64,000 nt of DNA. Origin: Octopus sinensis. Taxonomy: Eukaryota. A model generated the notes under the pieces. The model was not told where the DNA came from. It made no database searches and saw only the letters and a program-made list of their open reading frames with translations. The stretch is from NCBI RefSeq assembly GCF_006345805.1, contig NC_043004.1:101742001-101806000 (forward strand). Reading direction: 5' to 3'. Numbering within the stretch: position 1 is the stretch's first letter; every line of letters starts with the position of its first letter. Below, piece after piece: positions 1-64,000 of this stretch. Made by a program: the position numbers and the translations under genes.

Positions 1-1215
1 ATCCAGTCTCACCAGACTTCTTACTGTCGACCATCTTTTGACAAACACACAAGAACGCAGCACCTCCCTCTCTACCCTCCAATTTCCTCTTCAAGTGATA
101 TTTTGACCAGGTAAGAAAGTGCCTATCTTCAAACCTTTCAGACGCGTCCACCACACAGCCTCTTTTGCACAGCCGTTAAGCAGAGAAAGATCTGCCTTCC
201 TTCTCAGCAGTCAGATGAATTCGTCTTACACGCTACAGCAACAACACCACACAATCCCACAGCTCTCTAATGCATGGATACTGAATTATTACAATGCAGG
301 ACGGTTTTGTTCCGTTACAAGTATCTCACACAGGTTCGAAGAGCTTGTCTCGAACAGGCAATGCTCCTCTGTAGCACTGCCATGCCAAAGACTTTTGCAA
401 ATTTCCCATGATCTTCGACCCGAAGGGGCTCTAGTAGAGAGTACTCAGACTGTTCTCGTCGATGTCCAGATTCAATAATAGGCCATCGTCACTCATACCC
501 TCAACTAGCCCCCTATAGAAAGCTTGGGTTGTTTTCCTGCTTACGGCTTTTGGGCAGCTGGTACAATGCAGTGAGCGCCTAGCGACATTCTAGATGCCAA
601 ACACCCAACCTTGGTCTACGTTTGACCCATGACTGTAACTCTGTCAATGAGATGAACTGCTGAAAGACGTGTCGCACGAAAGACGCACACAGCAGTTCAA
701 TCTTACTTTCGTCTTCGTCGTTGTCCACACCGTGGAGGCGCAATGGCCCAGTGGTTAGGGCAGCGGACTCGCGGTCATAGGATCGCGGTTTCGATTCCCA
801 GACCGGGCGTTGTGAGTGTTTATTGAGCGAAAACACCTAAAAAGCTCCACGAGGCTCCGGCAGGGGATGGTGGTGATCCCTGCTGTACTCTTTCACCACA
901 ACTTTCTCTCACTCTTTCTTCCTGTTTCTGTTGTACCTGTATTTCAAAGGGCCGGCCTTGTCACTCTCTGTGTCACGCTGAATATCCCCGAGAACTACGT
1001 TAAGGGTGCACGTGTCTGTGGAGTGCTCAGCCACTTAAACGTTAATTTCACGAGCAGGCTGTTCCGTTGATTCGGATCAACCGGAACCCTCATCGTCGTA
1101 ACCGACGGAGTGCTTCCATCCATGTCCACACCATTGCAGTGATTTAGATATTTCTGAAGGTGCGGCAGCCTCAAGGCGTGGCGCGGCATCATCAGGGATG
1201 GCATTCCAAGACCAC
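1..1215 (-). mobile_element. L1/Tx1-clade LINE ORF2 C-terminal fragment, interrupted by a SINE
   Basis: RHALRL...LTELQSWVKRRPRLGVWHLECR, shared with the copies at 2610 and 10000. Confidence 0.75.
732..1122 (+). mobile_element. tRNA(Arg-like)-derived SINE, family A
   Basis: A/B-box tRNA head; 10-bp TSD tgtccacacc (722-731, 1123-1132); second copy at 7778. Confidence 0.92.
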
Positions 1216-1500
1216 CTCGCTGTGGTTGTTGATAGCAGATAGATTTTCTGCTCAGCGGAACCTGACCTTTCCATAAGAATCAGAAAAGTAAGCGACCCAA
1301 GCTGGTCAGAATTTTCTTAGGTCAAGGTACGACAGCTAGGTGGTAGTACACAACCGAGGCGATATATGCATCCGCTACTTCCCCTTGGCTTGCTTAACGT
1401 TTCTGCTAACTCGCCGCCTTGAAGCCAAATAATATTAATATGCAGACTAGAAGAGGAACAGTTCTCACTTAAAGATCGTAGTTTAGGGAAATCTGAGTCA

Positions 1501-1535
<35 letters not shown>

Positions 1536-1618
1536 CACACACACACACACACACACACCACACACACACACGCACACACACTCTTACACACTCACTGATA
1601 TACAGAAATAGACATATA

Positions 1619-2145
1619 CCGTAAATCCTCGAGTATAGTCCGCTCTTGCGTATAATACGCAGGGGATTTTTAGGGAGCTGTACCTCTGAAAAACTTAAAC
1701 CTTGTGTATAATACGCACCCCTTTATTATGCACGACGTGAGTCCTGCGTAAGTAAGCCAGCAGCACCTAGTCGAACAAACTTCTGTGCATGCGTAATACA
1801 ATAATGGTGATGTTCTTAACTGTTATATGGGAATGTAAATATGTTTGCAAATTGTTTTTGTTACATGTTATTCTGTGTTATGAATACTTTTATTTTAATA
1901 AATGTTGCTTACTGCAAGTTATGGATGATTCTTTTATGACTTCATTGCTTTCATGCTTAGCTTAAGGTATTTTCGCGCCCGACATCACAAAATGCGTCTG
2001 AATAAACATTGCCGAACAGCAAATAGAGACTCGGACATTGCTTAGAAAATATGTTTCATTTTTAACCTCGTATATAGTACGCACTAGGGATTTTGACCTT
2101 TAATTTTTGGGAAAAAATTGCGGATTATAACTCGAGGATTTACGG
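1619..2145. mobile_element. Non-autonomous Tc1/mariner-pogo element (CCGT termini)
   Basis: TA-ccgtaaatcctcgagtata ... tataactcgaggatttacgg-TA; subterminal gtataatacgca repeats. Confidence 0.88.
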
Positions 2146-2387
2146 TACTCAAAGATTCAAAGATCAATAGTAGATAGCTGGAGGGGTGAATACACACGCA
2201 GATACCTATGTGTATGCGTGTACATGTCTGTAGGTGAGTGTGTGTGTTTGTATGTGTGTGTGTGGAATGGTTTGAGCATGTGTGTAAGTAGAAATATGTA
2301 TGAATGAGTGTGAAGATAAATTTATAGATAGATAGATAGATTGATTGATAGATAGGTGGGTAGATAGATACATAAATACATACATAC

Positions 2388-2497
2388 CCGATTAGTTTGT
2401 GATCAAAATTTAAACCGCTAGTACAACGTTTTAGTTTTATTTCTGGATAATGCATGATGTATGCTTGACACATTTCATGCTTAGTGCTAAAACCACC
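2388..2497 (-). CDS. MOXD1: MOXD1-like exon 10 (CuM Met)
   Basis: ttacag|[38 protein letters not shown]|gtatgt; 110 nt, ends in phase 2. Confidence 0.92.
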
Positions 2498-5400
2498 CTG
2501 TAAAGAAGATAGATTTACAAAATGATTATATAAGGTACGAAAACTACGTTAAACTTCACCAAATTTACCACGAGACAAAATACAAATGCGTGCCTCAGAA
2601 CGGAGCCCCAACACGTTCACTTCTAGAAGTCGTTGCAGGTGGTGTAACCTGAATGAATGTCTACGCATCAAAAGCCACGGCATGCCTAAGCCGCCGCTCA
2701 GAAGGAGCTGACAGCTGACTGACCGCCTGACCATTGGAACTCGTCCCTTCCACAGGAATATGAACAAGGGATACTCCAAATCGATCAAGCAAAAGCTGGG
2801 GCAAGGCACGATGATCAGACGATAAATGATATAGGAAGCGATGTAGGCATTCACCACCTCTGCCCGACTTTCAAGGACATTTTCTTCTCAGCCCATTTCT
2901 GGGTAAGACTGGCCACCCTGTTCGTCACTTCGTCCCAGTTCTTATTCACCTGGAGGTAGGGACCAAACCTGACCCCGAGCAGTTTAACTGGTCCGTCAGT
3001 CCAGCCTACGAGGATGCCGTCTGACGGCATCGACCTGCCTCTCCAGGTCCCCAGTCGCAAGCCCACCGACTTCTCGGCATTGATTTTGGCTCCTGCAACG
3101 GACTCATATTCTTCTAGAATGGAGCCGACAGTCTCCACTTCGGAGGCATCTGACACCATGATGGTAACTTCGTCCGGGTATGCAGACACTGTTCTTCAAA
3201 GTCCCAGTTCCAGTAGGAAGGATCCTCTCCGATTGTTCCAACTTTCGTAGCAATGGCTCGAAAGCTCGAAAGTCATCACATACAGAAGAGGTAACAGCGG
3301 GTAGCCCTGATGGACCGAGCGTGCGATACTAAACAGTTCCGATAGATGACCATTTACTTTGACCGCCGAGCAGATGTCACTGTGTATTGCAGCGATCCAG
3401 CCTCCGAAAACGGGTCCCAAACCGGCCGCTTTAAAGACGGCTTCCAGGTAGCGATGGTCGACCCTCTCGAAAGCTTTTGATTGATCCAAATGGATCAGGC
3501 CTCACCGAAGCCAGCTTTAGTTTCAGCCTTCTCTATGATGTATCGCATAAGGTGGAGGTTGTCGTGGACAGACCTGTTCGCGATTGGGCACGTTTGTGCT
3601 TCCCCTAATAGACTACCAACGACAATCACAAACCTTTTCGCGAACACCTTGGCCAAAATCTTTCACTTTGTGTTTAGGAGAATTATGGGCCGAAAATTCC
3701 TTAGTATGACTCCACTGTCGGCGTCCTTCTTAAGCAGTGTCACCACACCTCAACTAATTGCACTAGGAATTCTCCCGTTCTGTTGCCAATTTCCGTAAAC
3801 GTCTGCCAAGAGGTCACCAAACAAATCCGCTATGAATACTTAGAATTCATAGGGCAGACCATCTAAATCTGGTGACTTGCGATTTGTGCAATTGCTCATC
3901 ACCTTTCTTATTTCAGTGGCCGTTATCGGCTTTTCGCTGAAACTCGCCGCCAAGAACTGCAGCAGGCAATCTAAGTACGTACTAAAGTCTGCTACCGTCG
4001 TTGACCCATCGCTCCCTCCAGACAGTTGCGTGAAGTGCTTTTGAAAAGCCGCACACATCTGCTCAGAACAATTTAACACGCCCTCGTCCCGATCCGTCAA
4101 ATATCCGATTGTGGTTTTGTTGCTACATCTCATCTCCAGCGTTCAAGCCCATCGGACGGCTTTAGTTTCCTCCTGTTTTAGCGCTCGGGCCTTGCTCATC
4201 ACCTTTCTTATTTCAGTGGCCTTCATGTTTCGCCTCAAAGAAATAGTTAAGAGCCATTCTCGCCACTAACATGTCAGTCGCAATGCCTTTACAAATCGCC
4301 TCTTCTAGTTTGCTAACTAGGTTTCCCTGTAATCTTTCTTTCCGTTGCTAACTTTTTACTAAACTCTAGGGATTCTGCCTTAATCGCCCTCTTCAGGGCT
4401 TTACACTACCAGTAGTTGACTGCCGCTTAACTACTTCGCTAATCCGGTCTCTGTAGTCTTTGCACACCGGAAAGGACGCGTTCAACTTCCAGTAACCGGG
4501 TCCCTGGCTACGTGTCCCATCAAAAACTGACTGTGGAGATCATAAATTGTGGTCTGTGTAGCCGACTAATTTGGCGATCTCAATTATTAGGGTTCCATAT
4601 TTGTCAACCTTTTCTCTTTCTTTCATGATAATATATTGATCTCCTGGCACTGTCCCTCCTAAATGTTGCTATATACGGCCTTCGATGCTATAACACCTTG
4701 TCTGTCTGGAAATCAAAGTCCCAGAGGATGTTTGTCTTCTCGTTTTAGTCCATTATTTTTTCCTGTGTATGTTGGTACCAAACACTCGTTACCTGGTATC
4801 CATGTTTCCAGCATATTAACCAGTGAACGTTTCGGGCTACCTTGCCGTGTCTGCGCTTGTACTCTTTCTGCGCAAGACTTTCACAAGCACTAACAATGTG
4901 AGTCACGTTTTTGATTTTCGTCCTACATATTCTGCAGAGTTTCGTTGCACTTGTGTGATATAGATCCCCTTTTAATGGGTTGGTACTCTTGGGGAGCGAT
5001 ACTTAGGCTTTTTTTGCAGGTCTGACGATTAAGCAGATCATTATTATGTCGTAATATAATATTTTCGGAGACAACATCAACAGGTTGGAGTTAGCAACTC
5101 AAACATGGTTGGATCGTTTAATCAAACATTGTTGCCGGTGTTTTAATGGGAACATCCTACTAGCCAAAAAAAGCAGCCAAATATCTCTCAAAATCACACC
5201 CTAAAGTCTTAGAAATAGAAGAATACATTAGATATTGTAGACCTGGAATCAGAGTATCTGAAAAATTCAAACCTTACAGTTTTGAAAAAAAATGACATAT
5301 TGAGGTGAGAAATGTAGTCGTAGATGTTATATGTGAAAAACATAATCACAGCAAACATATCACGGCTGGAGTATTTTTTATCATAGGTAAATCAATAAAA

Positions 5401-7705
5401 AATAAGCAGGATCAACAACAGCGATAGCAAATTTTACACTGGGTCAAACCAATAGAAGGGAACCTCTACATGGTATTAAGAATGTAACAAGTATCAGTAC
5501 AATTGCTCTTAAATCACACTACGAGATTATAAAAAAGAAGGAACACTTCAAGAGGAGATTATAACTGGATTAAGGTTGTCCTACATGACATGGGATAAAA
5601 CATGACATGGGATAAAACACTGAGAGATATGTTGTTTGTTTGTTCCTTCTCGAGCCACGACTGGCTCATTCGGGCCGATTTCCCGGTTTCCTTGGCGTAT
5701 AGGTTCCCCACCTGGATGGGATGTCGGTCTGTCACAGGTGAGCTGCAAGATGCAGGAGGAAAGAATGAAAGAAAGTTATGGCGAAAGAGTCAGCAGAAGT
5801 TCGCCATTACTGTCTGTTGGAGCCGCATGGAGCTCAGGTGTTTCGCTCATAAACACACACATCGCACGGTCTGAGATTCGAACCCACGATGCCTCGACCG
5901 CGAGTCCGCTGCTCTAACCACTAGCCATGTGCCTCCGCACTGAGAGATATATGAGTTCATAATCAACTAATAATTAATCTAAGACCATAAATTCGTGAGA
6001 TTTAACGTCTGTGGTGTGTGTGCATGTGTGTATACATATGTACTCATATATGTATTCATGTTTGTATGTGTATATTTATGTATGTATGCGAATAAAAATC
6101 TTTCATTTACGGTGTCCTAGAGTCATATATTTTTAGGTTCTATAACTGGTTTATTTAAATGATGAAGTTTAGATGAAATAATTATAAAGATAGTCAACTA
6201 AAAGTGATATCAGTTATTTGAAGTAACAACATGAATAGGAGAAATTAGAAAAAGAGAATTCAAAAATATAAAAATCAATATTTTCGGAAGAAATATTACT
6301 TACTTCTGTAAAATTGGTTCTATCTGTAGTGCCATAAACACATTCTACTTGTAGGATGTCATCCTGAAACAGAAAAAAAATTAACAATAGTAATGATGAT
6401 AATAATCTCTCGTGGCTTCTTATCTTAACTGATTGGAAGTGTTATCATGTACATTGTTTTGTCTTGGTATAAAAGATGGGCTACAGAAAATATTCTGCTC
6501 AATACCACAGGTTTGCTTGTCAGTTGTTTGACCTTAACCAGTTGAGCATGTCCCTTAGTGGCTGACGATATGTGCATCTCTGATCACAAGTGGAAGTAGT
6601 TGGGGAGCATCATAGCCGTGTGTTGAAAGGAATTCTTGGAGGTTTGGGTAATTCACCTTCAGAAACATGGGTGTTTCGTTCAACATCCTTAAACAACCCT
6701 TATTCAGGGACATTTTGAGCGGGATGGGTTACTCGACAAGAAAAATATTCTAACTGGGCCCCACCTGCAAGCTCATTCGATGTTTATCTTGATATGAGAT
6801 CACCATGTCGCGCACATATGGTTGTGATGCATGTGCCTGGTGTACGCTTATCAGACGGGTAGTCATGATGGGTATACTGGGCTTCGTATAATATACCCCA
6901 GTGTCACTTTGATGGCCTGCACTGCTCTCTCACTCAAAAAAAAAAAAAAAAAAATAATAATAATAATAATAATAACTAGCTGGACAGAGAAAAATTCACG
7001 GAAAACATATAAAATGTAAGCATCTGTAAACAGTGTATTGGTGCCATGAGAAATGTTTGCATATTATGACCATCTGTCTTTACCTTCTGAGTTCAAATTC
7101 TGCAGAGGTCGACTTTACCTTTCGTCTTTACGGGGGTCGATAAATTAAGTACCAGTTGTGTACTGGAGTCGATCTAATCAACTGCCCCCCCTCTTCACAA
7201 AAATTTCAGGCCTAGAAAAGTATATTGTGACAGTTACAGAATATAGAAAGTAAAGTAACACCAATGACTACGTTATCCAACCAAAATATGTTACACAAAC
7301 GTAAACGGAATTACTATTTAACCTTAAAATACATCGTTCATATTCAAAGAACCTTCTTGGTTTAGTGGTACGGAACGGTTTTCTGGTGTTCTTTTATTAT
7401 TTTAGTTATTTCAGTCATTTGACGGTGGCCATGCTGGAGCATAACCCTTCAGTTTAAGAAATTGCCCCCTGGTGCTTATTCTATCAGTCTCTTCTGCTGA
7501 ACAGCTAAATTACAGGGACGCAAACGCACCAACATCGGTTGTGAAGCAATGGTGGTGGTGGGACAGACACACACACACACACACAGACATACATGCATAC
7601 ATACATTCATACATACATACATACATACATACATACATACATACATACGCATTGTGACCAGCGATGTGTAGCAACTGCTGATAGCCTGGTCGGTCACGTG
7701 ATCAC

Positions 7706-7752
<47 letters not shown>

Positions 7753-9790
7753 GTGTATGTATGTATATATATATATAGTGGAGGCGCAATGGCCCAGTGG
7801 TTAGGGTAGCGAACTCGCGGTCGTAGGATCGCGGTTTCAATTCCCAGACCTGGCGTTGTGAGTGTTTATTGAGCGAAAACACCTAACGCTCCACGAGGCT
7901 CCGGCAGGGGATGGTGGTGATCCCTGCTGTACTCTTTCACCACAACTTCTCTCACTCTTTCTTCCTGTTTCTGTTGTACCTGTATTTCAAAGGGCCGGCC
8001 TTGACACTCTCTGTGTCACGCTGAATATCCCCGAGAACAACGTTAAGGGTACACGTGTCTGTGGAGTGCTCAGCCACTTACACGTTAATTTCACGAGCAG
8101 ACTGTTCCGTTGATCGGATCAACCGGAACCCTCGTCGTCGTAACCGACGGAGTGCTTCCATGTATATATGTATATGTATAATAAGAGAATAAGAGAATAT
8201 ATATATATTGTGTTCAGGGTATATTCATATATCTTACCTTTAAAAGTGTAATCTCCTTCTCGATGCGCCTCAGATCTTGGTAATCGAAATCGTAATTGTC
8301 ATCATACATAATATCAGGAAGCTTCTTACCATCACGATAATGATGAAGCCTTATCTTCTTCGCTGCCTTGTGTGCATGAAGTAGAACGCCTATCATCTTA
8401 ACTCCGTCCTCATTCCATTGGTTATTTCTTTCAGGTTTAATCTTTATGGGAAAATGAAATAACAATGTCTTAAGTAATTGCTTCTAACACGGGTACGAGG
8501 GTATATCTACTTTGGTAACCAGGATATGTCTACAAACCTGGCCCAGCACTTTTCTGTCTGTTAGAATTGTTGGAAATTTTTTAGTGTTTGGCCCTTTAAG
8601 AAAGTCATATATTTAGATGTCGTGTGGTCATTCTAATTGACCACTAAACTTGACTGGTATTTGTTTTATCTATTCTAGAGTGTGAATGGAACAGATGTAT
8701 AAGCTTCACAGTAGAGTTACGCTGGTAATTCATGCATTTTTATAAAACCATACTTATGTAAATAAGGAGTTTATTGATTAAAAATATTCTAATATCAACT
8801 TAAAAACTACTGGAAGGCAAATTATATATAGAGGTGTATATGTTCGTAAGATAAAGGAACGTAAATGAATTAAAAGAGTTTTTATTTCGGCTCTCTACTG
8901 GTTCAATCAATCCAGCATATGAATAAATATCAATACATTATCAAGTCGTTCATCATCCTTATATATTATCACTAATAATATAATTTAGAGAAAACAAGGG
9001 ATTAATACTAAAGATGACGTGTATCTAACCCAGTTTCAATTTATTTATTTCACAATTCCATTGAATTCATTCATTGTGCAAACGGTATTGTTAGAAACCT
9101 TATTTCACGAGACTTTATAAAGATTAAATTTAAAACACTTACCATAGATCCACACGCCTCACAGTTTCCGTAATATTTGAATTCTTTGGCATAAGGTGGA
9201 ATTAATTGCGTACAACCTCTCACAGTATATCCCACTGATAATATTCCAACATTGTATTGACGTTTAGATTTAGTAAGAGTTATGTCTATTCCGGAGGAAT
9301 CGAGCACGCCTACAATATGGAGAAAAGCAAATTGAAATATCTTAATTGCAAAGATTAAAAATAAAAGGAAAATGAGAGGATAAAATAGAGAGTTAATCAA
9401 GTCGAAAAAAATGTTAAACTGGAGAGTTAGTCAAATAGAAAAGAATGCCAAACATGAGAGTACGTCGAAGAGGAAAATAGAATAAACAAATCAGTATGTG
9501 AAAGAGAAGAGTATGTCAAAGAGTATGTCAAAGTATGTCAAAGAGTATGTCAAACAATCTAATCATGTAGGACACACAAATATTTCAAATACAGGGAACA
9601 AATATGAACCTACCTTCCTTCTCTTGTGGATTATCGTAATGCATTTCCAATAAATAGTATACAGGATCATCTTTACCTCCAAAAGACATTCCAGTATGTT
9701 TAGGGAGAACGAATTTCTAGGAGAAGCAAACGTATATGTATGTAGTTATTTATGTATGTATGTATGTATGTATGTATGTATGTATGTATG

Positions 9791-9858
<68 letters not shown>

Positions 9859-12800
9859 AGTCTATCTGTCTGTCTATCTATCTGTCTATCAATCGATCGA
9901 TCAATCGATCAATATGGTGAGCAAAAGTATACGTACGCGGCTATATGTATATATAATTCCAAAAATTGGACCAAGAACGCAATAGACAACTATAAAACAT
10001 ACGGACATATATTTGATACTAAGACGGACAGGATAGTACTTACCACGATCAGGTAAGTTGGTGATCCTGGATGTGAGCAAGAGCGAAGCTGGTGCCTGCA
10101 GACTTGTGGCCGTTTATGCCCCTACCGGAGCCAAACAGCCGGATTTCTATAAGCGTCTGGAAGCCTTTCTGGGTACATCTCGCCCTTTATTGTTAGTGGA
10201 AGACTGGAATGACATCTTAGACGTACGCTGGGATTGTGTGGTAGTAGCTGATAGAAGCGAGGTGGGTGCAAAAGCCTCACGCACCTGATCAGCCAGTAGC
10301 AACTATCTGACAGGTACCAACGAGATTTCCTTAATGCGCCAGTGTGGTCCTGAACCGACCGCATAGGGTCATCTAGATCGTACAAAGACATGATTTTCAC
10401 TAGGAAAATAGATAGCAATAGTGTAGGTTGTCCACTTTTTTAAAACCGTCGTTTGTAGGCATTACGGTCGTCCTAGATATGATGCCTAGGTTTGGATTTA
10501 GTTACTGGAAGCTGAATATTTCCTTCTGGCGCGTAAGGCTTACAGGGACCAGATCGACAATTTAGTTTAGCGAAAGTTGTCAGGGGATGTCGTCAACAAC
10601 AGATGGTGTTGGGGAAGTCTCAAAAGAGTGGTGAGGATGATTTCGATAGGGTTTAGCAAACAAGTAATGTTAGAAAAAATAGAAAGGAGGAGGAGGTGGT
10701 AGCTAAGTTCGACGAGGCTATTTGTAGTGGCATTGCAACCGACGTGCTATCAGCGAGAATGGCATTAGATCATTTCTTCAATGGTTACATTGTCAGAGTT
10801 AAGGCACGTGCTAGAGAAACGAGGGAACCAAAGCTGTTCAATGGGCCCGCGTGGAGGGGGAGCAGCGTGGTAACAAAACCACAATTCGGCCATTGACGGA
10901 CCAAGACGGACACAAGGTGAGCGATGCTAGGCAGATGCATGAGGCCTTTTGCCAGCACTTTTCTCGGTTGTTCAAGGTGACGGGTAGGTCAGAGATGGTG
11001 GTCGACTTCAAACCCTACCTCGACGGCTTGCCGTACCTCTCGGCGGCCGGTGATGAGCACTTCGAAAGACCGATAACTTCAGCCGAAATTCAGGATGCCC
11101 TTGTCGGCTCCATGAGGCGCAAGTTACTCAGTTTTGAAGGTCTGCCCGACGAGCTTTACGTAAATATGCCAGACTTATACTCCGATCTCGAAGCGCTCTA
11201 TTGCCAATCGCAGCAGAACGGGAGATCTGTGACGCAGATATGGAAAGACGAAAACAAGAGGGACGCACTTCAGGTCCATACTGTTCAACAGAGTTTAAGA
11301 TTTTGGTCAAAGTGTTAGCGAAGAGGTTGGCGCTTGTCAACGAGGATTTGGTTGGGGAGGCACACAAGCTTGCGCAATCCTAACCAGGTCCATATACGAC
11401 AACCTCCACCTTATGCGATACATCATAGAAAGGGTAGGGTGTAAACCTGGATTCGGTAGGGCTCTCATCAATCGAAAACATTCGACAGGGTCGACCATAC
11501 GGTACCTGGAGGTTGTCATCAATGCAACTAGCTTCCGCCCCGTCTTCAGCAACTGTCTTCGGCCCCGTCTTCAGAAGCTGAGTCGCCGCAATGCACAGCG
11601 GCATCTCGGTGGTCAAAGTTAATGGCCACCTCTTGGAACCGATTCAAATTACGAGATCAGTCCATCAAGGGATCCTTCTCTCCTCCCTTCTGTACTTATT
11701 GACTCTTGAGCCTTTACTGCGGATCTGGAGCTGCTGCAGGGCATCCCACTCAAACCGGGATGTGGAAGGGCTGTGTCGGATTATGCGGATGACATCATCG
11801 TGATACTGTAGGATACCTCAGAAATCGAGTTGGTGGGCATATTATTGGAAGAATATGAAAAGTTGACGGGGGCAAATTTTAACCCGGATAAGTCGGTGGG
11901 CTGAAGAGGCAAGTCCATGTTGTCCTACAGCGTCGTGGGTCGCTGGACCAGAAAAGTTGCTCGGGGTTTGGTTCGGACCAGCTCTCCATATGGTGATGAG
12001 CAGGGTAGGCAGTGTCACTGGAAATAGGCTGCGAAGAAACTGTCACTGAAAGGTCGGGTGGCGGTGGCGATTGCATATATAGCGTCTGTCATCTACAACC
12101 CCCTGACTGTTGTGCCTTGCCTCCGTTCGCGCCTCACCAAGCTGGAGTGCGTCCTCTTCAAATTCTTGTTGAGGGGACAGGTTCCTTTGGGAAGGCTGTC
12201 CATCTGCTGCTTGCACCTTCTACGCGGAGGGCTGGACATGCCGTAGCTAATGATGCGTAGACATGCGCTGAGGCTGCGGCATCTCCAGATATTCTGCTTA
12301 AACGGTGAAGAGGTGTGGTCGCCGTTTGTCAAACGGGCCTTTCCGCAACTCATCTTGACTGAGCTACAGTCCTGGGCCAAGAAGAGACCCAGACAGGGTA
12401 ACTGACATCTGGAATGCTGCCAGGCACTCACTGCCCTCTATCAGGCGGGCAATATCAGTCCTTAAATTTTTTATTTTATAACTGGTGAAAGAAAAAGACA
12501 GAAAAAAGACGGAAAAATGGGGGAAAAAAAAAATAACGGAAATGAATAGTTAATCAAACAGTTGTGTGTAAATTCTATGATTTTCTCCTGTCATTTTATT
12601 AATTCCTCCAAGGCCTGATGTTAATAACCTGCAAACATATTTCTCCTCATGCATTTTGAGAAGTGAAAGTGAAGCAGATTCAGAATATTTTCTGAGAATC
12701 TGCACTTTCAAGTCTTTTTCAAAATTGCAGCCGTTTGAAGCAAAATTTTAAGCAAGTTCTGTCGAACTATTGTTATTGTGCCTGACGTAATATCTGTGTC

Positions 12801-14801
12801 CATTAAATGTTTTGTTTAATTATTCTGTTGTAAAACCAATATAAATCAAGTTGTGTTTCGTGCATTCTGCTGCGAACACCAAATAGGAATCCCTACATGA
12901 CCCACCCTCTGTATAAATCATAACATTTCTGTTATGAATACTGATGGAATTCACTTGACACATGTTGCAAGTCTCTTTGAGTTTTTTTTAATAAAGGTTT
13001 GGGCCTGCTCGATGATTAGTATTTAACAGCTACGGTATTATAACTGTAATAATGTAGCATAATAATTTGCTCTAAAATAGGGCTTACTTCTCTTGCAGCT
13101 GTTTTTCAAGGTACAGCGTGCAGATACTCCAGTGTTAGTTATCATGGAGCCAGAAATAGAGATCAATAATTCTCTTATATTCTTATTCCATCTGAAGGCT
13201 ACAATAGGTGGGTGAGGAAATATCTGTTTCAAACGAAGATATTTTCCCACCATATGCTGGTAACTTCCATGCAACACTTTCGGAATGTCAGCGAAATTTC
13301 GGTGCTAGTTAATCACTAAAGGAATTCCTCACATATTGTATTGTGCTTGCTAAAATTATGCGTGAGAATTTGACTATCCTTGTTAATCTTAGCTATTTCG
13401 TTTGCTATTTCTTTTATTAACGTCACTCCCTGGAGGATTGAATAAAATGATAGGAGAATATCATCAAATTTACACGAAACATTTTCATTAAATATTCTGC
13501 TTCTTTTTTCCTTTTTTTCTTCCTTTTCTCCGTCTTTCTCTGTTCGCCTGTTATAAAATTGAAACTTAAAGACTGATGATGTCATTCCATCAACGTGTGG
13601 ACGCTGGTTGCTCTCGTTCATACTTTAGATTTGAATTTCTATAATTTTGATGTGATCATCATTACTTGTCGGGCTCTGTTCTATCTGTTTATCCTTTCCT
13701 ACAGCTGTTTTTTTATAGCCTGAGGAGACGCTTACGCTGATTCATAATTAACGACTTTGTGAATTTTACTTCTATGTTTGTTATTTCGTCTCCGTCCTCG
13801 GTTATAGCCGGTCTGTTCTGGTGTGTGTTATTTTACCTGTTGTTGTTTCTGTGTTTCTATGGTTGAAGGAAGATTGGAAGCGACGAGAGATGATGTCACG
13901 TCAGCGAGTGGGAAGAAAAGCTTTTCCCTGCGTTTGGTTTTTTCCTGGGGATGCGAGCAATGACAGAGGCCAATCGTAAACAGAGAGAGGTTGTGTGAAC
14001 ACGGGTGAAGAATTGATCAATCTGCCAGCGGTATCTGATCGCAAGTCGAGGTAAAAGCAAGTTTATTTACGTGCCTTCAAACTACAAGCTATTTCAGCAT
14101 GTTGTTACCAGTGGTGAGGATACGTGCGAGAATTAGATTTTTAAATAAATTTTGTTGTTCTTGTTCTTCGTTTGCAATGGCCACAAAAAATCAGAATCAG
14201 AAATGACGTGTTGAGACCGTTCACCGGGGAAGGTGATGTGGTAGCCTAGATAAAGAAGGTGTGATTTGTGGCGAAGCTGCAGCAAATAAAAGATGTGGCA
14301 AACCTTGTGCCGTTGTATTTAGAGGGTAATGCACTGAATCTCTACCTGGAGAGGGATGACCAAGGGAAAGCGGAAAAATACTGAAGGGCGGCTGAAGGAC
14401 GCGTGCACCGATGGAAGTTTTAAAGCCTATAGCAAGCTCGGGACGGACCAGTGAGCAGATAGATAATTACGTGAGCGAGATTAGGAGAGCGAGATTAGCA
14501 GGGTTTACTGGAGCAGCGATGGAGTGGATGGTGACCGGTTTCCCTGAACATATCTTTGTACGTCTGCTGCAGATGCCAGACATCGAAACGATGTCGGTAG
14601 GAGAGGTGATTGATAAGTTGCGTGTGTAATACTGTACACTTCGAATAACATAACCACTCTGCGTTTTCTTCCTGATTTTATAGTATAGTAAGGTTTTTAT
14701 AGTATATGTTCTCTATGTGGTGTGAATAATATCTTTCATTATTGAATTGTTTAAGAGAGGTTTTTCTCTAAATTATAAACATATATATATATATATATAT
14801 A

Positions 14802-14835
<34 letters not shown>

Positions 14836-16168
14836 ATATTGTTATTATTCTTTAGTATAAGTAAAAAGTTATCATTTATCATTTACCAAAAATACAAAAC
14901 CAACTTTTCATTTTACTCTCTCTCTCTTTCTCTCTTCTCTCTCTCTTTCTTTCTCTCTCTCTCTTTCTTTCTCTCTCGCTCTCTCCCTCTCTCTCTATAT
15001 ATATATATATCAATCTTTCTCTCGCATTCTTTCTCTCTATTTATCAGTCTATTATTTGTCTTTTTATGTGTATGTCTATCTGTCTATGTGTGTGTGTTTG
15101 TCAGTCTGTCTATCTAGAATTCATGTGCAGATATACACACACATACACATCACAAAGACACATTCACACACTCGTGAATGTGTAAATTTGCTATAAAACA
15201 TCTGAAATATACAGATGACATCAAGCAGTACCTCGAAATAATGAGGACAGATCCTGTACACTATAGATCTTTATTGCAATCAGACCTGGACACAATGCAG
15301 CAATGGATCATATGCTGGCAACTCAAGCTGGCTGTGGACAAATGCACCACCATACATTTTGGGAGGAAAAATCCAGCGTCTACTTACTGCCTCCACAAAA
15401 TTAATCCCAAAAAGTCTTCTTGTGAACGTGACCTGGGCATTATTGTCGACAGCGATTTAAATTGGACAAAACATATTGCTAAAATTGCCAAGAAGGCTGG
15501 GGGTGTCTTGGCATTACTTACCAAGTCCTTTGTGAGCCACTCTCCGGCTATCTATCTGAGGCTTTATATAGCTATGTAGTTGCCTCACCTGGAATTTGCA
15601 TCACCGGTCTGGAACCCCTATCTTGCCCAGAATATTAATCATCTGGAAACCGTTCAGCGACATGCAACCAAGAGAATACCCTCCAACAGGAATTTGCCAT
15701 ATTCTGAACGCCTTACTTCCCTGGGCATAGATACATTGAAACTTCGACGTCTGGGAACTGACTTGGCAGTCACCCATAAAATTATTAACCATTGTACTAA
15801 CAATTACTCTAAGCACCTTTTCAAACTCCACCTGTCTAACACCCGTGGACATGTTTACAAAGTCAGAAAACAGCACAGCTCCCATGACTTTCGGAAACAG
15901 TTTTTTCACGTTAAGATTTGCTGAAGTATGGAACAAACTGCCGGCATCAGTTGTTAGTTGTCGGAGCACTGTATCCTTCAAAACTTTCATGCTTCCTGAG
16001 ATTCGCCAACACTTCACCTGATTTTCTCCCCTCCATACACATGCATGCATGTATCTGACTCATACACATTTCCTGACATTTGTACATTACTGTATATGCT
16101 TTACACGCACTTTTGACAGGTTGTGGTGCACCTGAGCAGTGTATACAATAATTTCATTATTATTATTA

Positions 16169-16226
<58 letters not shown>

Positions 16227-19200
16227 GAGAAATCTGCATCGAATTTATTCGCATTTTGATTGTTAGAAATATTCTCAAAGTGTCAAAAATGTTGAAGTGT
16301 AAGATGGATTTTTGGAAAGCTCATTTCAACATATAAGGACACCTTGGATCACCAGAATGAATGTAAATTTGTCTATTTTCCAAAGAAGCTTAAAACCTCA
16401 AGTAAGTGGTCCCTGTATCATTACAAATGCTCCAGCGGTGCATATGTACCTACCTTGGATCAAACATCTCCAAAATGCCTTAGCCAGATAAAAGTCGTTC
16501 TTACAAACTAAACGTATTACACTGCACTTGTGTAACGTATCACTTCAATGTTGTCGGGCAATATCAACAATATAGAAAAGTCACCATTAAAGTTACCCGA
16601 GTAACAACAAGGGATATTAACCTATTTAAAGAACTCACAAATTCAAGAAAATATATCTAGTAGTCGTCTTGTGAAACCAGTGGTGTTTTATGGGGACAGG
16701 CGTCAGTTTGGATACAGGCAGTTCTGTTAAGACTGCTGTTAGTGTTAGAATATAATTGTAGGTATATCAACGGAGAAAATGTCTGCCTTAAACTTTAATT
16801 TTTTTTCCTTACATCTCACTAACATATACCCCTTTATTTTTTTATAGTATCTTCGCCTTAATCATTACACAATTGAACTTAAGACAGCCAGTATTTTATC
16901 AAGTCGCATTCTATTTAACTGATTATCAAAGATTTATAGATATCGGACTTCATTTAAAAGAAGACTATCCGACTCCTCGACAAATATTCACTCACCATCC
17001 TGTTACAGTCACTGACCTGCAAATGCACTCTTTGCTGTGTATTTTATCAAGGTTACCACAGCATACTTTCGTCTAACTGCATACATTTTCTACTCCACAA
17101 CCACTCGGATATTTCAACTTTGATCGAAGAAATTGGAACAGTACCAAAAGGATTTTTACAAATATTATGTTGTAATGTAACTTACCTCGCCTCCAACTGC
17201 CCATCCGAAAACAACTTCGGTACAGTAGCGCCAGTGAATCAACATACTTCCTAAATAGCATTCTCCTTCATGTCTATTATTATTTCCTTTCTCAGTGTTT
17301 CCGTAGCAGCCATATACTATCATATGGTGAACAAAGTCTTTATGTCCTTTTTGGATGTCAGGAGAAAACTGAAAGAAATTAAAATTCTTAATCTTGAAGG
17401 AATTTTATTAATATTGATTTTTACAAATGTTTACTACCTAGTTCTCTCGCATCCGAATTTTTGGTTAAAAAATGCAAATTTTTCTAAGATAAGGGCAACT
17501 CTATTTTGTTGAAATAATATTTTTCTGTTTGTATTTGAAAGAGTTTCAATGGATTAAACTGATATTCTTTAAGGTCGAAACTTGTCCGTTGATTTCACCA
17601 TTTTATGTTGATGACCAGATGCAGATGCACATCCTCTAAATTTTCTATTTTGTCCAGAATTTTCGTCCAGCGGATCTTCTTGGAGTTATACCTTTTTTAG
17701 TTGCTATTAGTTTTGAACACTCCTAGAAGGAAAACTTCTCTTTTCGTAACTTGCATTATCTAAATTAGTCATAAATTTCTACATTACACATTATAATACG
17801 AAGAGCACCCAGACATCTGCCTAAACGGTAGAAGGGAAAATTTTAATCCCTGCCCGCATGAAAGGAAAGAAAGTACATCCAATCATACCATGCGTGCCTC
17901 AGCATACTTATAATCATCAGTTCCCCAGCTTCGGCCCTCTAATCATCTATACCTGAGAATCCAGAAAAGAGTTTGATCAGAACATACTCAGGCGCACTTT
18001 TACCATCAATTTTTCACATTTTTTAATGCATTTTTGGCATATATAAGGGAAGTAACTCTCTAAAAATTTATTATTAAATCTCAGAACGTAAAAAGCTACA
18101 GTAACACCCCACCTCCTTTGTGGTTAGCCATATTGAGATGGCTATTATACTTTACATCTCTAAAAATGCTTATATAGTTATTTCCCTCATAAGCCCGAGC
18201 AACGCCGGGCGATACTGCTAGTATATATATATATATATATATATGGGTACAGGACGTCACAAAGCGTAAACAACATGAAATACGAAGACAAACTTTGGTA
18301 TGCGAACAACGAGAGAAACAAATGGAAAACAGGAGAAGTAACACAAAGAACCACCCTTCATCAGTTGTCGGCTGTTCATCTACTCCTCACTTCGAGCATT
18401 TAACGATTTTTAGTGCTCTCAAATTTAAATCTAATGAAATCTCTGTGCTGATGACGGGAATGTTAGAATAGGGACGTATTTCTAGCATCTCTATATCTGA
18501 CTAACCCAGAAATGCGTTCACGAGTAATCTAATTTCGAGTGATCTTTCGTTATTTTCCCCTCTATGCCTACATGAATTGTTTTTGAGTATACATTGTCTG
18601 GGAGACTCTTCTTATAGTAGAAGAAATAGCTAATTTTTTTGGCTGCTATTTCTAAAAGTTTGGTATGTGATAAAGCAGAACCCTAATTATATAAAGTAAT
18701 GTTTAAATTTACCGTAACTGGTCCTTTTACATATTGGACACTGCTTGGTAAAATTATTAATTACTAATTAATTAATAATTTTGCCCTTTATTATTATTAT
18801 TGACAATATAATTCTCTCCCTGATAATAAACTACAGATCCTTCTGAAGGAATTTGTTGCTCTATAACTCAGGTGGGTGGACAGGGGAGGATGCAAAGCCT
18901 CATTCGTACATTTTGAATTCGTTAGTAATGGATGTCGAAGTTGATTCGTCTGAGGTTACTCAAATCAGTTGGGTATCTCTCTTTACTCTTTTACGTGTTT
19001 CAGTCGTTTGACTGCGGCCATGCTGGAGCACCGCCTTTAGTCGAGCAATTCGACCCCGGGACTTATTCTTTGTAAGCCCAGTACTTATTCTATCGGTCTC
19101 TTTTGCCGAACCGCTAAGTGACGGAGACGTAAACACACCAGCATCGGTTGTCAAGCAATGCTAGGGGTACAAACACAGACACACAAATACATACACATGC

Positions 19201-19676
19201 ATACATATATATACATATATACGACAGGCTTCTTTCAGTTTCCGTCTACCAAATCCACTCACAAGGCATTGGTCGGCCCGGGGCTATAGCAGAAGACACT
19301 TGCCCAAGATGCCACGCAGTGGGACTGAACCCGGACCCATGTGGTTGGTTAGCAAGCCACCTACCACACAGCCACTCCTGCGCCTATGTTCGATTTGGTA
19401 TGTTCGATTTTTATTGCTCTCAAATTTAAATTTAATGAAATCTCTGTGCTGATGACGGGAATGTTAGAATAGGTATGTATTTCTAGCATCTCTATATCTG
19501 ACTAACCCAGAAACGCGTTCACGAGTAATCTAATATCGAGTGATCTTTCGTTATTTTTCCCTCTATGCCTACGTGAATTGTTTTTGAGTATACATTATCT
19601 GGGAGATTCTTCTTACAGTAGAAGAAATAGCTAATTTTTTTTTTTTGCTGAACCCTATTTATATAAAGTATATATA

Positions 19677-19738
<62 letters not shown>

Positions 19739-21693
19739 TGGTTGTCTACTCCTTATGCAGAATCTCACCAGCTCATGTACCTACCTCTTAGATCCATCAT
19801 GGCGTCTGATGTGGCTTTTTAAACCGGACAATGTGTTGAAAAGACACCCACATATATTGCATATTTGATTTGGACCAGCAAGTGCTGCAATTAAGTTCTG
19901 ATCTTTGTGGATCATAAAATGTTTTTCGAGGACTCCATTAGATTTGCAGACATTATGGCAAATATGGCATTGAAAGGTGTGCACAGACATTTAGGCAGAA
20001 TAGTTGGTGGAGGTTGGTTTCTTATAGGTCCGCAAATGAGATTTGAACCCAGCTAAAGGAAGGCATGGTCTGTCACAAACTATGCACATATAAAGGTCAT
20101 TGTGATTCACCGGTGAACTGGTGTGGTCGTCTCTGATGAGACTCGTCTTCCTGCAGCTCGTCTCATTGACATGTTGCAATATAGGATGAAGCACCGGACC
20201 TCGGCCTTCGGCATCTAGATTATTGCCAGCTGGAAACGGCCATCGACAAGAAAAGAACTCTACATTTCTATGGAGTATTAATTATATAAAGGGTTAGGTT
20301 GAAAACAAGATGATCTAATTTCGGCTGAAAAGTGTTTTATACGGGGTCTGGAGGGTCAGTGATGACCTAAGGTTAAAGAACAGCAGTGTATGAAGGAGGT
20401 GATGTTAATGAAAGTTGTCAGTCATCTTAACTATGTGATCGAGTGCTCAGCATTTATCAAATTAATGTTAGATCTTCATTAGCTGACATTTTAGAAAGGT
20501 TGTAAGAAGAGAAAGGAGGTGCAAGCAAATACATGGAACTTATAATGAAAATATCGAATAGGTAAAGAAACAAAATACATACCGCAATAGCATGTACTTG
20601 CTCGTCAAGTTGTGGTGTTTCAAACGATTTACACCAATAAGTAGTTTCTGAGTTTGGAATTCGAGTCTGAAATCAATTTTAAAAACAGTTATAATTGCAA
20701 TAAATGGTTATAATAAAATAATGATGAAAACCTCATTAAAGGGTTTTTAGTTGAAGAAACCGACCCCAGAACTTATTCTTTGTAAGCTTAGTAATTATTA
20801 TATCGTTCTCTTTTGCCGACACAGCTAGGTTACGGAGACGCAAACACACCAACATCGTCTGTCAAGCAATGGTGATGGGGCAACCACAGACACAAAGACA
20901 AACGCATAAATACAAACACACACATATATATACGAAAGGCTTCTTTCAGTATCCGTCAAATAGATCCACTCACAAAAGCTTTTGTCGACCCGAGGCTGTA
21001 GTAGAAGACACTTGTCTAATGTACCACACAGAGGGACTGAACCCGGAACCATGTGGTTGAGAAGTAAGCTTCTTACCATACAGCTTCAACTGTGCCTATA
21101 TATATATATATATATATATATATAGGCACAGTTGAAGCTGTGTGGTGAAAAACGTGCTTTCGAACCACATGGTTCCGGGTTTAGCCCCAAAGCGGGGAAA
21201 CTTGGGCAAGTGTCTTCTACTACAGCGTCGGGCTGACCAAAGCCTTGTGGGTCGATCTGAAAGAAGCTTGTCCTATATATATATATATATAGGAGTGGCT
21301 GTGTGGTAAGTAGCTTGCTAACCAACCACATGGTTCCGGGTTCAGTCCCACTGCGTGGCATCTTGGGCAAGTGTCTTCTGCTATAGCTCCGGGCCGACCA
21401 ATGCCTTGTGAGTGGATTTGGTAGACGGAAACTGAAAGAAGTCTGTCGTATATATGTATATATATAAGTGTGTGTGTATATGTTTGTGTGTCTGTGTTTG
21501 TCCCCCTAGCATTGCTTGACAACCGATGCTGGTGTGTTTACGTCCCCGTCACTTAGCGGTTCGGCAAAAGAGACCGATAGAATAAGTACTGGGCTTACAA
21601 AGAATAAGTCCCGGGGTCGATTTGTTCGACTAAAGGCGGTGCTCCAGCATGGCCGCAGTCAAATGACTGAAACAAGTAAAAGAGTAAAAGAGA

Positions 21694-21760
<67 letters not shown>

Positions 21761-21775
21761 GATAGATAGATAGAT

Positions 21776-21843
<68 letters not shown>

Positions 21844-21900
21844 TACGATAAGCTTCTTTCAGTCTCCGTCTACCAGATCGACCCACAAGGCTTTGGTCAG

Positions 21901-21961
<61 letters not shown>

Positions 21962-24900
21962 TAATAGTGTACATTTAAACACAAGAGAAAACTGCCTTCA
22001 CAGGCAGTTTTTACACGCTAGAAGAAGTAGTCAAAACGACCAAAACCACATTTAAGAGCAATCTTCAAAAGGAATGAGAAATAAAAACTTTTACCTTGTT
22101 ATTTTATTCCGGTTAGACCTAGGTTTCAAAATCATTTTGGCAAATAAAATAATTTACTAGGACAAAATTTCTCATCAGTGACCGCGCCATATCACTAACA
22201 TATAATTAAGAGACGAAGAATACGTGTTTCATCGTTATACATTATAATTTTTCAAATTCACCGCGCAAGCGCAGTTTCAATCGGCATGCTAGGCCACTGG
22301 TAGTGAAATTTAAAAACAAAACAAAAAAAAACTCACTAAAGAACATAAAGAACATTCCCCACCTTCGAAACGAGGGACAACAGATGGAAGAAATGTTCTT
22401 TATATTTCTGTTCCGTTTCTCTATTTGTTTCTTTTGTTGTTTGAAAAAAAGTTCGTTTTCTGTGTTTTTGTTTTTTATGTTCTCGTTTCTCATTTTGATG
22501 ACGTTATTTTGATGTTCTGTACCCATATATGTTTGTATATGTACATATATATGTAGGTATGTACATATATGTATGTATATATGCATATGTTATTCATATT
22601 ATTATACGATCGAATGCCACGCATCCATTTTCAAGTAAGTTTTATATATATATATATACGTATTTTCGGATCCGACAGGGAGAGACGTGTATCGTCTTTG
22701 CTCTGTTTAAAAAGCAGAAAGTGTGCATAAATCGGTGAAATAATCTACTGAAAGTCACAAATTCAACTCATAAAGCCCACTACAACACTTCGGCTACAAA
22801 TATATTAATCAAAAACGTAATATACTTTGCCTGAAGCCAAACAGTAAAAATTTTTTCTTTTGACCGAAAACGCACATGGCGAAAAAAAATCCACTGTAGA
22901 AGGAAAAAGAAACATCTCCTGGAAAATAACCACGAAAAAAACCCACGAAAAATCCAGACCACATCGTTGGATTAAGTATCCCTTTCATCTTCTATTTCAT
23001 ATTTTGTTTATTATCCTATTTTATATAATCTAAGCCCACATCTCCGTTAAAGTCTACGATCGCTTTTTTTTTGTTTGTTTACATTTCAATAACTGTCTCG
23101 AACTTGGCTTCAAAATTAAATAACCCTTTCTTCACACTTTAAAATATATATATATTTTAATATATTTTCACTCATTTTCTTTCTTTTTTTTCCACCTTCC
23201 TTCTCTCCCCGTCTGTGTATATGTGTATGTGTGTGCACGTGTATGTATGTGTGTGTGCGTGTATGTATATATGTATGCGTATATATGCATGGACGTGAAC
23301 TTTCACGAACTTTATATAGATAACTAATCTTTCCCCTCTTTCTTACCTCTTTCAGATACTCCATCTTCTAATTAGCCTTAAGATTAAATAACGTTTAATA
23401 CTGTTTATCGTTAATAATTTTTCAGATACTCTATCTTCTAATTAGCCTAAGAATAAACAACGTTTATTACCCACACTTTAACATCTAATTTTTTACCCAC
23501 ACTCTAATATCTTTCTAATTAGCCTTTTTACCCACATTTTAAATATTTGTTAATATATTTTCAGATACTCTATCCTCTAATTAGCCTTAAGATTAAATAA
23601 CGTTTCACCCACACTTTAATATATTTTTGGATGCTCTACCTTCTAATTAGCCTCAAGATTAAATAACGATTATTACCCACACTTTAATATAATTGTAATA
23701 TTGTTAACATATTTTCAGATACTCTATCCTCTAATTAGCCTTAAGATTAAATAACGTTTTACCCACACTTTAACTTTAACTTTTTCACCCACACTTTAAT
23801 ATATTTTTGGATGCTCTACCTTCTAATTAGCCTCAAGATTAAATAACGATTATTAACCACACTTTAATATAATTGTAATATTGTTAACATATTTTCAGAT
23901 ACTCTATCCTCTAATTAGCCTTAAGATTAATAACGTTTTTACCCACACTTTAACTTTTTCACCCACACTTAATATATTTTTGAATACTCTACCTCTAATT
24001 AGCCCCAAGATTAAATAACGATTATTACCCACACTTTAATATAATTGTAATATTGTTAACATATTTTCAGATACTCTATCTCCTAATTAGCCTAAGATTA
24101 AATAACGTTTTTACCCACAAACTTTAATATTGTTAATATTAATAATACTCTATCCCATAATTAGCCTTAAGATTAAATATCTTCTTGTCTTCTCTCGAAC
24201 ATAGTTAAATAGATAAACAAATAGACAGATCATCCAGCATGTCCAGAGCATGGAGACCTGACGAGCTGGATTTATTCGTACAAGCATGGGAGTGCGCCGG
24301 CGGAGATAGCCCTAGCGAGGTGATTGCGGCTGCGCTGAAGAGCAGAGGCTACAAGAGGACAGCGGCTCAGATGGAGCGAAAGAGACGGGAATTCGTGCGC
24401 TCATATGCGCTTGTATGGTCGCACATTGGCGCACTTGATGCCATCTTTGAGAACGAGCGAGGCAAAGATGACATGAATGGAGACGATGAAAGAAGTCACC
24501 CCCACCTGGTGGATGCCCGGGAGGAGGTTTTGAATGAGAAACCTGCCCGGGAAGTGAACCCAGGTGCAAGTTCTCCAACCGGCAGCAAAGGCCATGGAGA
24601 CGGAGAACCCGGTGAAGAGGTAGAGGGAGGAGGAAGAACTAAAAGAAGGGCTGGTAGAGCTAAAGGAAAAGCTCAAGCAGGACCAAAGGGTGAAAAAACT
24701 AGGAATAGAAGTGGAACCGCAAAAGATGGAAACGGACAGCGCACACAGGTGTGTAGGTTCTACCTGAGAGGTTCCTGCTGGCATGGAAAGGAAGGTGCAG
24801 GCTGCCGCTTTGCACATCGGGGACCCTGCCACAGAGACACGAGGCAGATGTACAAACCATCAACACAAGGAAAAGGGATGGACCACGCACCATTTGCCCC

Positions 24901-27900
24901 AAAGCGGAGGTACGCAGATGTTGTGCGTGCCAGAAACCACCAACATGATGTTGTCGAAAGGGCAGCTGCTGAGCAACAATCTTTTTTGTGCATGGCACAA
25001 AAGATTGTACAGCAGCTGACCTGGCTTCATCAAACCCAAGCCCGCAGGTGGGACTACCCACTATATACTAGACCACCACCACAGCAAACAGACCCAGGAT
25101 GGACACCACCGGCAACAACGTACACCTCACCTCGATGCTCCTACTGAACATCAGAGGACTGCAAACACTCAGTAACAGGACAAAAATCCCGTTCCTGAGA
25201 GATTTTGTTGCATGCAATCAAGCCTTATGCATAGCACTAACGGAAACGCACCTGAAACCGGATATAGCAGATGCGGAGTTACACATACCACAGTATGCTG
25301 TACTACGGACCGACAGGAAAGAAAGGAGTCATGGAGGTGTTGCTATGTACATCCGTGAGGACCTCACACCCCAGGTCCTCTTATCATACTCAAACTCGGT
25401 GTGTGACACACTAATTGTACATATTAGGCAACTTGATGTAGTTGTGTGTGCTACATACCGCCCTCCAGATGCCCCAAGCCATGTGGGCAAGTTTGAAGAC
25501 TGCCTTATAAAAATAGAGAAGTTCTAACCACATTAGAACAACACATAAGTGTACTTCTTATGGGAGACTTCAATCTGCCAAATGTCAGATGGCCCGAGGG
25601 CCTTTCTCTCCCAGGAATGACAAGATGTGAACGAGGACAGGCGAGGTCCCTCCTGAACCTCATCAACACCCTGTACATGGAGCAGGTAATACTCCAACCA
25701 ACCAGGGTAGGTAACACACTGGATCTCTGCTTCACAAATGACATGGATCTCATCCATAATGTGAAAGTGACACCGACACTACTCTCGGATCACAACATGA
25801 TAGAGCTGACCATGTACGGGCCAAAAGAGAGCACGGACATGCAGCCTACAAGAAACCCCCAGAATCTTTCCAGCTTGAACTACCATAAGGCAAACTGGAA
25901 ACAAATTGAGAAAGAGATCCTCAAACAAAACTGGCCTAAATGTCTCTCCTCGCCAGACATCGACGTGAAACTTCAACAATTCATGTCTGTAATGCAAGCC
26001 ATATGCTACAAATATGTCCCAGAGAGAAAGGCCACTGTACACAAGAACAAAATCCCCAGAGAGAGGAAAATTCTAATGAGGCGGCGTACAAAATTTTCAA
26101 ATCGCCTAAACAAACAGATTGAAAGCAGTGAAAAGTCCCGCCAAAAAATAAAACTGTTGGAAATCGAAAAATGTCTGAAACTCTCCCATGAAAAGGAAAG
26201 AGCAGACAAAGAAGCCTGGGCTATAGACAACATAAAATCTAACCCCAGAGCTTTCTACAGGTATGCCAAAGAAACGGCTACGGTGCACTGTAGAATAGGG
26301 CCACTCCTCGAAAAGGATGGCACACTTACAGGAAAACCAATGAGGGTAAGTGAAATACTGAATGAGCAATTCAAGAGTGTTTTCACTCCACCCCTTGGGC
26401 ATCTCCAAATCACCAATCCAACTGACTTTTTTACCACTGCAGATATAAAATCAGAGGCGGCGACGATAGATTACATCGATATAAAGGAAGACGATGTAAT
26501 CAAGGCTATAGATGAAATGAAAACAGACTCAGCTACTGGCCCCGATGGATTCCCGGCAATCCTCCTAAAAGCATGTAAGAGAGTCCTAGCAAGACCACTG
26601 CAGTTCCTCTTTCAGAGCTTCCTTGCAGCTGGCAAACTTCCAAGAAAACTGAAGGAAGGTAAAATATGCCCCATTCATAAAGGAGGTAGCAGAGCGGAAG
26701 CCAAGAACTATAGACCTATCTCTCTGACCTCACACATCAGCAAGGTCATGGAACGAATAGTCAGAAGGAAGCTGATCACCTTCCTTGAAGAAAATGACTT
26801 GCTGCCCGACACCCAACATGGTTTCCGACCAGGGAGAAGCTGTTTAACTCAGCTCCTACAACACTATGACTGGGTGCTGAAACGGCTGCTCAACCACTCA
26901 AATGTGGAAGTGATATATCTCGACTTTGCAAAGGCCTTTGATAAAGTCGATCATGGAATGATATGTCACAAACTGCGTGATCTCAACATAGTTGGAAAAC
27001 TGGGAGAATGGCTTCATGACTTTCTGAAAGATAGAAGTCAGGTGGTAGTGGCCAATGGGGCCACTTCCATTAACACGCAAATAGTGAGCGGTGTTCCGCA
27101 GGGCACTGTTCTGGGATCACTACTGTTCATAATGGCCCTCTCAGACATGCCCTCAGCCACGCAGAGAGCCACGATCACAAGTTATGCAGATGACACAAAA
27201 GTCTCACAGGCAATACAGAACCCTGAGGACACTAAACACCTGCAATGTGAGCTAGACAAAATATACAAGTGGGCCGAAAAGAAGAGCATGCAGTTCAATG
27301 CTGAAAAGTTTCAAGCTCTATACTATCAGCATGCAAAACTAAATGCAATACCCAATGAATACACTGGACCCGGAGGAATAGCAATCCCAGAGGCACAATC
27401 AGTGCGTGACCTAGGTATTTACATGAGTGATGACGCGACCTTTCGTGTACATGTTGCTAAATTGGCAATGAAATGTAGACGACTGGCCGGATGGATCCTC
27501 AGAACCTTTAGAACAAGAGAACAAGAAACCATGATGGTCCCCTAGAGGACACTTGTCCTAAGCCACGTTGACTACTGCTCTCAGTTATGGTCACCATCCA
27601 GTGTCAACTTGATCACAGAGCTCGAGGCGATCCAACGTAGCTACACGAAGAAGATAGCGTTTATGCAGAATGTAAGCTACTGGGGAAGACTCAGGAAATT
27701 AACATTATATTCCCTGGAGCGTAGGCGGGAAAGATATGCCATAATATACATCTGGAAGATCCTGGAGGGAAGTGTCCTGAACTTTGGCATCGAGTGTTAC
27801 GCAAATGCCAGAACTGGGCGCCACTGCGTGGTGCCTAGGACTCCAAACTTGCCATCAAGATGTAGGACAAGGTTCTGTGATAGCCTGGGCTTCCGAGGCC

Positions 27901-28956
27901 CACAGCTCTTCAATATCCTCCCGAAGAACCTGAGAGACCTGCATGGGGTGGATACAGATGTCTTTAAAATGAAGCTGGATCTCTTCCTGTCAGGTGTCCC
28001 AGATGAACCAACTTCACGGCAGGAGGGGCAGATGAGGGCAGCTGCATCGAACTCTCTCATGCACCAAATAGCAGCTGCTAGAAAGCCTTCATGAAGTGAA
28101 ACCAAGTAGCAACACCAAATGGCGGTGCCCCAGCATGGCCACAGCTCATAAGCTGAAACTGGAAAAATCAAAAATCAATCAATCAAATCAAATATATTGT
28201 TTGTTCCTTCTCGAGCCATGCCTGGCTAATAGGGCTGGTTTCCCGATTTCCTTGGCGTATAGGTTCCCCACCTGAACGGGACACCGGTCCGTCGCAGATG
28301 AGCTGCAAGATGCAGGAGGTAAAGAGTGAGAGAAAGTTGTGGTGAAAGAGTCAGCAGAAGTTCACCATTACCTTCTGTCGGAGCCGCGTGGAGCTTCGGT
28401 GTTAAACTCACCCATGGAGCTTAGATGTCAATTTTACACATCGCCCGGTCAGAGATTCGAACCCACGATCCCTCGACCGCGAGTCCGCTGCTTTAACCAC
28501 TAGGCCATGTGCTTCCACACACACGTGTACATTTAAATACAAGAAGTATTCGTCATAGGATTCCTGACACGCTAGAAGGAACAGCCAAAGTCCACACAAC
28601 TATTAGAGTCCAGAAGATAGATGGCAATTTTTTTACTTTTCATTCCCTTCGACGTTCTATCCCAAATAGTGGTTTGGACTTTGGCTGTTCCTTCTAGCGT
28701 GCCAGGAATCCTATGACGGATACCTCTTATGTGTTTAAATGTACACCGTATTTATATGAATAATATATAGTGTATTGACTAATTTTTTTACACGCTAGGC
28801 CACTGGTAGTAAAAAATTATAAAATCTTTATAACCCTCATATTACGCTAAATTATGTATTTTCAGCGAGGACTCCATAATAATATTCCGGGATTCGAGCT
28901 CACAACCACACGATCGTAAGCTCGACGCTCTAACCACTGAGCCATGCGCCTTCACC

Positions 28957-28994
<38 letters not shown>

Positions 28995-30834
28995 GTAATA
29001 AAATAGAACATAATGCATATATAAAACTATATGTACGTACATACCTCTACATGTACATATACACGCATATATGTGTACAGGACACCAAAAAGTCGTCGAA
29101 CACATAGAGAGACGAAAAACATAGACACAAACCAAGGAACAGGACAAGCAAAAAGGAAAAAAAGATACAGGACAATAAGCACAACGAAAAATCCCCTTCT
29201 TCAGTCGCTAAGGTTTCATCTACTCTATGTTTCGAAGGATAAAAGCGAGACGACTTATACTTCGAAGAAACTTCCTTCCTGCGAAAAGCAAATCAATTAA
29301 AATTCTGAGATCTTTTCGCAGAGGGGTAAAAAATGGTTTAAAAAAAGCAAGACGGTAACGACAGTACAAACATAAACAGTAAAAAAAAAAAAAAAAAAAA
29401 TTATATAAACAGTTGAAAAATAAAATATAACAGTGAGAGACAGGACAAGGAGAACAAGATAAGAAGGGCTTTTACGCCAGACGAAAAAAGTAATGCAAAC
29501 GCTGGATTATAGTGGACGACGAGAGAGAAAGAATGTCGACCAGTGGCCTTAGAAGGCGGGCGAGAAAAGACAGGATAGCAGTTACGACGGAAGTATCGTC
29601 GCAGATGGACGACGGGAATGGGGGAGGAGGAGCAAGAGGAAGAGAGAGAGAAGGGGAATGGTGCGAGGAGACCATGAAGAATGGTGAGGGAGAGAGAGAG
29701 AATGAAGAATGAGAGAGAGAGGAAGAGACAAGTTAATTGAGGAAAAAGGACGAAAAAGGGAATGGGAGAGAAAGAAAGAAAGATGCAGAGTCGCGTGAGA
29801 GTTAATATCAAGGCTAACTTGATAAACAGAACAATCTTACTTAATAGGGTGCGTGCGTTTAGTCGTATAATATGTTAATAAAATAGAACATATGCATATA
29901 TATAAACATATATGTACGTACCTACCTCTACATGTACATATACACGCATATATGTGTACAGGACACCAAAAAGACGTCGAACACATAGAGAGACGAAAAA
30001 CATAGACACAAACCAAGGAACAGGACAAGCAAAAAGGAAAAAAAGATACAGGACAATAAGCACAACGAAAAATCCCCTTCTTCAGTCGCTAAGGTTTCAT
30101 CTACTCTACGTTTCGAAGGATAAAAGCGAGACGTATACTTCGAAGAAACTTCCTTCCTGCGAAAAGCAAATCAATTAAAATTCTGAGATCTTTTCGCAGA
30201 GCGGTAAAAAATGGTAAAAAAAGCAAGACGGTAACGACAGTACAAACATATAAACAGTAAAAAAAAAAAAAAAATTATATATAAACAGTTGAAAAATAAA
30301 TATATAACAGTGAGAGACAGGGCAAGGAGAACAAGATAAGAAGGGCTGTTTACGCCAGACGAAAAAAGTAATGCAAACGCTGGATTATAGTGGACGACGA
30401 GAGAGAAAGAATGACGACCAGTGGCCTTAGAAGGCGGGCGAGAAAAGACAGGATAGCAGTTACGACGGAAGTATCGTCGCAGATGGACGACGGGAATGGG
30501 GGAGGAGGAGCAAGAGGAAGAGAGAGAAGAAGGGGAATAGTGCGAGGAGACCATGAAGAATGGGCGGAGGAGAGAGAGAGAGAAAGAAGAAGAGAGAGAG
30601 AGGAAGAGACAAGTTAAGTGAGGGAAAAAGGACGAAAAAGGGAATGGGAGAGAAAGAAAGAAAGATGTAGAGTCGCGTGAGAGTTAATATCAAGGCTAAC
30701 TTGATAAACAGAACAATCTTACTTAATAGGGTGCGTGCGTTTAGTCGTATAATATGTTAATAATAAAATAGAACATATGCATATATATAACATATATGTA
30801 CGTACCTACCTCTACATGTACATATACAAGCATA

Positions 30835-30906
<72 letters not shown>

Positions 30907-30986
30907 ACATATATATATACATATATATATATATATACATATATATGTATATATTATATAACATTATATATACATATATATATACA

Positions 30987-31040
<54 letters not shown>

Positions 31041-31271
31041 GCTATATTTTTGAATTGGATTAATTTTAAATCGAATTAATTTTAATATTGCCGATTTTAT
31101 TATTATCGATTTAACGATATAGTCACGAAACGCGTGTAGTCAATTTAATGTTTATTTAATTTAATGATTGTTAGAATAATGTTTATCATAATATATTTAA
31201 ATTTTTCTAGATGAATTAATATATCTTTCACTGTCAATCGAATTACTTAATAGAGGTTATTTCTCTTAATT

Positions 31272-31316
<45 letters not shown>

Positions 31317-34300
31317 CATATATATTTATTTATTAACGGTCAATTCAGGAATGTGTACCACCTCATGTGAAAATGTGTGCGTGTGTGTGTGTGTATGTGT
31401 GTGTGTGTGTGTGCGTGCGTTCGTGGGTGTTAGTGTGTGCGTGTTTAGGTACATGTGTATATGTATCTATGTGTGTGCGTGTGTATACTTCTTTAACTTG
31501 CTAGCTAGATTATAGATTTCAGAATTCGGCACAATAAAATTATGCGAAAGAAAAACAAAATTCAAAGATAAAACAAGTACTTTCATGCCTTCTGCAACAT
31601 TGAGGCAGTATTAATCAACTGATATATATTTCATAATGCTTATTATGGGGTCCTCGCTGAAAAATACATAATTTAGCGTAAAATGTTTCCAAAAATTTAT
31701 CAAAACAGTTCTATATCTAGAAGCAACTTTATATTGAGGGCTGGAACGTACAATTTCCTCTAAGTTAGACTGGCTTATTGTCCCAGCAGACAAAATGAAA
31801 AAAAAAAAAGCGTTGCCGCTGAGGGAGATGCGCTGGAATTTGTCTGTAGATTAGTGTTCAAAGATTGATACCCACAATGAGTTTTGAATACAGAAACCAA
31901 AAAGTTGGAACCATAATGGATATGCTATGTTAACCTCCCCACACCAAAATTCTACTGCCTCCATTAGTTGATAGTACGAGTAAACAGGTGTAGATATATA
32001 TTTCTATTATCGAAATAGTAACTGAATTTTTTAAAAAATAGCTATATTCATTTGTTTTGTTTCAGTTATGGTTTGTATGACAAGAATAGTTCCAATCTGA
32101 TCTTACTCGACTGGAGGGGACAGTCGATTAGAACGACCACAGTAGGCAACTGGTACTTAATTTAATGACCCGAAAGGATGAAAGGCAAAGTCAATCTCGG
32201 TGGAATTTGAAATCAGAACGCAACGACAGACGAAATACTTATTTCTTTACTACCCACAGGGGGCTAGACACAGAGGGGATAAACAAGGACAGAAAAACGG
32301 ATTAAGTCGATTACATCGATCCAGTGCATAACTGGTACTTATTTAATGGACCCCGAAAGGATGAAAGGCAAAGTCGACCTCGGCGGAATTTGAACTCAGA
32401 ACGTAACGGTAGACGAAACACCAACTTCTTTACTACCCACAAGGGGCTAAACACAGGGAGGACAAACAAGGACAGACAAACGGATTAAGTCGATTATATC
32501 GACCCCAGTGCGTAACTGGTACTTATTTATCGACCTCGAAAGGATGAAAGGCAAAGTCGTACTCGGCGGAATCTGAACTCAGGACGTAACGGCAGACGAA
32601 ATACCGCCAAGCATTTCACCTGACGTGCTAACGACTCTGCCAGCTCGCCGCCTTCTTCCTCAAAAATATTTTTCCGACCCTTAGTATTTTAGAATCGACA
32701 TCGATATATGACAGATGTATTTTTTCAAAACTGTAGGTATCAAAATGTAGGTTCGACTTCTACGGGGTTCGAAAGTAGATCACACTTTGTTTTTATAGCT
32801 TTATCAGAGGCAAAAGGTCAGCACCTGAGGAAGAAATGAAGTTTTCGGAGACCAAGATCGAAAGGAACAGAGATGACTTCACAGAAGGAATCCAGGCACC
32901 TAATGGTGGCAATGTTATGGATGAAGTTTATAACCTAAGAGAGAAGAGGTTAAATAGTATTTTGTTTTATTATTTAGCCTGTCAACTTTACTGATCTCCA
33001 TTACGTTGGTCAAATTCACGTTTCGATTTTGTATTGTAAAAAGGATTACAAACAGATAAATAGAAAATGAATGAATGAATTAAAGATATTAAAAGGATTA
33101 TGAATTCTTACTTCATTCATTCTGAAATAAAAGAATAAATAAATAAATTGATTAATTTAAAAAATTAAAAGGAATATAAATTCTTACTTTATTCATTCTG
33201 AATTGTATATGAAATGCATCATTTGGCATTTCTGGTTCAGGCAACTGGTCTTCAAGCAGATACAGACTTTTGACGCCATCCAGTTGAAAGTTCTCATTTA
33301 TCATGTCTGTCTTACCGTAGCCCCACAGGACTCTCATTGTATTTTGCTAGAAAAGAAAAGAAGAAAGACTCTTATCATAATCCTCTTATTCCCTTCTACC
33401 TCTTCCACGTCATCACGATCATCCTCCTCCTCCTCCTCTACTTCATCAAATTCAAAATCAATTTCATCAGGATCCGCACCATTATCATCAAAAGCAACAA
33501 TATTCACGCGAGATATGAGACGTCTGCTCAATCTGGAAGAAAAAGCATCTAAATTTCCTCAACTCATTATTTCAAAATTTCTTCAAAGTGGAAGCGCGCG
33601 ACGGATAATGCAGTCCAAGTTAAATGAGACTGGTACCGACTGGATTGTCTTTGATTATGAATCTGACTGATCAGGGCTGACCTGAGGTCTAAAATCAAAC
33701 AGGTGGTTGAGAATGGAACGCTTTTGATTATTTCGACTTCCTCTAATCAGCTGTCTACAGTCAGCAATAAATATTGGATCTTTTAAAGTCGATATTTTGT
33801 TACGTTAACGAAACCTGGTCATTTTAAAATCAAGCAGCCACGTAAAGTATCCTTCCGTACGAAAGGGTTTTACAAAGAATTCTTTGGGTGCCTTTAACCT
33901 ATTGAATATATAATCTAGAGGAATATTTGAATTCTTCACCGCATTGCAAAGTATCGCACAAATCAATTTTACTTTGCAGGTATGGCTTATAACTGTGAAC
34001 CGTTTCCTCAAAGTAATACGTATCTTAGACTTTACAGACGCAATCTAATACTTGACATAAGACAAACACTGATATTACCGATGCAAGTTGATGAGAGATT
34101 TATCATATACTAAAGAGAACTTGGAAAACTGTAACGGCACCAGATTTCGTTGTAATCTTTTTAAATTAAAGAAATTAGATTTAAGCCTTTTTGTCTAGAA
34201 AGGATAAGTCAATATTGACATATTTCGAATAGTTATGCAGTGAACTATAGATTTTGCTTAATGATTACATTAATTTCGGCAAGTACAGAAGATAACACTG

Positions 34301-37177
34301 TCCACGTTTTAGCTGAATTAGACCTTCTCAGCATAAAGTGAATTTCACCGCAATTGCTTAAATAATGATGAGAGAATCACAAAATAGATATATGATGTAG
34401 TACATGAGTAGGCGTAAAATATTAATACATTTAATAAATAAGTGTCCCACATCATATTCTTTTTTTAAATTCCGCCTTCATAGAAAAGAATATTTAATCC
34501 AGCATTAACACAGTTTATATTATGTGCACTAAAAATCGGCGAGGAAATGACAATATTATCTCATTGACATCCTATTATAATAATTTCGGTAAATACCAAA
34601 GAAAATTAACAATTAGGTGTGTGATTATAACCAATTACACACTATTTAATTCACTTTTCTTCTGCTAACTACTCTTGCGATGTATATATATTTTACAACT
34701 AACACATATATAGGCAGCTATATCTCTGTAGAACATACAGTTTTTTGTATTGGTTTCTTTGACTATGAATTACCGCATTCACCTGCAAACTTTATAAGTT
34801 ACAAACATAATTAAGATCTTAAATGTTATTGAATAATTTTGATATTTGTATTTCAATATGGTAAAACTAAAACTATACAGCTAAACCTCGTGTAAAAATT
34901 GTTTAAAATAAAGATTGCTATCGTTGGCATCAGTGGGGAGTTGACCGTCGAGCCTCGCCGGTCTAGGGGCTTGTTCACAATAAATATATACATCAGGGCC
35001 TAGTGCACTGATTTGCTCGGGGCCTATAATACTACAAAGAGGGTCCTAATTGGCATAAATTTTGGGGAAGGTACGTTTGATAAAACAAGTCTGTGCTTCA
35101 TTTTATTGACAGCGGGATGATAAAAGCAAAGTCGATTAGAGGGGAATTTTAACAGAGTCGTAACAATATATGGCAAGGGATTTCATCTAATCCAGTCCCA
35201 TTTTTATTAGTCCCTTGCAATTTAAATAAACACTTATGACACTTGCACAAGGCCATATATTTAAAAGTGGGTTTACTCGATTGCAACAATTCAAGTACTA
35301 GTACAGGTACAAGACAGGAAAGTACTAGACAGGTACCAGACAGGAAAAGATAAGTTAATATCCGGCGGAATTGAAACACGAACATAAAAAGTTGTAAGAA
35401 AAATACCACAACATATTTTGTTCGTAGCTTAACCGGTTTTGCCAACGTACAATTAAAAAATATTCAAAAACAGGAATGAGAAACAGTATATGATACAGGT
35501 CGTAGGAAACGTGCATCAACAATGAAACAAAAATAAAGCATAGTAGATTGTTGTTTACAAGATTTTGACAAGATTTGACAAAATTTGAATGATACTCAAA
35601 GTTAGCAAGATATTACACGTAATAAATAAATCAAGACGGGTTTTCATTCCTTGACTGATATACGCATAAATAAATAGATAAATAAATAAAGTTTATCTGT
35701 CAGCTGGAGACAGTAAACGATTACCTTTAACGATGGGAGTCGTTAAAGTCTAACACAGAAAAGAGGAAATAATTTCAAGAAATTAAAAGTCAATTACAAA
35801 AATTAGTTATTTTTATAAGCGTGATCGGAAACAGTGGCTTCCATATTTTTGCCTTATAAGTCACTCACAGCGAAAAATAAAGAATACTACCTGCTCTATC
35901 ATGCTAACAATGCTTTGCTGACGTAGTCTAGGAAGCTCAAAACAAATCACACCATCCTTCCTTCCAATATAAAGATCATGTTTCCTGATAAGTATAAAAT
36001 TAATGGCTTTAAATTAATTCTTAATTACTTGAAAATATTTCCATTCTTCTTTGCAACAAACAACTGCAGCTTGCTTTATATTCCTCTCGCTAAAAATGTA
36101 AATCTTGTAAAATATGTTACGTACGCCATTTTGTATATGAACACTTGCTCAATCTATTTCATTAATTCGTATTACGTCTTTAATTAAGTAGTTTATCTTA
36201 GCTAAATTTTGTATAAAATAAAATACTTACTGTGATATTCATCTTCATATTTGGCCCAGAAAGTTCTCTAGAGAATGTCAATGTTGTTTCCATGTTAGAC
36301 TCATTGGAGTACATAAGATGCCATTCACTGATTGATTGTAAAGACAATTTTCCGTCACTATTGCCATAATAGTTCTGCAATAAGACAAATGTATATATAT
36401 ATATATAGTTGAGAAGGTTGGTGTGTGAAAGCACGTGGTTGAATTTATAGAAAATAGTAAAAAGTGAAAAAAACTACAGAAGGCTTGTTTTAAAAGGTTA
36501 AAAAATATATATTTGAGTCATTATGTCAGAAAAATGTTATAAACTTTTTTTCATACAGTGACATAGTTTTTGAAGAAATTACCGGTTTCGTGTTTAACAT
36601 ATCAAATTTCTCAAAACATCGTTATGATTTCGTTAAGAAGTGTAAAGAAGAGTTCCAGGTAAGGGGAGGTAATAAGTGATTTCTTCCGGTGTAAGGGAGA
36701 TAATCGCTTTATATTTCTTGCCTTTTTTTAATGGGGTGAGTTTCTCTGTATAAGAATGTTAGAGTGGTTAAGTTTGGGCTTATATTTTTCAATGAATAAT
36801 GTTTCCTTGTTTAGTCTAATTTGTGTTGGTGTTCCAATAGCACATTGGTAAAATGGAAAGATTAAAAATTGTGGTAGTAGTTGCTTTGCGTATTTCTCAA
36901 TATGCTCTTTAAAGGGTATCATTCTGTATTCTGGGAATGCAATCTGTTGTCGATGCAGTGTGTATCTACGTCTGAGTGATAGTCCCGTGGACCCCACGAA
37001 GTCTTGGTGGCAGCCCGAGCATCTTGTGACTTAAATTATGTTTTCAGAGGCACAAGTAAAATTAGATTTGACCTTGAAATTTTGTCCCTCTTTGTATATA
37101 TATGTATATATATGTATATATGTATATGTATGTATGTGTATGTATGTATGTATGTATGTATGTATGTATGTATAAAA

Positions 37178-37219
<42 letters not shown>

Positions 37220-37903
37220 CAGGTATGTATTTTTCCCTTGTTTACAATTAACACAGACAAATAGACAAACATTGACCAGGGCAGCAAAAAATCACTGAAG
37301 TAAAAAGGGCTTAACACCTTATTTTTAAACGTAGAAAATCCGGTTTTATGTGAAATATTTTTTATAATATATATGAATAAATAAATGGAGTTAAACGCGG
37401 GTGTTATTCAAATTCTTTTACTTCCGAAACATGTTTCGAAGACATCATTGGTACTATTTCAAAGGAATAAAATGGTGTAAAACAATGTAATCTTCTCTTC
37501 AGGGAAATGAAGAAATAAAACTCGTCAATAGTACATTTTAACAGAATATCATTGGGGCCTTAACGATCTCGTCGAGGTTCAGAGTTCTTCTCGTTACACC
37601 CTGCCATGCCATGCTTCGGTAGTATTGTCATGCTATGTCCACTACACGCACCACTCTCATGTTTATCAATGATTTCTTTCTTCAATTCTATCGCAATGAG
37701 CTTTTTCTTCTTCTCGGCATTCTTTGGACTAACCTTCTTAGGACCCATGGGAAAAACATAATAGAGATGTTGCCATAACGAGAGGAATGCGTGAAATGAG
37801 CACTTGTATGAAACTCGTTGGTACTGCGGATTTACACTCGCACGAGCCTCGGCTCGTACAGCAAATTGATCATAAATCGGTGCACTCGTACTGCGAGGTT
37901 CTA

Positions 37904-37954
<51 letters not shown>

Positions 37955-38269
37955 TATATATACACAACTTTCTTATTTCTTTACTACCCACAGAGAGCTA
38001 CGCACAGAGGGGACAAATAAGGACAGACAAACGGATCAAGTCGATTATATCGACCTCAGTGCGTAACTGGTACTTATTTTAATCGACCCCGAAAGGATGA
38101 AAGGCAAAGTCGACCTCGGCGAAATTTGAACTCATAACGTAACGGCAGACGAAATACCGCTAAGCATTTCGCCCGGCGTGCTAACGTTTCTGCCAGCTCG
38201 CCGCCTTACACACTGCGCCTATAATAGATAGATAGCTAATACATACAAACATACCGACAGACACACACA

Positions 38270-38339
<70 letters not shown>

Positions 38340-39202
38340 TTTGTGAAATAGAAAGATGAATAATCTTGTTGCAGATTAATCAAAAGTTTAACCGATACCT
38401 TGGTAGCAAAAATCACACCAGAAGACAGCACGGTTGGAGGTACAACCATATGGTGTTGCAACCATGCGTTGGTGCGGATAATTGAATTTTAATATTATTA
38501 GTGAATTGAAGAAATGGAGTTGAACGAAGATTGAACAGAAATCGTTTTATTGCATTCTACACGTGTTTCGAAAGCCACAATTTACCAAATTCCGATTGAA
38601 TAAGGAGACCATATTGTGTCTTTCTCTTCAGGAAGAAATAGGAAATCCGTTGGAAAAAACAAAAACAGAACAGAGGCGGAGCAAAACAAATCGAACGAGG
38701 CTCCTAAGAGCCCATGGCCAAACTGTTTTTCAATGTATGTTGAAAACGGGTGGTGGGTGCGTTGAAGATTTTAACAGGTCAGGCAGCGGTCATTCCGGTG
38801 GGTGAGAGCACGGGGTGCTTAGATGTTCTTTGTGATCGAGACTAAAGTTCTGACTATTTAAAGAATATTAGGTGTATTATATGGGGCGAGACAAAATCTA
38901 CTTAGAAACATGTGTGTGTGTACTGTTCTATATATGCGCGGCCGCAAGTTGGTAAGAAGCGCTACACTCTGGTCACTGCTGAGAAATCCGTCAGGGGGTA
39001 GAAAATATTTTATGTGTTCGTATGTGCGTTTGATCGCGCGGCCGTCAGTTGGTAAACAGCCCTACACAAAGGTCACTGCTGTAAAATCCGTCAGGCGGCA
39101 GAAAAATATTTTATGTGTGCGTGTGTTCGTCTAATCATGCCTTGTCAAAGAAACCCCCCGTCGTCAAAACAAAACACGTGTTTTGACGACGGGGGTTTCA
39201 CT

Positions 39203-39241
<39 letters not shown>

Positions 39242-40382
39242 CACTCAGAACCAAGAATAGCCGATACCCTCTCAAAGACACAACATGGGAAATTTCAATG
39301 TACTCTTCACCACAAGACAAAACACACCCACTCAATGATACACCCAAAGAACCCTCCACATCTCTGATGTAATTTCTTCGTGAATCAATCTTTCGGGCGG
39401 AACTATAAGGAAAATAAGGACTCCTCCCATCTGAGATACATTCCACATAATGAAGACTTGGAAAATGACCAAAGAAGAAGTAGGAACTTCTCCTGCTCGA
39501 GACATATCTTCCAAATGACCACCTCATCCAAACCACAAAATATAACCATTATGACAACCACACACAGAACCGACCTCAACGGAGAACTCACAATAGACCA
39601 GGGGTCAACGGAAGGGCAGTCAATAAGAACACTAATTCCTTATATCAATACCCAATAAACAATTTTTTAGGCAAACTAGTTCAAAACGGGGACACTCGAT
39701 AGCACTAACCAAATGTGAGATCCCGAAGGTGATAAATCTCTCACATAAAACCCTTTCAAACCAACAAATCGAAATTCTCGCAAAAGGACTGAAATTCACC
39801 CGAACACTACAAAGATCGGACCTAAAGGATATACAAAATGATATTCAAGAATTCTAATGATTACTCAATACCTCATCATAAAAGTAACTACTGTCCGATA
39901 AAAGGAAGATCAAACTCTGGATAACTTTTGTGATTTGGTATCCAATTATCCCTATAATTTACTCTCACCTCAAAATTTTAGAAACAAGAATGGGAAATCA
40001 TTAATGATCACAAGGGGGATCATAACATAATTATACAAGAAGCCGATAAAACGAGTGTTTTAGTAATTATGGACTCAGAATAATACATAAACACTACCTT
40101 AATCTTCTTTCAGGACAATACCTTTTACGAAAAATTTAACAGCTACCGTTAATCCAAGATAATGACAAAACTTTCTACCCTTATTCACCAGTGCCAACAA
40201 GATTTAACAGAAAAGGAGAGAGATAACTTGACTAGATTTGATTACAAAACCAGTAACTTTCATGGACTTCTCAAAATCTACAAAAGTACAGCCATAAACT
40301 ATTGTTGGCAACTGTCACTAAGGTGTCTGTAAAATGATCAACATCATCATCATCAGCATCATCATCATCATCATCCTCATCC

Positions 40383-40443
<61 letters not shown>

Positions 40444-40974
40444 TATTATTTTCAATCGTTTGAGGCGAGTGTGCAACATTATCTTTAATCGATATTGAAT
40501 TGTGTATATATACAAGGTCTGTTTTGTTTTGAGGGGTGTGTTTTGTTGTATTTTGTGTTATTTTAGCATTAAAATTTCAGTGAGGACTATGTAGAGTGTA
40601 ATTTGTGTTGTTTGTTTGGGTTTGGTTAACTGCGTAATAAAAAAAAAACTATCAAAATTAGGTTAATGCATTTGTAATGAAGCAAACGAGCAAAACTGTA
40701 TTTTTTGTAAAACTATTTGACTTACAGATGAATAAGGTTGTCCGTTAGAAACTCCCGCAAAGAAGACATCGGCGTTTTTCAAGTTACCGTCCGTTGACAA
40801 GCCTAGCATCACATAACCGAGTGTTTTAACTTCAGTATGGAATTCAATGTGAGATTTATTGAATTTCCATGAAAGGTGATAAGTTTTGTTGGGGTCCAGA
40901 TAAAGAGAACGGGAATAATCATCCGCCAAAACACTGGAACCAAAGCAAGAGAGCACGAATGCCAGAAAATACAT
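2388..40974 (-). CDS. MOXD1: DBH-like copper type II monooxygenase (MOXD1-like), 10 coding exons in window, 3' end beyond left edge
   Basis: Exons 40974-40726, 36374-36231, 33346-33188, 20666-20583, 17368-17186, 9716-9614, 9309-9143, 8441-8238, 6363-6304 and 2497-2388 all have GT-AG boundaries and compatible phases, giving about 487 aa with no stop. Signal peptide, DOMON, TTYWC, VHHM, WAVGG, EMHYDNP, DSSG, HAH, YDFDYQ and HEMC motifs occur in the MOXD/DBH order. The symbol is family-level; orthology was not tested. Confidence 0.93.
2610..4570 (-). mobile_element. L1/Tx1-clade LINE ORF2, degenerate
   Basis: [34 protein letters not shown], decayed YADD (YPDE), [15 protein letters not shown]. 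Confidence 0.88.
4575..4990 (-). mobile_element. R4/Dong-like (RLE) LINE fragment
   Basis: Zinc-knuckle region CRIC...[19 protein letters not shown]. Confidence 0.7.
5631..5937 (-). mobile_element. SINE family B (head and 5' body as A, different tail)
   Basis: TSD cactgagagatat (5618-5630, 5938-5950); second copy at 28197. Confidence 0.9.
6304..6363 (-). CDS. MOXD1: MOXD1-like exon 9
   Basis: tttcag|[20 protein letters not shown]|gtaagt; 60 nt. Confidence 0.9.
6406..6976 (+). mobile_element. 3' UTR of a non-LTR retroelement with poly(A)/(AAT)n tail
   Basis: Block of distinct composition ending ctctctcactc-A20-(AAT)n; family not assigned. Confidence 0.55.
7778..8160 (+). mobile_element. SINE family A
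   Basis: Near-identical to 732-1122; inserted in (TA)n. Confidence 0.92.
8238..8441 (-). CDS. MOXD1: MOXD1-like exon 8 (CuM HxH)
   Basis: ataaag|[38 protein letters not shown]...[10 protein letters not shown]...LLK|gtaaga; 204 nt; the acceptor position is slightly less certain. Confidence 0.9.
9143..9309 (-). CDS. MOXD1: MOXD1-like exon 7
   Basis: ttgtag|(G)[26 protein letters not shown]...[21 protein letters not shown]|gtaagt; 167 nt, phase 1-0. Confidence 0.92.
9614..9716 (-). CDS. MOXD1: MOXD1-like exon 6 (third CuH His)
   Basis: tcctag|[35 protein letters not shown]|gtaggt; 103 nt, phase 0-1. Confidence 0.93.
10000..12460 (+). mobile_element. L1/Tx1-clade LINE ORF2, degenerate
   Basis: [44 protein letters not shown]. 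Confidence 0.88.
12600..13300 (-). mobile_element. Penelope-like element fragment (linker + GIY-YIG)
   Basis: [21 protein letters not shown]; [11 protein letters not shown]. Confidence 0.7.
13860..14630 (+). mobile_element. Gypsy-like LTR retrotransposon 5' fragment (LTR end, PBS, gag start)
   Basis: ...tacCA-gTGGTG near 14110; gag-like [11 protein letters not shown]...[23 protein letters not shown]; broken frames. Confidence 0.6.
15170..16226 (+). mobile_element. CR1-type LINE 3' fragment with (TTA)n tail
   Basis: [44 protein letters not shown]. Confidence 0.9.
17186..17368 (-). CDS. MOXD1: MOXD1-like exon 5 (CuH His-His)
   Basis: tttcag|[23 protein letters not shown]...[13 protein letters not shown]|gtaagt; 183 nt. 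Confidence 0.93.
17990..18221 (+). mobile_element. Helitron/Helentron 3' end
   Basis: gcccgagcaacgccgggc hairpin followed by CTAG-T at 18218-18222; 5' limit uncertain. Confidence 0.65.
18441..18524 (+). ncRNA. Type I hammerhead motif (duplicate, one helix III change)
   Basis: Same as 19442 but GAAA-tgcg-TT. Confidence 0.65.
18977..19385 (-). mobile_element. SINE family D
   Basis: tRNA-like head aggagtggctgtgtggt...ggttcagtccc, internal microsatellite, (agagtaaa)n tail. Confidence 0.9.
19442..19525 (+). ncRNA. Type I hammerhead ribozyme motif
   Basis: ctctgtg-CTGATGA-cggg...ccca-GAAA-cgcg-TT-cacgag. Confidence 0.75.
19735..20215 (-). mobile_element. RTE-like LINE 3' end with three C2H2 fingers
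   Basis: CIVCDRPC...[15 protein letters not shown]...[15 protein letters not shown]...GLKSHIRRH; one stop between fingers; short 3' UTR into (TA)n. Confidence 0.6.
20583..20666 (-). CDS. MOXD1: MOXD1-like exon 4
   Basis: tttcag|[28 protein letters not shown]|gtatgt; 84 nt, TTYWC motif; not in the ORF track. Confidence 0.9.
20750..21273. mobile_element. Two diverged family D SINEs head-to-head across (TA)n
   Basis: 20750-21098 (-) and 21124-21273 (+). Confidence 0.8.
21291..21692 (+). mobile_element. SINE family D
   Basis: Near-identical reverse complement of 18977-19385. Confidence 0.9.
22111..22183 (-). ncRNA. Type I hammerhead ribozyme motif
   Basis: ggtca-CTGATGA-gaaat...atttt-GAAA-cctagg-TC-taacc; one mismatch in helix I. 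Confidence 0.72.
23351..24178 (+). repeat. Tandem array at the LINE 5' end (about 11 copies of ctaattagcc-taagattaaataacg; 180-bp higher-order period)
   Basis: Lines starting 23641/23821 and 23701/23881 are nearly identical; acccacactttaa recurs. Confidence 0.92.
24239..25147 (+). CDS. LINE ORF1: N-terminal Myb/SANT-like (trihelix) domain + CCCH zinc finger
   Basis: Intact 302 aa. The W..DE...F..AW...IA..L...GY.RT..Q..RK...Y...W....LD pattern is followed by [22 protein letters not shown]. Confidence 0.75.
   Translation: MSRAWRPDELDLFVQAWECAGGDSPSEVIAAALKSRGYKRTAAQMERKRREFVRSYALVWSHIGALDAIFENERGKDDMNGDDERSHPHLVDAREEVLNEKPAREVNPGASSPTGSKGHGDGEPGEEVEGGGRTKRRAGRAKGKAQAGPKGEKTRNRSGTAKDGNGQRTQVCRFYLRGSCWHGKEGAGCRFAHRGPCHRDTRQMYKPSTQGKGMDHAPFAPKRRYADVVRARNHQHDVVERAAAEQQSFLCMAQKIVQQLTWLHQTQARRWDYPLYTRPPPQQTDPGWTPPATTYTSPRCSY
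25099..28094 (+). pseudogene. LINE ORF2 (AP endonuclease + reverse transcriptase), two lesions
   Basis: [57 protein letters not shown]; a 1-nt frameshift near 25520 and an in-frame TAG at 27543. Confidence 0.93.
28197..28518 (-). mobile_element. SINE family B
   Basis: Colinear with 5631-5937; abuts the LINE tail. Confidence 0.88.
28525..28746. mobile_element. Foldback MITE with about 80-bp arms
   Basis: gtgtacatttaaa...gccaaagtcca pairs with tggactttggc...tttaaatgtacac; diverged half copy near 21968. Confidence 0.8.
28996..30835. repeat. Tandem repeat of an 880-885 bp unit (2 copies + start of a third) between (TA)n tracts
   Basis: Units start at 28996, 29876 and 30761 and are highly similar; Penelope pLTR-like arrangement (inference). 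Confidence 0.9.
32110..32654 (-). mobile_element. SINE family E with triplicated body
   Basis: One head (aaggcggcgagctggcag) and three units of about 185 bp with the gtcgactttgcctttcatcctttcggggtc core. Confidence 0.88.
33188..33346 (-). CDS. MOXD1: MOXD1-like exon 3 (DOMON end + linker)
   Basis: ttctag|[53 protein letters not shown]|gtaaga; 159 nt. Confidence 0.88.
36231..36374 (-). CDS. MOXD1: MOXD1-like exon 2 (DOMON)
   Basis: ttgcag|[48 protein letters not shown]|gtaagt; 144 nt, phase 0-0. Confidence 0.88.
36560..37000 (-). mobile_element. Penelope-like GIY-YIG C-terminus plus 3' UTR
   Basis: [18 protein letters not shown]...[17 protein letters not shown], followed by a decayed hammerhead. 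Confidence 0.8.
36575..36610 (-). ncRNA. Decayed hammerhead motif in the Penelope 3' UTR
   Basis: gaaat-TTGATA-tgttaaacac-GAAA-ccgg-TA-atttc; core mutated. Confidence 0.45.
37422..37506 (-). ncRNA. Hammerhead motif, variant at the cleavage junction
   Basis: ttcc-CTGAAGA-gaagat...gtcttc-GAAA-catg-TT-tc-ggaa. Confidence 0.6.
37560..37910 (-). mobile_element. Tigger/pogo 5' fragment
   Basis: Terminus cagagtagaacctcg; [33 protein letters not shown] (CENP-B/psq HTH start). Confidence 0.7.
37975..38207 (-). mobile_element. SINE family E
   Basis: Single-unit copy; fragments also near 7070-7200 and 1385-1420. Confidence 0.88.
38555..38634 (-). ncRNA. Type I hammerhead ribozyme motif, intact core
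   Basis: ttc-CTGAAGA-gaaag.cacaat...attgtg.ctttc-GAAA-cacgtg-TA-gaa. Confidence 0.8.
39240..40315 (+). mobile_element. Penelope-like RT N-terminal fragment
   Basis: INLS...[17 protein letters not shown]...[14 protein letters not shown]. Confidence 0.75.
40340..40450. repeat. (CAT)n microsatellite in intron 1
   Basis: Direct reading. Confidence 0.95.
40726..40974 (-). CDS. MOXD1: MOXD1-like exon 1 (signal peptide + DOMON start)
   Basis: [20 protein letters not shown]...YHLSWKFN...[24 protein letters not shown]...YSS, then donor gtaagt; 249 nt. Confidence 0.92.
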
Positions 40975-41104
40975 TGTTATCAGTGTTGGCTTCTGAGTTT
41001 GTCAAAGGAAATTTTCAGTAGATTTACAACCACTACTTTGATTCAATGCCTATAAGAGAAATGAATTAGGCACCCGAAATACTTTTCTGCGTGATTTGCA
41101 TTTG

Positions 41105-41210
41105 ATGTAATCACCTGCGTTATCACATGATTCATTAAGGAAGGTATATAATCACGTGATTTTTTAAGGAAGGTTTATACTCACATAATTCCAATGAAGG
41201 TGTATAATCT
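41105..41210 (-). promoter_or_regulatory. Candidate proximal promoter with E-box cluster
   Basis: CACCTG (41112), TCACATGA (41123) and TCACGTGA (41152), 140-185 bp upstream of the ATG. Confidence 0.35.
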
Positions 41211-41414
41211 AAAATTAGACACTAGGCAGACACCGCCGACATATACTTTTGCTATTGCATATGCACACAATAACTTTAGAACTGCAAAATACACTTACAA
41301 AGTCATTAACACACATAAAACACAAATGCTATTGTATAATCAGAGAGAAGCGTTCTGTATGAGAAGGACATTGATTTATATCTTCTAGGAGTTGTCTTCT
41401 GTTTTTAGTACTTA

Positions 41415-42676
41415 CGAGGGGCGTTCAATAAGTAATGCCTCTGACCCACTTCCCATAGCAGTAGAGCAACGACATTTGGCACAGTTATTAGTCTTTTCCT
41501 ACATAGGAACTACCCAGAGTTATGCATTTCTCCCATCGTTTGATACAGCTCTGGAGACCGTTTTTGTAGAAGACCCCAGCTTGGTCCTCCAACCACGTCG
41601 TGACTTCAGAAATCAAGGCTGCATCATCTGGGAAACGCTTTCCTTTCAAAATCAACTTCATGGCTGGGAAGAGGTGAAAATCAGAGGGTGCAAGGGGAGG
41701 AGTTCATAGCTGCACGCCTGTGCTTCTGATCTGGCGACACGCGAGTTGTGGACCGGAGCGTTGTCCTGCAGGAGGAGGATGCCTTTGCTGATCTTGCTCC
41801 GCCTCTTGATTTTGATAGCTTCTCTTAATTTCCTCAAAAGTGAAGCATAATAGGCTCCTGTAATTGTGGTACCCTTTGCCAGGAAATCTGTCATCACTAC
41901 TCCGTCCTGGTCCCAGAAGACTGTGAGCATAACCTTGTCAGCGGAGGGCTGCACCCTTGCCTTCTTTGGAGGAGGTGAGCCACGGTGCTTTCACTGCATT
42001 GACTGAGCTTTGGTCTATGGATCATAGTGATGGACCCATGTTTTATCCTGTGCGATCAGTCTTTTGAAAAATTTTGACTCATCTTCTTGGCACATCTCCA
42101 AATTCATCCTCGAGCACTCAACGCGTTCTTGCTTCTGGAAAGGTGTGAGCAACCTGGAAATCCATCTGGCAGACACCTTTTGCATATGCAAATGGTCATG
42201 AATGATAGTTTCCACAGACCCGGTACTAATCTTGACCTTATGGGCTATTTGGCGAATAGTTATGCGTTGATCTTCCAAAATGGCAGCCTCAACTTGACGG
42301 ACAGACGTCTCATCAACGGCAGAAGGGGGCGACCAGATCTGGGAGCTGTTTCCACAGAGTTCCGACCATGTTTGATTTCACAATGCCAGCGTTTTACAAG
42401 GTCATATGATGGGGCATCATCACCATAAGTTACTTTCATTTCATCAAAAGTCTCCCGTGGTGTGCGTCCTTTCAAATACAAAAACCAGATCACTGCTCGA
42501 CACTCAACAGGCTCCATTTCACACTTGACTCAGTTCAAACACCTGTAAATCAGAAACCACAATTAGCTCAGAGCTGTAATTCGCCACTTAATCTATAGAG
42601 GTATAAATAAGTGCACATGCAGCTAGATCAAACAACTGCAAGTGGGTCAGGGGCATTACTTATTGAACGCCCCTCG
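41415..42676 (-). mobile_element. Full-length mariner (irritans/Hsmar2-like), defective transposase
   Basis: TIRs cgaggggcgttcaataagtaatgcc with TA on both sides; 1262 bp; PRSGRP, WISRLL, QDNAPVH; frameshift, stops and a damaged YSPDLAP region. Confidence 0.95.
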
Positions 42677-45676
42677 TAGATACTTTTAAAGGATTTTTGT
42701 TCATCAAGTACTTGGATAATCTCAGCTGATGGACATGCTATTTAACACACTGTATAATTTACATAAGCCCGTAGTCTATTGGTATTTTGCAAAGAGAACG
42801 CTCACATATGATATTTATAATATTCAGAATTATACGCTACACTCCCCAGACTTAGCTCATTCTACTCCCTACTGTCTCAGACACTTAAATCAACTTAATG
42901 AATTGTTTTGTATCCTTTTATTTACGAAACAGGGCAGTGGCCATTGCGCTTCACAAGGTCACCGACACCGGTGAATGGAGGAGGGGGGTATCCTGAAACT
43001 GAAAAACTGGACCCAATGCTTGCAACAGAAAGAATTTCGATAGAGGTAACCAAGATGTCTCATGGTCTTGTTAAAACGGGGGATATGTTGTCTAACATTG
43101 ATCATCAGAATACTACAAACAACATGGCTGGTCTCCGTATGAACAGGCATTCGTTTCACTGCATTCGCGGCATGGCTGACAGTTTCTTTCTCAAACCGTC
43201 TTGCAATTCCTATCCTGGAAATTTCTGACAGTTTCTTCATTTATGACGTATGATCGTTTTATATTTCATGCTTCATTTATCTTTCTCACCCTTCTTTACA
43301 TTAAACATCTCACTGTAATATTAATGTGCTCGCCATTCCCTAGAATTATCATTAGAATTTCTAATTAGTGTTGTGCTTCCTAGTTTTTGCGAAATCCAGT
43401 TTTTCGACATTGGCACTAACACAACTAATTATATAATCAAAGTCTCCAATATAATCTAATTTTACGGATAGTACCTGCATATTTATCATTAGTTCCGAAT
43501 ACTTTCTTATTTGTTCTTTCATCTGAAACAGTATGCTAACGTATACAGATAACAATGTCGGCATTAAGCAAATTAAAAAAGTTAAAAAATTTCTACAAGA
43601 GATGAAAGTAGTAACTATACTGAGAAGTAATACTCAGCGTCACTTCAATATGGATGTTACTATCGTTTTAAGCTCAGGAGGAGCCTTCTCCAGCAGGTTA
43701 TTGATGCAATCTTCACCCTATATATATTGCAAGCAGGGGAGCGAACCCCTACCATCTTCTAGCGACAAAGACCGGATTACCAGAGTGAACACTTTCTAGC
43801 TATTTCTGCTCATCCTCAATGGTGGACACCCATCCGCTAAAGATAGCAGTAATCTGCTCCAGCTCCGAAATATATAGAAAAATAAGTAGTAACCAGTAAC
43901 TATACTGAGACGTAATGTTTATTGCCACTTCAATATGGTTGTTCCATAGGAACTGATATTACTACCTTTTTTAACGTTCTAGTGCGTGCTGAAGCAGACT
44001 ATTGCTATCTCTAGCGGACGAGTGACTACAAATGAGGATGGTCTGTCACTGTTGCTAGGTGGTAGGTGTTCGCTTCCTTACTTGCAGAATATATCGGGTG
44101 CAGATTACATCGATTACCAGCTAGAGAAAACTCCTCCTGGAGTTAAAAAATGTCTATTGACTTTGTATAGATGCTAGGCCACTAGCAGAAAAAATGTATA
44201 GATATATGTGTGTTTGTGTAGTTAGGTATATATACTGTATATCTATGTGCTCGAGATATATGTGTGTCTGTGCCTACACACGTATGTGTGTATATCTGTG
44301 TTTCTCTTTCCTTCACTAGGGATATTTGTGAAGTTCCTAATGAGTATCCAAATAAAAGCGCTATATTTGAATACTCGTGAATTTTGTAATTATAAAATAC
44401 ACCTTTTTAAACGCATTTTTGTATTATTAAATGCATTTTTATATTATAATTGCATTTTTGTATTATAATAATTCATTTTTGTATTATAAATGCATCTTAA
44501 ATTCATTTCTGTGATATAATGCATTTTTGTATAATAAAATATTTCCTGTGTCAGACGAATTTTGATAAGAAATTCCTTACAAGTTTATAGAACATGTTAA
44601 TCTTTGTAAATCCCATTAGCAAATGAAACACGTGTAATGGAGAATAGATGATACCAAAAAATTTCCATTTCCTCACACATGAGAGTATACAAGGTTTACG
44701 CAGATGTATCCTTGAGTGATAGAAATTAAATGCATGTGAATATAATGTACGTAATGTTCGGTGATTCATTTAACATACAGATCATATGTTAGGATCGGTT
44801 TATGTTCTCTATACCTTTATTTAATGTCCTTTAGTATACAATGCAAAAGGAAACAGGTCTTTGTCTAGAATGACTCATTCGATTTGTTATTGTAAGCATT
44901 AATGTGTACTAGACAAGACACTATATATTCTATGTGTGATTAAGTTGAATTTTCAGTTTATTTTTGCGTCATGCCTTTAATATTCACGTGAAAATAGGTT
45001 GCATAGCTTTGTCTATTTTATCTCTTTAGCTTGTGTTTAACATGGGGAATGGCTGAGAATAAAATTAAGAATATCTGACGTATTTTCATCGCGCTCGTAA
45101 TAGACAAAACTTCGACGGTTTTTGTGCAGACGACTGAAGATTAATAAAAATAGCAAGAGATTTACTAATGTCTTCACTCTGTAGAAGAGTTACCTCTGCT
45201 GTAAGCGCATTTTGATTTATTCAATGCGATAGGGGAAACGGTGTCTATCTTTTACACGGATAAGCCGTTACAAGCCCATAGTTTCCAACTTCAAGAATTA
45301 TGTGGTACTCGGGTCTCTACTTCGTGAAGGCCAACTCCATAGCATCATGACTGCACATGTGTATTGCACTGGCGAGCTGTCACCAGGAAATGTATGGCTC
45401 AAAAACGATTTTTTACTCCAAAAGTGAAATTTTGTCACAAAGTTATTCCCTTAACTTCTAACGCACAAGTGGTGTTACTGAAGTAGTTTGTGGCTCATTA
45501 GGAAGTGTTGGAAGTTGCCTTCGATTCATGAAGTTGTGTTCCCTGGATGCTATACATTGCAAGTGCTGTGTACGAGGTAATCCCCAGAAATTCATGGTCG
45601 GGACTAATTGTTACAGTGTATCAACTTACCCCAGGCATGCAAAAACTTACCTCTTCTATTTCAGTTTAACATGCCA

Positions 45677-45775
45677 TGCCTAGAAATTACAAAACGAAGA
45701 TTACAAGGGGAGATACCCTCCTGATGTCATGGAAAGAGTCGCAAGAAAAGTTGTGGATGAAAAGAAATCATTATG
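45677..45775 (+). mobile_element. pogo-like transposase N-terminal fragment
   Basis: MPRNYKTKITRGDTPPDVMERVARKVVDEKKSL, truncated by a LINE fragment. Confidence 0.45.
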
Positions 45776-45779
45776 GAAT

Positions 45780-46345
45780 GCGCTGAGGTTGTGGCATCTC
45801 GTGTGGCACGAATCCGGCTATCTGCTGAATCCATTATGAAGGTTCCCTGTCGCCCTCCTTTCGCCAGGAGTTGCAGGCAATTTTTAATTATCTAGTGACA
45901 ATAGCGAAAGAGGTAGTATGGTGGACCCGTTTGAAAGGGCTAAACACAGGCACTTTCCTCTTTGGCCAAGCCCTCATCAACTTTTACAAGTTTCACTTGA
46001 AAAGGAAGTTGAGGGTGGAGAGGGAAGTATTGCCTTGTAGCAAGTTTATTGATGGGTGGGTGAATGCTGGAAGAATGGCCAGTGTGAAAGGACCAATTCT
46101 GAGCGTGTGCACCTGTAAAACAAAGGAGAATTGTTCTTACCCTGTTGTTCAGGTACCCGAGGCATTTGTAGGTTTTTCCACGAGGACCTTAAAGCGCCTC
46201 CTTTATTGGGAGTTTAAATTGTTTCACTTTTTTGGTATTACATTATATAAACGCGAAGACCAAATTTCGTCCTCTTCCGTTTGAAATGTTGCTGCATGTC
46301 TTTTAATGCTTTGTATGTGAGCCCTTGTGGCCAATAAAAGAATTA
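45780..46345 (+). mobile_element. L1/Tx1 3' end running into (TTA)n
   Basis: AKEVVWWTRLKG...FHLKRKLRVERE; tgtggccaataaaagaa followed by a TTA tail. Confidence 0.75.
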
Positions 46346-46382
46346 ATTATTATTATTTTTATCATTATTATTATTATTATCA

Positions 46383-46424
<42 letters not shown>

Positions 46425-46480
46425 TATTATTATTATCATTGTTAATATTATTATTATTATTATCATTATTATTATCATCA

Positions 46481-46525
<45 letters not shown>

Positions 46526-46562
46526 TATTATCATTATTATTATTATTATTATTGTTATTATT

Positions 46563-46606
<44 letters not shown>

Positions 46607-46614
46607 CATTATTA

Positions 46615-46651
<37 letters not shown>

Positions 46652-46682
46652 CATTATTATCATCATTATATTATTATTATCA

Positions 46683-46736
<54 letters not shown>

Positions 46737-46765
46737 CATTATTATTATTATTATTATTATTATTA
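46346..46765. repeat. (TTA)n microsatellite, about 420 bp
   Basis: Direct reading; a second array lies at about 47131-47400. Confidence 0.97.
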
Positions 46766-47130
46766 CGTTTTTCTTCTTCTTTCAAATTTGCTTCCATTTC
46801 TTGCCGAGTGTCTTCCTGACTCCTAGGGCAAAGAAACTCATAGTATACATTGGTAGGCCATTAAACCAAACTCAATAGTTCGTTCATTTTTTTTTTTAAG
46901 TTAAATTAAAATACATGAGCAGCAACAGTTCTCACATCGACAATGCTCTTTTCAATACGTGTGATGTACCAGTTAAGACAATCTTTTGCACGTCTTGCAG
47001 GGATGGTAAGCCAGGGATCATTCTCATATAATTTTCGGTTCCCTTCTTGATCATTCCTAGTGCTCCTGCGATCACTGGTATTGTAACTGCCTTGAGATGC
47101 CACATTTTCTCAATTTCAATGAGTAGGTCT
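46766..47130 (-). mobile_element. R4/Dong-like LINE 3' end between two (TAA)n arrays
   Basis: KYKDLLIEIEKMWHLKAVTIPVIAGALGMIKK restriction-like endonuclease C-terminus; 3' UTR runs into (TAA)n. Confidence 0.75.
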
Positions 47131-47150
47131 TTATATTTTTTATTTATATA

Positions 47151-47197
<47 letters not shown>

Positions 47198-47230
47198 TAT
47201 TATTATTATTATTATTAATTATTATTATTA

Positions 47231-47292
<62 letters not shown>

Positions 47293-47339
47293 TTTATTAT
47301 TATTATTATTATTTTATATTATTATTATTATTATTATTA

Positions 47340-47395
<56 letters not shown>

Positions 47396-47401
47396 TTTAA
47401 A

Positions 47402-47722
47402 GACTCCGCCGGTTACGACGACGAGGGTCCCAGCTGATACGATCAACGGAACAGCTTGCTCGTGAAATTAACGTGCAAATGGCTGAGCATTCCACAGACA
47501 CGTGTACCCTTAACGTAGTTCTCGGGGATAATCAGCGTGACACAGAGAGTGACAAGGCTGACCCTTTGAAATACAAGTACAACTCATTTTTGCCAGCTGA
47601 GAGGACTGGAGCAACGTGAAATAAAGTGCCTTGCTCAAGGACACAACGCGTCGCCGGGAATCGAACTCACAACCTTACGATCATGAGCCGAATGCCCTAA
47701 CCACTAAGCCACGCGACTTCAC
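47402..47722 (-). mobile_element. SINE family C (tail as A, different body)
   Basis: tRNA head, ccttgagcaaggcacttt core, 3' half matching family A. Confidence 0.85.
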
Positions 47723-47799
47723 TATTATTATATACACTCAACGGATTAGGCCGATGAAAAATAAATGAATCTTAGCAAGTAGACTTAGATGTCAAGAAC

Positions 47800-48800
47800 C
47801 CTCCTATCGAGTTACAGCAAGTAACCTTAGATGTTAAGGTCCCTCCTAAGTATCCTAGCTGTCCCTAATACCACTATTTTCTGCGGCTGTACTAAACTGG
47901 GTTTTATGCCTATTTCTTCTACCCGTATATTCATATCTTTAGGGGATACTTCCCAATGCACCTCGAGCTACTGGAATATATTTTACCTGCACATTCCATA
48001 GTCTCTGTAAATCGATAACTAGGTCATGGTAGTTTGCTACTTTTTCTATACTTGTCATATTAATTTTTTCATCATTTGGGACTGTAAAGTCCAGCAACAT
48101 CTTGTACTTCTTACATTCTTGTACTTTACTTGGTTCATGTTCATACCATTTATCAGTATAGCTTTCTACAAAGATCCCAATGGATTGGTCTCCCTCGACT
48201 GCCATGTTTTTTCTTGTATTATTTCTGTATCATCGTACTACATACACTTACTATATGAGTAACGCTTTGCGCTTTTGATTTGCATAATCTACATTAGGAA
48301 TCTACTTGGTTTTTGTTTATTTTCTCTTTTATCCAATTAACCTTTATGCTTGATGTTGTGCAGCTATTAACAAACTTTATGTCTCCCGCTTCAGCTTTCC
48401 CTTCAGCAACCATGTCTCACTATTACTATTTGCCCTAACTATATTTGGGAATCTACTATGCAACATCACTGCTGACAATTTCTTTTTTTTTTCTGGTTTT
48501 TAGTTTGGGCTTTTGGTTTCCCTATGTCTTGCTGTGAGTCAAGCAGCTTTTAATAAACTTTCTTCGCTATTACCTATATAGGAGTCTATATCTATTCTAG
48601 CTAACTCTACGCAGTCTTCTACTGATATTAACCCTCTTCCGCCTTCCTTTCTAGATAAGCATAATCTTGCAATTCCTGCCCTTAGGTGGAGTCCTCCATT
48701 CATATTGAATTCCTTCATGTTTCTTTCTAGCTTTGCTAATTCAGTTTTCGTCCATGAGTGTGGGATCATGTCACGGGCTTTTCTATACTCTATCCATCCT
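47800..48800 (-). mobile_element. R4/Dong-like LINE fragment
   Basis: WTKTEL, RKEGGRGLISVEDC, KWYEHEP, YHDLVIDLQRLWNVQVKYIPVARGALGSIP. Confidence 0.8.
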
Positions 48801-48924
48801 ATTTACGCACGAGTTAATTTTAGACCTGGCTGCTTCTCACTCACTACCAGCTCCCTCACTTTCTTTAACCATACTGCATCTCCATACTGCATTATTGTTA
48901 CTATTATTATTATTGTTGTTGTTG

Positions 48925-49385
48925 TTGTGGCGAAAGAAGTTGTTTGGTGGACAAAGCCGAAAGGCATGAGAGGAGATATATTCCTCTTTTGTAGAGATCT
49001 CACAAACTTTTTCAAGTTTTTCAAGTTTCACTAAAAAGATGCTGAGAGCGGAGAGGGAAGTGCTATCCTCGAGTGGGTGAAAGTTGTGAAAATGGTAAGC
49101 ACTTAGTCTTGGGGTTTCAGGGAAATCTCAGAAAGTGGAGTTCCTTGATTATCCCTAGAGGCCTCCCTGTATCAGGAGGACCACATCTCTATCATCGTCC
49201 CCGCCATTTGTTATTACTTGATATACTATGCATGTGTCCCTTTCTTCTTCAGCATATACGGTGCATACTTACTTATTTATCATTTCATTATTATATGTAA
49301 ACCCCTACACTTTATCTTTGTCTCTGTATTGTCCCCCTCATCCTTCGCCCTTGTGGCATATAAATGAAATCATTGTTATTATTAT
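48925..49385 (+). mobile_element. L1/Tx1 3' end
   Basis: AKEVVWWTKPKG; cccttgtggcatataaatgaaat followed by a short TTA tail. Confidence 0.7.
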
Positions 49386-49389
49386 TTTG

Positions 49390-50590
49390 TCGTTGGCGTG
49401 TCAAGACGTGTTTTTCCTTTGAGCTTCGTTTATTGTTTTTAACATGGTCATGCTCAAAATTGGTTTTCAGAGACCTCGGGTCGCCTTAGAAACAAGGTCA
49501 CCATTTAAACGAACTGAGGTCCCTTTGTGTAGACCATTCTCTGAGGCTTGTGCTCGTACCATATTTTACCTCTCTCCAGCCCCCACTATTCGCACAGTTT
49601 CCAATGGAGCACTTCCGCTATATGGTCATGTCGCCACACCTTGTCGTAGTTTTCGGCAAGTGCAGGGCATCCATTTATAATATGGATAATGGTTTCATTC
49701 GCTTTGTTGCAGATGCGGCACAGCAGCGGAAATATTTGCTCATTCTTCAGGTTAATCCCCCAGTTTGTGGTCAAAGCTTGGTCTTGTTCTGCCAATATAG
49801 TGCTCTCTCGGTCTCTTTTTATTATGGGGTTCCTTTCATCATCATCTATCCCACCTATTTTCCCAAGAAACTCCTGTTGTGTCTACATGGAATTGATTAT
49901 GTAGTCTCTTCTTGCGTTATTCTTCTACATGTCCTTTTTGTATTTCTTTTGTTTTCCCTTTTTTCTTTGCTATTAATACACCCTCGTTTCTAACAATCAC
50001 TAGTATCGTTTCCTTACTCTGGGCAAGTTATCGCATTAAGCTCTCGAGTTCGATACGCATGAAGTCTTCCACACTTATCTATCCCCTTCATCCATTTGCT
50101 CCCTTCATGTATAGGCGATCAGTATTGTGGATAATGGGCTTCATGCATTGGCGATCTGCATGTGGATGATGGGCTCTATGCATCGTTAGGAGCTTTCTTG
50201 ACTTCAAGTTCATCTCCTTTAGCTTCTCCTCTGTCCAATTCAGGATTCCGGCGCCATACCGAACTACCGCGACTGAGCTCTAGTTTATTACCGAAATTAT
50301 GTTTTTGGCATTCACCTTTGAAGCCAATAGTTTTCTCACTCGTCGCAGGTACTCTTTATGACTTTTACTTCAAGTCGTTGTGTTTGATTCCACCTACCTC
50401 AAATCTTCCCATAGATTAAATGAGGTTGAGTTGCCTTCATCATTTCACCAATTGGCAACCAAGTACCTTCTATCCTGGCAAGCTTTCTCGTCTCATCACC
50501 ATCGTGGCATGTTTTGAAAGTTTAAACTCCATATTAATAACGTTGGGGTAAATCCGCATTGACTGGACTAGGCTTTCCAGTTCTGTCCCA
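49390..50590 (-). mobile_element. R4/Dong-like LINE fragment
   Basis: AEQDQALTTN...CRICNKANETIIHIINGCPALAENYDKVWRHD; INMEFKLSK. Confidence 0.8.
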
Positions 50591-53403
50591 GTATTTTTGG
50601 GTGTTCGGGATATATATATATATATATATATATTCATATAAACTAATTTTTTATTACCTATAAACGGTTGCACATAGAAGCTCCTCGACAAATACAAAAC
50701 ATAAAGACAATACAAACGCAACGAACATAAACTCGGGGAACTAAAAGTTAGAAAAAGGAGATGAAATAAGTAGAAAAAATAAAAGAAACGAATGATAATA
50801 TGAAAGAATGAAAATGAGGTGCAATGCTCACTCGACCCCTGAAGTCGTATGGTTACATTACACAGTTTTTCTCTTTTTCATAAAAATGTGTACATATATA
50901 TATTTTTTGACAGTCTTTTTTTACATTAGAATATTATTTTTTTTTCCAGTTTTTCCTTTTTTCAAATTAAAAGTTCTTTTACTTTGGTATCTCCATTCTT
51001 TTCATCCCGTCGCATTCAACTACAGAAATTGGAATCTCATACAAGCAAAACCATTGTATCATTTTCATATGTCCAAAAATATCCATCGATGAATCTCTCA
51101 TACCTTTCGTCAGGTATCATAATACCTCCATCATCTGCATCAAAACTGTTCACTCTGACAGCTTCACTCTCATCAGTCCCTTCCATTTCGCAATTTTTCT
51201 TTCAGCATCCACACTCTACTCATACGCTACCAAGACACCCTTATATTTGCCTAGTTCTTTTATTGTCTTTTCCCCTGACTCTTGCATATTTTTGACTTCA
51301 AGTCTTTCCTTACCTTTCTTGCGTTCTGCCGAATGCTCTCTTCCCTTAGATTTCTTCCTTCTTTTGGAGCTGAAAAACCCGTCACTCTCCTCTTTTGTTT
51401 CTTTCACCTCACTCTTTTTCTTATCTTTAACTTCCTGGGTACAATCCTCCTCAATTTTATCTTCCATTGTTTGTAATCTCTCCTCCGTCTGCTCTTTCTC
51501 TTGCTCCTTCTCCGACACCTTCTCGCTATGCGAGAATTCAAATACGGAGCACTAAGTCTTCATATGACCCCTCACCCCGCGTATATAGCAGTTCGGTCTC
51601 CGTCCCTACACCACCACATTCAACGTTTTCTCCTCTTTAACCTCAGTCTGGTAGGGGATCCGCTCTATATCTTCAAATGTGATAAAAAGCCACATTTCAA
51701 CTCCGAATTATATATTTATATAAACAGCCAGATGCAACCATAAAGGAAAAATTCCGTTCCCACTTAGTGTGACTTAGGGTGCCAAAGAACCTACATTGTT
51801 AGAAATAAGAGTTAAAATACTCTTAATGCTGTAAGAAAAGCGCAAATATATACATATACTGACAGGGGAAGGAACTGACCCATGAACGCAAACAAAAGAG
51901 TTCAATACGCAAACAACGAGAGAAACAAATGGAAAACAGGACAAGTAACACAAAGAACCACCCTTCATCAGTTGTCGGCTGTCTATCAACTCCTCATTTC
52001 GAGTATTGAACGACAATATAAGTCTTCGAGGGTTAAAGTTGTGAACAAAACAGGACAGTGGAGACATACAAGGACACCGAACGAAAGCAAATATGGAGGG
52101 TCGTTTGACTAGAATGAGGGTAAAATAGCGAACGCTGGAGAAATATTTTCTTTGAAAAGAGAAAGATAGAATATGTCTGCTCCTTAGGACAGTGTTGAAA
52201 GAAAAGAAAGATGATCACGCGAGGAAAAGAAAGATGGACGATATTCACATGTGAGCAACGAGAAAGAGAATAAGCTAAGGAGGGGGGGAGAGAAAGAAAT
52301 ATATATATATACGTGGGATTGCCAATCTACTTTTAAGTCTTCCCATTAATATTCATGTAAAAGTAGGTTGCGTAACTTTGTCTATTTCTTCTCTTTTGCT
52401 CGTGTTTAACGTGGGGAATAACTGAGAATAAAATTAAGAAGATGAATGATAGTTTACGTATGTTCATCGTCTTCGTAATAGACAAGACTTTGACGGTGGA
52501 AACAGACCAAATATTGACGTATTTTGTGCAGACGACTGAAGAAGGTAGGGAAAGATGATAAAAATGACAAGAGATCTACTAACGCCTTCAGACTATAGAA
52601 GAGTTACTTCTGCTACAAACGTATCTTGATTTATTAAATGCAATATTAGCACTTGAAACAATTTGCTTTGAGATGGGTTCCCTATTTTACAAAAATTTTC
52701 AGTCAGCAACATTTTGCCGTTTGTAAGGGAAATACTTTTATTTTCCACTACAATTGTCAGATTTAAAGTAAGGTCGTAATAACATTGAAATTTATCTTTT
52801 ACAAGTTAGTTCTTAATCAGCTAGTTGATACAATCGTTAGTGTACCGGGACCAATATTTGGTGGTATTTCTTTCGATGTTTCTAATGTCAGCTACGTCAA
52901 CCGTGTCTTTCATCCTTTCGGGGACAATAAAATAAGAACTAGCTGGATATGGGTAAGATGCACTCGACTTCTCCTTTCTTCAAAAATGTTTCTCTGGTCC
53001 CAAAATAAGAAATACTTATTATTGCTACTATTAGAAGCTGAAATTTGCTGAATTATAATTCTAAGTTTGGTTTTCCAGTTTTCACATGTTTTCGAAACAA
53101 TAAGAAATTTTAAATTTAAACTTTTTTGCTGTCCATTTGATAGTTTACAATTGATCATGCTTGCCAGTATCATAGACTTGGATACTGAGTTTTGTAGAGT
53201 TTGTATTACTTAATTACTGGAAGTACCATCCAGAGTGATGAGTCGATAGTATCATCTAGAGTAATGAGTCGGATCACAGTCAATCTGGTCGATATCAATC
53301 TATTCTAGTCGATAATAAATAGAACAAGTTAAACAAAATAGGTAAAACAAAATTATTTCTAAAACTATTTCTGTTTACAGATTGAAGAGAAAAGTTTATT
53401 TAC

Positions 53404-53517
53404 TGAAAAATTTTATTGTGCAGAAAAATATATTAATTGAAAAATTTTATTACGCAGAAATCTTTATACAAAAATTTTATTACGCAGAAATTGAAAAATT
53501 TTATTATGCAGAAATAT
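53404..53517. repeat. Minisatellite, aaaattttattacgcagaaa x4
   Basis: Four degenerate copies. Confidence 0.85.
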
Positions 53518-55111
53518 TACATCCTGGATATATCCTTTGTAAGCAAGTAACACTGAATTTTAATTCATTGTGGAAAATGAAGTTTTAACTCGTTATGAAA
53601 AATGAAGCTTATAGAATTTTACGGATAATCTTATGAAATATCGAAAACTAAAATCGTATAAACAATTTGACTAATGGTATATGAAATTAACTTTAAAATG
53701 TTTATATAAGCGCGCGCACACATACACACATAAATATGTATGTATTCGTATAGATTTAATGTTTGTTAATATCTACGAAAATATTCATCGAAGATTTTCC
53801 TCAGCTATACATTAAGGATTGTTTTTCCTATTTGTAAGAATAGTTATTATATTAATATGGTCTGAGGTCTGACAAGTGTTAAATTAACCAATAAGAAATG
53901 AAAATGAAAATTATTCCGGTCGTCACACAGAATTTCGCAGCTGAATTCTAGAAAATACGAGGAAAAAAAAGGAAATTAAATTGAATAAAACGAATTTATT
54001 TTGAGAAGATCTTAAAATTTTAGTTTTAGAATTAAAATGAAGCTCTGACATTTTACCTTTCAGTTTTCTAAACTTTGAGTCACCGAAAAAATGGTGTACG
54101 GTACTACTACTACACCATGTTAGACAGACAGACATACAGGCAAACTAAACAGACGTACTCACACACGCACGCATGCACACGTGCAAACAAAACACACACG
54201 AACCTCCAACACCAAACACAACGGGTCACTCAACTAAGTAGCGAAGCATCCATCACTAACATACTTCAACAATTAGCTCATAGATAGATTGGTACTCTCT
54301 GTCTCTTCTATAGATTCTACAATAGTCACTATTCTTCCTAACTAGCTGGTTGCATATTCTCACAGACTCGTTGACTCGTCTCACCTAATTTCCTTCTTAA
54401 GTTATTCTCACGGTATTTAAACCACGGAGTATCCGAACTTCTTGCTATCTTGCCTCTCCAAAATTCACTCTACTAGAATCCTATTTTCTATGCACATTGG
54501 GTTAGATTACCAAGCTGAGCATAAGCAATATCGATTTCACCAGTCTATGAAGATATAAAATGCCATAAGCAATGTTAACTCTCTTCTGACTTTTTTGTTT
54601 AAAATGGTGTGTAATATTTTGTAACTGCTAATTTGTTACAATAACTTATAGTTAACTGAATGATAAAGTTGATAATAGCTAAAATAAATAATCCGACAAG
54701 AATTCGTGAGAATACAATGGTTCATAATTCCATTGCATGAATTAGTGCAGCAGAAATTATTTCGAACATACACAGCAGAAGTCATCAAGTAATTGAATCC
54801 ACTTCCTTAATTTCGCAACTTTAATTAACTATTCTCAAGGCACCTGTCATTATAGGTAACGTTTCAATTTCCACTTTTCATGTTCTGGGTATGGCTCTTT
54901 CTACAATATTTAAAAATTCTCTCCATTTCTTTTGATGATCCGCTATAGTATATTTGAATTAATACTTCGACTATGAAGTACTTCGTTTCTTCGTATCCTA
55001 CACAAAAATACCCGATCGAATAACCTAAATTTCCATATTTGTGAGTATCGTCATATCTCAAAGTTTGGTTGCCTTGTTATATTCTTTTGTAGATCCAGTT
55101 TACGATGTATT

Positions 55112-55617
55112 CTTTCGAGATCGACGAAATAAGGACCATTTAAGTACTATGGCCGATGTAACCGACTGACCCTCTCCCCCAAAATTCCAGATATTGTGCC
55201 TCTCACTAGAAAGGATTTTTGTATTATCATATAATCAGTTTCATCTGTGGAATATGAAAAGAGATTAAATGAAAACTAAATTTACGATTGTGTCCTGATT
55301 AGTTATATGGTAACGGAAGTAAATATGTATAAAAACTGAACGATAGTGACATGAAGCATTCACCTTTGGTCAATAGTTTGTCTGACCATTTTAAACGAGA
55401 ACCGTATACAAACTATTTTATTGTGTAAACTTAAAAACTTACCTCTTCGGTTGTAGTCGGCTGTATAGTTGACAGATCATCAGATTTAATTACTGGGAAT
55501 GGTCGATTCTTATATTTCACACGCTACGAAGACAGTATATATCGATAATTAAATTCTGGAACATCAGTCTGTTCGTGCAATTTTTTAAAACGTTATTTAT
55601 CAAACAAAATTTAGGAT
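55112..55617. repeat. Direct duplication copy A (about 500 bp; partner 59542-60203)
   Basis: Colinear similarity from tttcgagatcgacgaaataaggacc to caaacaaaatttaggat. Confidence 0.92.
55443..55523 (-). CDS. Duplicate of the 60109 exon, with a splice donor
   Basis: ttcgtag|RVKYKNRPFPVIKSDDLSTIQPTTTEE|gtaagt; 81 nt, phase 0-0; shares KNRPFPVIKSD with the other copy. Confidence 0.5.
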
Positions 55618-56169
55618 AACATAATTCTAAATTATGTATAAAAAGTATAAAAAGTACACCCATACTTCTTACACCAATAAAATTACATTATTTTGATAAT
55701 CTTAACCATCCATATTATTCCTAAAAAATTGGAAATTTTTCGTGCAATATACACCACAAAAAATGATATAATATATACATTCGATATAATCTGTACATTT
55801 TATATAATATATACATCTTATATAATATATACACTTTATATAATATATTTAATATATTATACACATCTTACATAATATTAAATAAAGAAATAAATATAAA
55901 TAGATATAAATTAATAATAATAATAATAATAACATATATAACCATAAATATTCTTAAATAACATAAGTTCCACAATCGTTATTAATCAATCATCAATAAA
56001 ATTAAACAACTTATTTATACTCAAATATATATAAATATAAATACCATTAAGTTATTATTTGTGATATTTAAATAATATTTATATATCATATACATACCAA
56101 AAAAATTAATTAATTAATATCCTTAGTTACAACTAAGTATAAGAAACAACAACCAGAGATCCCAATATT

Positions 56170-56430
56170 CAATTTATTAATTACAACACATTAATTTTTA
56201 AATTATCTATTTTATCGATGTATCCTCCAAAGTCCACCTATTTCTGTCAATAATCCAAAATTATATTAAATTTCTGTCATTTTCATTAATTAATACCTCT
56301 ATTATTACAACATCAATCGCTTTATTAATTCAAATTGGTTATTTCATTTTCGAAATTGGTATTGCTATTATTCAAGGTTATATCTTTTCTTTATTAGTTA
56401 TTCTATATTCTGATAATCATCACGTGATAA
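56170..56430 (+). pseudogene. atp6: NUMT atp6 fragment
   Basis: C-terminal FEIGIAIIQGYIFSLLVILYSDNH; internally deleted. Confidence 0.8.
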
Positions 56431-56451
56431 AATCTAACTTTTATACTTACT

Positions 56452-56519
56452 CACTTAAATATATATTTTACCACCTTAACACCTTCAACGTCATGCTCTA
56501 CTATTTAAGCTATTTAAGT
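56452..56519 (-). pseudogene. trnF: NUMT mitochondrial tRNA-Phe
   Basis: ACTTAAA/TTTAAGT acceptor stem and anticodon loop TTGAAGG, between atp6 and nad5. Confidence 0.8.
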
Positions 56520-58160
56520 AAATTATAAAGATAAAGATAATAATAACAACTATATTAACATTAAACGAAACAACTATTCATCATTCCATTTTATATATTA
56601 TCTTCTTAATCATTATAAACATTCCCTAACCCCCTAACATCTCTAACCAGCCTATAACTACTAACTTTAAATTTATATTAGTAATGTTCTTCATCATTAA
56701 TATAAACAGACATAAATCATATTTTCGTATTACACCGATATATTTATATTTAATTTTACTCATTTTTTTCATTTCATAATCTAAAAGATAATAATATAGA
56801 AAACATCAACAACAACACAACTAACATTCTATATAATAAAGGTAAAATAATTACTTCATTGAAACAAAGAACTACTCTCTGCAACATAAAACTCCCAAAC
56901 AAAGTACCAATACACAAAATTACTATCGGCATAACACATAAATCATCATCTTTTATATTCTCATAAACCACACTTTTTAAGTCCCCCCATACCACATAAA
57001 TAGATATACGTATAGAATATAGCATAGTTAAACACACTCCAAACATCCCAAATCTACCAATCAGTATATTCATATCCCTACTTAACAAAACTTCAATAAT
57101 TATATCTTTTGAATAAAATCCAGCCAAAAAAGGAAATCCACATAACACTATATTTGAAATTTTAAGAATAATTCTAGAAAAAGGTAAATTATATCTTACT
57201 CCTTTAACATCTCCAATATCTTGTATTCCACAATAACAACGAATAATATTCTAACCACACAAAAATAACAAAGCTTTAAATACAGCATGCGTATATAAAT
57301 GAAATAAAGCTAATACATGCATTTCTATTCCTAAACACATCATCATTATCCCCAACTGACTTAAAGTTGATAAAGCAATATTTTTTTTAAATATCATACT
57401 CATAAATAGCACAAATCACTGACATAAAAGTAATTATAATAGAAATAAATACTATGAGACAACAAAAATAAGTTACTTAAACTAAACAATTGTAAAACTG
57501 AACTAATAAAAACACTCCTGCTGTAACCAAAGTAGAAGAATGAACTAAAGTTGAAACGGGAGTAGGTGCTGCTATTGCAGCAGGTAATCAACTTTTAAAT
57601 AGAATCTGAGCTCTTTTAGTTATTCCAGCAATAACTACAAAATCTATGCAAATATCAAAAAACCAAAAATATCAAATACATAAATAATTTCAGCGTCCTA
57701 ACAGCTAAAATAAAACAATTTCCAACCCGATTTATTAACACCGTTAGTATACCTGCATTCAATGATTTATTATTCTGATAGTAAATATCTAAACAAAATG
57801 ATATTAATCCTAATCCATCTCATCCCCAAATCAAACTAACGAATCTATGAATAAAATTTTTTTTAAATTATGGACAAAACAAAAAACATTAACACTATCA
57901 TAAACCATTTCACATTAAAATCTCCCTCTATACATCTAATACTAAAAACACATACCGATCTAGAAATCAAGCAATCTAATCTTCTAAAACTACAACTTAT
58001 CCAGTCACATAGAATATCTAACTCAACAAGCAATCTTATAGCAATAAAAAATTTCCCATGAAATAACACAACAATTATTCAAAATCAAATATTTAAATAA
58101 AATAGCTAAAACAAAAAAGAAACCGACATTAACAAAATACTAAAAAATCTCTAATTTCAA
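56520..58160 (-). pseudogene. nad5: NUMT nad5
   Basis: nad5 motifs across several broken frames. Confidence 0.92.
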
Positions 58161-58164
58161 TTTA

Positions 58165-58235
58165 TTCGTAGTAAAATAAATAAACTTTTCCTCTAAGCTC
58201 ACAACCTAGCATTTTTCCATAAAGTAATTTAAAAA
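58165..58235 (-). pseudogene. trnH: NUMT mitochondrial tRNA-His (degraded)
   Basis: Anticodon arm ctagg-TTGTGAG-cttag between nad5 and nad4. Confidence 0.65.
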
Positions 58236-58240
58236 ATTTT

Positions 58241-58430
58241 TTAATGAATCCCTCTAATATAACTAATATCTAAAATAAATATCAATAAAGGAATAATATG
58301 TAACAATAATAATAAATTTTCCTTTCTTTTATTAACTCTGAGTACTTTTATAAAACTCATTGTCTGGCTATGATCAACTTTAACATAGAAAATTACATTA
58401 TATAACCCCGCCCCCACAAATAACATCACT

Positions 58431-58480
<50 letters not shown>

Positions 58481-59495
58481 CATAATATAACTACTAATTA
58501 AATCACTAAATTACAAATTCATATCAAAAATATTAATAATCTGATCATAGGATGATAATTAATTATACTTCCACACAAAAACAACCTTCGACTGTCAATT
58601 TTCACATAGATTAAATTACCTAGACAAAATAAACCCGATGAACACAACCCGTGACAAATTATTATTAAAATAGCTCCTTCCCAATCAACAAGAAATCCTC
58701 TAACCTTACCTGCTAATATCACCCATATATGACCAATAGAAGAATAAGCAATTAAACTCTTCATATCACTCTGATCGACACAAATAATAAAAGTCAAGAA
58801 ACCTCCTCATAAACAAATAACAGTCAACATAACTATATGATTTCTACCTAAAAGCTTAAATAAACCCATAAATCGCATAACCCCATAACCCCATAACCCC
58901 ATAACTTCAATAATACTAGCCAAATTTACTGACCCGAAACAGGAGCCTCTACATGAGTTTTAGGCAATCACAAATGAAAAGAATAAATAGGTAATTTTAC
59001 TAAAAAAGCCAATAACAAACCAAAAATCCCATATCAATTAACGTTACCCAAAAATAAACAATTAATAATACTCATTCTGTAAGATCCCTCTCGATAACCT
59101 AATAATAATAAACACAATAAAGTCAAAGAAATTCTAATTGTATATGATATTATATAATACAAGCTTGTAATCGTTCAGGCTGATAAACTCAACTTAATAT
59201 TAATAACAAAATAAGAATTAACGAAATTTCAAAAAACAAATAAAATATTATTAAATTCTCCACAAAAAATTATAATAACCACCACAAAACATAATACTAA
59301 AACAAAAGAAGAAAAAATCACCGACTTGTAACTTTACAATATTATTAAACCACTCGTCCAAAATCTTTAAAAAAATTAAAACCCTTGATATATTATCAAA
59401 TAAATATTAAAATAAAAGATAATGATAAATTCTCTAACCCCTCTAAAATCAATTTCAATTTCATAAACCTAAAAATTATTATAAATTATAAAGGC
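58241..59495 (-). pseudogene. nad4: NUMT nad4
   Basis: LPKTHVEAPVSGS, SLIAYSSIGH and HGLCSSGLF motifs; frameshifted. Confidence 0.92.
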
Positions 59496-59541
59496 AACTC
59501 CCATTTTAATTCAACATTTAAAAATAATAAGGTAATAATTA

Positions 59542-60203
59542 TTTCGGGATGGACGAAATAAGGACCATTTAAGCACTCTGGTCGATGTGACCGACTAAAT
59601 TTCTCCCCCAAAATTCTAGATGTTGTGCCTCTCACTAGAAAGGATTTTCGTATTATTATATAATCAGTTCCCTTTTCCGTCCGGGTTGCGGATCCGTGGA
59701 ATAAGCTGCCGGACGAGATAGTCAAGATACCGAACTTTTTACATGAACACCATCCTGTACATAACTCCATGTCCCCCTACATGGCCTTGCTTTTTGCTTT
59801 TTGAGCCAAATAATTAACTAACTAACTAACATCTCTGGAATAAGAAAAAACGTTAGATAAAAACTAAATTTACGATTGTGTCCTGATTAGTTGTATGGTA
59901 ACGGAAGTAAATATATAAAAAAAACTGAACGAAAGTGACATAATGCATTCACTTTTGATCAATAGATTGTCTGACTGCTTCAAATGAGAACCGTATACAA
60001 ATATCTTATTGTCTAAACTTAAATACGGTTGTGGAATTGACGGCGGTAGTATAGTTAACGGACCATCAGATTTAATTACTGGGAATGGTCGATTCTTAAA
60101 TTTAACACTCTATGAAGACAGTATATATCGATCATTAAATTCTGGAATATCAATCTGTTCGTGCAATTTTTTAAAACGTTATATATCAAACAAAATTTAG
60201 GAT
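59542..60203. repeat. Direct duplication copy B, carrying a later CR1-type 3'-end insertion (about 59670-59829)
   Basis: Aligns to copy A. The insert encodes FSVRVADPWNKLPDEIVK and ends in (ACTA)n. Confidence 0.9.
59870..60109 (-). CDS. Candidate terminal exon with hydrophobic C-terminal tail (paralog)
   Basis: ttcatag|SVKFKNRPFPVIKSDGPLTILPPSIPQPYLSLDNKIFVYGSHLKQSDNLLIKSECIMSLSFSFFYIFTSVTIQLIRTQS*; phase 0, 79 open codons. Confidence 0.45.
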   Translation of the reverse strand, partial: SVKFKNRPFPVIKSDGPLTILPPSIPQPYLSLDNKIFVYGSHLKQSDNLLIKSECIMSLSFSFFYIFTSVTIQLIRTQS

Positions 60204-60422
60204 TCCATATTTTGGTAAAGAATTTTATTTTAGTAAATATTTTACTGTGAATTAGAATAGATCAGGTCAACATAATTTGATGAGAAGAAATATACAAGGC
60301 TTAAAATAGAATCGAAAACAAAACCTATTCAACACCATGAAGAGAGAGGAAAACAGGTCTGTAAAATAAATGAAGTAAAGTGCAATTCACGAACTTTCTT
60401 TTTAGATTTATTTTGATTAATA

Positions 60423-60562
60423 TAAGGTTGTCCCAAAAGTTCGTAGAAAGTCTTGGAAAATAATGGTCTTTATTTTGAGGAATAATTTTTGTTGTTTTGT
60501 TAGTACTTGGCGAGTAAAAATTCAATTTTCGCAAGTGTTTACGAACTTTTGGGACAACCTAA
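60423..60562. mobile_element. Mariner-type MITE, 140 bp
   Basis: TIR aggttgtcccaaaagttcgta / tacgaacttttgggacaacct; TA flanks. Confidence 0.85.
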
Positions 60563-60729
60563 TATATAGTGAGATGTGCCAAACTTCACGTTAAACTGCT
60601 TGATCCAATTTACATTAACTATATTCATTTCTCATCATTTACAAATTAAACCCTTTCCATCGCAAGCATTATCCTGTCCCCTAAAAACATTCCACATAGA
60701 AACCCCTTCTGTATTTCCTTCTCAATATA

Positions 60730-61999
60730 TTGGGTTATCCCATAAATATTGTGTTTTTTTAAATTATTTGAACAAAAAGTGGGAGGGGGATAGGATAAAC
60801 TACCAGTATCAACATGCTATAAAAGCAGGTAGTAATTTCATCCTGTGCTTATTCTTAGTGCAAGTTCTAAAGATTTTAGCATTTATTTTTTCAAAGCTAT
60901 AATAAAAGTGACAAAGGAGCACATTCGGCATATATTGCTTTATGAGTTCAGTAAAGGCAACACCGCAACGGAAAGTGCGAGGATATGTTAATGCAGTGAA
61001 TGGGGATTGGACAATAAGCGTAAGCCAGTGTCAACGGTGGTTCCAGAAATTCCGAGCCAAAAACTACAGTCTAGAGGACAAGCCTCGGCCTGGAAGATCT
61101 GCAAAGCTCGCCGAGGACGTCCTGCAAACTCTGGAGGAACAAAATTTCATCGTAACTGTTAAGGAACTAGTAGAGAATATTGGATATTGGATTTGGTCAT
61201 TCAACTGTTCATCGACACCTGCGTGCCATCTGAAAATTGGGTAGATAAGTTTCTCACAAACTTTCCAGTCTAATCGCACGCAGAGAGTGAACGTGTGCTT
61301 TTCTTTGCTGTCATGTCACACGAATGAACCATTTTTGGACCGAATATTGATTAGTGACGAAAAATAGGTTCTCTATAGAAATATCAAGCGCCGAAGACAA
61401 TGGGTAGGGAAAGGAGAAACATAGGCACCCCAGGCTAAAGAAGGTCTTCGCCTACGTAAGGTGTTGTTATTTGTTTGGTTGGGTATGAAAGGTTTAGTCC
61501 ATTTTGAACTTTGAAACCCAAACCAAAAATTAACAAAGGAGATCTACTGCGAGCACCTTGAGCCGCTTAATTCATTACTAGAAGAAAAACGACCATCTTT
61601 GGCTTCAAGACGAAAGGTGTTCATTCATCAGGATAATGCTCGGCCACATACAGCGAGGCTGACATTCCAAAGGTTGGAGAGTTTGAATGGGAAACGATGC
61701 TTCATCCACCATATTCGCCGGTCATTGCTCCATCTAATTATCCTCTTTTCTGCAGTCTTCAAAATCATTTGGACGGAAAAAATATGAATTCTGTAGACGA
61801 GGTCAGAAGAGTACTGCAGGAGTATTTTTTGTCAAGGACAAGTGAATTTTTGAAGAGAGACCTTGCAAGTCAACATGATAGATGGAAAAGCATTGTAGAA
61901 AATGAAGGAGAGTATATTTTGAACTTTAAAGAATTGTGTTTATCTTCATTTTGATAACTAAAAGTATAAAATAAACGTATTATTTTTGGGATGACCCAA
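60730..61999 (+). mobile_element. Full-length mariner (different subfamily), defective
   Basis: TIRs ttgggttatcccataaata / tatttttgggatgacccaa with TA flanks; EHIRHILLYEF, HQDNARPH, HPPYSPVIAPSNY. Confidence 0.93.
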
Positions 62000-62282
62000 T
62001 ATTTTGATAAAGTCATCATAAATTAAATGTGTTTTTTTTTTAGAAAGGAAGATAAAAAAAATCCTGTTTGGAGAAAAAAAGCAGTAACTTAACTAAAATG
62101 TTAAATTCCAAACTGGAAAATAGGTTATCACTGCATGCAGCTATAGGAAGTGGCGCTTAAAATTGACTACCGTAAGCTTTCATTTATAAATGTTAAATTT
62201 CACGACAGCCCTAATAAATGTTCAGAATATCATTGTAATCAATAAGAGAAAATAAAAGAAGAAAAAGAAAAGTACAACTTAC

Positions 62283-62397
62283 ACTTGACCTATCAGAACA
62301 TATTTGTGTAAAATTGGTTTTAGGCTCCAAACCGTTGACTATTAATTCCATTTTTTTAATAGCATCCTCGTTATTTTTATAGTGCAGTGGGTCCATA
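62283..62397 (-). CDS. Internal exon of an upstream gene, probably the penultimate exon of a tandem MOXD-like paralog
   Basis: tttcag|T-MDPLHYKNNEDAIKKMELIVNGLEPKTNFTQICSDRSS|gtaagt. It starts in phase 2, matching the phase-2 end of exon 10 of the downstream gene, and carries a Cys where MOXD C-termini have one. Confidence 0.55.
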
Positions 62398-62635
62398 CTG
62401 AAATAGATAATATTTTTTTTCGTTTCCCTATATTTGAATTATTATTAAATCAATATAGACAAGCAAAATATTCTAGTATTTATAACTGAATTGATACTTC
62501 AGGTTAGCGTTTCTGTTTGTGCTATACTGCAAATATTTTTGTAAAAGACAGCCGTTTATGGAGTGGACCAATTGGATTGGTTTTTAGATACGAAGCAAAG
62601 CTGTGATTAGATCGATAAGCATAACAACAGGTATA

Positions 62636-63050
62636 CTCTCTTTTACTCTTACTCTTTTACTTGTTTCAGTCATTTGACTGCGGCCATGCTGGAGCACCGC
62701 CTTTAGTCGAGCAACTCGACCCCGGAACTTATTCTTTGTAAGCCCAGTACTTATTCTATCGGCCTCTTTGGCCGAACCGCTAAGTGACGGGGACGTAAAC
62801 ACACCAGCATCGGTTGTCAAGCAATGCTAGGGGGACAAACACAGACACACGAACACACACACACATACACATATATATATATACATATATACGACAGGCT
62901 TCTTTCAGTTTCCGTCTACCAAATCCACTCACAAGGCATTGGTCGGCCCGGGGCTATAGCAGAAGACACTTACCCAAGATGCCACGCAGTGGGACTGAAC
63001 CCGGAACCATGTGGTTGGTTAGCAAGCTACTTACCACACAGCCACTCCTG
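62636..63050 (-). mobile_element. SINE family D
   Basis: Near-identical to 18977-19385. Confidence 0.9.
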
Positions 63051-63786
63051 CTGTATTAATATCAATAATATTAATACGTTAACATTTTGTTTTTGCGGGT
63101 ACCTGTTGTGTGCGTCACACTTCTTTGAAGTGGCAACGCGAGAGAGAGGATGACAGGGAGGGAGTAAGAGAGAAAGAGAGAGGGAGGGAGAGAGGGAAAG
63201 AGAGAGATAAAGAGAGAGTGTGAGAGAAAGTGAGAGAGTGACAGGGAAAGAGAGAGACAGAGAGTGAAAGAGACATCACTAGTGACGGCGTTCGTTTATA
63301 AAAATAGACTTGCATACTCATTCTTTTTCGTTTCTCTTATATTTCCATTTTACAACTTATCTGTAAATATCTGCTTGAATTTTTCCTATTAGCTCATTTG
63401 TTTTTCCTTATTGACTTTTATTATTCTTCCTTAAATTCTACACACTGATGAGAATGACAATACATAACTTTAATTATAATTATTATTAATACATAACTTT
63501 AATTACATTTTATTATTATTATTATTATTTTTTCATACATAGTCGAATTGTCTTTTGAAACGTTCGTATGTATTAAATTCAATTTTGATTTTAACATCTA
63601 TCCATTTTTATACTTGTTTATGGTATCTTTATACCTATAACGAAATTTTTCAATTGTTATTTTCATATTCTTACTACTTGCTCCGGCTGATTTTTATGAA
63701 TATGATGAATTTTTATTGGAAATTAATTTCTCTCTTTATGGACTCATCAAAATGTTTGAAATGTTCTATTTGAACTTATTTTTCCT

Positions 63787-63841
<55 letters not shown>

Positions 63842-63908
63842 ACCTCGTGTGTACCGTTGGCGATTTTTTTCCTCTGTCTTCTCTTCTCTGGATCTTTCCT
63901 TTTCCTAT

Positions 63909-63943
63909 GTTTCCGACGAAGAGCTCCGCTCGAAACGTTAAAC
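63909..63943 (+). ncRNA. Minimal hammerhead motif (U4C)
   Basis: gttt-CCGACGA-a-gagc-tcc-gctc-GAAA-cg-TT-aaac. Confidence 0.6.
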
Positions 63944-64000
63944 CCTCCTTCTTTCCTGAGCGTCCAATAATACTATATTTGTTCCACGTCCTCGTGTTGT

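Follow-up and report, generated by a model that had tools for sequence, protein, structure and literature searches.

What does a Myb/SANT-like domain do at the head of the ORF1 protein of a LINE? The question is raised by a transposable element in a stretch of 64,000 nucleotides of Octopus sinensis DNA (the window; contig NC_043004.1, positions 101,742,001 to 101,806,000), in which a sequence-only reading had noticed such a domain. It touches two open questions, namely which roles ORF1p has past RNA packaging and how APE-type LINEs gain a target preference. We propose, at about even chances of being right, that in this young CR1-group LINE the domain tethers the RNA-protein particle to (TA)n DNA, where the element would then insert.

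The element

The CR1-group LINE at about 22,664-28,192 is a full-length copy (Table 1). The initial description of an intact ORF1 whose 49-nt overlap with ORF2 is in the -1 frame, of only two lesions in ORF2 and of a young age was correct: ORF1 is stop-free on translation, the ATG of ORF2 lies at 25099, the lesions are a 1-nt gap (relative to an intact copy) and an in-frame TAG, and the identity to the three nearest fetched copies is 98.7-98.8%. An open ORF1 is kept in 38 of 40 fetched copies. The initial description did not contain the predicted C-terminal helix, the 5' UTR with its tandem repeats or the (TA)n target.

Table 1. Features of the LINE and of its 5' junction (positions in the window)
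Feature	Position	Strand	Basis or remark
(TA)n microsatellite at 5' junction, likely target	22643..22658	.	sequence
5' UTR, about 1.57 kb, start approximate	22664..24238	+	5' terminus common to full-length copies
Tandem 66/180-nt repeats within 5' UTR	23350..24180	+	TRF; also in other family-A copies, with varying copy number
ORF1, 302 aa, intact	24239..25147	+	translation; 130/130 scored genomic matches
Myb/SANT-like trihelix domain, aa 3-70	24245..24448	+	profile, profile-profile, predicted fold; basic third helix
Predicted disordered linker, acidic then basic	24449..24751	+	pLDDT <50 at aa 86-165
Single CCCH finger C-x7-C-x8-C-x3-H (aa 172-193)	24752..24817	+	homologous to first finger of PHD-type ORF1s
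Conserved predicted C-terminal helix, aa 225-272	24911..25054	+	structure prediction; FL-motif equivalent in PHD-type ORF1s
ORF2, APE endonuclease and RT	25099..28094	+	1-nt gap near 25517, TAG at 27543-27545
3' UTR and (AATC/AAATC)n tail, then TATAT	28095..28192	+	sequence

In Pfam, ORF2 matches Exo_endo_phos_2 and RVT_1 above the cut-off, and an intact copy matches no further family. A short tandem-repeat 3' tail and 5'-truncated copies are present, as for CR1-group LINEs. An RT tree without curated references, its labels read from the sequences, groups the element with a CR1-like one from this genome (100/100) against Jockey-like and RTE-like rows. The C-terminal motif is presumably Zenon-like. 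No RNA record holding the element was found; three contig sets guessed to be RNA cover ORF1, but such coverage cannot show transcription.

The Myb/SANT-like domain of ORF1

The Pfam profile Myb_DNA-bind_4 (PF13837) matches residues 3-57 of ORF1 (E=0.001), the ORF1 of the window scoring 15.9-19.9 bits, which is below the cut-off of 27, and a weak match is found in 21 of 27 copies. The cut-off is passed by family F, a distant LINE family of the same genome (27.3-38.1 bits in 3/3 tested). In hhalign the window-type domain aligned with that of family F with a probability of 97.5 and with five host-type PF13837 members with 94.6. The predicted structure has three helices, the third one long (aa 7-20, 26-35 and 42-80; pLDDT 85-97 over aa 1-70). 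A structure search with the domain model was headed by GT-1, RAD and SANT, and a further fold search gave LUX, GT-1 and ARR1 at Z 7.7 with an rmsd of 1.9-2.8 over 55-59 residues, each fold match alone being below the significance bar of its tool (Foldseek E 0.2; VIA Z 7.7).

Atlas feature matches were of the Myb/MADF type, all <0.9, and the Atlas structure search gave nothing clear. A homolog search with a single sequence found nothing, a profile being required; the PDB sequence search with the domain profile returned weak unrelated matches only, and Foldseek with the full-length ORF1 model was noisy. Taken together, profile, profile-profile and fold checks uphold the assignment first made by eye: the N-terminal Myb/SANT-like domain is real and, by prediction, folded as a trihelix. 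Its third helix is basic in all Myb families (5-7 K/R versus 1-3 D/E), and the Trp/Asn in the third helix of two host-type domains are missing. With its basic third helix the domain may bind DNA sequence-specifically, that helix reading TA-alternating DNA.

The domain changes fast (pN 0.29 versus 0.05 in ORF2). The pN/pS on branches showed no positive selection on it; the internal-branch value is 0.36, and the strength of purifying selection on internal branches does not exceed that on terminal ones (p=0.30). Fast evolution, the SANT domains among the fold matches and the position of the domain in place of a PHD finger (see below) would suit a SANT-type binder of proteins or histone tails, which stands in for the PHD finger and recruits the particle to chromatin or acts against a restriction factor of the host, any TA preference being indirect. 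We consider this improbable, for the third helix is basic like that of DNA-binding Myb domains, and the fold list is led by DNA-binding domains.

Families and origin of the module

The Myb-type ORF1 turned out not to be confined to one young element. It belongs to five young families of the same genome (A, which includes the present copy, B, C, D and F) on two ORF2 lineages, and related LINEs on both main ORF2 branches have PHD-type ORF1s, which supports the idea, already contained in the sequence-only reading, that a LINE captured the module. In ORF2 trees the two Myb lineages are separate (AU p=0.008), with PHD-type elements beside each. The PHD family of the same genome, the only non-Myb family of the clade there, is nearer to A-D than F is (99/98; AU p=0.008); the comparison comprises two lineage contrasts only. 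Because the Myb lineages are apart in these trees, each beside PHD-type elements, two gains of the module, both from one source, are likely. A C-terminal extension of the domain is common only to the two LINE lineages.

No donor gene was found among five host-type PF13837 loci: one of them reached 12 bits with the profile of the domain, and the other four gave no score. Among 80 metagenome loci, most of them without ORF1, there was no Myb-type ORF1. Nor did hhalign show a match (probability 0.7) between the domain and the helical N-terminus of PHD-type ORF1s, from which it might have been derived.

The CCCH finger, whose ligands are conserved across families at Pfam scores below the cut-off, had at first been seen as part of the novel architecture. 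It is present, but relatives carry a PHD finger and three CCCH fingers, and by sequence comparison the finger descends from the PHD-CCCH ORF1 of the clade, rather than having been captured with the Myb module. The C-terminal helix (aa 225-272) is, from its predicted structure, a candidate oligomerisation helix.

Insertion into (TA)n

The 3' flanks of all families were scored by the same rule, (TA)4 no more than 60 nt away from the 3' anchor, for which the window background is 5.1%. (TA)4 was found in 43/63 copies of family A, 4/4 of B, 7/9 of C and 22/29 of F, and in 19/25 of D, which was tested once the idea had already been formed; the non-Myb families gave 6/37 (PHD family) and 1/33 (canonical CR1 with (TTA)n tail). 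Pooled, this is 95/130 for the Myb families versus 6/37 for the PHD family (p=8e-10, the copies not being independent events). Near-identical young copies chosen by their 3' DNA only still differ (18/30 versus 4/26, p=0.0009), and the 3' tails of the five Myb families are wholly different. About one quarter of the Myb-family copies lie outside TA; the preference, 68-100% by family, falls short of strict targeting of a single sequence.

Of 17 full-length copies whose 5' end is genuine, 16 carry (TA)4 in the 30 nt upstream of it, and truncated copies have TA at the 5' junction in 5/14 (PHD family 0/9, CR1 1/18). Since TA is found at the 5' junction too, it is a target and not a product of tail slippage; lengths of target-site duplications are not definable within TA arrays. 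The flanks could also be post-insertional, through the birth of microsatellites from tails or through retention bias, in keeping with the higher share of older A copies in TA (29/36, versus 14/27 in the youngest A subfamily) and with the TA-rich surroundings of A and D insertions (19% distal background). The TA at 5' junctions, the difference among young copies and the single case among 33 copies of the (TTA)n-tailed CR1 make this very improbable.

The PHD family is closer by ORF2 to A-D than F is, and the preference therefore follows ORF1 rather than ORF2 kinship; as the Myb families are mostly in TA and their closest Myb-less relative mostly is not, the domain likely steers the choice of the landing site. 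The main competitor is a preference set by ORF2, either through the specificity of the endonuclease or because extruded TA repeats are easily nicked; the Myb domain would then have a different role, and the match would be a coincidence. The PHD family itself is slightly TA-enriched (16% versus about 6%, p=0.02), a SINE bearing the tail of family B is in TA in 14/28 copies, which an ORF2-only mechanism explains simply, and the specificity of target-specific APE elements such as R1 and Tx1 is usually put down to the endonuclease. A preference set by ORF2 would require, however, either an endonuclease change on each of the two occasions when Myb was gained or a single loss in the PHD family, and the loop before the LDL motif, a presumed determinant of endonuclease specificity, is by eye as short in A, B and F as in the PHD and CR1 sequences. 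We regard this explanation as unlikely, yet as the one to be taken most seriously.

Of the two functions suggested at the outset, target choice is thus supported by the (TA)n flanks, whereas autoregulation gained no support from a comparison of the UTRs. ORF1p as the element's own transcription factor, bound to tandem repeats in the 5' UTR, would account for the transcription-factor fold of the domain and for the repeats in A, B and D. But the repeat units differ and are missing from two of three F copies, yet the domain is conserved; by blastn, A shares no 5' UTR sequence with B, C or F, and with D only a 5'-terminal stretch; and the TA flanks would be left unexplained. We give this reading little chance.

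Proposed mechanism and significance

The ancestral ORF1 would have consisted of a helical domain, a PHD finger, a CCCH array and the C-terminal helix. A single Myb module may have taken the place of its front module; this Myb module would have been captured on one occasion and later passed to the second LINE lineage by recombination. In the present ORF1p the CCCH finger and the basic linker would hold the RNA, the C-terminal helix would mediate oligomerisation and the basic third helix would read TA-alternating DNA, close to which a weakly AT-preferring endonuclease would nick. The benefit could be that (TA)n is an abundant and largely harmless landing site. More tentatively, at somewhat below even chances, we see in the domain a portable targeting module: a captured host-type Myb/SANT domain which, passed between two distant CR1-group lineages and reading (TA)n directly, made non-specific LINEs and a SINE carried by them microsatellite-seeking. 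If so, LINE target choice would be encoded by a DNA-binding domain of ORF1p, swappable with the endonuclease untouched.

With two families of Myb type and one of PHD type, all three young and partly intact, a single genome offers a natural swap experiment whose read-out is clear. Should ORF1p set the site, LINE insertion would be retargetable via one domain of 70 residues, which is relevant to retrotransposon-based gene insertion, and the co-accumulation of LINEs, SINEs and TA arrays in octopus genomes would in part be explained.

Comparison with known systems

The closest counterparts are the CR1-group LINEs with PHD-type ORF1 (types III/V of Khazina and Weichenrieder), which likewise have an APE and RT ORF2, a short-repeat tail and a modular ORF1 whose N-terminal module has been exchanged, PHD there and Myb in its place here. 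A survey of ORF1s lists PHD, RRM, CCHC, Tnp22, esterase and zf/lz, and its main text does not contain the words Myb, SANT or CCCH (Metcalfe and Casane, 2014; PMC4120745). In the literature we found no earlier description of Myb-headed, (TA)n-seeking CR1-group LINEs, Repbase and Dfam lying outside the comparison.

PF13837 proteins (Harbinger accessory proteins, MSANTD, the GT-1 trihelix) have the same fold and profile as the LINE domain, which differs in a shorter link between helices 1 and 2, in the replaced W/N of the third helix and in the added C-terminal extension. In R2 and NeSL an N-terminal Myb domain serves target recognition inside a single RLE/RT protein, whereas the octopus domain is of the PF13837 type and sits in the separate ORF1p of an APE-type element.

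Waldo, Kibi/Koshi, Dong and Rex6 are non-LTR elements that target microsatellites. So are HERO and Togen, for which insertion into simple repeats likewise provides a safe harbour (Kojima and Jurka, 2015; PMC4640811); that paper assigns most target-specific families to the Tx1, R1 and early-branched groups rather than to CR1. Unlike targeting of the HERO/Togen type, the octopus preference tracks ORF1, and at about 70% it is not strict.

For an ORF1p implicated in the choice of the integration site the precedent is TRE5-A of Dictyostelium, whose ORF1p binds the host TFIIIB (PMC5911963). In the octopus LINEs the DNA-binding fold of ORF1p would read the target directly.

The window element and its Myb/SANT-like domain

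The Myb-headed ORF1 of the CR1-group LINE in the window (family A) is real and is more than the sequence-only reading had claimed: it is a new ORF1 type, occurs on two CR1-group lineages and is coupled to a preference for TA microsatellites, (TA)n. Translation bore out the intact ORF1 overlapping ORF2, and comparison with an intact copy the two lesions of ORF2, a 1-nt gap near 25517 and an in-frame TAG at 27543-27545. The element is young, as had been stated, the three nearest copies compared being 98.7-98.8% identical to it. ORF1 was matched by 130/130 scored genomic candidates (65-100% identity) and is open in 38 of 40 copies examined, in one of which, L054, both ORFs are open; where its homologs carry a name, they are proteins of Octopus. 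The predicted lipin P0013 terminates in a piece of the window-type ORF1 linker and is probably a gene-model fusion of lipin with a LINE copy.

Features of the window
Feature	Position	Remarks
Whole LINE element	about 22664 to near 28192	ends in short-repeat tail
5' UTR		1.57 kb; contains 66/180-nt tandem repeats
ORF1	24239-25147	302 aa, stop-free translation
ORF2	25099 (ATG) to 28094	begins 49 nt inside ORF1, -1 frame; APE and RT domains
SINE-like element	21632-21700	ends in family B 3' end and (GTAAAAGA)n tail
tRNA-Met-like sequence	47647-47719 (-)	ARAGORN call

By itself the N-terminal domain of the window ORF1 stays under the cut-off of Pfam PF13837 (19.9 bits, E = 0.001), which 21 of 27 copies of this domain match weakly. 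The AlphaFold2 model (31 aligned homologs) has helices at 7-20, 26-35 and 42-80, with pLDDT 85-97 over aa 1-70, followed by a disordered linker, the finger and a helix at 225-272. Foldseek placed GT-1 first (probability 0.94, E 0.2), then Myb and SANT domains, and VIA-align was led by LUX, GT-1, ARR1 (Z 7.7) and RAD (7.6), no match being significant alone. The decisive link was a genome search with PF13837: 30 of its 37 matches above cut-off were examined and proved to be 25 ORF1s of another LINE family, family F, and 5 host-like genes. Family F ORF1s passed the cut-off in 3/3 tested, the profile of the window's domain scored 25/25 of them at 31-53 bits, and its profile-profile probability was 97.5 against family F and 94.6 against the host-like genes. 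Together with the GT-1/LUX-type fold ranking, this upheld the proposed Myb/SANT (trihelix-like) domain. In every LINE Myb family the third helix is basic; that the domain is a SANT-type protein binder we consider improbable.

Over 36 copies, pN/pS on internal branches is 0.36 in the Myb domain and 0.18 in ORF2; since the 0.49 of the domain on terminal branches does not differ significantly from 0.36, its constraint is present but moderate. In the family A alignment, synonymous divergence on internal branches stands at 0.81 for the Myb domain and has dropped to 0.18-0.32 for ORF2, which suggests that 5' parts were exchanged between family A subfamilies.

Related families and the origin of the Myb module

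All 20 further loci found via distant homologs carry the Myb domain followed by EN-RT; they belong to families A-D, and their ORF2 shares 57-94% identity with that of the window's family. A search with a PHD-CCCH homolog led to a young family (PHD family) whose ORF1, with 18 database homologs, consists of a helical domain, a PHD-like finger (weak Pfam match, E = 0.036), three CCCH fingers and a C-terminal helix. Its N-terminal domain does not match the Myb domain (profile-profile probability 0.7). Its first CCCH finger is homologous to that of the window ORF1 (probability 96.9); the latter finger, correctly recognized beforehand, was therefore inherited from the PHD-CCCH type and was not part of the capture.

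The PHD family copies (L111-L121, L237-L266) are very young, with near-identical 3' ends; ORF2 is open in L112 and L117, and ORF1, which also has variable peptide repeats, in L111, L117 and L118. The family F copy L169 (contig coordinates G000:C6:1670359-1678859) has both frames open and encodes a Myb domain, Gln/Pro-rich repeats and four CCCH-type fingers; several other family F copies (L217-L228) show a partial finger duplication. Loci L177-L206 are Jockey-like RTs on unplaced contigs.

A first ORF2 tree of 19 rows, built without curated references and with 8 redundant rows omitted, had the topology (CR1-like, (F, (PHD family, A-D))), with 99/98 support for PHD family plus A-D, and the AU test rejected a single clade of Myb-bearing elements (p = 0.008). 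Among 80 metagenome loci, most of them lacking an ORF1, the Myb profiles had no match, and three carried a whole or partial PHD-CCCH-type ORF1, the PHD being Pfam-confirmed in one. In a 17-row tree, likewise without curated references, F joined two PHD-type elements (95/96), families A-D fell in with the PHD family's clade (94/91), and two state changes are enough. Of the proposed capture by one LINE lineage, the capture is supported and the single lineage is not: the two Myb lineages are separate, with the PHD family between them. Because the Myb domains of the two LINE lineages resemble one another far more than they do the host-type domains tested, the simplest reading of the sequences is that the module was captured once and then passed between two LINE lineages, although it may have been captured twice from one donor family. 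No donor gene was found, including among the 5 host-type PF13837 loci.

Insertion into TA microsatellites

In family A, (TA)n stands before the 5' ends and, mostly, also after the (AATC)n tail that closes the 3' end. Counting distinct flanks with (TA)4 within 60 nt past the 3' anchor, the same rule for all families, we obtained 43/63 for A, 4/4 for B, 7/9 for C and 22/29 for F, and in the non-Myb families 6/37 for the PHD family and 1/33 for canonical CR1. Family D, whose sole flank known before the test lacked TA, had it in 19/25 anchored copies and, by eye, in 3/5 of those missed by the anchor. Pooled, the Myb families reach 95/130 versus the 6/37 of the PHD family (p = 8e-10, the copies not being independent lineages). 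The TA background amounts to 5.1% for the window; near PHD and CR1 copies it is 5-6%, and near A copies it reaches 19%. The 5' junctions had TA at 16 of 18 pattern matches; one of the two misses was spurious, lying within the ORF2 of another copy, which leaves 16/17. Truncated copies had TA at the 5' junction in 5/14 (A), 0/9 (PHD) and 1/18 (CR1). At L427 a family C 3' end directly follows a family D tail, both within one short TA tract.

Near-identical young copies picked by 3' DNA alone were in TA at 18/30 for the Myb type versus 4/26 for PHD (p = 0.0009). That the flanks are post-insertion effects is very improbable in our estimate. The youngest A subfamily, at 14/27 below the older copies (29/36), counts against targeting by ORF1p.

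Across the ORF2 tree, two contrasts show the TA preference going with the ORF1 module; moreover, the five Myb families have mutually unrelated 3' tails. For the first of these reasons we favor, with about even confidence, that ORF1p would dock the particle on TA-alternating DNA through its Myb domain and so set the insertion site. The element RNA would be held by the CCCH finger and basic linker, ORF1p would oligomerize via its C-terminal helix, and a weakly AT-preferring endonuclease would begin target-primed reverse transcription at the docked site. A preference driven by ORF2 is less likely. Two further observations count against ORF1 targeting: the PHD family, without a Myb domain, is itself mildly TA-enriched (p = 0.02), and TA repeats follow 14/28 copies of the SINE with the family B tail, in a set of loci skewed toward TA-rich DNA. 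Family B is likely the LINE partner of this abundant octopus SINE.

Of the two functions offered by the sequence-only reading, target choice is thus the one that gained ground. Autoregulation by ORF1p, as improbable as protein binding, found no support: no common sequence links the UTRs of families A, B, C and F, and their repeats differ. Families A and F, whose UTRs are otherwise unrelated, both have the word AGACGT close to the 5' terminus, a few bases in, as a possible promoter element or by chance.

Comparison with known systems

The full-text literature covered, which includes excerpts of PMC13343379, PMC11203168, PMC10294476, PMC9115989, PMC3520747 and PMC5786205, contains no description of a LINE ORF1 with a Myb/SANT or trihelix domain, nor of a TA preference of octopus CR1s; Repbase and Dfam, where the families may be catalogued, are outside this scope. 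For O. vulgaris 13 recently active CR1 families are reported, in the portion consulted without domain or target notes (PMC13282606). The ORF1 types in the relevant sections of the survey by Metcalfe and Casane (2014; PMC4120745) are PHD, RRM, CCHC, Tnp22, esterase and zf/lz only, the PHD-CCCH type being absent there.

R2-type elements carry Myb domains, and Waldo, Dong and Rex6 target microsatellites. Families with target specificity belong mostly to the early-branched, Tx1 or R1 groups (PMC4640811, in part). The nearest precedent for the ORF1 is an HTH_1 ORF1 in an alga (PMC5203782, in part), and for the proposed role of ORF1p there is TRE5-A, whose ORF1p binds TFIIIB (PMC5911963, in part).
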